The notes under the pieces: model-generated
Seen by the model: only the letters and a program-made list of their open reading frames with translations
Database searches by the model: none
What the model was told of the DNA's origin: nothing
Shown here: in pieces, positions 1 through 64,000 of the stretch
How the letters are laid out: each line of letters begins with the position of its first letter
Numbering within the stretch: the stretch's first letter is position 1
Assembly: GCA_010405405.1 (NCBI GenBank)
Contig: MU004234.1
Span: 2,205,697-2,269,696, forward strand
DNA from: Microthyrium microscopicum
Taxonomy: Eukaryota
Direction of reading: 5' to 3'
Length of the DNA stretch: 64,000 nt
Made by a program: the position numbers and the translations under genes

Positions 1-1501
1 ATTGGCAGCTATAACTGGTGGGAATCCGGCGCATTATGGGGCCAGGTAAGAATCAACATCACTTATTCAAATAAACTAGCTAACACGAAACCAGATGATC
101 GAATACTGGTATAGTCTTTTGGACACCTGCCATTTTCAAGTGCTAACAGCTATAGGTATTATACCGGTGACGATCAATACAATCAGATGATTGCCGATGG
201 AATCCAATTTCAAGTGGGACCAGCCAACAACTTCGAGCCAATTAATCAAACAAGAACAGAAGTATGTTCTCTACCGATAGCTAAGAACCACACTCACAGT
301 TATCCTAGGGCAATGATGATCAAGCGTTTTGGGCATTCGCCGCCATGACAGCAGCAGAAACCAAATTTCCTCCTCCTAAATCCGGCCAGCCATCGTGGCT
401 TGCTCTTGCACAGGCAGTATTTAACCGACAGGCGGCTCGCTGGGATATGGATCATTGTAATGGTGGTTTGCGCTGGCAGTTCAGTTCATTCAACAACGGA
501 TACATGGACAAGAATACAATTTCCAATGGCTGCTTCTTCCAACTGGCGGCGCGACTTGCGCGGTACACGAAGAATGAGACCTATTCGCAATGGGCTGATA
601 AAGCCTACGACTGGCTGGCACAATCTCCTCTAATCAGCCACCAGTTCGAGGTGTTCGATAGTATTTCATTCACAGATCAAGCATGCGATGGACCAGTCGG
701 TCCAATTCAATGGACATACAACATTGGCACCCTGATAGCAGGCGCTGCATATGTAAGCACTTGCCCTTTCAGTATATTTGTTAAGACTTAGCTAACCATC
801 TCTTAGATGTTCAACCACGTAAGCTCCTCTTCTTCTTCTATTCGTGTTTCGCGCTAACCAGTTCATAGACAAATGGTGAACAAAAATGGAAAAATCGCCT
901 CAACGGCCTGCTAGGCAACACACAAAAAGTCTTCTTCCCCGAAAACTACGGCGGCAAAACAATGGTCGAATATGCGTGCGAACCCCTCAAAAACTGCAAC
1001 AAAGATCAACGTTCCTTCAAAGCCTATCTCGCGCGCTGGCTAGCCGTCTCCGCTCAACTCGCGCCCTTCTCACAAGGCACCATCATCCCATGGATACAAA
1101 CATCCGCCCAAAACGCCGCCAAAGCGTGCTCCAACACCGACAAAGGTCTCGCGTGCGGACGAGTTTGGTATGAGAACAAAGACGATGGCGAGAGAGACGT
1201 GGGCAACCAGATGACAGCCATGAGCGTCGTACAGAGTAATCTGATTCTGGGAGCAAAGACGTTGGCAGACATTGGAAGTGGTGACAGCAAGAGCGATCCG
1301 AGCGCCGGAGGCGGTGGATCGAGTAGTGTACCTGATCGGATATACACGCGTAAAATCACAACGGGCGATAAAGCGGGTGCGTGGCTACTCACTGCTGTCG
1401 CCCTGCTTGGTTCTCTGGCGGGCATGGTGGCGTTGCTTGTCGAAGGCGATGATGTGCGTGAGTATACGGGTTTTCTGGGTAGTAATCGGTTTTCGCGGTA
1501 G
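1..1501 (+). CDS. GH76 alpha-1,6-mannanase/transglycosylase, DCW1/DFG5 type (5' end outside window, multi-exon)
   Basis: Spliced motifs YNWWESGALWG, EGNDDQAFW, CNGGLRWQ, NTISNGCFFQLAARLARYT, QWTYN, DQRSFKAYLARW; micro-exons at 95-108 and 807-818; C-terminal ITTGDKAGAWLLT plus hydrophobic stretch. Confidence 0.93.
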
Positions 1502-2209
1502 AAAACGGGCATCATCGCGGCAAACGCGGGCATCATTGGTGTGACTTTCATAGGTGCTTTTCGAGGTTCATGGGCATGAGGAGGCGATATCTGGCATTGA
1601 TGGATTCCGGATAGGAAACATCGTATGGGCTGGCGTTTGGAGGGTTTGATGCATTTGTTAGGCGCGTTGAACTTGGTTCTTGTATGATGAGTTGGTCTCC
1701 TTGGTTTGGGGGCTGAAGAGAATCATTGGATGGATATTTTAGCTAAGTATAGCTTATCATGCTGCACTCGATAGAGAGGTGGCTAATATATGTCTACTCA
1801 GGCAAATGAGCGTGTAGGAAAATGTGAGCCTCGCGACAGGCAGCCAGGGAGGACAGTGATGTTCCTAACACCTAGCGAGCAATCTGTCCAACTTTTGCCC
1901 GCGCGCCAGTCAAATACCTAGGCTCGCTCACGGTTGCTGGTAAATATCTTGATATCCGCCTAGGCAGTCAATGCCCTTAAGGTGCACATGGTAATAAGGC
2001 TGAAAATCTGGCCAATCAGATTCGTTGCTTAAGGTGGCTCTCAGCCTTGCCGGACACCAGCATAACATCAAGTGAAGATACCACAAAACACCTCAATTAC
2101 ACGCTAATTCAAATGCTGACACCCGAGATAATGCTTTCATATTTTTTCCAGACTCTGTCAACAACAATCTCCCCATAACAACATCCATCCATCAAAAATC
2201 TATCCAAAC

Positions 2210-3900
2210 ATGGCTCCGCCACCAACTGAAGAGGACTTTTACGCCATCCTTGAAGTCGAACAAGATGCTACGCCTGAGCAAATCATTAGCTCTTATAGAC
2301 GGCTGGCGTTACAAGTCCATCCAGACCGCAGCCCCGATCCCGATGCCACTGCAGCATTTCAAAAGGTATGCCACATTTCACGGACTGACGTAGTCTTCAG
2401 GTGGTCTCCAAGTCGCCCTCGCTAACATCGAATTTATAGCTCGGTCGAGCCTATGAGACCTTGAAAGACCCAGATCTACGTCTAGCCTACGATCGCAAAT
2501 CCGATTCCGACAAATACGAGTCCCCATTTGCACAGTACTCCGATTCACCTCGCTCTCCGCCCAGTTGGTTTTCGGACCCTTCGTTTTTCTGGCGTGCCGT
2601 CTTTGATGACAATTTCCGCGATGAAATACTCCTTGACGAACTCAATGCAAGAAAGGCACAACGTGCTGCGAATTGGCGCAAAGCAAAGAGACTCCTTGAA
2701 TGGCCAATCTACCAGTGGCAAGGACTTATTCGACGATTGAAGAAGGAGATAGAGAGCCTCAACAGCGCAGATGCTGTCGAAGTCGCTAAAGAGCTGATGA
2801 CAGAAGATGTAGAGGACAGCGAACATGAGCGAGCGCGTAAAGATAGGGCGAGACAAGAGAGACGAGTAGAGAAAGATATGAAGGAGCGGCGACTAGAGGC
2901 GCTAGAAAGCCAACTGAAGCAAAAAGAAGCGCAGCTACAGCAAGCAAAGCAGGACTTCGAGGCTGAAGATAAGCGCCATGATTCGAAGATAGAAGCATTG
3001 CGAAATAGAATACGAACGAGAGAACTGCGTGAGGAAGAGAGGATGAAAGCGGAAAAATTGAGACGAGAGCAAGCGGAGGCAGCAAAGACACCAAAATGGC
3101 AGCGATATCAAAAGGCAGAGGCAGAAAAGAAGGACAAGCGTCAGCAGGAAGCGGAGGCAGCAAAGAAGAAGCAGGAGAAGCAAGAAACAAAAGAGGCTAA
3201 CAAGAAGAAGAATCAGCAACAGTTCGAGGCAGGAAAGAAGAAGAGAGAGCAGAAAAAGGAAGCAGCCAAAGAGAAGAAGCAGCAGCAAGAAGAGGCAGCC
3301 AAGGAGAAACAGCAGCAGCTTGATGCAGAGGCTGCTATAAAGAGACAACAATTCCAGCAAGAAGTAGAGGCAGCGATAACGAAGAAGCAACAGGAAGAAG
3401 CCGAAGCCGCCAAAGAGAAGCAGCAACTAGAAGCGGAATTAGCTAGAAAGAAAAAACGCGAAGAAGAGATCGAGGCAGCTAAAAAGAAGCAGCTGCAGCT
3501 ACAAGCGGACGCAGCGAAAGAGAAGAAGCGACAGCAAGAAGCATCAGCTAAAAAGAAGAAGCAGCAACAGGAGATAGAAGCAGCTCAAAAGAAGAAACAG
3601 CAGCAGGAAGCAGAGGCAGCCAAGAAGAAGCAAGACCAAGAATTGGAGTCTTCGAAGAAGAAGACGCAAGTAGTAAACACGGCCAAAGAGCAGCAACAAG
3701 AACAAGAGACCAGCAAACAAACGACGGCAGAAAGTGTGCTCCCGACCACTTCATCAGCCAACTGTCTTCACGACCGCTGGTGGCCAAAACTACACGGTCG
3801 TCATACATGCTCGCGGTGCGAAAAGACTTCATTCCATATGCTGCGATGTCCAGGCTGCAAGATCAAAGCATGTACAAAGTGTAAGAAAGAGTTACGATGA
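2210..3900 (+). CDS. DnaJ (J-domain) protein with long K/E/Q-rich coiled coil and C-terminal Cys/His finger
   Basis: DFYAILEV...YRRLALQVHPD (HPD motif); intron 2365-2439 joins to LGRAYETLKDP; ends CLHDRWW...CSRC...CPGC...CTKC. Confidence 0.88.
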
Positions 3901-4272
3901 GACGATCTCGCGACATTTGAAGAGCAACGTGAACAGACATTTCATGAGCTCTAAAGTCTTCGGCTAGTTACCTAGGTAGTGTTAGACACATTCCAGCGAG
4001 ACTGTTATGATTAAAACCTGTAGAGTATCAATAAACAATGTAATTCGTTTGTGGCAGTTGACTTAGTCCGGCTCGCTTTTGCTAAGTACTCCCAGATGTT
4101 AACCATTTCTCTTTTGAGCAGCAACTCTAGCTGTGAAAAAGCACTCAGAGAATTGGCTGACTAGAATGGTTTGGCTGACATTTATAGGCGACCAAAACCA
4201 GGGGATTTTGAACATATACTGTAACCACTAATGTGTTGGATTATATTTGAGCCATACAATACTACCTACCAT

Positions 4273-6589
4273 TCAGCCTTGCACAGCCTTGATCTTTGCC
4301 ATATCATACTGAAAGCTACCAGTTCGTCTGAACAAGCCTTTGGGATCGATCTCTTGTTGAAGTTTGGCAAATTGGGCGGCATTTCTATAAGAGGAAGTCA
4401 CATCTGAGAATGTTAGTGTCAGATTATACAATTTATACAGTTAGCGATCACGATCGAAGTAGTCGATATCCTGTTAATGGCTTGTTTCCGAAAAGCATCA
4501 TTAGGATATCGAACGATACCGACTTTCATGAAGGTTTCAAATGGGATATCTTACCTTGATCCTCCGCAGCATCGTTCATGAAGTACGGGGTGTATTTCTC
4601 GACTTTTGGCACCTTTTTCTTTAGCTCGTTCGCATGACTGAGCAGCCGATCTGCAAATGTTTTTGACTCCTTTAGAACGTCGGCATCAAAAGATTTGTCT
4701 CCCTGGGCTATATTAGCATAATTTTACAGCTGAATCGATCTTCTTCTTCAACAGTCTACTCGGCGTACCAAAATACCTCGACCCAGAAGTATTTTGATAT
4801 GGCCAGCGGATTTATAGCAGTCAAAAATATACCCATAGGTATGCCATCTCGATGATGAATCTGGGCTCGTCATTTGCCGTCAATCCCATCGCGTTTCCTC
4901 CTCTGGCCACCGAAAGTTTGCCGATGGTGCGTGGAAAAGGCTGGAATGCAATGGTAGCTGTGACGCTGCCGTGCTTTGCAGAAAATTCACTGGTGACATT
5001 GGTCCATAGTTCTTGGATATCCATGAAGAATTTCGTGTCAACCAAAGGAAGTGTCAGGCTCTATTAATCTGTTAGCTCTCCTTCTCCAAGTTGGAGCTGA
5101 CTGCTCATATTCACCCGAAATGAGGTTCTCGAGACCGGTACTGGAGAGCCTGGAGGTCCAGCTGCCACAGCCTTTGGAGCAGCAACAGGTGCCGGACTTG
5201 GGCTGACTTTGGGGGGGCTAGCTTTTCCAGAACCTGTTTTGCCAATACCAGTGAGACCGCCGATTACTGATTCTACGATTCCGACGGTTGTTCCTAAAGC
5301 ACCTGCTACAGAGCTCAATGGCGAGCTTCCTGAACTTGCTTTACCTGACCCAGCTTTCCCCGATCCGGCTTTAGCAGTCATAGTACCACCAAACAATGAT
5401 TCCATCGAGAAGCCTCCAAGCCCTGGAGCAACACCAGCCGTAGCTGGGGTAGGACTTCCCATCAGTGATCCTGCTACGTCCAACTAGCGATATCAGTAAC
5501 TTTCTGAGACTTTTTAGGAGCATACTTACCATTTCAAGATATGTTCTAACTTGACACAAGTCAATCGTAGGCTTGATATCATCAAACTTTCCAAATGCCC
5601 CCTTAGCTGGCGTTGGGCCATCGTGGAAGAAGAACAGCGCGTAAACATTGAGCAGTCCAAGTGGCTGTGTGTGCGTGAAAATCACGGCAGACTTTCCGTT
5701 GTTTGGAGGATTAGCTGTGAAGTCCTGGAGAGCTTCGTAAAGTGCGTCCTTTTGGCTGCCCAAGAAAATTCTTATACCGCCCCAGACTTTTCCCATTGGA
5801 TAGGCCTGAGTGGTAAACTTGGTGGTAATGCCGAACTGATCGCCACTTCCTCGAAGAGCTTCAGTCAAAAGCTTATGATCTGAAGCTTTGATGTTTGCAA
5901 TGGTGGCATTTGGTAATACCATCTCCCACTCTTGAACTTGCTACACCTGATTAGTGAACCGAGTGCAAGTTCTAATTGTAGACTTACATCAGCTGCCATG
6001 CCATATTGACCACTCAAAAAGGAAAAACCGCCTTGCATCATATAGCCACCCACACCAACAAAGCCTAAGCTATCAGTGAAAGTCCGGATAGATACAGAGA
6101 GTAAGTTGACATACCAAGACGACCTCCAACGACAGCAGCTCCCAATGGATCTAGTTTTCTCTGGATATCATTCCAGTGTCCCCCAGGCCCGAACTCCGCG
6201 GTCTTCTTGTCGGATGATAGTCTAGTGAACTGCATCTGACTCAACGCAATAAGAACACCGTCTTTGACGCTCGAATGTCCAGCATTAGGGTCATGACCAC
6301 CGCTCTTAACGGCAAACTTCACATCGGGAGTCGAGTTCAGAATCTTTACCGCCGTAGAGACTTCTTGTGCGGTCGTTGGCTGGAATATGCATGCCGGCAT
6401 CAACTCTGCGAGTCCAATGTTATAATAGTTTGTGTTCTCTGTGGTGTAGCTCTTGTCACTGGGGTAAAACAGCTTGGAAGGCACAGCCTTCTTGATGGCT
6501 TCGCATGCTTGTTTGGCGCTGGGAGTGGGCGCTGCCGATATAGAGGCAAAGAACGCTGCTAAAACAAAATGATTATACCGGGTAAGCAT
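4273..6589 (-). CDS. Secreted FAD-linked oxidoreductase (VAO/berberine-bridge-like)
   Basis: Signal peptide MLTRYNHFVLAAFFASISA; FAVKSGGH flavinylation motif; VVGGRLG..VGVGGY; ALRGSGDQFGITT; C-terminal YFMNDA and DPKGLF; six introns including 4703-4832 and 4404-4554. Confidence 0.9.
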
Positions 6590-7893
6590 CGTGACTTGAG
6601 ATGAGGTGGATAGTTTCGAAACCTGAACAGATTCTATAATCGACTGTTTATATCTTATATGATCAGGATTCACGCCACAAGTCTGTGGGATCTGCATATC
6701 GACGCGGACCAAATCCTGGTGTTAATCCATAACTCTATGAATGCTTCTTGAAAGATAGCTGGCTGGTATAGAGTGCTTGAATCTAACCCTGTCATAAGAG
6801 CTATATGCCATATACTAGTTCGCATTCGTTCCTATACCACACATGGCATAGAAGCCCCAAACACATGATGCCCATCGGCTATCAACCAATAATGTATCGC
6901 AGCGTAGGACTTTGCGTGGCCGCGAATCATGGAAGTCGAAAGCACCAATCATGTAATCTGTACATGTACATGATTAAATTGCTCTCCGTGAACCTAGAAT
7001 GATGGAAGATCATTTTCGGATCGTGTCAGCTTATAGTATAACGGATGCTCTGGCACATGATGTTCCATTATGCTGCAGAGAAACATTGAAGATACTTTGT
7101 CATATAGCAGACGACGACTACAGTCTTCATCGTTCTAGACTTATGTCGATGTCAAGGCATTCTCAAATCTAGCAGACAACCGAAATGAAAAATCTTCTTT
7201 GGGGGGAAGAATACACTAGATATTAGAGCCAAGTTTTATGGCACAATTGCCAGCCTTCTTGCCCTCCGTCGAGATAACTGAAGACAAGTAATTGTATATT
7301 CGAATGCTGCTTCATCCAACAACCTTGACATATACCTGCCAAATTAGTTAGTTGCCGAAAACTCGAAAACTCGGCTGCGGTTTGAGATTAAGTTTATCCG
7401 AAATTCCATCGCTTTCGGACTCGCTTTCCACCTTCTTGGTACCTGATTAGGGTTTGATTACACGTCTCTTCGGAGCGAGCGGGTTCTGCGAGGAGAAATT
7501 GGAATGGACCCTTTTTGCCAGTTTACCCGGTTCAAACTCAATCAGAAAGAGTACCACCACATGCGTTATGACTTTTAGTTCAAGAAATAAAGTTTATTTG
7601 AATAACAGGTATAAGTCAAGTTCATTTGATTGGAGGATACCTGTCTAAGTGATATGCTTGGCCGTCTTAAATCGCTCGAAATAACCAGATTGAAGGCTAG
7701 TGATCAGTTATATATATTATTTCCTAGGTAGTGCCCGGTTAACAGACACACAATTCGAGATAGTTGAACTGTAAAGCTTCATCATAGCTTGGCTATTAAG
7801 ACACTTAAAGACGTCGTCTGGTAACGTTCTCTTTTTGACTGATAGCACGAATCGATTTGCTTTCTATACATGCATATTTTGACCTTCAATATA

Positions 7894-9376
7894 ATGAGAT
7901 CTTTCATTTTTCTTGTGGGGTTGGTTTCGGCTTCACCCGCTGTACTAAGTAGGTGTTATGCTCTTGACTTGAAAATAGGAGTGAGTTATCCAGGACACTA
8001 ATGTGAAGCAGGACCTAGACAGCACGATGGCCATGGTTCTTCGCCCATGAGCACCAGTGCGCTTCCTCAGGCACCCTCGAGCGTTTGGAGTCCAGTGAAA
8101 GCTGAAACTTTGAAGCCACAGGATACTCGTCCTGGTGTGAAGAGAGTTCGCTATACTATAGGACCATTCAAACTAAATCCCAGCGGCTATAAACGACAAA
8201 TGTATGAAGGACAAATGGGTAAGACATATCTCCCAATGCTTTGAAACACTCAAGGTCTTTCCTGTGATGCTCAAGCAGAAGACAAACCAGCTTATCTGAT
8301 TCGTGATTCTAGACCCCAACTCGGATGTATTCAAAGGACCATTGACAGGAATACCCAAGAACATCGTTGTGCTACAAACCAACAGCTCTTTTATAAACGA
8401 AGATGGCTCCCCAGCTGATATTGCCAATGGTCTCTACAATCATCATTTCATCGTGGCCGATGCCAACAAGATGGGACCCAGTCCTCTCAAATGTATCGAC
8501 GGGGGCGCCAACAATACGACTCCGAAGAACATGGGTTTATTGATGGGTGCTAGTGAAGCCAACAAGGATATGATATTCTCATCGTCCAAGAATTTGACTA
8601 CCGGCTTCATTGTTGGAGCCAACGATACAGTGATTGTTAGTGCCGAGCTTGTCAATTACAACAATGCCACCAAAACCGTCTATTTGCAATCAGAGCTCGA
8701 GTTTCAGAACGTCACGAGCGACGCTCTAGATACCAACTTCTTCCAGTTCGATATCAACATGTGCAACCCAGCCAAACCAGACCTTGTTGCCCCACCCGGA
8801 CAGAAGAAATGGTCGGTCACCAGCAAAAAAGTAGAGGTTGCTCAGAATGGATATATTTTGTTTCGACGAGGCCACATGCATGATGGAGGAGAAAGTGTTG
8901 AGCTCAGACTTAATGACAAACCGGTTTGCATAAGCACTGCCCATTACGGTGGCGAGTTGGGGACTGCTACTATCAACGGCGAAACCTGGGAGACAATCAG
9001 TCGCATGGAGCCATGCTTAGATCCAGTTCAAGTCAAAGTTGGCGACTTTTTGACAGTGACGGGAAACTTTGATCTTGCTGCCCATAAGTCGTAAGTACAC
9101 TATCGGTTTTCGCAGATTCCATTGCTTGATCTGACATGAACAGTCGCCAGCACTCTCATGGAAGCGGTATGGGAGAGCAAATGGCTCTCATGACGTAAGT
9201 ATTTCATTGTTGCTTCGAGCAGTTGACGCGCGCATCGATTGATGGTGTGATTAAGTGCTGTTATGTCGATTGCTATAGGAAGGCATTTAAGCATATCATC
9301 AATCAATGCTGGCATCTGAGTATGCTATGGACTTCGTGCTAACGCAGCCAGATACATGTTTGCACCCACAAAATAA
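7894..9376 (+). CDS. Secreted protein with copper type II monooxygenase-like His/Met motifs
   Basis: Signal peptide MRSFIFLVGLVSA; introns 7949-8011, 8219-8311, about 9091-9143 and 9195-9351 give one open frame with YNHH, GHMHDGG and C-terminal GEQMALM. Confidence 0.75.
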
Positions 9377-9786
9377 TAGACTTACCGACTAATCTCTACA
9401 CGTTTCTTTATGTGGAGGCTTTGAAATAATCTTGGTTGGAAATATTGTATACACTATATAAATAAGTTTCAATGTTAGACTGTTAGTGGTGCGCTCAAGA
9501 ATAGTACACACAATAAAAGGCAAGGTCACCGTAATATCACGATTCCTATACTTTTCCTGATAAGATCAGTTCTTTCGATGCTTTGGGTAAATAAACACTT
9601 TCTGCACCAAGAGAATTTTGCAAATAATTCTTCATTGTACCGTATACAATTGCGGTCGCCGTTAGACAATAGAGGTTTAGGAAAGGAAGTCTCAAAGAAA
9701 TCCATCTCAAAAAAATATTGATGACTGTGCCCATCATCACTAAACTTGTGTTCAATAAATCAGTCCCCATCGAGGCCAAAAAAAAT

Positions 9787-9880
9787 CGTCAACGACAGGA
9801 TTTGAACCTGTGCGGCCGAAGCCAATAGATAACCAAATTATAATTCGAGTCTATCCCATTAACCACTCTGGCACGTTGAC
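9787..9880 (-). tRNA. tRNA-Ser (anticodon CGA) with 13-nt intron (9831-9843)
   Basis: Reverse complement GTCAACGTGCCAGAGTGGTTAATGGG-ATAGA-CT-CGA-A-[TTATAATTTGGTT]-A-TCTAT-TGGCTTCGGCCG-CACAGGTTCAAATCCTGT-CGTTGACG: 7-bp acceptor stem, long variable arm, B box, then an oligo-T Pol III terminator. Confidence 0.95.
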
Positions 9881-10572
9881 TTTTGAGGTTAGCGCCTGTA
9901 CAGTCATCAAAGATGAAAAACAGACATTATTTCATGAATTTTGTCCATAGAAAAATGTAAAAACATTCAAGCATAATTTCGTTTTTTTGATTATATCATC
10001 AAATTTTCACGACCCCGACTGGCTTCCATAATCTGCGCTTTCCTTCAACAAAAGGTCATCTAACAATGGTATTTATTTCGAGATTTATACCAAATTCACA
10101 GATCTTCAGGAAACGACATCTAATGGACTTGTATCCTTCACGAGCAGGCGGTGAGAAAATGTAATTGTATTGCTACATAGTACTAGTACATCTACTAAGT
10201 ACAGTAACTAGTGTATGAAGATTAGTGGGTGGAGGGTTTGCCCATCATTTAGTGCTTGATCAGAGCTGATTGTCAATCAGCGCCTTCACAATCGAAAATG
10301 AGGCGCTCTGTAGAAAACCTATTGCATAGTTATTCGTTGGTTTTTCAGGAGTTCTTGCGTAAATTGTGGTGGGACTACTCTAGTATCTGAAATCGGACAG
10401 TTAATTCATCCGCTTAAGGGTATGAGTGAGCTCAGCCATCGCATAAATCACATGGCTAACACTTGCCATCCATAAGGCTAGATTCTTCAAAAACTCCGGC
10501 ATTCGCTGCAACTGCAAAATCAGATTGAAAGATTGTTGAAAAGTCCTCAGGAAAACGTAGGAAAATCGAAAA

Positions 10573-11693
10573 ATGAACGCCTTTCAGTTCCTCGGAAACG
10601 TACTCTACTCACAATTCTTTGTAAAACCACCGCTACCTACAGCTTCTTTCGCCAATCAGACTGTTATTGTCACTGGATCCAATACCGGCATAGGTTATGA
10701 GGCCGTCAAACATTTCATCCGGCTCAATGCCGCCAAGATAATACTCGCGGTTCGAACGACAGCGAAAGGCGACGCCGCAATTTTAATAATCATCAAAGAA
10801 ACGAAATGCGATCCATCCCGCCTTGAAGTTTGGGAGTTTGATCTCGCAAGCTCAAAATCTGTTCGCGGATTTGTGGAGAGAGCAAGGAACCTAGAACGGT
10901 TGGATGTGGTTGTCCAGAATGCGGGCATTTTTCCGCCAAACGAATGGAATATGAGCGATGGCATGGAGTTGACCTTGAAGGTGAACACGCTGAATGCTGT
11001 GTATTTCGCTTATGCAATCCTTCCAAAGCTGAGAGAAAGCGCCGCTAAGACGGGTTTGATGGGACGATTTTCCTTCAACGGTTCAGACGCTATGTTCATC
11101 TCTGGTATCCAAAACCAGACTGTCTCCGGCTCGTTGATGGATGCTTTCAACGACCCAAAGCAATCAAGCAAATTTGGTGATCGGTTTGTCTTCCCGCCCT
11201 GAACGAATGAGCAGCCTCTGACAAGTAAGCAGATACGCATTGTCAAAAGCACTTCTTTTCTACTCCATGCACACCATGGCATCGCAAAGTCCCGTCGTAC
11301 CTGGCTCTGGATCAAATGTTCTCATTGATGCCGTCACGCCTGGCGCCACCAAGTCTGACATCTTCACGCGCGACAAGAGAGCATGGTGGCAAGTCCCGAT
11401 TATAGCGCTGCTGAATGGCATGGCTCGAAATACAGATGTTGGTGCAAGGACTTTGGTGCATGCTGTCGAGCCGAATCTTGGCCCCGAGGCGCATGGCAGA
11501 TTCCTCATGAACAGTCGGATTATGATGTGAGTTTTCTTATCTTTTGAGACAATGTCAGATGGGACTAATCGGATTGGCTGTCAGGAATAATCCTATGCTT
11601 GGAAATGAGAAGGCTGAGGTTTTCCAGAAGAGATGGAAGTCGGAGATATTACCATTCTTAGAGAACATAGAGGCTAGAGTAACGGAAATCTGA
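10573..11693 (+). CDS. Short-chain dehydrogenase/reductase (retinol-dehydrogenase-like)
   Basis: TGSNTGIG Rossmann motif, LDVVVQNAG, catalytic YALSK reconstituted across the first intron; second intron about 11527-11584. Confidence 0.92.
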
Positions 11694-11921
11694 AATTGTG
11701 GTATATCTCGATGGACGTGTGCTACCAACGGTGGTTAGCTGCTAAAAAATGAGACTCAAAGGTATCCATGCTGTTCGAATTCTATGTAAGTTTAGTTCCA
11801 ATACTTAATTCAATATATGAATCCCCAAAATGCAATCGTGGTAGGTGTCGTTGATCTAGTCTATAAAATAAACTCCGTTTTGATGCAGATGCCAAATGTG
11901 ATTTGACTGCCTGGTGAGTGG

Positions 11922-13027
11922 TCACCGGTCCCGGCCTAATCGCTCCTGATCGTCTTCTGTTAGTTCGTAGGCAGGTCGGAATGCCTGTCCACTGTCGGAC
12001 TGCTTTTGCAAAACAGGATTCGGATGAGTATCTCGAGTTCCACCTAGACTTGTATAACCCTTGAATAGTTTAGACATAGTTCGTTCTCGTATTTGGTCAA
12101 ACTAACCTGATCATATAGAGGACAATAATCAATATCAAGCGATCTTATGAACTGATACAATGTTAAAGGAATCTTGGAAACATAAGTATCAAGACTTACT
12201 GCCCATATCTCCGCTATTAAAGTTTGAGAGTTAGTAAGAGCCTAAAAAGAACGCTTAAAAGCCTTCGAGCCTCTTTGGAGCAGATTGTAGTTGCACGGGC
12301 ACGTACCATAATGCCAATCAATAACTGGATGCACTCGCATAATATCTGGCCATCCAGCAGAAGTTGGGTCAAAGTGCTTTAAATTCTCTCCATGTGGATC
12401 GGTCCTCCTCGTCCCTATAAATATGGCTTTCACATTTGGCCGGTCCTGTAGGTATGCCTCTAGGCCTTCTTTTATTGAACAAGTATATCGTGACACGTTT
12501 AGATGATAGGTTGCGCTAGATGAAACAACAAAATCGTCGACTTCCGAGAAAGGGTCCGCGGTAACAATGTAAACGGCTTGTAGCTTTTCGGGGAAAGTAG
12601 AAGGCTTGCTCGTTCCATTTGTGAGCGTCGTCGTTGCAGAGGTAGAAGGCGGAAAGCGTGGCGCAAGGCAGGAAAGTATTACTATGAGGAGAACGAGACC
12701 TTTCGCTTGCGTTAGTACATGCAAATAGTAGGAGACATTACTCGGATATGCGCAACATACAGTCCTTTCCACCGTTGTACGATATTGAGATGTGCTCAGG
12801 TCTGTGCACCAAAATCAGCCATCCGTTTAGTTGCATAGACGTAAGACATACTCGAACGTCGTTAATGCTTCGTCAACAACGCCTATTGCGACGCGCAATT
12901 GCGCCTGTACATCCCTCAACAGATCCGTCTCTTGCTTCTTTGCCAGAAATGCATCCACCTTCTCCTTCAACTCCAAACATACGTCGCGCAAAGACCCAGA
13001 TGCCCCGTCGACGTGGTTTCGTATCAT
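11922..13027 (-). CDS. FAD1: FAD synthetase (PAPS-reductase family)
   Basis: Exons give ISISYNGGKDC, IFIGTRRTDPHG, WPDIMRVHPVIDWHY, GYTSLGG, HPNPVL and FRPAYEL...ERLGR; several short exons. Confidence 0.92.
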
Positions 13028-13399
13028 TATGAAGGGTGTATAGACGAGAAGAAAATGAAAGACAAGAGAAGTCTAGACATGTCTCATATATCGCGAACTC
13101 GATGAGTTTCGCGCGGCATGAGATGAGAAGTTGAAACATCAGCGGTTGACTCGGCCGAGCTTAAGCGCGCGGGGCACGTTTTTCAGCCACATTTCGAGAA
13201 CTGCCCCGCCACGTGAAAGCTTCCCGTCGTTCTTGCCATCTGAAAACAGGTACTCTTACCAGAACCAAGATACCTATTTCCAACTTCATCCCTTCGTTCA
13301 AATACTCTTCAATCTATACCTGTAAAACACACACATCAGTCAGTGGCATTATCCAACGGAATACGCGGATTTCGCCTTGTTACGACGCGAAACTTCAAA

Positions 13400-14626
13400 A
13401 TGACCGCCTCTCCTATTCCCTCCAATCCTCCAGATCTCTCAAATCGACTTCCACCTCTAATACCGCGTCGACGAAATCCTTCAGAGCAATCACAGCCATT
13501 AGAACCAGCTCCAGAGACCCCGTCTCTTCCTGAACCTGTGTCTCTGGACGCGGCCTCTTTTCAAAACCCAACTCGTCGAATTTTGTCCCCTCGTGATCTA
13601 GAGCTCTTCCAAAAGTCGCCCACATACTCTCTCATACTCGCATTCATATTTGGCATATCCGATGCCGTGAGAAACAAGACTACGCGCGCTGTAGCTACCG
13701 AAGAGCGAGAAGAAGTGGTGACTTCGATACTAGAGATATTGAACGATGCGAAAGCCCTTCTAAAAGAGCACCCAGCTTTAGACACAGGCTCACGATTTGG
13801 CAACCCAATCTTCCGATCCTATCTTGACTCGGTATCGAAAAAGCTGGAACAATGGCACAAAAAACTGGGCGTGCCTGCCGCTGCGATACAAGAGGCCAGT
13901 ACCTATCTCGAGCATTCATTCGGGAGTGCGGATCGCATTGACTACGGAAGCGGACACGAACTCAACTTCTTTCTGTGGCTTCTCTGCCTAAATCGACTAT
14001 CTCTCCTCCCAAAAAGTACATTCCCGGCCCTTGCGTTAGTTGTATTCCCACAATATCTCCAGCTGATGCGATCAATACAAATGACATACTACCTGGAACC
14101 CGCCGGCTCCCACGGAGTGTGGGGATTAGATGATTACCAATTTCTACCATTCCTATTTGGAGCGGCACAGCTAGCTCAGCACCGCTATATAACGCCCAAA
14201 TCAATCCACAACGCAGCAACACTCGAAGAATGCAGCAAAGACTTCCTCTATCTTGATCAAGTAGCTTTCGTCAACAGCGTCAAGAATGTCGAAGGATTAA
14301 GGTGGCATAGCCCAATGCTAGACGATATCTCGGCTGCCAAAAGCTGGACAAAGATCGAGGCAGGAATGAAGAAAATGTTCGTTAAAGAGGTTCTTGGGAA
14401 GCTTCCGGTCATGCAGCATTTTCTATTTGGGTCTATGATTCCGGCGGCGAAGGGCATGAGTGAGGACGCAGAGTCTCATGATATCGAGCATGATCACGAT
14501 CATGCGCACGAGTCTGGCCAGACTTGGGATGACTGCTGTGGTATTAAAGTTCCCAGTAGCCTGGGTGCAGCTGGAGAGGAGAAGCGTAGAGGTGGTGAAA
14601 GTCTCCGTAGGATACCATTTGACTAA
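13400..14626 (+). CDS. RRD2: Phosphotyrosyl phosphatase activator (PP2A activator), Rrd2 type
   Basis: SRFGNP, RIDYGSGHELNF, YYLEPAGSHGVWGLDDYQFLPF, LRWHSPMLDDIS; intronless; first ATG at 13400. Confidence 0.93.
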   Translation: MTASPIPSNPPDLSNRLPPLIPRRRNPSEQSQPLEPAPETPSLPEPVSLDAASFQNPTRRILSPRDLELFQKSPTYSLILAFIFGISDAVRNKTTRAVATEEREEVVTSILEILNDAKALLKEHPALDTGSRFGNPIFRSYLDSVSKKLEQWHKKLGVPAAAIQEASTYLEHSFGSADRIDYGSGHELNFFLWLLCLNRLSLLPKSTFPALALVVFPQYLQLMRSIQMTYYLEPAGSHGVWGLDDYQFLPFLFGAAQLAQHRYITPKSIHNAATLEECSKDFLYLDQVAFVNSVKNVEGLRWHSPMLDDISAAKSWTKIEAGMKKMFVKEVLGKLPVMQHFLFGSMIPAAKGMSEDAESHDIEHDHDHAHESGQTWDDCCGIKVPSSLGAAGEEKRRGGESLRRIPFD

Positions 14627-14827
14627 TCGGTACAATTAATTGATGCTTAATGAACCCTTCTGACATTGATCCATGGCTATTCCATACCAAAAATCGTACT
14701 GTAGCCTAACCTTGCCCATGTCTTCCCCTATCACGACTCCAATAAAATAACGCATTGAGTCTTTATCCCTTAACCACCGTCCTGAGAAAAACCCACGATC
14801 AAACACCACAAACACTACCACCCCAAT

Positions 14828-15434
14828 CTACACAGCCGGCTTCTCAGCCCTCGCCAACTCCTTCTCAATAGTCGCCTCCAACGTCTCCGGCTTCGCCATA
14901 CTCGACCACCTTTCCTTAACCTTGCCATCCGCGCCAATCAAAAACTTTTCAAAATTCCACTTGATCATCTCCACATTCTTGCTCACAAAGCCCACGCCAA
15001 TCTTCGCCGGCTTCTCATGCTTCATCCACTCCCAAACCGGCGCCGCCCCCTTGCCATTCACCTCGACTTTCGCCATGACGGGAAACTTGGTGTTGTAGTT
15101 GGTGGAACAGAATGTTTGGATCTCGGCGTCAGTGCCGGGGTCTTGGCTGCCGAATTGGTTGCAGGGGAAGGCGATTAGTTCGAATTTGTCGCCGTGGGTG
15201 GCGCGCATTTTTTCGTAGAGCTTTTGGAGGCCGTCGAGTTGGGGTGTGAATCTATGTGTATATACATTAGTTTTGAGATGGGGAAGAAGAGGGGTGGGGA
15301 GGAGAGGAGGCGTACCCGCATTTTGAGGCGGTGTTGACGACGAGAACGACTTTGCCTTTGTATTCGGAGAGCGGGATGGGTTCGCCGCTGCCGTTGAGGG
15401 GCTTGAAATCGTAGAAGCTTGTTGCGGATGCCAT
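14828..15434 (-). CDS. HYR1: Cys-type glutathione/thioredoxin peroxidase
   Basis: [12 protein letters not shown] across intron 15252-15315, [16 protein letters not shown]; an in-frame upstream ATG lies at 15692. Confidence 0.93.
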
Positions 15435-16485
15435 GGTGTGTCTTGATGTGGTGGTGAAGGACTTTGCGGATGCAGGAAGGTTTATATGCTGTTGTGTCGG
15501 TTGGCGGGTGTAGCGTTGGTAGCCGTGTGAATCCGGGATACGGTTGAATTCCAAATACCTAGGAGAGGAAGGTGTAGATAGCAGTCGTACTTGTACGAGT
15601 GATGCGGTTGGTGGGGCAGTCGGCGAGTTGGTGGGAGAGCAAGTGCTTATGGAATGTAGTCGAAAGAAGGTCCGAGGAGTCCGTGACAGCATGGCCACGT
15701 TTTGAATGATTTACCTTGGTGCCCCTCGTGTGATTTTATCGCTAGATTGACTGGGGCCATCATGAGACGTTTGGAGAGTCGCAAGGCGGACGGTGACGTA
15801 GCAAGTCCTTGGCGAATGAAAGAGATTATTGCCTTTTCGTTTGTACGATCCCTGTCATGAAAGGCTGAAACACGATGAGCAATTGTCGAGAGACCGATGA
15901 CTGTGAGCTCTCGGCTTTGTACAAAGATAGAATGCGTGAGAATTCAAATATCGAGCGATTCGTCTATGGTTGGTCAGGGCGAATTTACACTCAACGCGAT
16001 GTGGATATAGAAATGATGATAACTTTGCTTTATTTTAATAGCCATATTAAGCTAAACGAAATACCCAAACTCCAGTATCTGCTACTTCTGCTTATAAAAT
16101 GTAGATACATGACAACAACTTATACATTCTCTTCTGCTCTGCTTGGCTTAGTGTTTACAAGACTGCCATACGAACAACACAAAAAAAGAAATCGATCCTC
16201 CATGTGGAGCTGATAGAAACAGTACCGGCTAAAGCCGCGCTTGAAGACGTTTATGAGCCGTCGAAGCGTTTCTGGTCTTAGCCAGTAGGGAAGTCCTCGC
16301 TCTACAAAGAGTCAAAAGGGTAGTAGCACAAGCCGGTTGGCTTCTGGTGCAAAGAAGGTGGAAATCCAAAAGGATCCGGTGATAGAAATACGGTCTAAGC
16401 CAAAGAGCAGAGAACCTAGGAAACATGCCTAGTGTATATGTTAGTGGGTTTTCCTGATGGTGGTTGAAGTGAGAAATGCTTACAT

Positions 16486-18752
16486 TCAGTCATTTGCAGA
16501 TGTGTTCTGCGTGGTGAGTGCCGAGATGGCGTCCTCGAGCCGGGAAACTTCAGCCTTGAGTTGCTGGATGTACTTTTGGGCGTTGGGGTTGCTTTGCTCT
16601 GGGAGCTTGAAGACGATCTTGCCAATGCTCTCGCGGCTGGCTCTGTACTGCTTTTCGAGCTTCTCCCTTCGTGCGCGGGAGCTGGACTGCTTGCGGACAC
16701 CGCTGGTTGCGACGGCGGAGCTTTTGGTGGATGACATGGAGGTGCCGCTGACGTTGCTGGTGCTGGACTTGCGAACACGCTTGCTCTTCTTGAGAAATTG
16801 CGTGACATCAAGCTCACGGTGGACGCGTTGGATGTGGTCGCCCATGTTATACTCGCGTGGGAAGCCGCGGTTATGGCGCTCGCAGGTTGGTACTGGGCAG
16901 AAGAATTGGCAAGCGGCGTGCATGCCATGTGCTTCCTTTTCGTGGCGAGTGAGAACGGCCTTAGAGGAAAACTGCATTCCGTGGCAGTCCATGTGCCGAC
17001 AGATGTTGGTCTTGAGGGTAGACTCGAGGTGCTTTCGGAGCATGCACTTGCGGTCCGCGATGAAATCGCAGGCGTGGTCCTCGGCGTTGACGTCCTGGCA
17101 GTGGTACTTGCCATCCTCAGAGGGCTCTAGTTCGCCGAGAAGGTTCTCAAGAACTTCATCGGAATCCGCTGGCTCAGAACCTTCGTCATCAAGGTAGTCG
17201 GTGGCAGCTGGAGTTGCTGGGTCCATGATGGACATCACTGGAGACATGGCAACAGACAGAGCTCCAGAGCTGATCACACTGGAAAAGGCTGGGGAGGTGG
17301 GTGATGTGGGTGATTGCATGAAAGATTCTCCGTCATACATGCTGGGAGCATATGAGGCGTTGCTGCTTGCAGTCTCAATGTGAAAAAGGTTGTCCTCGAA
17401 CATGGGTTGCGCATTGTCTGCTGCTGTCCATTGGAAGCTATCCATGGAGTAATTGTATTGATGTGGTCCATAAGCAACCATTGGCGCGTCATGGCTGTCA
17501 ATCATTGTAGAGCCGAAAGTGAAGCCTTTGAGATCGGATGATCCATATTGTTCAGAGTAAAGAGATTCCGAAGATGTGGATGGGGATGGTTGTCCTAGGA
17601 TTTTGCTTCTGAGAGCTTCCCTATCATGGTCGCTGCAAACACAAAATGTTAGTCTCCCGGAATCCTTGAAGTGGCAAAACTCAGAGCCCATGAACAAAAA
17701 CAATGCAGAACATAGGAAATTTAAACAGGATTGATCAGGTTAGTTGCAGCGAGCAGTGTTAGTATTCCAGCCTTGAGGGGGCCTGTTGACAAGCAAGAGC
17801 ATTTTGAATCCGGTGTTTTGTGTAAATCTCAGATGGAAGAACTGAGTTTCGAGGGAATCACTCGCAATAACAATTGACCAGAAGGGATGAATCCTGGCAG
17901 AGCCATGAAGGAACTCCAATGCGCAAAGGATGACAGCAAGTCCAGAATAGAAGCAGAAACCAGAAAGCAAGAACATCCAAGGAAGTTTTGACTCAATATG
18001 AAGTCATTACGAGTTCTACGCCGATGTGGTTAGTTCACAACATTCGATTTTGAAATGTTGAGGCGTGAGCCATTGTATGAACATACACTGAGAGATGACC
18101 GGCATCTCGCACATCCAGTCTACAGTTCCAGGATTGTCCGAGGATAAAAAAGCATGTGCAGACCATCCGGCATTGGAAGTTGTCCAAGAAAGTCCATGGG
18201 AGTAAATAGATATCCAGGGTGAAAAGTTCGCTACAAACAAGATATCAAGTCCGACTGTCAAATTTGAACAGTCGTAAGTGACTTGGCATAATCAAGTATG
18301 CGTGCTTACGTCCGGACTTCATGTCAAATGCAACGGTTTGCAGTTCCATCTCAAAGTTGGCCAAGGATGATACTGAATCTAATTCCCATGGTTGATGACG
18401 CAAGAATCCGCCTCTGGAAGAGATCATGCGCAGCCGCAGCACAAAAGTACAGCTCAGCTAACAGCAAAGATACCTCGGCAAGTTGAACAGTGCAGGAAGC
18501 ACGAACGACCAGGAAGGTCGACATCCTATACAACGCAATCATCTGGTGACGAATGGAGCATGCAATCCAAGCCATGAGAACAAGATGATCCGGAATATCC
18601 AAGGAAAGAAGAGTAGCCTGGTAGCTAGCTGTATACATTGAAGTAGACATATGAAACAGACATGAAAATGCGATCAACAAGAAAAACGTAGCAGAAGACA
18701 ATCCGTAAAAACGCCCTTGTGGAGTCCTGAGGTGGAGTAATTACCTGTACAT
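16486..18752 (-). CDS. C2H2 zinc-finger transcription factor; proposed 8-nt first coding exon (18745-18752) plus main exon (16486-17632)
   Basis: Fingers C..C...FSSKAVLTRHEKEAH and CPVPTC...GFPREYNMGDHIQRVH, C-terminal coiled coil; CTAAC...TTGCAG acceptor at 17633; ATGTACAG|GTAATT donor at 18744 joins in frame (MYSDHDREAL). First exon is inferred. Confidence 0.8.
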
Positions 18753-19607
18753 TCCGTTTTGAGGGAAGATGTTGTCAAAGGACGACATTTTGCCAGTGTG
18801 TGAAAAAGAAGAAACTTGGTTGTTTTGTGGAAGATCCTTTGGAAAATGCAGAGCAAAATCAAAAGTAACAAGACAAATTCAGATTGTAACTTGTGCGAGT
18901 GCTTGAAGCCAAAAGCTTGCGATACTGAGAGTAAAAGTTGTTGTGTGAAGAGAAGGAAAAGGGCGAAGAAGGGCGAGGGGAGGCTCCGGCATTTTTCAAT
19001 CATTTTGACAATTCTCGGCAAGAACAACACACGGCGAGAAAAGGGTGACGAAAGCGCCAACCTGCAAAAAATAGCGAGGCTTGCTCCACCTTCTGTATCG
19101 CCGCAGGAATTGATTGGCAACAAGACAATTGAAAAATGAAGATGTTACGGCGCATAACCTTGCCTTTGCAGCACTTCCTCCAATCATCAACAACCACGCG
19201 TTCACCGCTGCTCTTTTGAGCAAGGATGGGTTGCGCTGTGCTGCGTGACTGCGTGCTCTGTGCTTCGCAAGAAACCGGTCTCGACCCCTGCTCGCCAGTA
19301 ATTCTCACGCAAATTGAAATCCAGCGGCAGGAAAGCTGACTTTCCGCATTGCGTTAATTTGCGTCTGTCATATCCGTTACTGTGAGCAATGCGCAGCAAA
19401 CAATCCTCGAATGGGAATGAGAAACCGATACATCAGAGCGGAAGGTACTTGAAGTTTGACTGCCATATCCTGCATATTAATGGGCAACAGATCAGATTAC
19501 TCGGCGCGATGTCGATGGCTGGGGAATCTGATTGGGGGATCTTGGCTCCAATTTACTCAATATATCGTGTATATCTATGTTTCTCGATACTGTGTCGTAC
19601 AGCCTCG

Positions 19608-20370
19608 TTACATGGAAGCCTTAAGAGATGCAAACACATCAGCACTCTTCCCGAGGTATCTCTGCTCAGCCGTCTTCCAACTGATAACGCTCCAGATATT
19701 CTCAACATAGGCCGCCTTGCCATTCAGATACTGACCGGTCATGTTAGCAACGCGGCCATCAACCTCAGGGGTTTACAAATCAATACCTGCAAATAATATG
19801 CGTGTTCCCACATATCAACTCCAAAGAGAGGCACCTCGCCAGCTCCAACTACAGGATCCTGGTCTTTTGTGGTGACGATTCCAATGCGACCATTCTCGTT
19901 GTCAAATCTGACTAACCAACCCCATCCACTGCCTTGGATTCCTAGAAGAGCTGCGTTGAACTTGTCCTTGAATGCTTTCTCACTGCCGAACGTGGCTTTG
20001 ATGGCCTCACTTAGCTTGGGTGCTGCATTGATCTTGGTATCTAGCGATGATGGGGGTGCGAGGTTTTGCCAGAAGAGTGAGTGGTTGATATGGCCGCCAC
20101 CATGAAATCGCAGCGCAGGCTGAAGTTGAATTTGGGTTGGGATATCATTGTTCGCCTGAGCAGTGGCAAGTGACTTTGCCGCGTTATTCAGGTTCGTAAC
20201 GTATGTCTGGTGATGTTTGCTATGGTGTAGCTCCATTATCTGGGCCGAGATGGCCGGCTCCAATGCCTGTGACCCGAGTTAGAACTACATCGGATGCAAC
20301 ATCAACCTCATTTTAGTCTCACGTTATAGGCATAAGGAAGCTTTGGTAGTGTGTAAGTAGTGGCTGCCAT
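19608..20370 (-). CDS. Manganese superoxide dismutase without mitochondrial presequence (cytosolic SOD3 type)
   Basis: MAATTYTLPKLPYAYNALEP, ELHHSKHHQTYV, GGGHINH, IQGSGWGW, DMWEHAYYLQY; two introns; ends ...FASLKASM. Confidence 0.95.
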
Positions 20371-20544
20371 ATTGAATGTACTCAAAAGGCGTGGACGGTG
20401 GTTGTATGATGAGGTGGTTTTTTGATAGAGAAAATAACGTGCTCGCAGGATCAAGTTTTACGAAAAGAGTCAGTTGAGCTTATATTTATCTTCTCAATTT
20501 TGTTGTTGAACGGTTCGGAAATTTTTGTATGTCTTTCCAGGGTT

Positions 20545-20630
20545 TGAGCACGTATTCCAGGCCGATAAATATGCTCAAAACTTTCTCATCTTTAACTTGC
20601 TCATGGCCCAAACCTGCGCGTTTTTGCTCA
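20545..20630. promoter_or_regulatory. Cluster of four TGCTCA (Mac1/CuRE-like) elements in a divergent promoter
   Basis: TGAGCA 20545-20550 (reverse), TGCTCA 20572-20577, 20598-20603 and 20625-20630 (the last a full TTTGCTCA); also TGCTCG at 20440-20445. Confidence 0.7.
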
Positions 20631-20818
20631 CTCGGTCCCAGAATCGACACAAGACTCCGAAGACCCCGAAGTCTCCGATGGGACAAAATGTGGAACGCAA
20701 CCATATCGATGGAGCGTTTAAGATCTTTATAATGCGTTGTTCAATAAAAGCCTATCACCGCCGTTGCTCCTGGGAGATTCCATACTGAATATCACCTTCT
20801 GGCCAACAGTATATCAAC

Positions 20819-21282
20819 ATGTGTGGAGACTCGAGCAGACAAAGCGAAGGAGGAGCAATCGCTATCCTCCAGACCATCAATCAAATACACCAACCACAGC
20901 ACACCACAAACTCCGAGCTCCGCTTCCATACAGATCATAACACTCTGTACGCCAACCGCATATCATACACCAGTCGGGATGCCGGCATCCCCACTGACTT
21001 CTTTGTAGTCATACAGTAAGTCACCAGCTCCCGACCTATATTGATTGCTAAAATTTGCATAGCAAACAAGGCGATATGACGAAGCCAATCAACGCAGCCG
21101 AATACTTGCACAAGCTACATTTCCTTCCAAGCAGCGTCGACTCGTCAGGCACGAGATCTCTGAAGCTTGATAACCCATTACAAATAAGCCCTGGCGGTGA
21201 AGGGGTAATTGGTCGCCGAGTTTTGCTGTATGAATCATCTGGTCAGAGTCCGCTGGCCGAGGGTCTGATAGGGTGGAACTGA
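20819..21282 (+). CDS. Small Cu/Zn-SOD-fold-like protein lacking most metal ligands
   Basis: Intron 21016-21062 joins MCGDSS...FFVVIH to KQGDMT...LQISPGGEGVIGRRVLLY...LAEGLIGWN; these segments parallel SOD1 FHIHEFGD and SVIGRTVVV...ACGVIG. Confidence 0.72.
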
Positions 21283-21773
21283 GCTATGATGGTGCAAAGG
21301 GAACTACAAGTGAGCATAATGAGTGGCACGCTCCTATTTACTGTGATGGCTCCATGTTTCTAAAAGAAGGGGATGGCTTGATTATCATCACAGTGTGTCC
21401 CATTATTCGTCCATGCTTTTATGCACCCAACGTCGAGTGAAAATTCGAGACCGATGGCGGCCGGAGAGTTTTAGGGAGGCTGATGGAGGATGCCAACGAT
21501 TTGTCCGGTGGTCAGAGAACATTGGCAGTCGTCCGAATGTACCTATGAACCCTCCTCAAGGGTTTTTTTCGTGAGGTCAAAATAAGGTTATATACCCACG
21601 TTGGCGTTAGGGCCACGTGGTCATGCGATGTCCTGGTTTGGAAGGCACGATACAAATCTCGAGTTGAGGGTTGCCATACGAATGCGGTTGCCTCGGTTTA
21701 TTTGCTATATCATAATCATGCATCAATTCATGCTGCTGCTATAGCTTTCGCAGCTGTAATAATCCACGCTAGT

Positions 21774-22768
21774 CTATGCTTTTACCTTTGGGGTCCATCT
21801 TTCCGCAGCCTTGTCGAATTCAGACTTTTTCTCGGCCAAGTCTAGTAAAAGCTGATGGTTGGGATTTGACTTTTGAAGCGCCTTCTTTTGCTCTGCGACA
21901 TCTTTGCCGGCAATCGTATTTAGAACGATTAGGTTGGCCAGTACGTCCGCATTGTCGGCATCTAGCCCTTGAGCTTGTTCGAACGCTGCTTCTGACTCTT
22001 GTAATCTACCAAGATGGAGCTCGGATATGGCCTGGCTAGTGAGGGACTGAACGGATTGTGTAGCTTCTGCTTGGGCCAGCTCTTCAAACACGTAGTACGC
22101 TGCCTGGTACTTTTCTCCACCCTGGCGCAAGAAGTCAGCATACCATAGTTGTAGTCTCAACGTGTCGCACTCACCTCTCTCATCCCTATCCACGACTCTG
22201 CGATGTTGACCAGCAAGTTATCCTGTGCCCATTTTCTTGCCGCTGTTGCTGCCTTCTTGGCCAGATCCAGACGATTCCTCGAAAGCTCGATTTGAACAAT
22301 GACGGCCACCCTGTTCAACATCAGTTCTGAATTTCAGTCGCCAATTGATCTGCCCTACACGTCTAAGCTGCCCTGATGTTTTGCTAGCAAAGCTAGAGCT
22401 TCATCCACCTTACCAGCACTCGCCAGCACAGTGCCACATAGTATTTCCACGTTCATGTTCTCCCCTTGCGACTCAGCGAGCTTCTCCGCTTTTGCCAATG
22501 CCGGCGAGCTCTCTGATGGCTTTTTGAAGTATTCGGCCGCAATGGCAGCTGCAGCATAGTCGGGCTGGGATTTCCCTTTGGCTTCTGATGCGACTTCGTC
22601 ATATTGATGCAGAGCTAGGCGGGCGCGCAATTGAAGGAGATGTGCGGGGAGTGTATATTCGGAGGAGAAGGAAGAGCTGTCCCAATCGACGACATTTTGG
22701 TATTGTCCCTGGTGGAAGGCATTGTGTATCAAGGCGAGCTCGCCGTCGGCGCTGTATGGATCGGACAT
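21774..22768 (-). CDS. SEC28: Coatomer (COPI) epsilon subunit
   Basis: MSDPYSADGELALIHNAFHQGQY, LLAKHQGSL, WAQDNLLVNIAESW, GGEKYQAAYYVFEELAQ; two introns. Confidence 0.93.
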
Positions 22769-25700
22769 TATCGTAATAGGATCGAGAAGCAAAGTGGTGC
22801 TGAATATCGAATGAGCATCTTGTTGCCAAATATGAGGTTGGCAAAATACGCTAGTCCGTAATCTAGTGTAGTTAACCAGTGCCTGGCTGACACAGCGCTG
22901 TAGTTCTTTCTATTGGCCATCGACCTAGCTGGCGCAGAGGTTTTGCTTACATAATCTTCTACCCCTTTTTCGCCTTTCAAATTCCAACTCCCCTATCCTC
23001 AATAATCCATTCCCACCAAGAGCTCGTTTACATAGATTTGGGCCTGGCACGATCTCACCTCAAACACATCATTTCCTTATGGTGTGGGCTTGATAAATCA
23101 CTTTGATCTCCAAGGAGACTCTTGGAAGTCTAGACTGTGTGCTATCTACCCCGAGCGCCAGATGTCAATGAACCAAATTGCAAAGTCTTCTTGAAATTTC
23201 TCAGGAACTGTTGATTAAGCATTTTGATATCTAAGGAGAACTTTGCCCATGAGATATTTTGGTACCTTAGAACACCACTCTCACGCGTGGTACCATTGAC
23301 AACCTCAAGGATTGCGTTTGTTTCCAGTACTAATGCCAATTTCTAGGACCTTGAAAACTTGTACGCAAATGCCCGAGCAATCCTCTGGATAGCCGTCGCC
23401 CTGCAATTTTCCAAAAGGGCACATCGATTACAGCGACTATGTCGAACATCGAGCCCCTCTTCCTCATATTGGACGCTTTTTAGCACAACAACCCATCAGT
23501 CGGCCCTATCTCCATCGTGAACCAATCTAGAACGATTTCTCATTTAATCTTGATTAACAGTTTACACCCTCTTGTTACTGAATAGTCCTTCACTTGAAAA
23601 GCTCACTTGTTTCTGTGATGAAGGACGATCGGTGTTCCTGACTCTTCGATATGCCAGTGGAGGCTCTGCCCCAACTAGCACCAGTCCATGCTCGATGAAA
23701 CGAACCATAGATATGTTGATTGACAAGATGTGCAACCAGTCTGGGTGATGTACTTTCATTTTGAAAGCACATCTAAATCATCCTCCTGCAATGTTACCCA
23801 CTATCAGCATTCCCATTCTCCTCCTAGGTATGTCTACTGCTTATATCTCTAAGTTGACTATATCGCTGGGGGCTATTCTGAACTAGCGGCTTCCAATTTG
23901 ACAATTACGATATTAGCCTTCATACATGCTTTGAACATGGCGAGCCTTTCCGGAACCATACTGCCGAAACCATGGCTGAAAATGATCCGATTCTTCAAGT
24001 GGACGTTTGTTACGCATTCGTGCGCAAATGGGGAAGGGTTTGTCGAGAGGCTCTCTAAGCAATGATGCAGGCATATTACCTCCTAGGACAGAGTAACTTC
24101 CATGCGGCAATGTTCAGGTGCTTCCTAGGTACAATCCGACTTGGCAACGACTACATACACTTCTCAAAAGCTGGCAGAAGGGCTGTATTCAGATTGCTTG
24201 GACCCCACGAGTTCAAAGACTGGAAACTTTACTTTGGAGATGAGTGGCAACCGCTCAATGTACTACCTCCAGTCTGGGGAAGGTAGCTAATTCAGTCAGT
24301 AGCTCAACCCTAGTATATCTGCTAGATGCGCAGGTACTTGCGATGAAAATGAGGCGAATTCTATTTCTAGATCAACAAAGTACCTTTGTAACAGTACATG
24401 TTTCGTCCAAATTCTGAAGCATAAAAGTCTCTTCTTTTGGACCCTGTATCAGATCAAACTTATCTACGATAGAAAGACTCCTAAGCATTCTTGACATGAG
24501 CCTTTGCCTCTCAGTCATATTCGCCCACTCGAACGCGGGATGAGTATCGCGACAAATTACGACCTGCGGGATCAACATCTGCTGAATATGGGTAGGGATA
24601 CAAGCAGTAACGTGATACCCTGGCAGCAAAGCGATCTCCACTTCTCAAAATGCTGTAATAAGTACACCATGATATCAAAACATGATCCCCAAGGCAGCCT
24701 GTTTCAAGTTTACAGAGTGCTTTCACGATTTATATCGCATTCGTACCAATGACAGCATGCGCGACCTGAGCTAACTCTCTTGAACATGTGAAACCAGATT
24801 TTTCTTGTTAGCTTTTCTATATTCTTATATTCTCAAGAACCAAGACAATGGTCTGAAATAGACTTAACATCGGGGCACGCTGAAGTTGAAGCGCACCTTA
24901 AGTCTCGCTACGGTTGTGAAAGAAGTATTTGAAGCCTAGGTAAGTGCATATTATACAGTACCTAGATAAGTACCAGCAGACTTTTCCAAAAGATCTTCAT
25001 GTGTCAAGGGTTGCAGTCCATGCGACAGTCAATCAATAGTGAAGAATCCGATATGACCCAAATAGCTCACAGAAAGTTTACTCTAGTGTTCGTTTTTGTT
25101 AGCCGGGCTCAAGAAGAGCCGCAATATAGACAAGCTTAATAGCTACGGGCCCTGTACTAGTCTGACTGGCAGCCAAGGGTTTGACTCTTCTCCGGTTGTA
25201 CTGTGGTATATTGAGTACCCGAGGAAGTTCGTGTGTTTCAGATAGCTGTTGAACCATCGCTCGATGAGGCCGATGCGCTTTTCAACAATGTACACCAAGT
25301 GACCCTAACTACACCCTAAAGCCCAAAATACATGGAACCTGCCAAGACACTGAAAAAGTATTCAGCAAAATTGGATAACCTGGATAAAAAGATATTGCAG
25401 GCGGGAATATCGATGTAGTATACAAGGAACAATGGATTGTGGAGAAGAATTACAAGCAAATGAACTCACCAAACTCGCATCTTTGACTAAGTTTGTTTCA
25501 AGCAAGACATTGTATGCATAGAATTGATATCGAAACAAGTTACCAATAGACCCCAAGATTGTCAAGATCAAGAAACGAAACTCTTTAGTCACGTTTTTTT
25601 GAGTTTTGTGGAGGCGCCACCTTTCGTCCTGACTCCTTACTTCATCCGAACTTCGAGCTACGTCAACTTCTCGAGTAACCGACTATTGCTTTGACCTATA

Positions 25701-26222
25701 TCCAAATTCTCCAAACCTATATCTTTCATCAAATAGCTCCAGTCTGCTCATCCTTGTGCCCTGGCCGCAATGACATGAGCTGTTCGGAGAAGCATTGATC
25801 AATATAATCGGGCTAGGATTGACGTCAAATCACATTGTTACTACCAAAGGTCAATCAAGCTCTTCAGCGATCAGACTGAATTGATCTTTCGCCCTAGCTA
25901 AGTAGATCGATTGATAGACGAACAAACCTGGTTCTATATGAAAGCTTGATTAGACGGACACTACCATATTTGAGCATGCTTCTGTTTTCATGGCCCTATT
26001 ATTCGGTGATCTTAAGATTGATCACCTCAGTCTATCAAGGTAAGGTGGTCTTAGCCTGCATCACGTTAATCTTATCTGCCACACTCAGCATGGGTATGAG
26101 CTTTGCGAGAAACTTCTGTCACCATTGAATTGGTATATATCCTTTCAGGGTCCCCGTTCCACATTTGTTTCGTCATTGTTGTACTGCCGAGCATGTTTAC
26201 AGTTGGATCAATACGATAGAGA

Positions 26223-27452
26223 ATGTTCTGGTGCTCACTTCTCACATTCGCTTTAGCACTCACGAATCAAAGCTTGGCTCTCAGTCAGGCTGAATACCAA
26301 ACCAATGCTGTAGCAGCAAGCAGCGCCCTCATGGGCTGGTACAATCAAACGAATGGACTTTTCCAGACGACAGACTGGTGGAACGCTGCTAGCGCAATCA
26401 CCACACTGGCTATGCTGACCAAGGTCAACCCACAAATGGAATTTGTCACCAAGAAAATATGGAACAACACCTACTACAACGCACAAAAACACAACCTCTA
26501 CCAAGAAAGGGCCACTCCAGACAGCATTGGGCCCAGTAATTCCTCAACACCTGGTCAGCATGAGCCAACGATACGCTCTTTCAACAAACACAACACATAC
26601 CACAAACGACCAGTCCGGTCGATACGAGAGAAACGAGCGTTGTTAGCAGAATGGGTGATGGAGCCGAAAGGATTCCTGAACGGATTTTACGATGATGAGG
26701 GGTGGTGGGCTCTGGCTTGGTTGAATGTTTATGATATTTCGCGCAACAAAGATCATCTCCTCGCCGCCACAGATATTTTTAATGACATGGTTAGCACTGG
26801 ATACAACGCGACTTGTGGGGGAATCTGGTGGAACAAGAAAAGAAACTACAACTCGGCAATTTCCAACGAGCTGTTCCTCAGTGTAGCTGCTCACTTGGCC
26901 ACGCGCGTTGACAACAAAGACTACTATGTCAACTGGGCTAAGAGACAGTGGGACTGGTTCCAAAAGAGTGGTCTAATCAACAAGGACTACAACATCAATG
27001 ATGGTCTCGACACAGACTGCAAGAACAATGATGGAGTTGTATGGTCATACAACCAAGGGGTCATCCTTGGAGCCCTATCCGAATTGTCGAAAGCTGATCG
27101 CAACAACACCTACCCCTACCTCGCAACAGCCAAGAAGATTGCACTTGCAGCGAAAAGCAAACTCGCAGATAAGAATGGTATTCTTCACGACCATCGGGAA
27201 CCAAACCTTGGCAATGATGGCAATCAGTTCAAGGGAGTCTTCGTCAGAAATCTTTGGCAACTATACGAGACAACCCAGGAACCATGGATGAAAACCTTCT
27301 TGCTCGATAACGCCAAAGCAGTTTGGCGCTCTGGTCGCAACACGACTACTAATCGTATGGGTCCTGTATGGTCGGGCCCTTATTATCCTGCGACAGCGGC
27401 AACCCACAGTTCAGCTCTCGATGTTCTTGTCGCCGCAGCAGGCGTTGCCTAA
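26223..27452 (+). CDS. Secreted GH76 alpha-1,6-mannanase (intronless, no GPI tail)
   Basis: Signal peptide; WWNAAS, FYDDEGWWALAW (catalytic DD), CGGIWW, AISNELF, WSYNQGVIL, QFKGVFVRNL. Confidence 0.93.
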   Translation: MFWCSLLTFALALTNQSLALSQAEYQTNAVAASSALMGWYNQTNGLFQTTDWWNAASAITTLAMLTKVNPQMEFVTKKIWNNTYYNAQKHNLYQERATPDSIGPSNSSTPGQHEPTIRSFNKHNTYHKRPVRSIREKRALLAEWVMEPKGFLNGFYDDEGWWALAWLNVYDISRNKDHLLAATDIFNDMVSTGYNATCGGIWWNKKRNYNSAISNELFLSVAAHLATRVDNKDYYVNWAKRQWDWFQKSGLINKDYNINDGLDTDCKNNDGVVWSYNQGVILGALSELSKADRNNTYPYLATAKKIALAAKSKLADKNGILHDHREPNLGNDGNQFKGVFVRNLWQLYETTQEPWMKTFLLDNAKAVWRSGRNTTTNRMGPVWSGPYYPATAATHSSALDVLVAAAGVA

Positions 27453-29573
27453 CGTTCTCACGGCCGGGGATAAAGAGTCACTATTTCCTATACAAAACTT
27501 GTCTTTTAATATGGTTGGGGCTGGTTCCAACCGACATACTGCATGATAGAGGTCTGATACCCTAGTGGAGTAAAGGGTACTAGCTTGAGCCCTCCAGGTC
27601 GAAGACCAGGCCGCTCAATCTAGTACGCTCACCATATTTGGTGTCCCACTGCATTTACAACTCGCATTTGCATCATATTCTTGTAACCTATGTTATTTAT
27701 GTACATATATTTGATATCCCACACTACACGACAGATCTTTGGTCTGCCAAAATACAGATTTTTCCACAATTCATCCCTTGATTGTCGTTGAAAAAACATT
27801 TACTAGGGCATAATCCTCCGCGGGTAAACGGCAGCTGTCAATCCTGTGCTGACGCCAGTCAACAAGCCGATCATAGGTCGGGCATGCTAAAGCCTTGACC
27901 ATTCGGCATGAATTACTTGAATATAACTGGTTCCATGGCGCCTATTTCGGTACAAGGGTTTTGATGTGCTCAAGTCCTCTCTGATATTCCTAACCCCTGA
28001 GCCCACAAGGCTGAACCCGGCGTCTAAATTAAAAGTATAAAGAGCTTAAACATGTTACAGGGTTCATCAATCGACGTCATATCTGCCATCGATATGAAGC
28101 AAAGACCGCTCAGAGAGTAGTAGTGTATTTATTCGTCGTAAGATTCGATGGTTCTCGGTCTTAGATCAGCAAAGATCGCCGATTTATGATATGGACAATC
28201 CTTCAATTCGCAATACCGGACTCCAAATCATGCCATTCTGAATGGGTAATATTGGAATGAGCCTGGTTAATTTTAGTCCACGGACCGGCACTTGTGTCTC
28301 ACTGAGGCTAGTAGAGGCAGCTAGGTACTGGTACCTGTCTCCAATACAGAGACTTTTCCTTAGTCTTGCCTATTCTTGGTCCATAACATCCTCCAGAAAC
28401 TGCAAGAAACATTCGCTCCGGCGAGCACCTCATCAGGCACGGGATCTTTTTGGAAAAGTCGCCGTGGTGGTTCATTAATTCCAACTGGCATGATCCGCAC
28501 ACAATATCCGATGCTAAGGTTGAGAACGTCATCTTTGAAGACCGGAACCAGTGCAAGCTCTGGCCTCGTCGATTGATGAATTTGGCTGTCCATGAACTCC
28601 ATTTGCAGATACTGGACCGACCACATGCCAAGAAGCACGCGACAGAGTTCTGAGCCTTCCATATTGCTTCTTTCAACGGCTACGAGACGTCTTTAGTGCA
28701 CCATTCCATCGGGTAATACAAATTTGAGCCTCTACGCTTAAATGATCCTCGCCTTCCGCTGCCTGTCCTTGTAAACATTTTTATCGTCCATGGATAAGCA
28801 AACTGTCAACGTCATAACAACGTGGTACGGCAGTAAGACTGAGCTTTTGGCCGATGACCGACATCCAGGAAAGAATGCTCCTTTCGAGAAGAAACAGCGA
28901 GAATATTTCATCTCCTGTGCTTTCTTGACTTGCGGTCTTCTACGGCATTCTTATTGACGCACTCGGTCGGAAACGGCGCTCGTTGAGAAGTAGCCTCGGG
29001 AATGATAGATAGATTTCTTCTTCCTGGCATAATCTGAACAAGAGGACGAAGCTTAGAGCCGGCAATATTAGTGGGAGAATATTCCCGGAGAATTCTTTCC
29101 TTTCCAGTGTCCACTGCACTCAATGTTCTTTAGGGAGATGCGCGGCAGCCAAACATGGCGGCTCATAATGGGCTGGTGGTATCAGCACCGTCACTGCAAC
29201 TTCAAGGAATTCCACCCTCGAATATTTGAATATTTTAATTTCTGATTTTCTCTTCAAATTATGCTGTCTCTGATACTAAGCTTTACAAAACCAAAACTCG
29301 TTGTGGCTACTGAAATAACGGCGATCTCAGAACAATACTTGTGACGGCATAATCATTCTAAATCTTCAGCAATGAGCCCACAAGGTTTGATACTTTTTCT
29401 TTCCATGAGCAACCACTAGAGTAAATATATTGTTATTATACAGTTATGCTGAACGAAATAGAAAAAGATTAAAGGAACTGCCCAAGTCTACGATTGCCAG
29501 TGAGTACTTGGCATCTGGGCATACCAGCAACCAACATCAAATCAGATCCCACGCCAAAATAGATCGAGCACAC

Positions 29574-31286
29574 CTAGAGACAAAATCGGGTTCCTGCGAT
29601 CATAAAACAATAGTGAGACGGCTTAGGTAGGCTCATCGATGGGACGCCCCATCTATTGTTCCAAGACGCACCGTTAGCCGCGGTGGAAGCTGGCCAAGCA
29701 GTGGCAGGTGTTGGATTGGCCCAGCCGTTGGTGTATGGGCTGGGCACTGGAGTCGTGGAAGTGGCGAATGTTGATGGTTGTGTAAAGACTGGTACACTGG
29801 ATGTAAACAATGATGGTGAAGAGAGTGGGACGCTGTTTGGTGTAGGGACTGAAGAGACTTGAATGGGGGTCACTTGATTCGTGGTGTCTGGCACTGATTG
29901 TGGATTGGTAGGTATTGGTGTCGCGGAGCTTGGGAAGTCTGTGAGAGTTGGAACGGATGACAATACAGTCGCCGACGGCGCAGATACAACAATGTCGGTG
30001 GATCCACTTGATGATGGAGGAAATGCTGTGAACAGAGATGCCACCGGTGTTGTATCAGAGGCAGGTACCGTCAACGGCTGTGTTGGCTCGATGGTTGATG
30101 ATGATGGAAAGAAGTCGGTTATAACACTAATGACTGGGGTTGATTCCGAAGCTGAGGCTGGAGCTGTAGCAGTATCAGTTTCTGTCGTCGACGTGCTGAA
30201 TGCTGTCAACACTGTTTCGATAGGTGTGGTGGTGCCGGTAGCAATATCAGTATCCGTGGACAATGTGCTGAATGCTGTCAACACGGTTTCGACAGGTGTG
30301 GTGGTGCCGGTAGCGGTATCGGTATCAGTATCTGTGGACAAAGTGCTGAATGCTGTCAACACAGTTTCAACAGGTGTAGTGGTGCTGGCCGGGGCGATTG
30401 CTGGGGACGTAGCAGTATCTACAGTATCTGTAGTCGATGGACCAAAACCCGTCAAAATGGTTTCGACCAAAGTCGTGCTGTCGGTAGGGGTAGATGCTGG
30501 AGAAGTGACGGAGTCCGTAGTTTCTGTCTCCGTGAACGATCTTGTGCTATATTCCGTTAAGATTGTCTCGATAGGGGTAGTGGTATCGGCAGGAGAAGTT
30601 GTAGCGGCGCCTACAGTACTCTCAGGAGTTGAAACTTCCGGAAGTGTAGTCACGCCAGTGGTAGAAGGCGTCTCCGTGGTAACAAGACTCTCAGTCGCTG
30701 GGCTCGTTTCAACAGCCGATGTGATCTCGGGGGTGGAAGTTGAGTCTGTGATATCAGGTGTTGTAGTTGAATCCGTGACATCAGGGATTGGGGTCGACGT
30801 AACATCAGGAGTCGTAGTTGAATCCGTGACATCGGGAGTTGGAGTCGTAGTAACATCGACCGTGGAGCCAATATCACCAGTCGGTGTCTCTGTCCATACA
30901 GGTGTAGCCGTCTCCGACCACACCGGTATACTCGTCTCAGTCCATCCCGTCGTCTCAGTCCCAGGTACCGGCACAACCACAGCCGTACTAGTAACAACAA
31001 CAATCTCATCAGTCGAAGAGGGCGCCGTCGTCAACGCGCTCACACTTCCTCCACAAGTTCCAAAGCCCGTCTGACAGCCACTTGAACAGTACTCATCAGT
31101 TCCACCACACCAACCATACTGGCTACAGCAATCACCGTACGCGCTTCCCGTACATACATGACCGCTTGCTCCACCACAAGTACCATCAGGAGATGGCGTT
31201 GTATAAGAGGGTGGTTCATCCCACGCAACAGGCGAAGCAGCCACAAGCGCAGAGAGGCCGAGGAGAATTGCTGGAGAGAAATGCAT
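29574..31286 (-). CDS. Secreted CBM18 (hevein) chitin-binding protein with Thr-rich mucin-like region
   Basis: Signal peptide MHFSPAILLGLSALVAA; SPDGTCGG...CCSQYGWCG...YCSSGCQTGFGTC; long T/S/P-rich repeat region follows. Confidence 0.9.
   Translation of the reverse strand: MHFSPAILLGLSALVAASPVAWDEPPSYTTPSPDGTCGGASGHVCTGSAYGDCCSQYGWCGGTDEYCSSGCQTGFGTCGGSVSALTTAPSSTDEIVVVTSTAVVVPVPGTETTGWTETSIPVWSETATPVWTETPTGDIGSTVDVTTTPTPDVTDSTTTPDVTSTPIPDVTDSTTTPDITDSTSTPEITSAVETSPATESLVTTETPSTTGVTTLPEVSTPESTVGAATTSPADTTTPIETILTEYSTRSFTETETTDSVTSPASTPTDSTTLVETILTGFGPSTTDTVDTATSPAIAPASTTTPVETVLTAFSTLSTDTDTDTATGTTTPVETVLTAFSTLSTDTDIATGTTTPIETVLTAFSTSTTETDTATAPASASESTPVISVITDFFPSSSTIEPTQPLTVPASDTTPVASLFTAFPPSSSGSTDIVVSAPSATVLSSVPTLTDFPSSATPIPTNPQSVPDTTNQVTPIQVSSVPTPNSVPLSSPSLFTSSVPVFTQPSTFATSTTPVPSPYTNGWANPTPATAWPASTAANGASWNNRWGVPSMSLPKPSHYCFMIAGTRFCL
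30190..30385 (-). repeat. Intragenic tandem repeats encoding TTTP(V/I)ETVLTAFST units
   Basis: Three near-identical copies of GTGCTGAATGCTGTCAACAC.GTTTC on the + strand with degenerate copies on both sides. Confidence 0.85.
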
Positions 31287-32136
31287 AGTGAATGTATAGA
31301 AAGGACAGTATAAAAAGCGAAGGACTGAGCAAAGTAGCGAACGTGTATGTAGCGAGTGGGAGTTTACAGAAAACAAAAATTCGGATCTAGCAACTGAACA
31401 CAATAAGAGCCTGGCCACGGATTTCTTATATTAGCAACAATCCCATCATCCAGAACCGAGTCGTATTTCTCGGAACAACACCATGTCTGTCCACGGGTGG
31501 CGCATCGTCAGAATTTTCGCTGTGGATATGACACTTCCGAATATCTCGACATTGTCCGCAAGTCGATGATGTATCGTGGCGTTATGTGTTACGGTTTGGC
31601 ACGAGCTGAGTTGCCATACGCACGCCTCATATAGGGGAGAGCGGGATTGTGCGACGTGGCTGCTAGGTCAAACGGTGTGTGTGACAATAACCTTGGAAGT
31701 TAAGAAGTTTTTATAGATATCCAGGAATTGGGCTAGAGATGTAAGCGAGTTTGATTGCTCAGCTATGTAGAAGTGGAAGTAATATTCCACAAGGGAGGTA
31801 GATTACGTGCGCCATAGAGTATGATATGTGTTCGTTGTCAATTGTTGTACAAAGCCAACATCGTCGGCAGAAAAATGCAATGAGCTTCATATGCTACCGA
31901 TAACTTAGCAAAATAAATGGCATGCTTCCACCAAGTGTGTCATCCCCAATCGTACTTTACGACGAAAAGATTCGTCCATTCCGAGCGTATTCCCTATACG
32001 CCATGCCAAAATGCTTGAAGCCTATGCAAATGCTGTAGACCAGACTCACGATCGCGTCATCAGAAAACGTCATTATACAATTCAAAGGTCGTGCGGAGGT
32101 GTATCATTACATGTATGCTACACCATATCTGATCCG

Positions 32137-35100
32137 CTATCTTCGATCCGCACGTTCATAAAATATCATAAATGTGCCTTTAGGAGGGTGATGAGCGAAT
32201 TTACCCTCATCATGATCTCTTATACTTTCGTCATTGTATTCGCGCCAGACCCCTCTGGGGCGATCGTGCACGTATGCTTTATAGTGACCGCTGCTTAGCT
32301 GTGCGCCGAGATGCTCAACGATAGCATAAGCGGTGTACTTCGATAGACCGAGGAAGCTTTCATTGATTTTGACTGGATCGCTGGCCTGGAAATTGGTCAG
32401 TAAAAGATTAGGGACAGAGCTAAGACGCTTCAAGAGACCAAATGGTCTGATTCGGGTGAAATCCTAAACCACCCATCAGATTCATTGGGGCCCATAACGC
32501 TCGATGAGGAACACATTATATGGTAGCCATCGAGTGCAATGGGAAAGACAATGCTTCATTTCTTCGGATGTATTAATAAATGTCAGTGAATCTTACCACT
32601 TGTTGAGGAGAAGGCGGAGTAGGCATATAACGGGCCAGGTCAAGATTCATAGGATAATCAATGACTTTGTTGATCTTAGTGCTCCCTTGGTCGGTATGAG
32701 CGAAGCGTTTAAGGGTAACGACCAGGTAAGGAGGAGCGCGCGTGAGACGCAGGCGTTTGACAGTGTTGCGAAGCACTTTGCATTTGCTGCAGCGCCAAGC
32801 ATCTTCGCCAGAGAGATATTCTTCGCTGTAATGTGAATCGAGGCAGTCGTACAGCGTCTTGGCTTTGGGCGGAATGTCGACCGTCAAGTTATCCGCAACG
32901 TTGTAAGCAGTAGAAGTGGTGTTGCAGGTTAGGCAGCGTAGCTGTGAAGACTCCTGGCTGTAGAATATGTCGGATACTAGGCTGCGATCGCGCTTGATGT
33001 AGCGCTCCCATTCAATACTTGCGACTTTGAAGGGAGGCATCTTCTCGCGTCTTGCTTCCTCTTCTTCGCTGAGTACGTGTGCTCGTTCGCCTTGGGAGTT
33101 TATATTGAGATCCACATGTAAGGTATCCAATAGGAACATGAAGAATTCCATTGCATCTTGTTGTCGTTGATCGACCCATCGAGAAGTTAGACGCCCACAA
33201 AATCGTCGAAACGTCTCGGGTGCAAAAGCTCGGCCATCCATCTGCCACAAAGTGGTGACAACTTGAGCAAATGCACCCGGCAAAAGACCACTTGATCCTG
33301 TGAAAGTTCCGATATTGTTGTGTTGCAACCATTTTTGGAAACTCCCATCAAGAAATGGCATCGAGAATGATATAGTCGCGCTGAGACATTGAAGAACAGA
33401 GTTCATATAACACGTTTGGCCCATATTGCGTAAACCGGTTCTAGGAATTCGAGTATTGGAAGGCTTTTCTCCGGGTGAGATGTACCGCGCTAGGCTATTG
33501 GAACGATTGCTGTTATACTGCTGGAGGCCATTTCTGTCATGCGCGCCGCTGTAGCTATGTCTTGGTGCGGCTGGTGCTGGTCGAGCTGGCATTTCGTGCT
33601 CTGGCTCAACTCGCCGATTTCGTGTGTACAAGTCCTGCGAGACTGGTCGAGATGGAGGTGGTGACGTAAATTGTCGGTTAGATTGATAGGCCGTAATCAT
33701 CGACTCTTGCTCTTGAGGTATGGCGGGATATCGTCTAAGGAAATCGTCTTGAGACCTATAATATCCAGAATCCAGTTCTGAGTTGGGCTCATCTTGTTCT
33801 GGGATTGGCTCTTCTGCGGGAGCAGTAGACAACGAAAGGCTCTCTGATCTCATTTGCTCCTGCCATTGCTTTTCTTCCTCGGGAGTGAGTGGGTTAAATT
33901 CTCGAATCCTGCGCCTACGCGTGGACTGAGAAGCTGACAGTGATGCAGCGGCTGACATACGGCGTGTACGTTTGCCAGCTTGTGTTTGTGATGTAAAAAG
34001 AGCAGCCGGACCCAACAGATTGACCCAGGATTCGAGCCCACCATTGAGTATGATCGGAGGGTTTTTCAATGGTTTGTCGTGGTTGTAGTCGACCAGAGCA
34101 TCGTAGAGAATACGTAATCGTTCTTCTTGATCATTTTTGGCCGAAGTGAGGAAAGACGGATTTGAAGTTGATTGGTCGTAAAAGACTACAAAATCATAGG
34201 TGTCTCGCTTCTTAAACATAGTTTCTTCGGCATCCGGCGAAATGCTGAGAGAGCTTTCAATGTCAGTGGCTGATATACCACTTCTGAGTTGTAATGGTTC
34301 AACACAAATGACACACTGTGTATCAATGTGACCCCCATCGAAATCGGATCGACTTCGGACATCAATCAGGAGGATATTGTACAATCGGAGGAATTCGAAT
34401 AGTTGATCGGCCGTGATAGACCCACCAGTAGAGAGGCCAACGATTCCCTTTCGCCTTGCTTGATTGGGAGACGACTGATTGTTGGCTCTGGGGAAATAAG
34501 ACCCAGCCTCCCAGTCAGCATTTGGTGGACGTGATTGCGCAATTGAGGCGGCTCTACCACCAGTGCCAACTATGCTTCGTGCCGAAGTCCTGGGAGGATT
34601 CACACCTATTGGTGTGACCATGTTCCTTGCAGGACTAAAGGTGGGGCTTGGCGGTCTTGGAAGTGAAGCAGCAAGCTTTGTATCCAATGGAAGCTTCGGA
34701 GGCAACGATGGAACATTTATGCCATTTGAAGGCATCGGTCGTGGTCCAGCAGGTCGAAGTGTAGAAGGTACGCCAATTGGTGGCGCGGCGGCAGGTATGG
34801 ATATTGATGATGGCCTACTGTAATCAGATGGCGATGGCATCCTGACGGGAGCAGTAGCAGAAGGATATTCTGTAGCTTCAGCGCTTGAAGCTGGCCGTAG
34901 GGCGGCGAATCTTTCCGCGAGGGTCCCCGGCTTAGGTCGAACAGGAGGCTTCGGTTTGGGAGAGGCGGGCAGACCAGGCATCCTGTTCTGTGGTGGAGGC
35001 GGAGATTGAGCGGAGGCAATTGTAGACGCGATTGAGTAATTTGATGATTGACTCTGAGGACGCGACGCAGCCGGAGAAATCTGCGAGGATGATACGGAAG

Positions 35101-36093
35101 GTTCGACGCCGTTTTGTGAGGATGCGGAAGGATGGACCCCAGTACGTTGATTATCGTTTACAATGATTGCGCGAATCTTCTGAAATTGATCTTTCTTGCT
35201 GAGCAGGTTGTTCCCTAATAGCTTTGCCAGACGAAACGACTCGCTCTTAGTATGACCTGGAATTCGTTAGTATAGGATTCCGATCGAAGAACACGCCTAA
35301 AGAATAAGCGGTCTGTTCGTGGTGAAATCATAAAACACCCATCGTATTTTATGGTAGCCATTAAGTGCGATGGGAGACATAATTGTTTTGGTTCCATTGG
35401 ATGTCGTTGGAGAATGTGATTTTGCACAGGGATATGTTACCTGTGACCATATCTGCATATCCAGGAGTTCGGAGAAGTTTCTGCATGACCAGATCGTATG
35501 CGATGGCGTATTCGATATACGCTTGATCCCGTCGATCGCGATACTGAGCGAAATCCTCGGACAGGCGGTTGCAATGATCAGCAGTCTCCAGTAGTTTAGG
35601 TATCTGTAAGTCCCGGTAAGCAATGCATCGACGGACTAAACAAATAACACGCTCCATTTGACTGTGATTGCGCCCATATGCCGCGATCTATAATCGTGTG
35701 ATTTAATTCGCATCAACCTTGCTGGCTCCCACATGTTGCATTCTATGATCGAGTGCATCATTCTCCATCGCCTGCATTCAATTCTTGACATTTTATCGAA
35801 GACGATGGGAAATAACGCACTAGATCATAGAACGCAGAGTATGGGAGCCAGCGAGGTTGATGGGAGTGCGCCGGCAGTTGAGTGTCACGTACCGTATATC
35901 CTTGGTACGACGATAGTCGTCTCCGGATTTCGCCCTCGATATCCTTGATATGGCGGCCATCCCTAGGACCAGGAGGTGTGCCATTTCTAGCAAAGGACGG
36001 TATGTTCATCCCGTTGAGATGGTTCGTGGCGGGCTTCCTGGTTATTGGAGGGTCGTTTGGGTAAGGCGGAAGACCCAGAGAGGCAGAAGACAT
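32137..36093 (-). CDS. DOA4: Ubiquitin C-terminal hydrolase with rhodanese-like domain (Doa4/Ubp4/USP8 type)
   Basis: LLIDVRSRSDFDGGHI rhodanese segment; Cys box GLRNMGQTCYMNSVLQCL; QQDAMEF; His box HLGAQLSSGHYKAYV; introns 35604-35892, 35257-35440 and 32386-32596 keep the frame. Confidence 0.9.
35711..35862 (-). repeat. 60-bp imperfect inverted repeat (hairpin) in DOA4 intron 1
   Basis: Arms 35711-35770 and 35803-35862, 32-nt loop, ungapped; 49/60 Watson-Crick pairs plus 5 G-U pairs on the pre-mRNA strand. Confidence 0.95.
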
Positions 36094-36882
36094 GTTCTGA
36101 AAACGGGCTGGGCTCTACGATAGCAGCATATCGGGTAGTAGCGAGTGACGCTCTGGAAGGTGTCGCCCTGAGAGGCGCAAACAAGAAGACTTAGGGACGT
36201 GTAGGCGGCAGTGATGGTGATGGCGATGGCGTAGGAAGGCGTCAACGGATATAGTCGGTATAGACACGGGAAGAAAGGTATATTTAGCGACTGCAGGCGT
36301 ATATATTGAGAGCGAGATGTTGTTAGGAACTGCGAAAGATAAAAGAGGGAGTCAGGAGGATTTGAAATTGTAGAGTGATGTATAGTTGTATGGTGGTGAT
36401 TTAGCGATTTGGTGATCTCACTACTCCCCGAGTCGATGGACCACAGACTGATTGATGTTGAGAGGCTCCAGGCGGCGGTAATCCTTAGCGTGTAAGACTA
36501 GACCAAGCGGCTGATGATTAAGCAGCCCCACCATTACTAGCGTGGCGATATCTCCGCTAACTTCCGCTGACTTCCACTGAAGGAGGCGGATGCCAAGTAA
36601 AAGGCCACATGCTCCTCTCTGCCCTGTGCCTCTTGCGCTTGCCCTTCAAAGCTTCAAGCTCCATCCATTTCTGGCAGTCGCAGTTGCCTCCTCCGCTGAT
36701 CTGATCACCAACATTCAACTTCTCTCTCGTCTTCTACCACTTCCACCACAAGCCTAATCATTAAACCCCTCTACGTATCCCCAGCCATATCCGCCATTTA
36801 TTTCACTTACTACCGCCTACCATCTGCACTACATCTACGTCTTTCTGAACTCTAACCTGTTGCCTGCCCGCATCCAACCACC

Positions 36883-39282
36883 ATGGCCGGTTGGTTTTCT
36901 TCCTCAAACTCCGCTTTGGACGGCCAAATAGAGCAAGCAACTGCAGACAGCTTGTATGTATCTCACTGATCTTGCTGGTCCTAAGCTTACACACATCCAG
37001 AGAGGACATTGCCCTCAATCTCGAAATCTCCGATGTCATTAGATCCAAGACTGTCCAGCCCAAAGAGGCTATGCGGTCATTGAAGAAGAGAATAGGCAAC
37101 AAGAATCCAAATATCCAGCTCGCCGCTCTACACGTACGATCATACCCTTGTACTTTTCAGAAGGTTACTAACCATTCTTAGTTGACCGATACTTGCGTCA
37201 AAAATGGAGGCTCACATTTCATGACTGAGATCGCTTCGCGCGAGTTCATGGACAACCTCACCTCCCTACTCAAAGCTTACGGACCCGCCGCTATCAACGA
37301 AGATGTCAAGGGTTTAATACTTGAGCTCATTCAGGCTTGGGCAGATGCTGCACAAGGACGACCCCAGTTAAATTACCTTCAAGAAGTTTATCAATCCTTA
37401 CAACGCGAAGGCTTTCATTTCCCACCCAAACAAGCTGTAGCTAGCAGTATGTTTGATACCAATGCCGTAGGTTTTGATGGAATGTTCCCAAAATCTTCAT
37501 GAGCTAACCTCGACTACAGCCCCCAGAGTGGATAGACTCTGACGTTTGCATGCGTTGCCGAACCGCCTTTACCTTTACGAATCGAAAACATCACTGCCGA
37601 AATTGTGGAGGTGTTTTCTGTGGATCTTGTACGACCAAGACAATGCCATTATCTCACTTGGGAATTCAACAGGCTGTGCGCGTGGACGATGGATGCTACC
37701 AGAAACTGATTGACAAGAACCGAGGCACACCTGTTCCAAAGTCCTTCGATGCTACACGACCACCTCCCAAGACATTATATCAAGGCATGCAACCTCGCGA
37801 CGCTCGGGTAGAAGACTCGTTCGACGCGGATCTGAAAAAGGCCCTGGAAATGAGTTTGGAAGAGGCAAAGGCTCCTCAGGGTCAAGGATACGTACCACAG
37901 GCACAGGCTCGCCAAAACAAGCCTCTTCCAAATGGCAACTCATTTTCGAAACCACTACCGCAGCCTCAAGAAGAAGACGAGGAGGATGCAGAGCTCAAAG
38001 CGGCGATAGAAGCATCGCTCAGAGATATGGAAGAGCAAAAGAAGCAACATTCTGCAACACTCAAAACTCAAGCCGCGACTGCAAATGGATCTTCCAAACC
38101 ACTTCCAAAACCAGATGAATTGACTGCTGCCGAGGCCGAGAATATTAATTTGTTTTCAACATTAGTTGAGCGACTTCAACATCAACCACCAGGAACCATT
38201 CTTCGAGAGCCCCAAATTCAAGAATTGTATGAAAATATAGGTTCATTTCGGGTAAAACTTGCTAGAACGTATGGTGAGACGATGAGTAAACATGGTATGT
38301 ATTTTGGATTAGTTTCGTTCTACGTTAACTAATGATTTCAGATGCGCTTCTAGATCTACACTCTAAACTGGCGACAGTCGTGCGTTACTACGATCGCATG
38401 CTAGAAGATCGCCTCTCCAAGACGTACCAACAGCCAGCTGGTGGATATGGATCACCAGCCCATTTTGGCCAAGCATCGTCAAATCCATATCCAAATATGC
38501 CAACTGCTCCATCGAATCTTGAAAGCTACTATACTGGCTCGGCAGCACCATCAGATTCCTATGCTAGACCGCAATCAACGTATGCAGGATACCCCCCTGC
38601 CCAATCCCCGTATCCTCAACAAGCGACTCCTCAACAGCCTTGGCAGAGACAGCCCTCAGAAACTCCATATTCTCCAGCAGCTCAGCCTTATGCTCCCCAG
38701 CCTTATTATGAAGGAGCACAACCACCCCAACGGACTGCAAGTTTTTCTTCTTATCCTCCACAGCCTACAGAAACCCCTACTATGCAATATCCCCAACTTC
38801 AAAGACAGCCTTCATATCCGTCTCAATCTACTCAGTCCCAGCAAATATCATCCCAACCTCCACAGCAGCCTACTCCATCATCCCTTTCAAATGATCCTTC
38901 CACGGCCTACTACTTTCCCGACCGTGCGCAAGCTGAGCCACAACCTTCTCAACAACAAGTACCTCAGGGCACACCTGCCCAACCGCCTCAACATCTTCAT
39001 CAACAACCGCCGAACTCTCAACCAACTCTACCGCCACAAATGCATCCTCAGACTGCTCCAGTTGCCCCTGGAGCTGCTAACCCACAAGCCACGCAGGCTC
39101 CAGCGGCGTACCAAACCGCACCGCCGCAGACTTATCAAACAAATCCACAACAGCCGCCACCAGCCCAACCATTGCAGCACTGGCCCCAGCAACACTTCAC
39201 AGCTGCCGGCTACGGGCCCGAGAGCTTCCCAACAGTCCCACACGCCCAGCCAAAGGTAGAAGAAGCACTGATTGAACTATAA
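36883..39282 (+). CDS. VPS27: ESCRT-0 subunit Vps27 (VHS-FYVE-UIM-UIM-GAT, P/Q-rich tail)
   Basis: [38 protein letters not shown], UIMs [10 protein letters not shown] and [11 protein letters not shown]-terminal clathrin box ALIEL; four introns. Confidence 0.95.
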
Positions 39283-39433
39283 ACCTCCTGTAGGTCGGGA
39301 ATTATGTATATTACTGTGGAAGAAATAGTTTGACCAACTAATCACCATCAGAAATTCTATCACAATCCCTAGCATCAAATTTGCCTCCTCTGACTGCTTT
39401 GTTCTGTATCCTCGAGTAAGAAAGCTCTATCCA

Positions 39434-40129
39434 CTATGCCATTTGACGCCACTGTTCATAGATAATATCCCACTTCCTCTTCTCATACCTCTTCGCCCAT
39501 CTACCAAACCCCTTGCGCGCCTCCTCCTCCTCACTCATCTTCATCCTCCTCCCCTGACAATCCGTACACACCGCGCGTCCAAAATCCCACACTTGCCGAG
39601 ACAACCTCTCCTCACTTGAATCCTCTCCCGCCACCCACCTCAAACTCTCTATCCCCCTAAACCGCTTGCCCGCCCTCACCACCCGACACTCCCCACACAG
39701 CAACGCCGGCATCTCCCCATGCGGCCACGTCTGCCTTAACACACGCGCCGTAATCAAATTCGGCAGCGCACTGGACGGGTTGCTCATCCAATTCGGTTTC
39801 CTCCCATCATACCTTGAATCCATCCAATTCGCCTTTGGTGGCGCGGATTTATTCCAGTTGTTCGTTTTCTTTGGTCTTACGCGTAGTGTGGGTGGACTGG
39901 GGCGGAATTGTCGGTGCCGTGAGAGGCTTTTGTATAGGGTGAGGGATTTGTACTCGCAGCGCATGATGTGGTCGGCGTAGTTGTGCAGGAGGCGGTTGTT
40001 GCTGGGCAGGGGGATGGCGGCGTGGAAGAGGGGGTGGGTTGTGCGGAGGGCGAGGGCGGTGAGGGGGGGTAGGTGGGTTGTTATGAGGTTTATGATTTCG
40101 GGGGGGAGGGTGGTGAGGGTTCGTGGCAT
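39434..40129 (-). CDS. F-box domain protein
   Basis: N-terminal LTTLPPEIINLITTHLPP...LALRTT; C-terminal CGEC and CTDC pairs; intronless. Confidence 0.75.
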   Translation of the reverse strand: MPRTLTTLPPEIINLITTHLPPLTALALRTTHPLFHAAIPLPSNNRLLHNYADHIMRCEYKSLTLYKSLSRHRQFRPSPPTLRVRPKKTNNWNKSAPPKANWMDSRYDGRKPNWMSNPSSALPNLITARVLRQTWPHGEMPALLCGECRVVRAGKRFRGIESLRWVAGEDSSEERLSRQVWDFGRAVCTDCQGRRMKMSEEEEARKGFGRWAKRYEKRKWDIIYEQWRQMA

Positions 40130-40714
40130 GGTTTGGGGTGGATAGTAATGGGTATGTTTGTATGTAGTAATGTGTATGTTTGTTTTGTGTGGTTGTTGAT
40201 GTGGTTGTTGTTTTGTATGGATGTTGTATGGTTGGGTTGGTGATAATAATGGGTTTGGTTTTGTTGATGGGGAGATTGAGGTATGGGAATGATATCAAAG
40301 ATGGACTTCGGGAAGGTGTGACTCGTATTCATACTAGTATGTGGTTACTTTTTTGGGGCTATATCTTTGGTCGAGCTTACCTACGAGCCGTACCAATTTT
40401 ATGGTACACCTTCTATGATATGATCCGGAAGCTTTTAGAACCTTATCGAAGACCATCCAAGCGAGAAGAGTCATACATTAGCCTACAAGTAAAGATATCT
40501 TTCGATGTGAAGCAAGACTTGAAAGTGTCAAATAACATCTTAACCTCACGATAAGTAGAATATTACCTACGAGTCCGAGTCCAAGCGACTTTGAGATATG
40601 CATTTAGATACAGATTGACTGACTGTATGCCAAAAAAAATCCCACATCATTCTCTTCCAGCAACGTCAATCGTCGAGGAATCTCGCAATGATTGTCAAGA
40701 GCAGATAAACAAAG

Positions 40715-42010
40715 TCAACATCTTTCATCTTTATAATGAGTAGTGCAGCTACAAGTAATCTCATCACCAAGAATGAGCAGTGCATCCATACCAAGGATAC
40801 ACTTATCACATTTGACCTTCTTCGACAATTCATGTTGCCACAAGTCATGATACGTCCCAGAATCCTGACCCAAGCGCAGGATCAACTCAAAAGTCTCGTC
40901 ATGCCAATATCCTAGGACGGAACACGGAGCACAAAACACCATTGGCGCCGCTTCAAGTCCTGGTCTAGAATTGAGTAGCGCTTTCGAGTTTCGGTGAAAT
41001 TCTCGTAGACGACTAGTTGCAGCCTCGTCGATACCGTGTAAATCGCCCTGTCGTTCTGTTCTGGCAGCACTGTAAATGATATCGTAATATAGGCCGCGTG
41101 GTGGATCAATCAAGGGGTTACGTAGAGCTTTCAGAGTGTCGAAGTATTCCAAGGTCCATAGTTCCGGCGGCAGGATCTCGATCTTACAATCTTCAATGTG
41201 GAGAAGCTACAAGTTGTATTTTTCAGTGAGACTAGTTGATATCATGGTGTATTGGAGCGACCACTTACCTCAAGCTGGCTGAGATTCTGTATCTCAGACG
41301 GAATTACAGTGATTGGATTTCCTGAAACGTCGAGAACTCGCAGTTGGCCGAGATCAAAAAGCTGACAATGGCTTAGTTCGAAGTGAAACACAAGTGAGAA
41401 GACTGGTAAAGAGCAGGGCAACTGACTGGTCTGGACATCTCAGTGAATTCTAAACAGCTCAAACTCAATAAAGTCAGACTTCGACACATAGAGATACTAT
41501 ATGGCAGTTCAATAATTGGGCAATCTGTTATTCGCAATCTAGTTGCTCGCAGTCAGCGTATTGAATCTCAGTATGAAAGACAGACACCGACTTTATAATC
41601 TCCGTGGACAGCAGCTCAAACCAATGATCAGGGATACGTTTGATTTGCATTCGAGTTAAACCAAGAAAGAATGGTTCATTTTCAAAAGAAGCTTCTCGAG
41701 CCGCGTCCGCTGCCTTGGTGACAAAATCGACGTCGTCAGTTGATAGGAAGCCGAGGTTGTTAGTTCTACCATCATTTACCAATTCTTTATAGACGAGTTG
41801 AAGGAGGGTCAAGGAAGCTCGATTTGTTCTACCAAGCTTGAGCGACGGTCCTCCAGTGGGAGATGGTGTTCTCATAGGAGGTGAATGCTGATACGAGTCG
41901 CGGCCATCTGCGAGAGTTTCAGCGTCATCGTCTGCGAAGAGTACGCTATCTCGCTCCTCTGCAGGGTTTGACGCTCTCGGCCCCGTGGCAGAACGATCTC
42001 TGGAATTCAT
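40715..42010 (-). CDS. Leucine-rich-repeat protein
   Basis: Three introns join LRITDCPIIELPYSI, LRVLDVSGNPITVIPSEIQNLSQLE and LHIEDCKIEILPPEL...LRNPLIDPP; Cys-rich C-terminus. Confidence 0.8.
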
Positions 42011-42985
42011 CTGAATTCAGAGTATGGTTGAGTGAAAGTTTCAAGCCCCGCCTGCATAGAAAGACGTTGCACCTCAGTGATGTGAGTGCCCCATGTCATT
42101 CTTTCCTCGTCCAGAACCTAAAGGCTGAGGATCATGCATCAGAATATCTTTGATGCCTTAAAAATTGGCTTGAGACATTGCTATGAGTATTACTAGCAAA
42201 TAATTCTACCCTTAGTATAAGTATCAAGCCAAATCCATCAGTACACGCCAAAATATTGCTCAGTGACTTTTTTGCCTTTGTACAAGGCTGCCCGGAAATA
42301 GTGGTAAATTAGTTTTCAACCTCCTTCAATGGATCTCGAATCCTACTCATAGGGCACTTGCTGAACTATCTACTTGCGTTAGGCTCGGTACCTACAAGCA
42401 CTTGTTTATTCTTCTCAAGTATCGGAAGCTTACTATCTTGATATCGGCACTAGCGTGTTGATGCTATAAATATCTCGCAAAATGTCCATGGGTACCCACT
42501 AGATCTCCTTTAGCGCATAGTTGCAACTGTAATAGCACTGGGGATAAGGCCCTCCCAAGTATTATCGAAATGTGAGAGACAAGCATGTACAACCTCTTCA
42601 TCTTACAATGCATGCGTACTTTGTCTCTCGTGCAGCATCTTTGGGCAGTGCTGGGAGAAGTCATCCAATGTTTAACCAAATATACAATTCCTGTTTAGCT
42701 ACTTGCTCTTTGAATCCTCTTAATTAGTATGTATTTCGAAAGATAAGGATTAATTATTAGCGTCCAGGCTTGCTATGTCTGAAAGATTTTCACAGGGATA
42801 GCAAATAGTGCCTGTGTCTAGTGACACCTTCTTGAATCGAGCAACATCTTCTTCTTCGATTTTGTACGAAAAGAATCTTCTTCATATTGAGTACGTCTGT
42901 TCTTTCTCTTTTCCGGTGCTTATCGTTCATGGTTGCGCTCTTGGCTTCCATCTTTACTGTTGCGTTTTTATCTTAATTTCTAATC

Positions 42986-44735
42986 ATGATGTGGAATTTG
43001 CCTGGAAGTTGTCTATTGCTTCTATCTGTCATTCGTTGTGCGACTCATGCTCTCCAAACGTGGCCTTCTTCAATCGATGAGTTAGAGGATATCATGTTTT
43101 TAAATACTGGATATCGGAATCGTGGCTTCGGCGCACTCGTTACCCCATGTGGATTCACATCAACGGAAGATACAACTCGATCAAATGCGGCAGAATGGCT
43201 TCGAACAGCATTTCACGATATGGCCAATATAGCATTAGCCGGAGGCAGAAATGGAGGATTGGATGCATCGCTTGTCTACGAATTGGGTGCCAGCAATATC
43301 GGTGCTGGTTTTGAAACAACCCTCAGAAACTTCGTGCCTTATTATTCGACTCGTTCTTCAATGGCCGACATCATTGCTCTAGGAGTCTACGCTTCCGTCA
43401 GATCATGTGGCGGTCCAGTAATTCCTATCAGGACTGGAAGAAAAGATGCCATCAAACAGACCGGCATTATTGGTGGAACACCACTTCCACAGAATGATAT
43501 TGGGACCTTCGTTAACCAGTTTCACAGAATGGGCTTCAACCAAACAGAAATGATCCAGCTCGTCGCCTGTGGACATACTATCGGTGTTACACATTCCAAC
43601 GACTTTCCAGAAGTCGTGTCTAATGCCTCTGCTTCGAACGCTTTTCAATCATTAGACTCAACTCGAAATACATTCGATTCAGCGATTGCCCAAGATTATC
43701 TCAATGGCTCTACCACAGATGCTCTTAGTAGTCAGTATGCGATAGCCAACAAGCAAGCATCTGATTTCGTAGTGTTCAACTCTGATAACAACGCAACCAT
43801 CACACCCATGGCGGACCCAACGACGTTCCAAAATATCTGCCAAAGTTTACTTCAAAGAATGATAGAAGTTGTTGTTGATCCAAGCATATTGACTGATCCC
43901 ATTGAAGTCTATGATGTAAAACCCGCTGCACTACAGTTGAGTCTCATGGACGGCGGGGACCAGATCTCGTTTACTGGAGAGATAAGAGTTCGAACCACAT
44001 CCAAACCTATTGACTCTGTACAGATCATGTACTGGGACCGAATTGGCATTCCAGGTCCAAATAATACTATCACTACAACATTGAAAGGAACGGCTCAGGG
44101 GTTTGAGGATCAGTTTTCAGTAGGTTCTGCCCAGCACACTGCAATGACAGTCTCTAATATTGGCAGTTTTATGGATTCAATACTTTCTTTCCATCAGAAT
44201 CTTCTATATCATCTTTCGTTGTCCAAGTAGACTACTCAGATGATACGCAAACCATATTTGACAATGATGGCCTGAGGTATCCAATTCAGGACAATATCAT
44301 GTTCCAACCAGCTCAAAGCTGTCTGACAGGAAAGGGGGGAGTGAACATTACTGTTTCTGCGACAGTCAGTATTATGACATTATTCTCAAGGTCTTCTATT
44401 GACAGTCACAGGTCCGAGACTCCCAAGACGCCGCATCCTTGTCGTTGACTTTACGCGTACCTACAAAATACATCACTCCGACACTTCAGGTTACTCATAT
44501 TACATTGTCGCCAATATCTAGTGCAGGGGCATTCACTTTGTATTCAGCAAATTACACGCTTAATCAAACTCAAGTCGGGAATACTAGGTTTGACGTCTCT
44601 GTTGGCTCCTTCTCTGACAGTTTTAAGCTCAGCTCTAAATTGACTGGAAAGTGCCAGCCTTTAGCACTGTCTGGGTACAATTTGACCGTTCCATCGAAGC
44701 GTAGTGCTAGATCTAGTAGATCCGTCTGGGCTTGA
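42986..44735 (+). CDS. Secreted heme peroxidase (fungal WSC-associated peroxidase family; no WSC domain seen)
   Basis: Signal peptide; AEWLRTAFHDMA (distal Arg/His), GGLDASL, LVACGHTIG (proximal His); introns 44120-44166 and about 44365-44411. Confidence 0.9.
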
Positions 44736-44825
44736 TATAGCAAATGAGCGGAACAATTTATCAGACATGGTTTTCTTGTAAAAGCCTTGTCTCTGAAGAC
44801 TTTATCTTGTAATAAATACATTTGA

Positions 44826-46599
44826 CTATATCACTGGTTCCCAAACCTGTAATATCTGCTTGAAAGGATCGACCGCCAAAATTCTCCGACCGTCTCCTTG
44901 AAGTACAAAAACATTGAGTACTAGACCCTCGCCAGAATTTTCCATCTGCATCGACTTACCAGACTCTACGTCTGTCAAATATATGCCCGCCCTTGGAGTC
45001 GAAGTTGCCCCGCTCATATAATTCGCAGTGACAAAACAAGACCCATCAGATGATATGGAAGGTGACAAGAAAGCGCTGGATTGATTTTGTAGCAAGGACC
45101 TGTGGGTAATTTGTGATTTCTTCATATCGACCACAACTGAGAAAGGCATAGTGGATTCTGGCGGGAAGTGTTTTGTGGCCGCGTTTGATGATTTATGGAG
45201 CCAGGACTTTATATGCCTAAGAATGCTTTTCTTTTCGTTTCGCACTGGGGTCCAGTGCTGGTGATGAGATGCCGATTGTAACAGCACTATTTGATTGTCA
45301 TTCAATGCGAACGAGGCTCGAAGAGTTGGTGATGTGATAACAGGATGAATGCCCCAGTTTTCTAGGCTGATCTTGTGAAGAAGCGATCCATCCGCAAGGT
45401 TGATGATTTCCACGATCCGGCTAAATTTCTTTGATTCTATGAATTTGTCAGCTTGTGCTCTTTCAAGAACATCGGTTAGATGTCTTTGTTGCCGGTGATA
45501 GCATGAAAGCTTGTGAGCTGATCTGCTTCTATGTGCTTGGCCTGTAGCTCAACTGAATAGACTACATTCTAGACATAGTGACAGTCTTTTGACCAGCACC
45601 AGGAGAGTCCACGAAAATCTCGTGCGAGAACTTACTAAAGCAGGTAACTTTAAGGTACTGACTGAGCAGTCTGGTACAATCTTTGGAGAATTCCATGGCC
45701 CAGCAATTGCGAGCTTCTCCTGGATATTCTTGAGCCCATACCTCCTCGCCTGACTCGGCATCTAGCACGATGGTCTTTGGTATGCATTTTTCAAATGTTT
45801 GATATGCGAACAGTCTACCATCTCTGGACAGCTTGTTCATTGGCATGCCCTCAAACATGACATGATCCCGATTGTTATGTTGCTTGCTATTCTTAGTGCT
45901 CCAAATTTTGATCATATATCGCCAAATATAGTATTCTGGGTTTTCTTTTTGCTTTCCACTGCATTGCAAGACAGTTGTGAGAAATCCATCATCTCGGAAT
46001 TCCATTGCCACTATGCTTTTGTGCCGACAATTCGATTCTGGGTCCTCATCGACCAAGAAGTCATAATTTGAATCCGTCAGCTGGAGGTTCTGTGTCCTTT
46101 CCATATCTTCCGTCGTTCCCAGTATCAAAGTGCCGTATCCTGCCGGATCTGGAATTGTCACAGTGGTGTCGATTCTGAATGGACGAGTGTTACGCTTATG
46201 CCAAATAGCAAACTGTTGTCCATGGCCAGCTAACGCGTTATCCCACCCATAGCGAAAATTTGCATTGTTGGCTTGGGGCAAAGTGAAAGTCGAGCTTGAA
46301 ATTTTTGCAGCTCCCATCCAAGTATCCGCATCTGTGGTGATAAGTTCTTCGCGCTTTTTGCGAAAACTGGAGACTGAAGAAGAATGTTTTGGCTTATCGA
46401 TTAAAGGCTTCTCTCTGTCTCCAGCTCGAACACATTTGAGTGTTTCCTCGGAAGGATTGTCGTATCCAAATGCGCTGACTACTGTCTCGGAGTCTGATAT
46501 GGATATTTGGTCGAAAGACACGCTATTCACAGAAGTTGAATAACGGTCAAGCGAAAGAGTAGGAAGCTTTGAAGTTGTACTTTCGCAGTGCCCACCCAT
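44826..46599 (-). CDS. Hypothetical protein, probable beta-propeller (WD40-like)
   Basis: Two ORFs joined in frame by GTAAGT...CTGAC...TAG intron 45437-45635; blade-like segments AMEFRDDG, LSRDGRLFAY, MEFSKDC, ISSDGSCFVT, LQVWE. Confidence 0.65.
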
Positions 46600-47483
46600 A
46601 ATGAGTAAGATCTCGGGTACTGATCTTCACTATTGCAATCTTTACTGCTTCAAGAACATCCGCAATGTCTCACTAGCAACTGAGGTAAGTGGTTGTCAAA
46701 ATTGCCCAAATGAAGGAGATCAATTCTAGATGTACTTGGGGCATTTCAAGACTTTATATGCGTATCGTTGCACGGGTCACATAACACAGCCTCCGAGTGT
46801 GCGTTTTGTTGTCTAGCGTACTGGCAAGGCTGACATCCGAACATTTTCTTTTTATTACTAGTCGCTTGAGCCTCACGATGGTGTGCTTGGAACATTGTGC
46901 GTGAATTGAACATAGCATCTGACAATTTAGAGTTACTGCTTCAGTGATGATAATTTGGTCTCTTGAGACCCAATCATGTTGCATGAATATGGTAGGTACT
47001 TCTTCTCTCCAATGGGTCATAATTGTTTAGTTAGGCACGGTACATGCAAATAGAGGAGTAGTACTGGACAAGTAGCATATAGCATCACCAATGTTATCGG
47101 CAACAAGGGCAGGAGCGAAACGAACGAATGTTGTGTCTTCCTTTCATAACACGCTTAACTAATACCGGTGGGTTTACCGTGGTGTAAGACCATTTGTCAT
47201 CTACAACAAACTACCCGCATTAGCTTCTTGAAAAGAACAACACGATGCCGCGAGTCGACGAGGAACTCAGTGAGTAAGACTCTGCAGTAGCGAAAGCAAT
47301 CAAGATGCCTGTCGATTTTTCTTCATTCCTAAACCCGGCTCCTAGTCTGCAGACTAATGTTGTCTTAGTAGTAGGCAGCGGGTTGCTACCTGGTCTGGGT
47401 CACAACGGCCCGCCCCGAGACCTACGGTCCCTCTTGTTGTCATCCCATCCAATAGGAACCCATTTCAAAAGCGAAAACGAAAG

Positions 47484-49316
47484 TTAAAACTGGAGATTGG
47501 CAAAATGTCCCGTCCAGGGTTGAGCTTTAGCATTGGACAAAATAAAATGCTGCATTGGAGTGCTAGAGTGACGTGCCACTCTTTCCCGTTCATCTTCTTC
47601 ATAAAGCCGATGACAAAACCGATGGTTGTCGAATGGTTGCGGCGATGGAAGGTAGGACAACGCACAATCGTCATCTTCCTCACTGTCTTCATCGGCGGAG
47701 CGGCTGTCATCATCGATGCGATTGATTTCATCATCTTCATCAAAGTTCAATGATCCAAAGCGTCCACCACAGTGTAGAAGGCTTTGACTTCGCGCTTGCT
47801 CGCAAAGATAACGACCATACTCTGTTCGAGGGTGTTCAATTTCAGATGTTCCCCAGTAAGGATAGTCAGGCTCTCGCAGTCTTAGACCCCTGGCGGATTC
47901 ATTGTCGACCGATTCTGGACCCAGATCGCTTGTTTCAATAATTATGGATCCCACAGAGGGTGCGAAATTTGAGGATGGAGAGGAGCGAGACGCGCGCTGC
48001 CTATAATGGCTCGCGATTTGAACCAGTACGGCGGAATTGGAATTGTTTCCATGGTATGTAGGGGCTGGCATATTAGGACGATTTTTTAGGGAGGCAAAAC
48101 CATGGTCAGGCCAGTTTGGGGGCTTGATTAAAGCCGTTCGTCCTGTTGCAATTCCAGAATGTTCATGAAGATGATTTTCTCGTCGGTCGTTCGGTCTATA
48201 ATTCATCTTCGTTCGAAATGGACCATCCAGAGAATATCCTGTTGAGGGCTGTGAGTTACGATCGAAAACTGTCTGACCGCTGCTGACTGGTAGATCACTG
48301 ATCCCAAGCTCTGAAAACTGGGTCATAACAAAATGACTGGCTTTGCTAACGACATGACCAACGAAATTGAATCCTTCGTTGGCATCATAGTTGAGTATCT
48401 GGAGGTCTCGGAGCACTCCTAAGATCTCTCGATTGATTGGCCAGATATACCGCTCACACGAAGTCAAAAAGTGAGCATAAAAGTTCCTTGTAGGTCCTTG
48501 GGCAAGCATATTGTGTATGCACAAGGATACATCCCATAGACCTATTAATGGGACAGATGAGAGGTTGGAATAGCTGGACGCTGTACATGTTGAATGCTGA
48601 TTTGCAATATGATCCAGTAGCTCTTCTGGCGATTGAATAGGCTGCGATTGAATGCAAAGACCACACCCCAATTGCTTAATGTCTTGAGCCTGAGGTAAAA
48701 CATTGATAATCCCATATTGTGCGAAAAGATACCGTTTGCGGTATTTTATTTCATCTCTCAGATGAGTTCTGAAGTATTTCTGACCGCGCTTTTCAAAACC
48801 CATATGACAGAACGGGCATTGATAATAGCTGGGTTGCCCTGCCTTATTCTCACGTCTCTTGACATCCGTACTAAGAGTGACAGGACTCAGAAACTCATGG
48901 GGATGTTTTCGTTTGGTGCCTCGCTCCACTGTACTTCGCTCAGCACCGGATTCGCTGACGTGGTATGTCGAGCCTGTGAATGTACTACTGGGGCTCTTGG
49001 CTGGAGTGGAGGGCTCAGTGACAATATGGAGGAAGGAATCGGCTGGTTCGGTAGGAGAGATAGTTGCAACGCGGCAATCTGGTGCTGCACTGGTTAGCGA
49101 ATTGGCACTGAGGACGCCGATGGTTTTACTTTTCGGTATAAAGTATCTTGCAGAAGTAAAATGAGCGTCCAATTCTTCTTTCGTGCGACCATTCAGCGCA
49201 AGCGTTGCGTTAATCACGGATGATTGGAGGCTTTTATCGTGGCCGCAAAGATTGACCAGAATATGTACTGCCTCGGTGATCTTCTGTCGCTCAGACAGGC
49301 AAGACAGGTCGGACAT
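47484..49316 (-). CDS. Hypothetical 610-aa protein with two degenerate C2H2-like motifs
   Basis: Long uninterrupted ORF; YQCPFC...FRTHL and CGLC...LLDHIANQH; basic KRKH patch; acidic C-terminal tract. Confidence 0.7.
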   Translation of the reverse strand: MSDLSCLSERQKITEAVHILVNLCGHDKSLQSSVINATLALNGRTKEELDAHFTSARYFIPKSKTIGVLSANSLTSAAPDCRVATISPTEPADSFLHIVTEPSTPAKSPSSTFTGSTYHVSESGAERSTVERGTKRKHPHEFLSPVTLSTDVKRRENKAGQPSYYQCPFCHMGFEKRGQKYFRTHLRDEIKYRKRYLFAQYGIINVLPQAQDIKQLGCGLCIQSQPIQSPEELLDHIANQHSTCTASSYSNLSSVPLIGLWDVSLCIHNMLAQGPTRNFYAHFLTSCERYIWPINREILGVLRDLQILNYDANEGFNFVGHVVSKASHFVMTQFSELGISDLPVSSGQTVFDRNSQPSTGYSLDGPFRTKMNYRPNDRRENHLHEHSGIATGRTALIKPPNWPDHGFASLKNRPNMPAPTYHGNNSNSAVLVQIASHYRQRASRSSPSSNFAPSVGSIIIETSDLGPESVDNESARGLRLREPDYPYWGTSEIEHPRTEYGRYLCEQARSQSLLHCGGRFGSLNFDEDDEINRIDDDSRSADEDSEEDDDCALSYLPSPQPFDNHRFCHRLYEEDERERVARHSSTPMQHFILSNAKAQPWTGHFANLQF

Positions 49317-50160
49317 TGAAAACTGCTGTTAAGTAACTGAAGTATGTCCTGCCATAAATAAACTAATTGAAACAAAAATATAGACTATCAAGTCGCCTAG
49401 CTAATAAGCTAGGAATTCTTATACTTTGTATGAAAGATGTTAGAAGATGATGCAAAGGTCCTTGGACCAGAACGCGCAGCTTTCTTGGAAGCTTGACATC
49501 AACGTTAAGTGCGGAGTACGCAGGCAGGTATTTGACTAATGAAGTTTAGGGAAGTGTACACGAAGGTGGCAGTCCAATCGAACAGCCCCAAACATTCAAA
49601 GCTTCGAACCTTTGCTTATAAGCCCCCATTGAAGGTCTATGCCTTTTCTAAGTCACTCACTAATCTCTAATGAAATATGCTGACTCTTCCAAGATTCTCT
49701 CCTGTTCTGGGTGTTAGCGTTGGTTCAGGCCAAGTTGACAAATCATTGAATTATGCTTGACATCCGCTGAATAGCAGGTGCTGGGTTTGAGAGATTACAA
49801 ATTGGTGGGTGGACTCAAAATCCCAATATTGAGTATGCCTTGTTGTTATAGAGCGATATAACAAGGCACACTCGAAAAATTGGACCTGAATTGGATAATC
49901 TAGTCTCAATCGGCCATATCAAAAGGCAAAATCTCCTATATGTCAAATTTTTGGTGCTTTCTATGAACAAAAGTTCAAGTCACCATCAGGCAACAGCAAC
50001 CACATTGTTATGCTATCGGACGTGCAAACTTTAAAAACAATTCAAAAACGTCACTAAATGCACATAAGAGTCAAAATTTGCATGCGCGCAACGTTCCTTC
50101 TCTGCCCTGATTTTCTTCACTTTAGCTTTATGTTATGCGACGGTCCAAACAGATAGCAAA

Positions 50161-50196
50161 AGCCAGGCAAGAAGCCAGGCAAGAAGCCAGGCAAGA
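50161..50196 (+). repeat. 12-bp tandem repeat, three copies (AGCCAGGCAAGA)
   Basis: Read directly from the sequence. Confidence 0.9.
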
Positions 50197-52068
50197 ATCA
50201 TATTTCAGCTCCAGATGTCAAATGTGGCATGAACTAGCTGCTACGTCAATTGAGAAGCATTGACAGTGGCAAACATCAATTGGCGGAGTACAAAGCCGAT
50301 TCGCTCCGAATGAGGCTCTGCACCAACTTCGGTGTTTACTCCATGAACAGAGGAAAACCAGACGACGGGGAGTTGACGTGGCTCTCCTGGTATGGTTGTA
50401 TGGCATCGTGCAGTTCACACGGTACACCACACTGCTTCTTCCCTGGCACGGCTACACTGGATGGCACACCTCAGGACAAGCGTGATCATCCAATGAAAAA
50501 ATAGGATATGTGTCTTTTGGCTGACGCTCATATTTCTTCTCCAAACCATTGGTCAGAAACTGGGATTATTTATCAGATATCTCATGATTAATTGGATAAT
50601 CACTTTTTTGGAATCCTGCCTGTACAAGGATTCTCGTTAGGCCGTCAGATGGCCCAAGTTCCTGGATTAGAGAGGAGATCTTTCAGCTGGCACCATTTCG
50701 CTCCTTTTAGACGTTAGTATGTTCGTTTAAGCCTGTCCTTGCACTGCTTGCGCAACCCCGGAACATTGGTTGCAAAGCACCAATCTGGTGATCAAAGTAT
50801 GGCTCCTTGCGCATTATCTTTACCAGTATCTTTGAACTAAAGACATGTAACATTCATAGCTTGAGAGGAGATTGATAGGTAGACACGAAAATGCATTCCG
50901 TTCTTTGGCCACATTGTCTGATTGGATTCGTACCCATTGCAGTCAAGAAGCGCCTTTTCCAATCACAATGAAGAGTGGCGATGATCATGCCTTTACGCTC
51001 GTCCCTGCGGTGATTTAGACACGGGCATAGGCCCGCCTGTTCAATCCTGTAGAACAAGAAACAGACAGCGTTTCGTTTACGGCCTGGCCCGAGCCAATGA
51101 AAAGGGATAACCCAGAATTTGGGTGGAGCTCGCCCTTGAAGAATACGCCTTGTAGGTGCGTCCTAGACGGTAGGCATGATGTACTCGAGTTGGCGTGCTA
51201 AGCAACCCGAGCAGTAATAGCGGTGTACAATCAGGAAATCCAAACTGGCCAGTAAACTTCAAGGAGCTACCTGTTATGAACAGAGCAGAACAGCTCCATT
51301 TACGGCGGATGTATGAAACTACTAGTAGTAGTATAAATTAAAAGCGAAGGAATAATGGCAAGACACTGCTAGTGCCAGCAACAGTTTACTTCGTTGCTCT
51401 CTCGCAGAACTCACTCTGCATGATTGTGCTGCAATGATTTGATATTGAAGATTGGGGTGGCAAAAGTATTATACCCCTGACCAGCTCTAACATTGAATTT
51501 GATAACCCTTGATCCTAACATCCGGTCCTGGTAGCACTGACCCTGTCGCGATCTTTCTGGATTTCTATCACATCTCCTACACACCGTAATAATCAGCGTC
51601 AACCTTGCTACCTGGAGCCCAAGCGGCCAAGTTGGGTTGATGCTTGTTGATGATACCTTTTTGATCGCATGACCTCATGGAGAATGAGGGTAGACTGGTT
51701 GGTATCTTCGATTGCAATAACTCAGAAGATGATTTGAATAATGGGTCATTAATAACAGTTAAGTGGTAGTTTAGGTCTGAAAACTTCCAGTTCGCATGAT
51801 TTTGATTCCCGTGCAAGAACCTCACGCAAACGAGTGAAACATATTACACAAGAACTTTTGCTTAGCTTGCACTAAAACTTTGTGCGCAAAGTGAGCGTTT
51901 CCATGGTGTCTCTTGGTAGTATGGGGGGGGGGGGCGGAAGGCAACCAGAAATTAGCAGGAGAGCAGGCTAGCAGCTATCAGAGGCATCCATTTTCGGGGC
52001 TCGCTTCCGGAGAAAGGCAACACGTTCTTTCTCATTGAGACTTTATAAAATCAAACCAATTCCCTACA

Positions 52069-53497
52069 ATGACAACGGCAGCTGTTCCAGATTGCGTGCT
52101 CTTGCCTCTACTCACAAAACTTATACCACTGGGAAGAGATTTTGCGGAAACTTTCTCTGAGACTTACTCGCAACTCTATTCTATTTATTCTCAAGAACAG
52201 CACAACGGTATTCGTGTCTGATTCCAATCCGGTATCAAGACGTTTTTGTGGGCCGCGGCGCATACGACACCACTGGTACACCAAACCCACATCCAGCGCA
52301 ACTCTGGTTTAAACCTCCTTCTACCTTTATAATGTACTCGATCCTGATTGAACATTGATAGACGTAGGTACATAAAGACAATCCGCAGACTTGCCCAGCG
52401 CAACAGGTATCTACCTACCAGTCGACGGCCTGGTCATTTCGCGGATCCTTCGTCATTTCAACAGTGCTTCGTTGCTACCCGGCCAGGATCTTTGGTTTCC
52501 CATGACCTGTTTTGGCTGCAAAACTTTCATACTTGGGCAACTCCGCACTTCAGATCTCGTTGCTCCAGTACATCACCGCTGGTTTCAAAAGTAAAATCTT
52601 GCCAAGTTTCAACAGACTCATACGCTTTGGTGGTCGGAGATCTTTAATAAATCCTCCGCGCATTAGCCATGACATTTCAAGATAACCACTGCCTTTCCTT
52701 TGCGGCCAACCTATGCTCAAGAAAATCAAAAAGCGCAATGTTAGAAAGTCAAGGCAAGCTGAAAATGGACATTGCTCCACAAAGCCATCGCAAGTCCATC
52801 GCCAACTCTCGAAAACCCAATGACTTCGCTGGCATTGGGAGCCACTTGCAAGGAAATCTCAACACCATCCGCCGCCCTGATGATAACTTTAGTGAGTGAG
52901 GATATGATCAGCACCTAAAAGTTCCTGAGCTAACCTAACCCACAGTTTTCGTGTCACCTACTCTGGACCTTGAGGATCTGGAACTCGGGGATGTCCCAAC
53001 AAAGCCCCATCTCCGAACCTATATTGCCACTGGTCAAGGATATTGCAGTGAGCCGCCCAGGCATTCAATTCCCCAGATAGTTCGTCAGTATTAGCTCTCA
53101 AATATCCACCAGTAATGGTTTAACACTCCCCTAGTTGTAATTCGCGACGATTGCAGCCTTGCCAATGGCTTGCATCTCACAGGTGATTGGTGGCGCCCTC
53201 AACAAGGGGCCCACATGGCAGCTGTCACATCGGCAGCCTCATCGATTTGTCCACCGAGCTCATCCAGCGATGCCAGCCCAATCTTCACTCCTAATTCAAC
53301 TGCCAACTACAGCATTCCAGATACCACAATTCCATTTCATCATGAATCGGACACAGAAGCCACATAGAAGACCACGAGGCTCACAATTGGTCTTCAAGAA
53401 GGTCATGGAGCCTTTTTTCGAAATCGTCATACTTTTCACTTTTTGTGGCCGTCTGGCCAGCGCGCTGTCTTTTCCTCAGCTCATTCCACTTCTGTGA
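52069..53497 (+). CDS. Possible multi-exon hypothetical gene (model unresolved)
   Basis: Canonical-looking introns (GTGAGT at 52892 to CTAAC...CAG at 52945; GTCAGT near 53084) between short open frames; no recognisable domain. Confidence 0.3.
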
Positions 53498-56361
53498 ACA
53501 CTTGTCTTGCTTTGGACTCAGAAGGTGGAGCATCAACTCGTATTCCTAAAATTCATCTTATTGAAATTGCAGTCTTTGCCATCGAACTTCCACTCTTCGT
53601 CGATATTTGTAAGCATAATTGTGGGACAACTCTTTTGAAATACTTGGGGGAGACTGGAGTTGGGAGCTGCCGAACATTTAATGTCATAGCAATTTCTCCA
53701 CTTCACAGCTCCTTCCTAAGTGTGTATTAAACCACGAGGTCTCGGGAACTAGCAAACAATGTGTTCCAGTGACGCGCCGCAAGGGACCAAGGGTCGTCTT
53801 CCACGTGTGACATCCTTTTCTCCAACGTCCTGTCGTGAAATCTAAAACAATGGCTTGTGCGTTTAAGCTAGAAAATTATAAATCATCGAAATCACTAACG
53901 TCTGCTCTCAAAGTTTCGTTTTTAGAACTGCAAGACTCTAATAGCCACAAACACGTCAGAATATGCGGCCTTGTCCCCTACTGTAGGTGGCACGGTAGAT
54001 AAAGTATCGCCTCTTTGAATGCCATGGTTGAGAACGGGCTGGGGCCAATGGACTTTGCCCACCCCTTATGGCGCAGTTTAGTATAGTGTCAATTTCGCAC
54101 TGGTCATAAAGATTAGTTGTTTGCATTATTGATAAGAAATAATCTTGCTGAATACTGAAATGTAGTCGCACGTATTTCAAGTTTGCAGATCAGGCTGTTG
54201 TCAGCGTGTCACAATGCATCATTGGCAGTGGGCATGCCAACACACTGTATGTTAATTTCCTTCTGCACGCTATATGCAGTTGGCATGTACCTGCGCATCA
54301 CGAGCGATCCGGCCTGATCAGACCTGGTACCTGGGTGGCGAGACGATGATAATGCAGCTTGCGCAAAGACAAAATTATATGTTTCAAACGTTGGCGCAAG
54401 GCGCAAAGCGGCCTCGGGGATGAAGTTGCGGTGTGCTTTGTGATGTTTTTGGCGGGATGACAGGAACAGGTCGTTTTAGTAATGTTCGAACGATCGTATT
54501 TGTTCACGTAAATTTGGAAATGTCTCCCTAATCCTCGAGGACCATACCGTATTTCTGGTTGCCTGCGCAGGGTATGACGGTCCTTGCAAGGTGAGAAGGC
54601 TTGCGAGAGAAAGCGTTTGATCCAACGACATGCCTGGTCCGGAATTCTCTTTGTAAATATTGGGATTATCATCATAGCCTGGTCTCCAGTGGCACGTAAT
54701 TTTGAAACATCTCAGCCATTGCCACCGAAACCGATCACTCCCATGTCACCGATTTTGCGGCACACGGCTGCGGCGTTCCTGGAGCTGGAATTTTGTCAGT
54801 AGAGAGCCAATGATTAATGGGTTGTAGATGGCGGCAATTAGGTTTGCGGATCAGAAGCAGGAAGTGATTAGTTCCTTATTATTTGTCTCTCGATAGGTCT
54901 TCACTTTATAGCGGGATCTTTCAAGAGATAGAAGTGTTTAGTCAAGCAATGGCCAAAAGCTTGCTCAAGTCCAGCATCCTAGATTCTTCTGGGCATATTT
55001 GTTATCCCCGCAATTCTAACGGGTAACTGCATTCGATCCAAAATTTGAATCGGTTATGCACTAATAGAAGGATTCTGGCGCGCCGCATGCCCTCCTAGAG
55101 CTTGTGAGCTGGTCAAGCTTCAGACTTTGAAGCGCAGCCCGAGAGCCCGAAAAGTCTGATTTTTCAAAATTGCATTAACCAGGGGTAGGCGGATCGCGAA
55201 TGCCGTCAAAAGGCAAACAAGGCTTCGCTGGCAGTTAGACCAGTCCACTACATGTGAAATAGAAAGGGATGTCAAGCGGCGGCAAGCTCGGTGCAGAAAT
55301 TTATGGTTGATGCACCTTACCGCTGCAAGCTACGTTTGAAGCGGTGTTAAAACACACGAACGATAAGATGACCAATAAGTCCATGCATAAACTGTTGATT
55401 TCATATCTTGTTAGCCTCACTGTAGAAGGAGCCTTCTTAACGAGGGCAGAGAAATATTCAATTGGCCAGAGTTGCGGCCTGATATAAATCCTCGCTGGGT
55501 GTCCAAGAAGGTTCCATAAGACGCCACACTGATCATGTTGGCAAGCCTTCGTAACATGGGCTCTAGGGAGTTTTGCTCCTGTACCTAGGTATTATCACCG
55601 TAACGTGTAGTGTGTCGCACGACGACCTCACTGGACACCGATCGCGGCGCGATCACTCTGCGAAAACCTGATACACTTATAAGACCTTCAATGGTCATGG
55701 CTATCTCAGTTGTCAAAATATCAAGGGGAATTACTTCCACAACAACTTGAAGGATTAGCTGCCTACAGGGAGGTCAGGAATCGGTGTTATATCGAACCGC
55801 CCTAATTCCGTATTTCATAGCCGGATATCGAAGGATCCTAGTCTGGAGTATCCCAGAGGCGCCCAGCCGACAAGTCATGGAGCCAGGGACATAGGCAGAC
55901 TGTTGAGCTTCTCTCCCGGCTTCACAAAAGCGTCTCGCTGAGTTGACATCAGTTTGCTTTCCATGTCTGGTTACGAAATATGCCAGGAATCTTATGTTGA
56001 TGGCCAGTAACTGGTCTCGTGGCTCAAACTGTGGTTGGACTGTTACTATGTTTTTATTTCTTCACGCTGTTTAAATATGTCGCCGCGACCTTGCCACTGC
56101 TTGGTACCCTTTTCTTGACAAAAAGCTTAAGGAAAAAAGAACACGCGCTGGCACATCACCTTTAAGGCTGATTTACAGGGAAGCCGTACGCCACGCTCGT
56201 GGCCTTCAACACCTCCCTTTTACTTCATCACTTCTCGCTCACCGCCTTGGTCTTCTATAAGACCTGGAGAACGGATCACCTCTTCGCCTTCAATCGTCAC
56301 CCTGTTTCTCAGACTCCCCTCGATCACATTCGGCACTCAGACTTTATACTAACTTTGCAAA

Positions 56362-57147
56362 ATGTACACAATGTAAGTATTATTGATCCAAACAACAGCA
56401 CACCTATTGCAGTGTTGATAGTCGAGTCCAGTACCCATTGCGCCGGCGCGCAATTTGGGAGTAACGCGGCGGATGACATGCCCGCCGATCTTTCACTTGA
56501 GGATCTAGGTAAGCAAACATATCCGGTAAGATTGACATCAAGATGAGAACACTGATGGCTTCCAAGGTTCAGTAGGACTGTCCGACACAGCCAACCTGCC
56601 TAACGGCACCCATGGTGGAACCCATCATCAGGACTGGGCGTCTTCGTCAAGTGAGAAACCCTACTTACACAACACAAAGGCCTTCCATTGACAAAGTGTA
56701 GGAAGCCAGAGGATTGTGACTCCTGCGGTACCAACATCCCTTGCCGCGCAAAACTGGCAGCCATCGCCACCACCAGCTGGTCGCGGTGATTCCAACAAGC
56801 CAACTTCCAATAACGACCAGCACAATACTCGCTCCGTGCCTACAAGCCAAAGCTACCAACGCTCTGTCGAGCCACATAGACTGCCAAGTCTTCCAGCAAC
56901 AGTTCGACCCCCGCGCGACCCGTCCTTGACCCGACTGATGTACGAGCGTCGCCGAGCTATGCATTATTCCTCGTCTATGAGGTCTTCGCCTGAAGCGGAC
57001 TTGGGACTGGAATCTCTCTTCGTCGAAGGAAGCAAGAGAGCCAGCTCCGCCATCAAAACAACCCGGTACAGAGCGCCGAAGGATGGTAGAAGCCAACGGC
57101 AATCGGCTTATCCCCATTCGGAAGGAGATTGGATCGACAGAAGTTGA
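56362..57147 (+). CDS. Possible multi-exon hypothetical S/P/R-rich gene
   Basis: GTAAGT (56373), GTAAGC (56509) and GTGAGA (56651) donors with acceptors that join in frame to ORF 56716-57147; no recognisable domain. Confidence 0.4.
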
Positions 57148-58480
57148 TATGGTCGGTATGATGTCTGAGGAGATCAATACGCGGAGTCCTCTTTGTTCTT
57201 TTCTGCTTCAAGTGTGCAAATACGGAATTGTATTGATAGTGTGACGGATACCTTATCTTGACCGAGTTAGTGAACCTCATTCTTCCATTAGGCCAACTTG
57301 CAATAATACATTATTCACTAGGATACTCACTAAGTTGAATCTTGTAACCTATATGCGCTCTGCGCCCATCACGGATGTGACTGATGTCAGTGTCTACTAG
57401 TAGTAGAACCTGGTTCACCCCCAGGTAATCAAGCGCCTTGAACCAAAGCCGGCCCTGTAGAGGCGGGAGCGCGTTTCCGGCGCTGTTCTAATAGTGCCTT
57501 CGAGGTGGTTGACTCTGACTATTGCTGAATCTCGAGCCCGTATTGCACTTGGTAGACTGTCCTGAAGGCTGGGAAATGCAGACTGGCAGACCAACCGTGA
57601 AGGTATCGCAATCATGCCATCTGTTCAAAGAACCAGGACAAGTACCACGCCATCCGCTAGTCGTGCCATTGAGATCTTCCAGTCTTGGTACCTAAAACAT
57701 CGAAGAGGGCATCAGCATCTCTCCGTTTTTGATATCCTCGTCGGCGCTTTGAAAGGTCATTGGCAAATATGTAAGCGGCATTCAAAGCTCCAACAGAAGC
57801 ACGACGAATTTCGGCACCAACTATGACAAATTGGCACACTCAAAGAGTTTGAAAACGGGTCGCTGAGTGAAATTTCGAAAGGAAAGGTTGACAGATTCAA
57901 GGCCATGATGACAAGGGGAATGGCTCAAATATCATTCAAATGTATTGACCAAGCGTTCTCAATTTTACGCACTGCGTTTTTCGAAAAGCATCCCGTGGCG
58001 TAATTATTGCAACCTCTTCAGAATCGTTCATGCACGTTTTAGCTACATCCAGGGTTGGAAAGCCAGTCGTCCCCATATTGCTTTTTGTGAGGCTGTGATT
58101 CCTGGAGGGCGACTGGATATACGTTGTTGAATCCGTCAGGCTGAGGGCGCCTACAGAAGCCTCTTTTAGTCCCGAGCTGAATACGCATTCTGAGGAATAC
58201 ACCTTCATGGGAAGAACGTATATTGTGGTTTCAAGGGCCAAATCAATTACCAAAACATATTTTAACTGTGGATAGGATTGGAAGCATCCAAATTCTCGCA
58301 GGCATGATGTATTCGACGGCTAGTCATTCAGCAGAAGAGCCGTTCAACAACTACGAAGATGACTGGCACTATAGCCCACATTAATACTGATACATTGACA
58401 CAGGTAGAGTTAAAAGATTGTCACATCGTTTGAGTTTAGACATGCCGATGTTCATGGGTCGAAACTATGGCCAAAGTGTT

Positions 58481-58580
58481 ACTTGAACATGTATACTGTC
58501 ACTGAAGTTGTGTCTCATGAGTCAATTATGACTTGAGCATGTATACTGTCACTGAAGTTGTGTCTCATGAGTGAATTATG
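58481..58580. repeat. 50-bp tandem duplication, two copies with 2 mismatches
   Basis: ACTTGA(A/G)CATGTATACTGTCACTGAAGTTGTGTCTCATGAGT(C/G)AATTATG starting at 58481 and 58531. Confidence 0.95.
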
Positions 58581-58661
58581 TCATGTTTGATACATTATGT
58601 GTGCTAATTACATTAATTTAGATGTGACCACCCATGGTCTTAACGCCGTATATACATGCAA

Positions 58662-60411
58662 TTAACGCTTGAAAGGTGGTGGTGTTCCAGGAGGATACAT
58701 GGCACCGTAGTCGTAAGAAGGTACATCCACATTGGCACCTGTCAAATTCGTCGGTGCAATGTTGCCTGCGGCGTTACCAAAGTACTTCATGGGATAGGTC
58801 TTGCACGCATCAATATGATCTTGAGGAATGCGGAAGTTGGTTTGGGCAAGCTCCTCCGGCGCTTCAATAATGGTGGCGACGAAACCACTGCTGGTATGCG
58901 CTTCAATGTGGCAATGCAGAAGCCAGACACCTGGGTTATCGGCCTTGAAGCGAATGACACCCCAACTTTGATCTTGCAACATGAAAGTGTCGCGACGAAC
59001 GGGGGCTGCGTGTGGGTAGCCAGTGCGGAAGGTGCCGTTGAATTTACCGAACATTGGGTCTGGGCGGTCGAGAACTTGGAATTGATGGCCGTGCATGTGC
59101 CATGGGTGTAGGTTGGTGTTGAGGTTGTTGATGACAATTTCAATAATCTCACCCTTCTTGACGACAATGGGATTGACATGTCCGTAGACTTCTGGGTCGG
59201 AGGAGTAGTTTCCTGTGGTTATGGCAGAGTAGAATGAGGGAACCTTGGCTGGTAGGTAGGTGTAGTTGTTGATTTCGAAACGAGAGATGCCAGAGATGTT
59301 GACGGAGTTGGTGTCCAAGACAATCTGGTGGTCGACTGGTTCTAGGAGAGGCTCCTCATCAAGGGGAACGTAGTCCAAATCGTCGAAGAAGTTGGCGTTT
59401 CCGAGAGAATAGAAGACTGGTGGGTCAGGGAGAGGTGCGCTCTCGTTGTAGACCAACCATCCAGTAACGTTAGTGTTGTAATTCATTGGTGGAGGGATAA
59501 TGCCCTTGTTGATGAACAGCATGTTCACGTCCATGGTATCCCAAATAGCATAATTTTTGCTAGTATCGTTGAATGTCTTGATAAGAACACCCTGTCTTTG
59601 TCCTGGAGCAATACGGGTTAGAAGGCCATTTCCATTAGCTTCTTTGGGCTGCACGTAGGTGCCGTCGACTTCCACTGTTGTCTGGTTGTGGTCCTGGAAC
59701 AACCATGCGTGACCTGGATAACTTGCTGGACATATCACTCTGATGAAATAGGTCTTGTTGGGCTTGACATGAATGGTAATGTTCTTTCCAGAATTCATTA
59801 GAGCACCGCCTGAAGGTGGAGCGACGCCGTCTAAGGCCTCCCCTGAAGGTGATTGATAGGCGCTAATGAGATCTGCAGATTGCTCATGGTACCAATCCGA
59901 TAGAGTAAGAATGATTTCTTCATCGTATTCAAATGGAGGGTTTGGATCCTCAATGATGAGAGGTCCCCAAAGACCGTCAGGATATTGACCCATATCGTGC
60001 GAGTGGTACCAATATGTTCCAGCTGCGTCAGCCTTTTCGTTGTTAGTTTTCTGAAAATCAACTGTCGGTAAATAAACTTACAGTCCAGTTGTATGTGAAT
60101 TGTTGACCTGGGGCAACTGGGCATTGCGATACACCAGAAGCTCCATCCATGTAAGAAGTACCAGTTTGGTGAATTCCATGCCAATGAAGGCCAGTGGACT
60201 GATTTCCGAGCTGGTTGTCGATTGTCACAATCACCTGGTCTCCGAGTTTGGCACGTAGTTCTGGGCAAGGCCATTGACCATTGATGCCAATGACTGGTCT
60301 TGCGAAACCATCCGGTGCTGCTGTGACCCAGGTGATGTTCCAGTGTAGGTTGACGACATCGGCGAGAACGACCGAAGAGAGGAGGGAGAATAAAAGAAGA
60401 AATGAAGACAT
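58662..60411 (-). CDS. Secreted multicopper oxidase of the Fet3/Abr1-like branch, no transmembrane anchor
   Basis: Signal peptide; [33 protein letters not shown] near C-terminus; one intron 60033-60081. Confidence 0.93.
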
Positions 60412-63025
60412 ATTAGGAATTATACTACTTACTACCATTTTAGCGATTGTGTAGAGATGATCACCAAAGCATGCTGGACAAGGAAAAACTTGAGCGAGAT
60501 TGAGCAGATATATTCACAATTCACTGCCGCTCGTGTCCACAAGAACGGCCAAATATGCAGCTCGCATTTTTGTCGATTATTCACGCGTTCAAAAAAAATG
60601 ATGCAGCATTCGGTACTTGGAACAGCCACCAAGATCATCAGGAGAGGCAAGGGATGGCCCAATAATTGGCCAGTCAAGACCGCGCCGCAGAGGTTGACAG
60701 CTGTGCCTTGTGATGCCGGAATCACTAGCTGGACGTGCATATGCAGTCTCGGAGTTCAAAAGGTTCTCTACACTCTAGTCAGTACGAATTGTGGCGCTCG
60801 TGCATACCAAAAGCGGCAGATGAAGTGATAATCTTTGGGTGATTTTCATTGATGTTTCTCCACCGCCCATGAAAATAATTGGGATCCCCGCATCTGTATG
60901 CCGTGGCGTTTGCAGCCTGTCATCGACTGATCATGGATTGGGCTGTATAAGGATAATACAAAATTGTCTACGACCCAACTACTGGGCGCTGGCAGGGTTG
61001 AAGGAGCTTTGAAGAACTTTACATCAAAAAAGTACTAACTGAACACTGGTATGTGTACGGTAAGACTACGGGTTCGGATTCGGCCTTCTACCACACCTTT
61101 TTTACCCGGCTACTGTTCAATACAGCGCAGCTTGTTGAGCGGTGGACCAGCTCATTATGCAGGGCCTTTAGATATCTAGGATCTGACTCTTGGACCTTGG
61201 TCCAGCTTTAGGACGAAAAGCCAGCTCGTGTGAGCCTTCCACATTCATTCATGACGTTGTCGCCTTAAACGGACACTTGTGGCACGGTTCTTATTCGGAT
61301 CAACGGTCGTGACGCGATGGCAGCAAATTCGGCGGAAAAACAAGCAATATCACGATTGTGGCTTCAAGAGAGGTTGGGAATACAGGAACTTGAGTTCTCA
61401 CGCGACTCGCTGTCAAGACAAAAACCGCGGAGGCAGTGTGAAAGGTGAAAAGTATTCCGGGCTGCATATATGGTCTTATTACTTTTTTGTATAAGCACGC
61501 CGAGAGTTCAAAAGTGCATAAAGTAAACTTGGCGAGGCTACGCTGGCATTGCTATTGCTGGCAAGGCTGTCATGACCGTGCCACTTCTCGAAGAAACATG
61601 GATTTAGCATTTGAGAAGCCTGGTGGGCGATGCGACAAGAAGCGGACTTTGTGGAGTAGTGGCGATCTGACAGGCGCCAGGCTTCAAGAACGATTCGGCA
61701 AATAATGGGGTCCAAATTGTCGATGAAGGAGTACGGCGAGTTCACGAGAAGGGGCGATAACTTGCAACTACTTGGCTGACTTTATCTTTCGATGCTACCA
61801 GCCTACGGTACCAAGTAGGTACATGTTAAGTAGACGATACGGAAAGACTGTATCTCCAAAGATAGCTCGGAGGAGCCAGGGTGCGGCTCAAGGAGCTTGG
61901 GAGATCAACACCAAATGCATGCACAGCACTTCCCGATTGGGTAAGGTAGTATCATGATGCAAAGGCACCCCAACAATGTCCGTGCCGATCAATCTACCCA
62001 GTTATTTTCTTTGCCGATATCCATCATGCCTTTCTACTTTTCGACTTGCATTAATGCATTTTCCTTCCTTATTCCTTGTCGCTCCAAAAAGAGGCTTATA
62101 TGGATATCACGACCAACCTCCCCAATACTTCGACGCTGTGTAAGGCTTCAGCAAACGTTTTTCAGCCGCTGAAAATATGAGTAGCCTAGAACTAAGTGAT
62201 CAGAAAGCATCACAACATCAAATTATGAAACAAGATAGCCGCGATCAAGTCATCATTGATCATCAGCAAGGGGCCTGAATAATGTGTCCAAGAGTATGAC
62301 AAGATCTGGCGCGAGCTCTCTTTCAACTTCATCTCAGCGAAAAGCTCCAGGTTATAATTAGCAACACTATGATCTTGTCGCTTTGCCCTGGCATTCCCAA
62401 CCAGGCACCAGGTCACCATGAGCTAAATCCTAAATTCTATCCGAATTTAGCTTTTTTATCTTCCTTGCATGCACAGCGATCCATTGAGCGTGTGAACGGA
62501 ACGCCACAACTCGTTGAGGTGTTCTCCAGCTCCTGCAGCCACTATCCTCGTTTCAGCCCTGCAGATATATTGACTGCGAGTGCAGCTTATGTGCATACCC
62601 AGTTTTCAGGTCTAGATCGCCAAAGATCAAGAAAACATCAGGTCAATTCTCATGTTTCTTGCCTCAATGGGATTCTTTGCACATTTGGCCGAAAAGTCGG
62701 CATGAAGAATTTCAGGCTGGGTGGATTCTTCGCCGCCGTCGCGTGTTTCAGTAGATTTCATCTTGCATATTAGACGGATCATGGAGCTAATCTTTCAGCT
62801 GGTAAGATGCCAAGGCTAATGTACAATCTAAGCCTAGAGGACTCTTGACAAGGAAGATAGGATATTGGATATTAGACATGTGTATTACGATTAATGCCCG
62901 TTGTGGGCTTTCTTAGACGATACATTCAAGGCGAGTCAATTTCCGGATAATTTGCACAGTTTATGGACGCATGGAAGTGGACGGTGTACAGATAGCCGAG
63001 AAACTCAGTGAGATGATGTGAATAA

Positions 63026-63691
63026 CTAATAAGTTGAGAAGAAAGGTGATCGAAGAGGTATCTGACGACCCTCTCTACGACATCGCTCTTGATAGGCAAA
63101 ATACATATTCTCCACGATCGTACGCTGAAGCAGTTTGATCGTAGCCTTTTCGTTGAGAAGGTATTCAATGACCCTGGCATCATCATTGCTAGTCTCCAAT
63201 CTGGTATGACGAAGGATTAGTTGATTGATGATTTTCAGGGCCAAATCACATTGCGCATAGTCAGTTTCGATCCATTGTCTGTATGCTCGACCACTATCAG
63301 TGCGTCGTGGGCCATAATAACCCTCAGCGTCACTGATGCCAAAGGCGCGTTGTCGAAGGAGCTCCCACACACCTGACTGAATTGATATCTCACCTGCGTG
63401 GTTAGCTACGAATTCTTGAGTGTTGAGGGTCTCAGGAAACCAGTTGAAAATGCTATCTAGAACGGCTGCTGTAGAACCTGCTGATGGTGATATATGGTTT
63501 TCGTGTCTGAGGCGGCCGTTGAAGGGCGGAGAAGCAACTATTTGGACTGCTCGAGCATTTGAGCGTGAAGGGTCTTGACTGTTGCCAATCAGTCTATGAT
63601 CGTGTAGATTTGGTAGTGGACTTCTAGGGGATGTGGCTCTACTGTTTGCGCGATGGATAGAAGTATGTCGAGCAGGTGGTCTGCGACTCAT
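63026..63691 (-). CDS. Hypothetical protein (about 221 aa)
   Basis: Open frame from ATG 63691 with a disordered N-terminus and helical-looking C-terminus; no motif recognised. Confidence 0.55.
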   Translation of the reverse strand: MSRRPPARHTSIHRANSRATSPRSPLPNLHDHRLIGNSQDPSRSNARAVQIVASPPFNGRLRHENHISPSAGSTAAVLDSIFNWFPETLNTQEFVANHAGEISIQSGVWELLRQRAFGISDAEGYYGPRRTDSGRAYRQWIETDYAQCDLALKIINQLILRHTRLETSNDDARVIEYLLNEKATIKLLQRTIVENMYFAYQERCRREGRQIPLRSPFFSTY

Positions 63692-64000
63692 TTTGGTTGT
63701 AAACTTATGAATACTGCGTTCAAAATCTGTCGCCGAGTATGGTATAATTGAGTGGTTTTGTCGACTCAATTTGTCTCATTTGTCACTATAAGTTGCTCAC
63801 GTTACAAACAAAGTATCCATACAAAGGCTTTCAAAGATCAATGTGCATTAGTGTAGAGCCTTTGTGTTCCAATCTTTGTCTCGAACATAACAAAAAGTAT
63901 AAAGCTACCAAAGACTTTGTTCGATTAGCTAATCTTGATTGAGCTAGCACACACTTTTTGTGTTCAAAAGTAGTTTGGTTTTCACGATTTAGCAGACAGA

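Follow-up and report, generated by a model that had tools for sequence, protein, structure and literature searches.

This study describes a locus of Microthyrium microscopicum at which a manganese superoxide dismutase (MnSOD) gene of cytosolic type and a small gene encoding 138 amino acids lie head-to-head, and our analysis indicates that the two probably form a conserved two-gene unit with one copper-starvation promoter, driven by Mac1, in which MnSOD would replace Sod1 and the partner would be non-catalytic. The small protein is a conserved, unstudied pseudo-SOD partner of the cytosolic MnSOD; by structure prediction it is an eight-stranded Cu/Zn-SOD-type barrel without metal sites, and sequence comparison places it in an uncharacterised family of Pezizomycotina. 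The copper-to-manganese SOD switch is a textbook case of fungal metal sparing and bears on the virulence of plant and human pathogens. What is new here is an unstudied and widely conserved second gene in this switch, whose product has the fold of the replaced enzyme and no catalysis.

Both gene models match database proteins of this organism. The spliced translation of the MnSOD gene, which contains two introns of 56 nt each (GT..AG), is identical to P0220 (216 aa, 'manganese and iron superoxide dismutase [Microthyrium microscopicum]'), and that of the small gene is identical to P0001 (138 aa, hypothetical protein BT63DRAFT_239993). These models bear out the first-pass annotation, which had described a presequence-less MnSOD on the minus strand and a gene of about 138 aa on the plus strand diverging from a 448-bp spacer; the spacer has exactly this length (Table 1). 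The three SOD1-like strings that it had cited, including GVIGRRVLLY and AEGLIGWN, were likewise found in the small-gene translation. The pair has a glutathione peroxidase gene 4 kb away.

Table 1. Positions of the exons, intron and promoter features of the divergent gene pair, numbered from the first letter of the window.
Feature	Position	Strand	Remarks
MnSOD exon 1	20370-20323	-	16 codons, ATG at 20370; without mitochondrial presequence
MnSOD exon 2	20266-19787	-	160 codons; Pfam Sod_Fe_N (E 5.2e-26) and Sod_Fe_C (E 1.7e-23); splice junctions verified
MnSOD exon 3	19730-19608	-	40 codons and stop; tail of Pfam Sod_Fe_C
Shared divergent promoter	20371-20818	.	448 bp
Cluster of four putative Mac1-type TGCTCA cores	20545-20630	.	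all four fit DHNTGCTCA
Three tandem units, AAGACTCCGA-like	20651-20678	+	9-10 nt each; adjoin the TGCTCA core cluster
TATAA box-like element	20728-20732	+	87 bp upstream of the small-gene ATG; seen in the sequence itself, function putative
Small SOD-fold gene, exon 1	20819-21015	+	codons 1-65 and two bases of codon 66 (conserved His)
Small-gene intron	21016-21062	+	47 nt, GTAAGT..CATAG
Small SOD-fold gene, exon 2	21063-21282	+	to the stop codon; protein C-terminus is the invariant G-W-N

The MnSOD carries both Pfam Sod_Fe domains (E values in Table 1), and only five residues precede its conserved LPKLPY start, too few to hold a presequence. Together, the domains and the short N-terminus, which is common to seven of the ten aligned orthologues, point to an enzyme of the cytosolic type, as had been proposed. 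H30, H78, D167 and H171 show little or no variation in the alignment of 11 orthologues, and we take them to be the metal ligands His, His, Asp and His.

Concerning the shared promoter, four putative Mac1-type elements with the core TGCTCA were identified at 20545-20550 (-), 20572-20577 (+), 20598-20603 (+) and 20625-20630 (+), the last of which is the full TTTGCTCA. The cores occupy 86 bp at the centre of the spacer, at distances of 175-255 bp to the MnSOD ATG and 194-274 bp to that of the small gene. They form the sole such cluster in the window (the entire 64-kb stretch of DNA that was analysed), which holds no other place with two cores within 60 bp. In total, the window contains 44 TGCTCA cores, which corresponds to 0.31 expected per 448 bp, and clusters of at least four cores per 100 bp occurred in four of 1000 random windows. 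The consensus DHNTGCTCA was taken from F. oxysporum (PMC11563359), and its six-base core could be used by other factors. Tandem duplication was considered as the source of the cluster and rejected, the copies being alike in nothing but the core.

Data from other fungi link such elements with copper. According to PMC11563359, Mac1 acts directly on F. oxysporum sod3, which encodes the cytosolic MnSOD and is induced when copper is limiting; ChIP-seq of Mac1 and RNA-seq revealed that both sod3 and its neighbour FOXG_18820 are bound and are induced at low copper, with TGCTCA as the core. FOXG_18820, a candidate family member, has the same orientation as sod3 rather than diverging from it, and is left uncharacterised in that study. 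The first-pass annotation had also pointed to a switch of Candida albicans from Sod1 to Sod3 under copper limitation, and PMC5198983 reports that this species changes from SOD1 to SOD3 when starved of copper. A copper-starvation module is well supported as a reading of the M. microscopicum locus, since the spacer holds the four-core cluster and, by analogy, the F. oxysporum sod3/FOXG_18820 pair shows Mac1 binding and low-copper induction. From the promoter, we infer that both M. microscopicum genes would be co-induced.

The shortness of the core (just 6 bp) and its number in the window could also suit a pair that responds jointly to general oxidative stress or some other cue, with a cluster that is fortuitous or belongs to another factor and a small protein whose role is independent of copper, and the nearby glutathione peroxidase gene would fit such a setting. 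We consider this unlikely, as the four cores fall exactly in the spacer at a density rarely reached in the random windows, and as Mac1 is proven to target the orthologous MnSOD type in F. oxysporum (PMC11563359) and copper regulates it in C. albicans (PMC5198983).

The favoured copper-starvation unit resembles the Mac1 regulon, in which a cytosolic MnSOD (C. albicans SOD3, F. oxysporum sod3) is placed under TGCTCA/TTTGCTCA elements. It differs from the known accounts of the Mac1-driven switch from SOD1 to MnSOD, which deal with MnSOD alone, in that a second gene of SOD fold stands on the same promoter and keeps its linkage across classes. Searching the literature for accounts of the pair or the family yielded only PMC11563359; the earlier statement that no such pair had been described is nearly right, although a Mac1-bound 'FOXG_18820 + sod3' cluster is reported in that paper.

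The family of the small protein comprises 399 protein matches, with 68 representatives at E <= 1e-3, and its F. oxysporum member is P0186 (UniRef A0A0D2XKB5). No members from Saccharomycotina or Eurotiomycetes were present among the 120 of 399 matches listed. Synteny, which had been suggested as a check on the pair, was found in Dothideomycetes and Fusarium: a family member is annotated next to an Fe/Mn-SOD in nine of the ten other species checked, among them Venturiales, Pleosporales, Botryosphaeriales and Fusarium. Adjacency was read from consecutive accessions or locus tags in eight of nine species, and F. graminearum was added as the tenth; here FGSG_02050 is a family member, and the adjoining number FGSG_02051 is an MnSOD, as given in a primer table (PMC3861502) and in PMC8227214. 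Further, of 18 species in which both proteins were named, 15 encode the two on contigs of equal length; in one species, Rhizodiscina lignyota, the two genes lie on different contigs. As the same neighbour pair recurs in this many species, the arrangement is beyond chance.

This recurrence would also be explained if the small protein bound or matured the adjoining cytosolic MnSOD, for example by manganese loading or stabilisation. A common promoter by itself accounts for the adjacency, however, and cytosolic MnSODs function alone in fungi that apparently do without the family, judging from the absence of Saccharomycotina and Eurotiomycetes among the matches listed; such an accessory role is therefore highly unlikely in our view.

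The fold of the small protein was upheld by structure prediction, whereas sequence methods gave no support for the proposed relation with Cu/Zn SOD. Searches of the protein against Pfam gave no match, and Sod_Cu (PF00080) was missing even at E <= 10; Sod_Cu was likewise absent at E <= 1 from 43 aligned family members and at E <= 0.01 from 15 longer or more divergent family matches. Nothing was found by phmmer against the PDB with either the whole protein or exon 2 separately, and hhalign against E. coli SodC gave a probability of 0.4%. The family profile had nine matches in the PDB at an insignificant E of 0.57-1.2 (four yeast CCS, two TIME and three unrelated), and its alignment paired the family motif IHxxGDL with IHEKGDV of yeast CCS domain II, again at an insignificant E of about 1. 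Among candidates that were set aside, the longer or more divergent matches contained no informative Pfam domain that would indicate fusion partners, the 1144-aa match P0054 looks like low-complexity noise, and a Pfam CopK match in one of the 43 members (E 0.029) was regarded as noise.

The AlphaFold2 model of the small protein (pLDDT 88.2, pTM 0.82) contains eight strands. Foldseek with this model against the PDB gave 142 matches at E <= 0.001, with a best E of 3.7e-5 and TM of 0.48-0.60, and the 42 of 142 listed were all Cu/Zn SODs, CCS or the SOD-family protein EA4/TIME. The Atlas's own model of the same protein showed TM of 0.63-0.65 to Sod_Cu clusters, including a SOD1 copper chaperone. 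The model of the family member F. graminearum FGSG_02050 was weaker, with a pLDDT of 76.9 and a best Foldseek E of 1.7e-3 (none at E <= 0.001), and only SOD1, EC-SOD and CCS were found among the 37 Foldseek matches listed. Homodimer prediction for the small protein, which was run without controls and without a family alignment, gave a score of 0.01 in both runs against a mark of 0.32, and we treat it as neutral with regard to binding.

In the model, the connection from strand 4 to strand 5 has 13 residues and that from strand 7 to strand 8 has five, so that the protein is predicted to be without loops IV and VII, namely the zinc loop and the electrostatic loop; across 198 family sequences, these connections contain no conserved His or Asp beyond Asp70. 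The protein has one cysteine (Cys2) and hence no intrasubunit disulfide, and of its seven histidines the family retains His66 alone (190 of 198), in agreement with its earlier description as 'ligand-poor'. Presumably, by SOD1 numbering, one of the four copper histidines is retained, together with no zinc ligand and no Arg143. A catalytic SOD role is excluded for the small protein because the zinc and electrostatic loops, the disulfide cysteines and most ligands are absent.

Other positions are strongly conserved in the same 198 sequences, namely Cys2 (195), Asp70 (187), Arg117 (197), Arg118 (192), Glu132 (186) and the C-terminal Asn138 (198). Conservation is highest in the patches IHxxGD and GIIGRRV and in the C-terminal AEGIIGWN, and we assume from SOD1 numbering that these correspond to the segments from which the SOD1/CCS dimer interface is built. 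The family N-terminus is a polar Met-Cys arm, MCxGxSxRxSxGG, which by appearance is unlike a signal peptide; its Met-Cys start is kept in 195-197 of the 198 sequences. As the mean pLDDT over residues 1-10 is 61, this arm is probably mobile.

These features might suit a role in copper(I) handling, in which the Cys2 arm and the exposed His66, with Asp70 or Glu132, would make a small copper site and the protein would be a starvation scavenger or carrier, not a decoy. The conservation of Cys2 and His66, the predicted mobility of the arm and the position of the gene under a copper-starvation-type promoter agree with it, as does a Met in 44 of 198 sequences at the position that we take to match SOD1 His120. 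Against this, there are only two obvious soft ligands and no CxxC or CxC motif, and we regard copper handling as quite unlikely.

Among the closest known systems, CCS domain II (yeast Ccs1/Lys7) is also a Cu/Zn-SOD-type barrel without catalytic metal ligands and acts by protein-protein contact; it was among the Foldseek matches (1qup, 1ej8, 1jk9) and was also the best SOD-family sequence match of the family profile, at the insignificant E given above. CCS domain II is, however, flanked by copper-binding domains within a three-domain protein, whereas the small protein stands alone with 138 aa, has a conserved Met-Cys arm and much shorter loops, and lacks a Pfam Sod_Cu match. With Cu/Zn Sod1 (PF00080), the strand order and the predicted fold are the same, but one conserved His stands in place of four copper ligands, and the zinc loop, the electrostatic loop and the disulfide are missing. 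The engineered monomeric SOD1 with loops IV and VII deleted (PDB 4bd4; Foldseek rank 4, target-normalised TM 0.61) is barrel-only like the small protein; the former is a laboratory construct, whereas the latter is natural. Fungal extracellular Cu-only SODs of the C. albicans Sod4-6 type are barrels without a zinc site or electrostatic loop, which keep their copper histidines and are active and secreted; in contrast, the small-protein family has one His and a polar Met-Cys arm.

Under the proposed mechanism, Mac1 would bind the TGCTCA elements when copper is scarce and turn both genes on. MnSOD would then take over cytosolic superoxide removal from Cu/Zn-Sod1, and the small protein would act without catalysis. 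Speculatively, it may serve as a decoy that occupies the dimer interface on Ccs1 or immature Sod1, so that scarce copper would not be spent on Sod1; the first-pass annotation had likewise suggested a pseudo-SOD that might bind Sod1 or Ccs1 and thereby spare copper. An extended form of this idea is a dedicated protein-level switch against Sod1 in filamentous ascomycetes: the pseudo-SOD made from the Mac1 promoter of MnSOD would cap Ccs1 or nascent Sod1 via the dimer interface, its Cys2 arm would engage the cysteines that pass copper and the disulfide, and the flow of copper into Sod1, the largest copper sink of the cell, would stop within minutes. We hold this elaborate form to be improbable; if true, the response would be faster than dilution of Sod1, and copper would be kept for cytochrome oxidase.

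The conservation of surface-forming motifs together with the loss of metal sites could instead reflect a division of labour, in which Sod1 is repressed, MnSOD supplies the catalysis, and the barrel-only protein supplies the non-catalytic structural or signalling role of Sod1 through kept surfaces that partners recognise. Yeast Sod1 is known to have roles beyond catalysis, and the pairing with MnSOD is strict across two fungal classes. No partner is known, however, and the same data fit the decoy equally; we judge this division of labour to be very unlikely.

If the small protein acts on Sod1 or its chaperone, as the decoy would, copper allocation would have a natural regulator that works at the level of proteins; the small protein would also be a natural minimal SOD barrel, useful for work on SOD1 folding. 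As family members occur in genera including Fusarium, Colletotrichum, Pyrenophora, Parastagonospora, Venturia and Claviceps, the family can be tested in tractable species.

This analysis demonstrated a gene pair in the dothideomycete Microthyrium microscopicum in which an MnSOD gene is paired with a gene for a dead SOD fold, with a conserved linkage and a cluster of Mac1-type sites. The divergent arrangement across a 448-bp spacer proposed by the first-pass annotation was confirmed by gene models whose spliced translations are identical to public entries under that species name, P0220 for the MnSOD (216 aa, 'manganese and iron superoxide dismutase') and P0001 for the small protein (138 aa, 'hypothetical protein BT63DRAFT_239993'); the ATG-to-ATG distance is exactly 448 bp, and the sequence strings quoted earlier occur in the small-gene translation. 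The small-gene intron is 47 nt long, and the two MnSOD introns (GT..AG) are 56 nt each. Pfam detected both Fe/Mn-SOD domains in the MnSOD, which is judged from its sequence to be of the presequence-less, cytosolic type because only five residues lie ahead of the conserved LPKLPY, as in most aligned orthologues. A hydrophobic N-terminal extension of 37–50 aa was noted in the linked-MnSOD models P0297, P0339, and P0352 (Pleosporales, Fusarium), and is absent from P0351 and the window's MnSOD; it represents either an alternative isoform or an upstream exon wrongly called within the shared promoter.

Features of the MnSOD/small-gene locus and its surroundings (positions within the window)
Feature	Position	Strand	Remark
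PTPA gene	13400-14623	+	
Glutathione peroxidase gene	14831-15481	-	Pfam GSHPx E 4.5e-21; about 4 kb from MnSOD 3' end
417-codon open frame	16489-17739	-	C2H2-like HxxxH strings; 2 kb downstream of MnSOD gene
MnSOD exons	20370-20323, 20266-19787, 19730-19608	-	encode P0220
TGCTCA core	20545	-	in spacer
TGCTCA core	20572	+	in spacer
TGCTCA core	20598	+	in spacer
TGCTCA core	20625	+	in spacer
Three tandem 9-10-nt units	20651-20678		AAGACTCCGA, AAGACCCCGA, AAGTCTCCGA
Small SOD-fold gene exons	20819-21015, 21063-21282	+	encode P0001
Coatomer epsilon gene	21777-22768	-	
GH76 hydrolase gene	26223-27449	+	
Ser/Thr-rich protein gene	29577-31280	-	chitin-binding domain match below threshold (E 1.6e-5; 25.5 bits vs cut-off 27.8)

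The small protein lay outside Pfam Sod_Cu by every sequence test applied: P0001 matched no Pfam family at E <= 10, one chance match aside, Sod_Cu was found in none of 43 aligned relatives at E <= 1, phmmer matched no PDB chain, and when the family profile was compared with E. coli SodC by hhalign, the probability was 0.4%. The family profile gave nine PDB matches, all at E 0.57-1.2, including four to yeast CCS (Lys7) and two to the SOD-family protein TIME; in the CCS alignment by HMMER, the family IHxxGDL was placed on yeast IHEKGDV, a match that is suggestive and not significant. The Cu/Zn-SOD fold claimed previously was supported by structure prediction and not by these sequence methods. The AlphaFold2 model of P0001, built from an alignment of 43 relatives, has eight strands (pLDDT 88.2, pTM 0.82), and Foldseek returned 142 PDB matches at E <= 0.001 (best E 3.7e-5, TM 0.48-0.60), of which the best 42 all belonged to CCS, EA4/TIME, or Cu/Zn SODs, among them a human SOD1 that lacks loops IV and VII. 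An independent ESM Atlas model gave TM 0.63-0.65 to Sod_Cu clusters, one being the SOD1 copper chaperone. For a second member, F. graminearum FGSG_02050, the model was less confident (pLDDT 76.9), and the 37 matches listed were SOD1, EC-SOD, and CCS only (best E 1.7e-3, none at E <= 0.001). The small protein is thus predicted to have a Cu/Zn SOD fold.

The active site of a Cu/Zn SOD is lost in this protein by every feature considered. Conservation was counted over 198 distinct family sequences, which include near-duplicates from Fusarium and Claviceps, so that the following counts are not independent: Met1-Cys2 (Cys in 195), Gly11-Gly12, Ile65-His66 (His in 190), Gly69-Asp70, the run Gly113-x-Ile-Gly-Arg-Arg (Arg117 in 197, Arg118 in 192), and the C-terminus Ala131-Glu132-Gly-Ile-x-Gly-x-Asn138 (Asn in 198) are conserved. 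In SOD1 numbering, we take His66 to correspond to the HxH pair's second His, with Val presumably in the place of the first; likewise, the family presumably has Trp, Met, or Tyr where SOD1 has the His that follows the GRxxVV strand, and Glu132 where SOD1 has the disulfide Cys. In the model, the places of the SOD1 zinc and electrostatic loops are occupied by 13 and 5 residues, respectively. The description of the protein as ligand-poor was therefore upheld, and one conserved His together with the missing zinc loop would exclude SOD activity, as judged from sequence and model. A rival explanation is that Cys2, the only cysteine of P0001, and His66 form a copper(I) site. The conserved patches are assumed to fall on the segments forming the SOD1/CCS dimer interface. 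Extra cysteines occur at family positions 56 (71/198) and 78 (66/198) in P0001 numbering, with carriers including Fusarium sequences (P0192, P0186, and P0155), and these Fusarium members have a Ser/Pro-rich tail beyond the usual C-terminal G-F-N; P0001 has neither.

An exhaustive HMMER scan yielded 68 family representatives at E <= 1e-3, and the family profile search yielded 399 proteins; among the 120 listed, named ones are nearly all 'hypothetical protein', and the members listed belong to Dothideomycetes and Sordariomycetes (Xylariales, Fusarium, Colletotrichum, and Claviceps). One UniRef member carries the name 'Superoxide dismutase copper/zinc binding domain-containing protein'. P0015 and P0160 (Venturia nashicola and Pyrenophora tritici-repentis) are annotated 'oxoglutarate iron-dependent oxygenase protein', which has no Pfam support in P0015 and is probably a propagated misannotation.

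Synteny of the pair, which the first-pass annotation proposed to check across Pezizomycotina, was found in Dothideomycetes and Fusarium. Judged by consecutive GenBank accessions or locus tags, which denote neighboring genes and do not give their orientation, the family member and an Fe/Mn-SOD are adjacent in 9 of 10 species: Tothia fuscella, Verruconis gallopava, Saccharata proteae, Venturia inaequalis (three assemblies), V. nashicola (two assemblies), Polyplosphaeria fusca, Lophiostoma macrostomum, Fusarium lateritium (ACHAPU_001313/001314), and F. graminearum PH-1, where FGSG_02050 is followed by FGSG_02051, given as 'MnSOD2', an Fe-Mn SOD, in the primer table of PMC3861502 and in PMC8227214. 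The exception is Rhizodiscina lignyota, with the genes on different contigs and accessions far apart. By a looser test, both proteins lie on equal-sized contigs, some as small as 36 kb, in 15 of 18 species with both named; Rhizodiscina and two multi-assembly clusters account for the three species that do not fit. The pair ranges over Microthyriales, Venturiales, Botryosphaeriales, Pleosporales, and Hypocreales. Alternatively, the small protein may be an accessory factor of the MnSOD to which it is linked.

The four TGCTCA cores of the shared promoter start 26-27 bp apart; their distance is 175-255 bp to the start codon of the MnSOD gene and 194-274 bp to that of the small gene. Each of them matches DHNTGCTCA, the final one being TTTGCTCA. 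The window contains 44 cores, or 0.31 expected per 448 bp, which gives a Poisson probability of about 3e-4 for at least four; only these four neighboring cores in the window lie <=60 bp apart, and of 1000 first-order Markov windows, 4 had at least four cores in 100 bp anywhere along their length. The copies are alike in the core only, and tandem duplication was therefore ruled out as the origin of the cluster. The tandem units beside it may be another factor's site.

According to a Mac1 ChIP-seq study in Fusarium oxysporum, the consensus is DHNTGCTCANNN, likened by its authors to the yeast/Candida element TTTGCTCA, and sod3, a cytosolic MnSOD gene, is one of 16 Mac1-dependent genes induced by low copper (PMC11563359). 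The same study reports Mac1 binding between sod3 and its neighbor FOXG_18820, described as co-directional, the latter also being up in low copper with variability too high for the main list (PMC11563359). Because of the Fusarium synteny, FOXG_18820 is probably a family member. A further rival explanation is that the pair has no relation to copper at all.

Under the copper reading, a shortage of copper would quite probably lead Mac1 to switch on both genes from the promoter that they share, with MnSOD replacing Sod1. A speculative extension, the favored mechanism although of low probability, is that the barrel-only protein would use its retained interface patches to dock as a decoy onto Ccs1 or onto Sod1 that is still immature, and copper would then not be spent on Sod1. 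The small protein may be likened here to domain II of CCS, which is likewise a SOD barrel without activity and acts by contact; alternatively, it may stand in for a non-catalytic role of Sod1. The Mac1-driven switch from SOD1 to MnSOD is already known, and new relative to it is the linked pseudo-SOD, of which no description was found in the literature searched.

The flanking genes encode unrelated, housekeeping or secreted products, and the unit is not within a larger metal cluster in the window. The glutathione peroxidase gene is a second antioxidant gene near the MnSOD. The 417-codon frame, which has no Pfam match at E <= 0.001, could encode a transcription factor.

Follow-up and report, generated by a model that had tools for sequence, protein, structure and literature searches.

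Three long introns in the DOA4 gene of Microthyrium microscopicum: relatedness and possible propagation from one founder intron

The DOA4 gene of Microthyrium microscopicum is interrupted by three long predicted introns (I1, I2 and I3). On their sequences, I2 and I3 are clearly homologous and I1 appears to be a weaker relative. The explanation preferred here, whose probability is judged to be evenly balanced, is that the three are paralogous: one introner-like intron bearing a palindrome would have been copied within DOA4 and its copies would now be decaying. This reading is based on the homology of the introns, on the occurrence of copies only locally within the analyzed window (the whole stretch of DNA under study, 64,000 nucleotides), on flanking exons that are not duplicated, and on I2 and I3 sites that are intron-less in relatives. 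Local intron propagation, which had been proposed in a sequence-only reading of this DNA, is still the leading explanation, and overall that reading is supported in part.

The DOA4 gene and its predicted introns

The gene lies on the minus strand and encodes a protein of the Doa4/Ubp4 type with a Rhodanese and a UCH domain (Pfam, 5.1e-6 and 1.8e-40, respectively), with 100% identity to a protein of M. microscopicum. Removal of the three introns gives an open frame of 1090 amino acids. The gene model is composed as follows.

35893..36093, minus strand: exon 1 (ATG at 36093), an open frame with a stop upstream
35604..35892, minus strand: predicted intron I1, 289 nt, phase 0, GTACGT...CAG
35441..35603, minus strand: exon 2, aligning with the ...RDQAYIEY... 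region of orthologues
35257..35440, minus strand: predicted intron I2, 184 nt, phase 1, GTAACA...TACTAAC...CAG
32597..35256, minus strand: exon 3, encoding the Rhodanese domain and the greater part of the UCH domain
32386..32596, minus strand: predicted intron I3, 211 nt, phase 0, GTAAGA...TACTGAC...CAG
32137..32385, minus strand: exon 4 with the stop codon, where the UCH domain ends (positions 197-253 of the Pfam UCH profile)

Exon 1 matches the N-termini of orthologues (MSAAxPLPP...HIxDL) and, since exons 1 and 2 both align with these N-termini, I1 and I2 are required. The junction of exons 1 and 2 agrees with the orthologue alignments and the I2 junction with the closest relatives. All three introns carry canonical spliceosomal signals, as do introner-like elements (ILEs), and the spliced product is backed by orthologue alignment. 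The branch site of I1 (GCTTAC) is weak, and so is the non-consensus donor of I2 (GTAACA). The public gene model P0001 (808 amino acids) is N-terminally truncated and lacks exons 1 and 2, and two of the three introns, I1 and I2, are missing from it. Its borders for I3 differ (32599..32428) and add 14 residues that are not present in the closest relatives; P0001 seems to misplace the third intron.

Re-derivation of the borders from the sequence gave exactly the lengths of 289, 184 and 211 nt reported before. It had also been stated that most introns in this DNA are 45-65 nt long. A crude filter for splice signals and open frame, applied to the sequence only, yielded 13 plausible short introns elsewhere in the window; nine fall inside that range and four outside it, the set spanning 47-116 nt with a median of 56 nt. 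The DOA4 introns (184-289 nt) are thus 3-5 times longer than is usual in the window. Two intron finders scored on codon usage were discarded as insensitive, the DOA4 introns themselves being missed by them, and the candidates at 33889-33948 (antisense in DOA4 exon 3) and 38924-39096 (coding-like) were dropped from the control introns.

Two further long candidate introns are present in the window, of 199 nt (45437-45635) and 157 nt (9195-9351). The latter has a central hairpin and a sequence unrelated to the DOA4 introns; as a relative of these it was unconvincing, the best of six tests being equalled by 4/300 shuffles. Its presence hints that introns with hairpins are a more general feature of this genome.

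Homology of the introns and the palindrome of I1

It had been claimed that a 26-nt block is shared by all three introns, that a second block is shared by I2 and I3, and that GCGT(G/C)TT precedes the branch region in each. These elements are listed here together with the palindrome of I1.

35840..35865, minus strand: 26-nt block in I1, lying outermost in the hairpin's 5' arm
35350..35375, minus strand: 26-nt block in I2, found by BLASTN and pattern search
32519..32544, minus strand: 26-nt block in I3, the 5' arm of a hairpin of the 16-bp class with 32491-32506
35310..35344, minus strand: second block in I2, its first bases (GATGGG) pairing with the start of the 26-nt block
32444..32478, minus strand: second block in I3, found by BLASTN, alignment and pattern search
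35646..35652, minus strand: GCGTGTT motif in I1, 49 nt from the 3' end
35290..35296, minus strand: GCGTGTT motif in I2, 40 nt from the 3' end
32422..32428, minus strand: GCGTCTT motif in I3, 43 nt from the 3' end
35708..35865, minus strand: imperfect palindrome (hairpin) of 158 nt in I1, with ungapped arms at 35800-35865 and 35708-35773

Pattern search confirmed the 26-nt block in all three introns, with an identity, counted from the strings, of 23/26 for I2-I3, 20/26 for I1-I3 and 19/26 for I1-I2. The second block was recovered by BLASTN against the whole window at 35310-35343 and 32444-32477 (88.6% over 35 columns, E = 2e-5). GCGT(G/C)TT is found 40-49 nt from the 3' end of each DOA4 intron and in 0 of 14 control introns, the motif having been picked post hoc, after it was seen in the introns.

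Homology was tested by Smith-Waterman alignment against 1000 dinucleotide shuffles, with the splice signals trimmed off. The claim that all three introns are homologous clearly stands for I2 and I3, whose local alignment scores 46 against 16.0 +/- 2.2 for shuffled sequences (z = 13.5) and is reached by 0/1000 shuffles. It stands less firmly for I1: its alignment with I3 (score 27) was equalled by 2/1000 shuffles, but that with I2 (score 19) by 153/1000, which alone is not significant. A profile of I2 and I3 retrieved I1 at only E = 1.8 in a two-strand nhmmer search of 128 kb. When I2 or I3 was compared with the whole window by BLASTN, the sole match was the other intron (E = 2e-5 and 6e-5), and alignments of the DOA4 introns with the 14 control introns scored at most 24, against 46 for I2-I3. 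Over the stretch that begins with the first block and ends at the 3' splice site, I2 and I3 have 99 matches and 24 mismatches (80.5% identity), and the similarity of their 3' ends exceeds that of 90 of the 91 control intron pairs. No similarity was seen among the 5' intron parts (27, 65 and 52 nt), 59/91 control pairs scoring equally high. Global alignments of I1 with I2 and I3 were gap-ridden and were excluded from the identity estimates.

Neither the palindromic nature of the 26-nt block nor the 158-nt hairpin of I1 had been described before. BLASTN matches the palindrome to its own opposite strand over 158 nt (74.7%, E = 2e-25), and with its 66-nt arms, 80% complementary, it is the longest inverted repeat of the window. 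It is internal, occupying positions 28-185 of the 289 nt of I1 and leaving 27 nt on its 5' side and 104 nt on its 3' side. The 26-nt block forms part of one arm, with a mirror copy at 35708-35733 that has two mismatches to the pattern. Arm sequences in I1, I2 and I3 all align on CCCATY..CTY..TGGCT.CCA; the full hairpin is retained in I1 only, and stumps are left in I2 and I3.

The predicted fold of I1 has an MFE of -124.1 kcal/mol (z = -8.88), and 0/200 shuffles were as stable. I2 (z = -1.51) and I3 (z = -1.54) are no more stable than their shuffles, the control introns ranging from z = -1.3 to +1.8. Sense and antisense folding were compared as a test for selection at the RNA level, and no consistent bias was found among I1-I3. 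The sense fold of I1 has 64 bp in the hairpin and is better than the antisense fold (-96.6 vs -85.7 kcal/mol; 7 vs 4 G-U pairs), I2 folds better antisense (-21.5 vs -13.1 sense), and both strands of I3 are equal. The two arms of the hairpin in I1 are ~20-25% divergent and I2 differs from I3 by 19.5%; this similar divergence of about 20% fits neutral decay. It is plausible that the hairpin shortens the effective distance between donor and branch site of I1, because ~160 nt would be folded away. I1 contains an open frame of 62 aa; a search for translated copies of it among proteins, a weak test, yielded no candidate.

Intron sites in relatives and copies elsewhere

Among 118 relatives, 32 are unspliced ORF calls, which end in ...[TSN][FL]R followed by V and junk (read-through into GT...); their unspliced status was deduced from these protein tails, and the evidence is at the protein level. 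The ends mark one site.

33205..33206, minus strand: site of a phase-0 intron in the 32 relatives, after residue 805, between ...PETFR and RF...; continuous exon in M. microscopicum

Judged from these tails, the widely conserved intron at residue 805 is lost from M. microscopicum DOA4. The I2 site is crossed uninterrupted by 22 of the 32 relatives of this type. None of the 32 ends at the I3 site, and nine short ORF-type fragments cross it, running from residue ~806-849 to the C-terminus (exhaustive HMMER search). On this protein evidence the relatives are without an intron at the I2 and I3 sites; as these sites are plain exon there, I2 and I3 would be gains. The I1 site is crossed by 8-9 of the 32, and nine start within 10 residues of it. 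In P0004, P0061 and P0071 a Q, a possible CAG acceptor, immediately precedes the site. The I1 site may be old.

The exon flanks (80 nt on each side of the introns) showed no duplication, 175-493 of 500 shuffles reaching the observed scores, which argues against segmental duplication. The junctions read tatacg/GT...CAG/atacct for I1, cacag/GT...CAG/gtcata for I2 and aagtg/GT...CAG/gccagc for I3 (slashes marking the splice sites). No target-site duplication was found at the I1 or I3 junctions or flanking the I1 palindrome, and the direct repeat at I2 (CAGGT...CAGGT) is the proto-splice consensus itself. A nested donor (G/GT), as in a stwintron structure, is absent from the 5' ends of the DOA4 introns.

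Neither block was found outside DOA4 in the 64-kb window, by BLASTN with word size 7 or by degenerate patterns allowing 3 mismatches; the chance expectation of further matches is 0.01 and 0.00. Outside DOA4, nhmmer --max with the I2 and I3 profile returned nothing past noise at E = 0.9. Confinement of the similar introns to one gene thus holds across the 64-kb window. A short-intron pair picked up by repeat search (37467-37519 and 52892-52945) has little in common except splice signals. A scan of 32000-36300 against Rfam 15 revealed no relevant family at E <= 10, the sole match being sR11 on the opposite strand within exon 3 (17.1 bits against a gathering threshold of 39).

In genome-wide surveys, 0 introner families are given for GCA_010405405.1 in Supplementary Table 4 of PMC9860276 and in supplementary file 7 of PMC12130899. 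The survey filter, according to Gozashti et al., requires at least four end-to-end similar annotated introns in non-paralogous genes. Old or degenerate families like the DOA4 trio would be missed because of this filter and because two of the introns are absent from the public model. The block motifs gave 0 matches in four supplementary files of PMC4457414 on F. fulva and D. septosporum.

Origin of the DOA4 introns

Under propagation within DOA4, the founder would have been one long intron or introner-like element equipped with a palindrome and a 3' splicing region of its own, which would have been copied to new places in DOA4 in the M. microscopicum lineage. I2 and I3 would have been gained at sites that are exon in relatives, and I1 would be the source or else have been inserted as a third copy, at a site perhaps already intron-bearing in some relatives. 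The ordinary spliceosome would remove the copies, which would themselves be functionless; since copying, substitution of ~20% and deletions inside the palindrome (most of it in I2, part of it in I3) would have brought about their decay. As to the route, we infer that the excised intron may have been reverse-spliced in cis, into the same transcript or locus, followed by reverse transcription and recombination. We lean towards such cis propagation, which corresponds to the class of same-gene duplication without exon duplication (Collemare et al. 2013, PMC3609843), rather than chance co-insertion of a dispersed family.

For these same-gene duplicated introns (SGDs) of fungi, 82 cases have been published, half of them without exon duplication, and transposition within the same transcript was proposed (PMC3609843). 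The DOA4 introns resemble them as similar introns in one gene with unduplicated flanking exons. However, in length and folding energy the published SGDs are like ordinary introns (PMC3609843), whereas the DOA4 introns are 3-5 times longer and ILE-like, and one has an extreme hairpin; this counts against the preferred explanation. All three DOA4 introns belong to the set, 'one gene only' here meaning within 64 kb. Also counting against it are the weak sequence relationship of I1 (153/1000 shuffles with I2; profile E = 1.8), the possibly old I1 site, the non-consensus donor of I2 and the second hairpin-bearing long candidate intron at 9195-9351. Furthermore, a clean whole-intron copy predicts similar 5' parts unless later turnover occurred, and the 5' parts are dissimilar.

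A more specific scenario is tentative and seems rather improbable to us. DOA4 would then record cis intron transposition, a hairpin-stabilised I1-like intron having reverse-spliced elsewhere in its own transcript or locus and having been fixed twice; the ancestral intron would have been lost and the whole new set would stem from a single founder. As a further twist, the 64-bp duplex of I1 might be diced into small RNAs that target the sibling introns.

Alternatively, an ILE family spread over the whole genome could have entered DOA4 on three occasions, by chance or because the gene is an attractive target, the introns being its degenerate copies; this is possible but on the doubtful side. The ILEs known from Dothideomycetes (van der Burgt et al. 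2012, as described in PMC3609843 and PMC4457414) share with the trio a Dothideomycete host, canonical signals, a length of at least about twice the usual, a very stable predicted structure in the case of I1, positions that are intron-less in orthologues in the case of I2 and I3, and decay of length and sequence. Genes with two ILEs are known and one gene was struck four times across three species (PMC4457414); Hypoxylon has three genes with two sister introns apiece (PMC8469720), and another hairpin-bearing long candidate intron is present in the window. However, high copy number in unrelated genes is what defines ILEs, and the window holds 0 further copies of the trio among at least 14 other introns. 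I2 and I3 are, moreover, not unusually stable, and the DOA4 blocks match nothing in the four supplementary files on F. fulva and D. septosporum. The empty entries in the two surveys also speak against such a family, with the reservation that their filters would miss the trio. By our own arithmetic, with ~12,500 genes, three random insertions in one of them would be very improbable for any but a huge family.

In Hypoxylaceae, internally symmetrical sister (stw)introns (Fekete et al. 2021, PMC8469720) have likewise proliferated and carry long imperfect inverted repeats (~73% there, 75-80% in DOA4). They show seamless insertion without target-site duplications, 'cropped' derivatives without the palindrome centre, and two copies in some genes. 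Their repeats are however terminal, 45-55 nt long and join donor and acceptor, whereas the palindrome of I1 is internal; the DOA4 introns are without nested donor and their host belongs to a different fungal class. Transposon-derived introners (Gozashti et al. 2022, PMC9860276, and 2025, PMC12130899) also create an intron by insertion, and the arms of the DOA4 palindrome are readable as inverted repeats, but I1 and I3 are without target-site duplication and the homology reaches beyond the palindrome. Fungal (ascomycete) introners are, according to PMC9860276, generally without TSDs and TIRs.

It is very unlikely that a foldback or MITE-like palindrome was inserted secondarily into three pre-existing, mutually unrelated introns. 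The shared block is indeed an arm of a palindrome, the 5' intron parts are unrelated, I1 without its 158-nt hairpin would be ~131 nt and its site is possibly old; interior-only similarity of introns often reflects secondary TE insertion (Gozashti et al.). Against this, relatives have no host intron at the I2 and I3 sites, the similarity of I2 to I3 does not stop with the palindrome but reaches the 3' splice site, and in none of the three introns is GCGTSTT part of the palindrome. The I1 palindrome has no target-site duplication and no copy in the intergenic DNA of the window.

Still slightly less probable is that the blocks are a selected functional RNA, such as a regulator of DOA4 splicing or stability, a Dicer substrate or an intron-hosted ncRNA, an option raised in the sequence-only reading that found no support. 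The blocks are conserved (23/26 and 31/35) against poorer flanks, I2 and I3 both retain the stem CCCAUYG/YGAUGGG through two changes producing sense-strand G-U pairs, and the sense fold of I1 is somewhat better than its antisense fold. However, the region yielded no Rfam family, I2 folds better antisense and I3 equally well on both strands, and neither exceeds the stability of its shuffles (z = -1.5). The divergence of the I1 arms approximates that of I2-I3, which is what would be expected of neutral decay since a single event; I2 has lost most of the palindrome by deletion, and relatives are without these introns. Chance likeness of AT-rich introns without shared origin, which the I1-I2 alignment and the I1 profile match would allow, has next to no probability and is refuted for I2-I3 by the shuffles (0/1000, z = 13.5), by BLASTN matches without a comparable match in the window and by the low scores of the control introns.

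Same-gene intron duplicates and hairpin-bearing ILEs have already been published, and the DOA4 trio is no new kind of element. How spliceosomal introns originate continues to be debated, reverse splicing being set against DNA transposition, and DOA4 offers a compact case: every intron would derive from one founder, at least two would lie at sites that are exonic in relatives, and a conserved intron would have been lost. Since only one copy has the full palindrome, DOA4 would display intron birth, spread and decay together. Such cases can escape introner surveys that rely on annotated introns similar from end to end. If the hairpin of the founder lets excised RNA survive and re-insert, DOA4 would be a natural and tractable substrate for tests of spliceosomal retrohoming.

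Gene structure of DOA4 and intron lengths

The sequence-only reading placed three introns of 289, 184 and 211 nt in the deubiquitinase gene DOA4, and removal of these introns indeed leaves an open frame of 1090 codons. The predicted features of the gene are as follows.

36093-35893, minus strand: exon 1, open frame
35892-35604, minus strand: intron 1 (I1), 289 nt, phase 0
35603-35441, minus strand: exon 2, open frame
35440-35257, minus strand: intron 2 (I2), 184 nt, phase 1
35256-32597, minus strand: exon 3, Rhodanese domain (5.1e-6) and most of the UCH domain (1.8e-40)
32596-32386, minus strand: intron 3 (I3), 211 nt, phase 0
32385-32137, minus strand: exon 4, end of the UCH domain

In its domain layout the gene conforms to the Doa4/Ubp4/USP8 architecture; some orthologues are named 'ubiquitin-specific protease doa4' at source. 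The top database match is the public gene model P0001, an 808-aa 'cysteine proteinase [Microthyrium microscopicum]' with 100% identity, which assigns the window to this dothideomycete. The first residue of P0001 is an internal Met of exon 3 (gene span 32137-36093, minus strand), and the model therefore lacks exons 1 and 2, I1 and I2. Its borders for the third intron (32599..32428, GTGGTA...GAAG) are weaker than those of I3 and add 14 residues (RLSSVPNLLLTNFQ) missing from the closest relatives. In alignments with full-length orthologues, exons 1 and 2 match the N-terminal regions and neither junction opens a gap. The four-exon model is better supported than P0001. Correction of the public gene model is one main value of the analysis.

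A Vps27/Hse-type gene with VHS, FYVE, UIM and GAT-like domains (36849-39279, plus strand) lies head-to-head with DOA4, the starts being ~750 bp apart. Both proteins belong to the ESCRT/multivesicular-body ubiquitin pathway, so that a shared bidirectional promoter is possible. Coding tandem repeats were seen at 3130-3665 (plus strand; 33-39-nt period, K/E/Q/A-rich, in a 486-codon open frame without Pfam match) and at 30154-30849 (minus strand; 78-nt and 51-nt units, in a 618-codon frame with a weak chitin-binding match).

Control introns were selected by splice signals plus open frame, with split Pfam domains (GH76, GSHPx, SOD, Vps27, multicopper oxidase) serving as a check. The 13 plausible short introns in the window measure 47, 48, 53, 53, 54, 55, 56, 59, 64, 71, 74, 93 and 116 nt (median 56 nt), and I1, I2 and I3 are each longer than all of them. 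The earlier estimate of 45-65 nt for most introns fits 9 of the 13; the remaining four span 71-116 nt. Two longer candidate introns were also found. The first (45437-45635, minus strand, 199 nt, GTAAGT...GCTGAC...TAG), between two long open frames without Pfam match, has ordinary structure (z = -0.7) and no likeness to the DOA4 introns. The second (9195-9351, plus strand, 157 nt, GTAAGT...GCTAAC...CAG) lies towards the 3' end of a Nod19-like gene and is unrelated to them in sequence. Its central hairpin (34-nt arms 9225-9258 and 9283-9316, 76% complementary; MFE z = -2.0) ranks second in length among the inverted repeats of the window. Long introns with hairpins may be a wider trait of this genome.

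Homology and palindromic plan of the introns

Judged from sequence comparison, the homology of I2 and I3 is beyond doubt. With splice signals trimmed, they reached a Smith-Waterman score of 46 (z = 13.5); 1000 dinucleotide shuffles gave 16.0 +/- 2.2 and never scored as high. In BLASTN against the whole window each matched only its partner, in a block of 38 nt (81.6%, E = 6e-5) and one of 35 columns (88.6%, E = 2e-5), the latter recovering the second shared block described earlier. From the first, 26-nt block to the 3' splice site the two introns show 99 matches and 24 mismatches (80.5%, Jukes-Cantor 0.23) and a 35-nt gap, corresponding to additional sequence in I3. The likeness of their last 24 nt, comprising branch site and acceptor, exceeds that of 90 of 91 control intron pairs; their 5' parts (65 and 52 nt) show no similarity.

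I1 appears to be a more distant relative. The homology proposed for all three introns was borne out, with strong support for I2-I3 and moderate support for I1. Shuffles reached the I1-I3 score in 2 of 1000 cases, but the I1-I2 score in 153 of 1000. An nhmmer profile of I2 and I3 in a 128-kb search gave E = 1.8 for the 5' arm of I1 and E = 4.6, on the opposite strand, for its 3' arm. Kinship of I1 is favoured by the common 26-nt block (by our own count 20/26 identical with I3 and 19/26 with I2), by the same palindromic plan and by the placement of GCGT(G/C)TT. This motif, picked post hoc, was found as reported in all three introns (49, 40 and 43 nt from the 3' ends of I1, I2 and I3, respectively); the 14 control introns lack it.

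The 26-nt block is a single arm of a palindrome, which the sequence-only reading had not noticed. Positions 28-185 of I1 match their own reverse complement (158 nt, 74.7%, E = 2e-25), forming the longest inverted repeat of the window (ungapped arms of 66 nt, 80% complementary), and I1 folds at -124.1 kcal/mol (z = -8.9). I3 has a shorter hairpin in which CCCAUUGCACUCGAUG pairs with CAUCGAGCGUUAUGGG, and in I2 only CCCAUCG remains paired with CGAUGGG; the folds of I2 and I3 are no more stable than shuffles (z = -1.5 each). The arms of I1, I2 and I3 can all be aligned to one consensus, GATGGG at the start of the second block being the outer end of the 3' arm. In the simplest history, the founder intron would have carried a long palindrome, with unique sequence extending from there to the 3' splice site; I2 would later have lost the interior of the palindrome, and I3 part of it. 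That a foldback element was inserted secondarily into the DOA4 introns is less likely.

Two short introns of different genes (37467-37519 and 52892-52945, plus strand, 53 and 54 nt) are 75% identical over a 32-nt 3' stretch (TGAGCTAACC...ACAG); kinship was rejected, as their full alignment has hardly more than splice signals in common.

Intron positions in relatives

Intron positions in relatives were deduced from the ends of unspliced ORF protein calls, not from DNA. Among 118 relatives matching exon 3, 32 terminate with ...[TSN][FL]R, then V and a stretch of unrelated residues; these tails are best interpreted as read-through into a GT... intron after the counterpart of residue 805 of the DOA4 frame. 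M. microscopicum has continuous exon at this site (33206/33205, minus strand). M. microscopicum and its closest relatives (proteins P0002-P0005) lack this predicted phase-0 intron, which follows ...TFR in the UCH domain; widely conserved, it would have been lost in their clade.

The I2 site is crossed without interruption by 22 of these 32 relatives and the I3 site is the end point of none. When residues 806-1008 were used for an exhaustive HMMER search, 146 representatives had a BLAST alignment, and 144 of these span the I3 site. The site is also crossed by nine short fragments of ORF type (from ~residue 796-849 to the true C-terminus), and the distant protein P0181 stops ~10 residues short of it. 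The closest relatives P0002 and P0004 (50-52% identity, 4-5-kb contigs) span the I2, 805 and I3 sites. As protein calls from relatives run across both sites, I2 and I3 would be gains in the M. microscopicum lineage, repeated losses elsewhere being less parsimonious. The I1 site gave a mixed picture: 8-9 of the 32 cross it, but nine ORF-type relatives start within 10 residues of it. The preceding residue is Q in the related proteins P0004, P0061 and P0071, which fits a CAG acceptor read in phase 0. I1 may occupy an older intron site.

Probable origin and decay of the DOA4 introns

The best explanation is that I1, I2 and I3 are paralogous introns from propagation of one hairpin-bearing, introner-like intron. 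The introns probably spread within DOA4; further copies of the first or second block are absent from the 64-kb window (chance expectation 0.01 and 0.00). Local propagation, one of the origins suggested earlier, is preferred. Alternatively, a dispersed family of introner-like elements (ILEs) may lie behind the trio, the window covering 64 kb of the genome. ILEs occur in hundreds of copies in unrelated genes, have about twice the regular intron length and stable structures, and degenerate fast, whereas same-gene duplicated introns (SGDs; 82 in 24 fungi) have ordinary length and energy (Collemare et al. 2013, PMC3609843). The trio is ILE-like in form and, judged within 64 kb, SGD-like in distribution. 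Two ILEs each were described in four genes, and one gene was hit four times over three species (Collemare et al. 2015, PMC4457414). The proliferating introns of Hypoxylaceae have 45-55-nt terminal inverted repeats (~73% identity) and cropped derivatives, lack target-site duplications and occur as two copies in three genes (Fekete et al. 2021, PMC8469720).

A functional RNA carried by the introns, also suggested earlier, is less likely: Rfam gave no relevant match for a hosted ncRNA family (32000-36300, E <= 10). The I1 hairpin folds slightly better in sense (-96.6 kcal/mol) than in antisense (-85.7), I2 better in antisense (-21.5 versus -13.1), and I3 equally in both. Segmental duplication is ruled out by the unrelated exon flanks of the three introns.

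Divergence between the two arms of the I1 palindrome is 20-25%, close to the 19.5% between I2 and I3, as predicted for neutral decay after a single burst. At ascomycete neutral rates of 1e-9 to 1.3e-8 per site per year (quoted in PMC12130899), the I2-I3 distance of 0.23 would correspond to roughly 9 to 110 million years. The DOA4 introns are old, inactive copies, and propagation would have involved at least two gains, now decaying.

GCA_010405405.1 is listed without an introner family in two genome-wide surveys (Supplementary Table 4 of PMC9860276 and supplementary file 7 of PMC12130899). The method of these surveys requires at least four annotated introns in non-paralogous genes with similarity reaching both ends (PMC9860276), and the trio, or an old family, would be invisible to it. 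Judged by title or abstract start, none of the literature matches listed for M. microscopicum concerned introns. The DOA4 trio belongs to an already known kind of intron proliferation, and its other main value lies in providing a clean natural example in the debate on intron gain.
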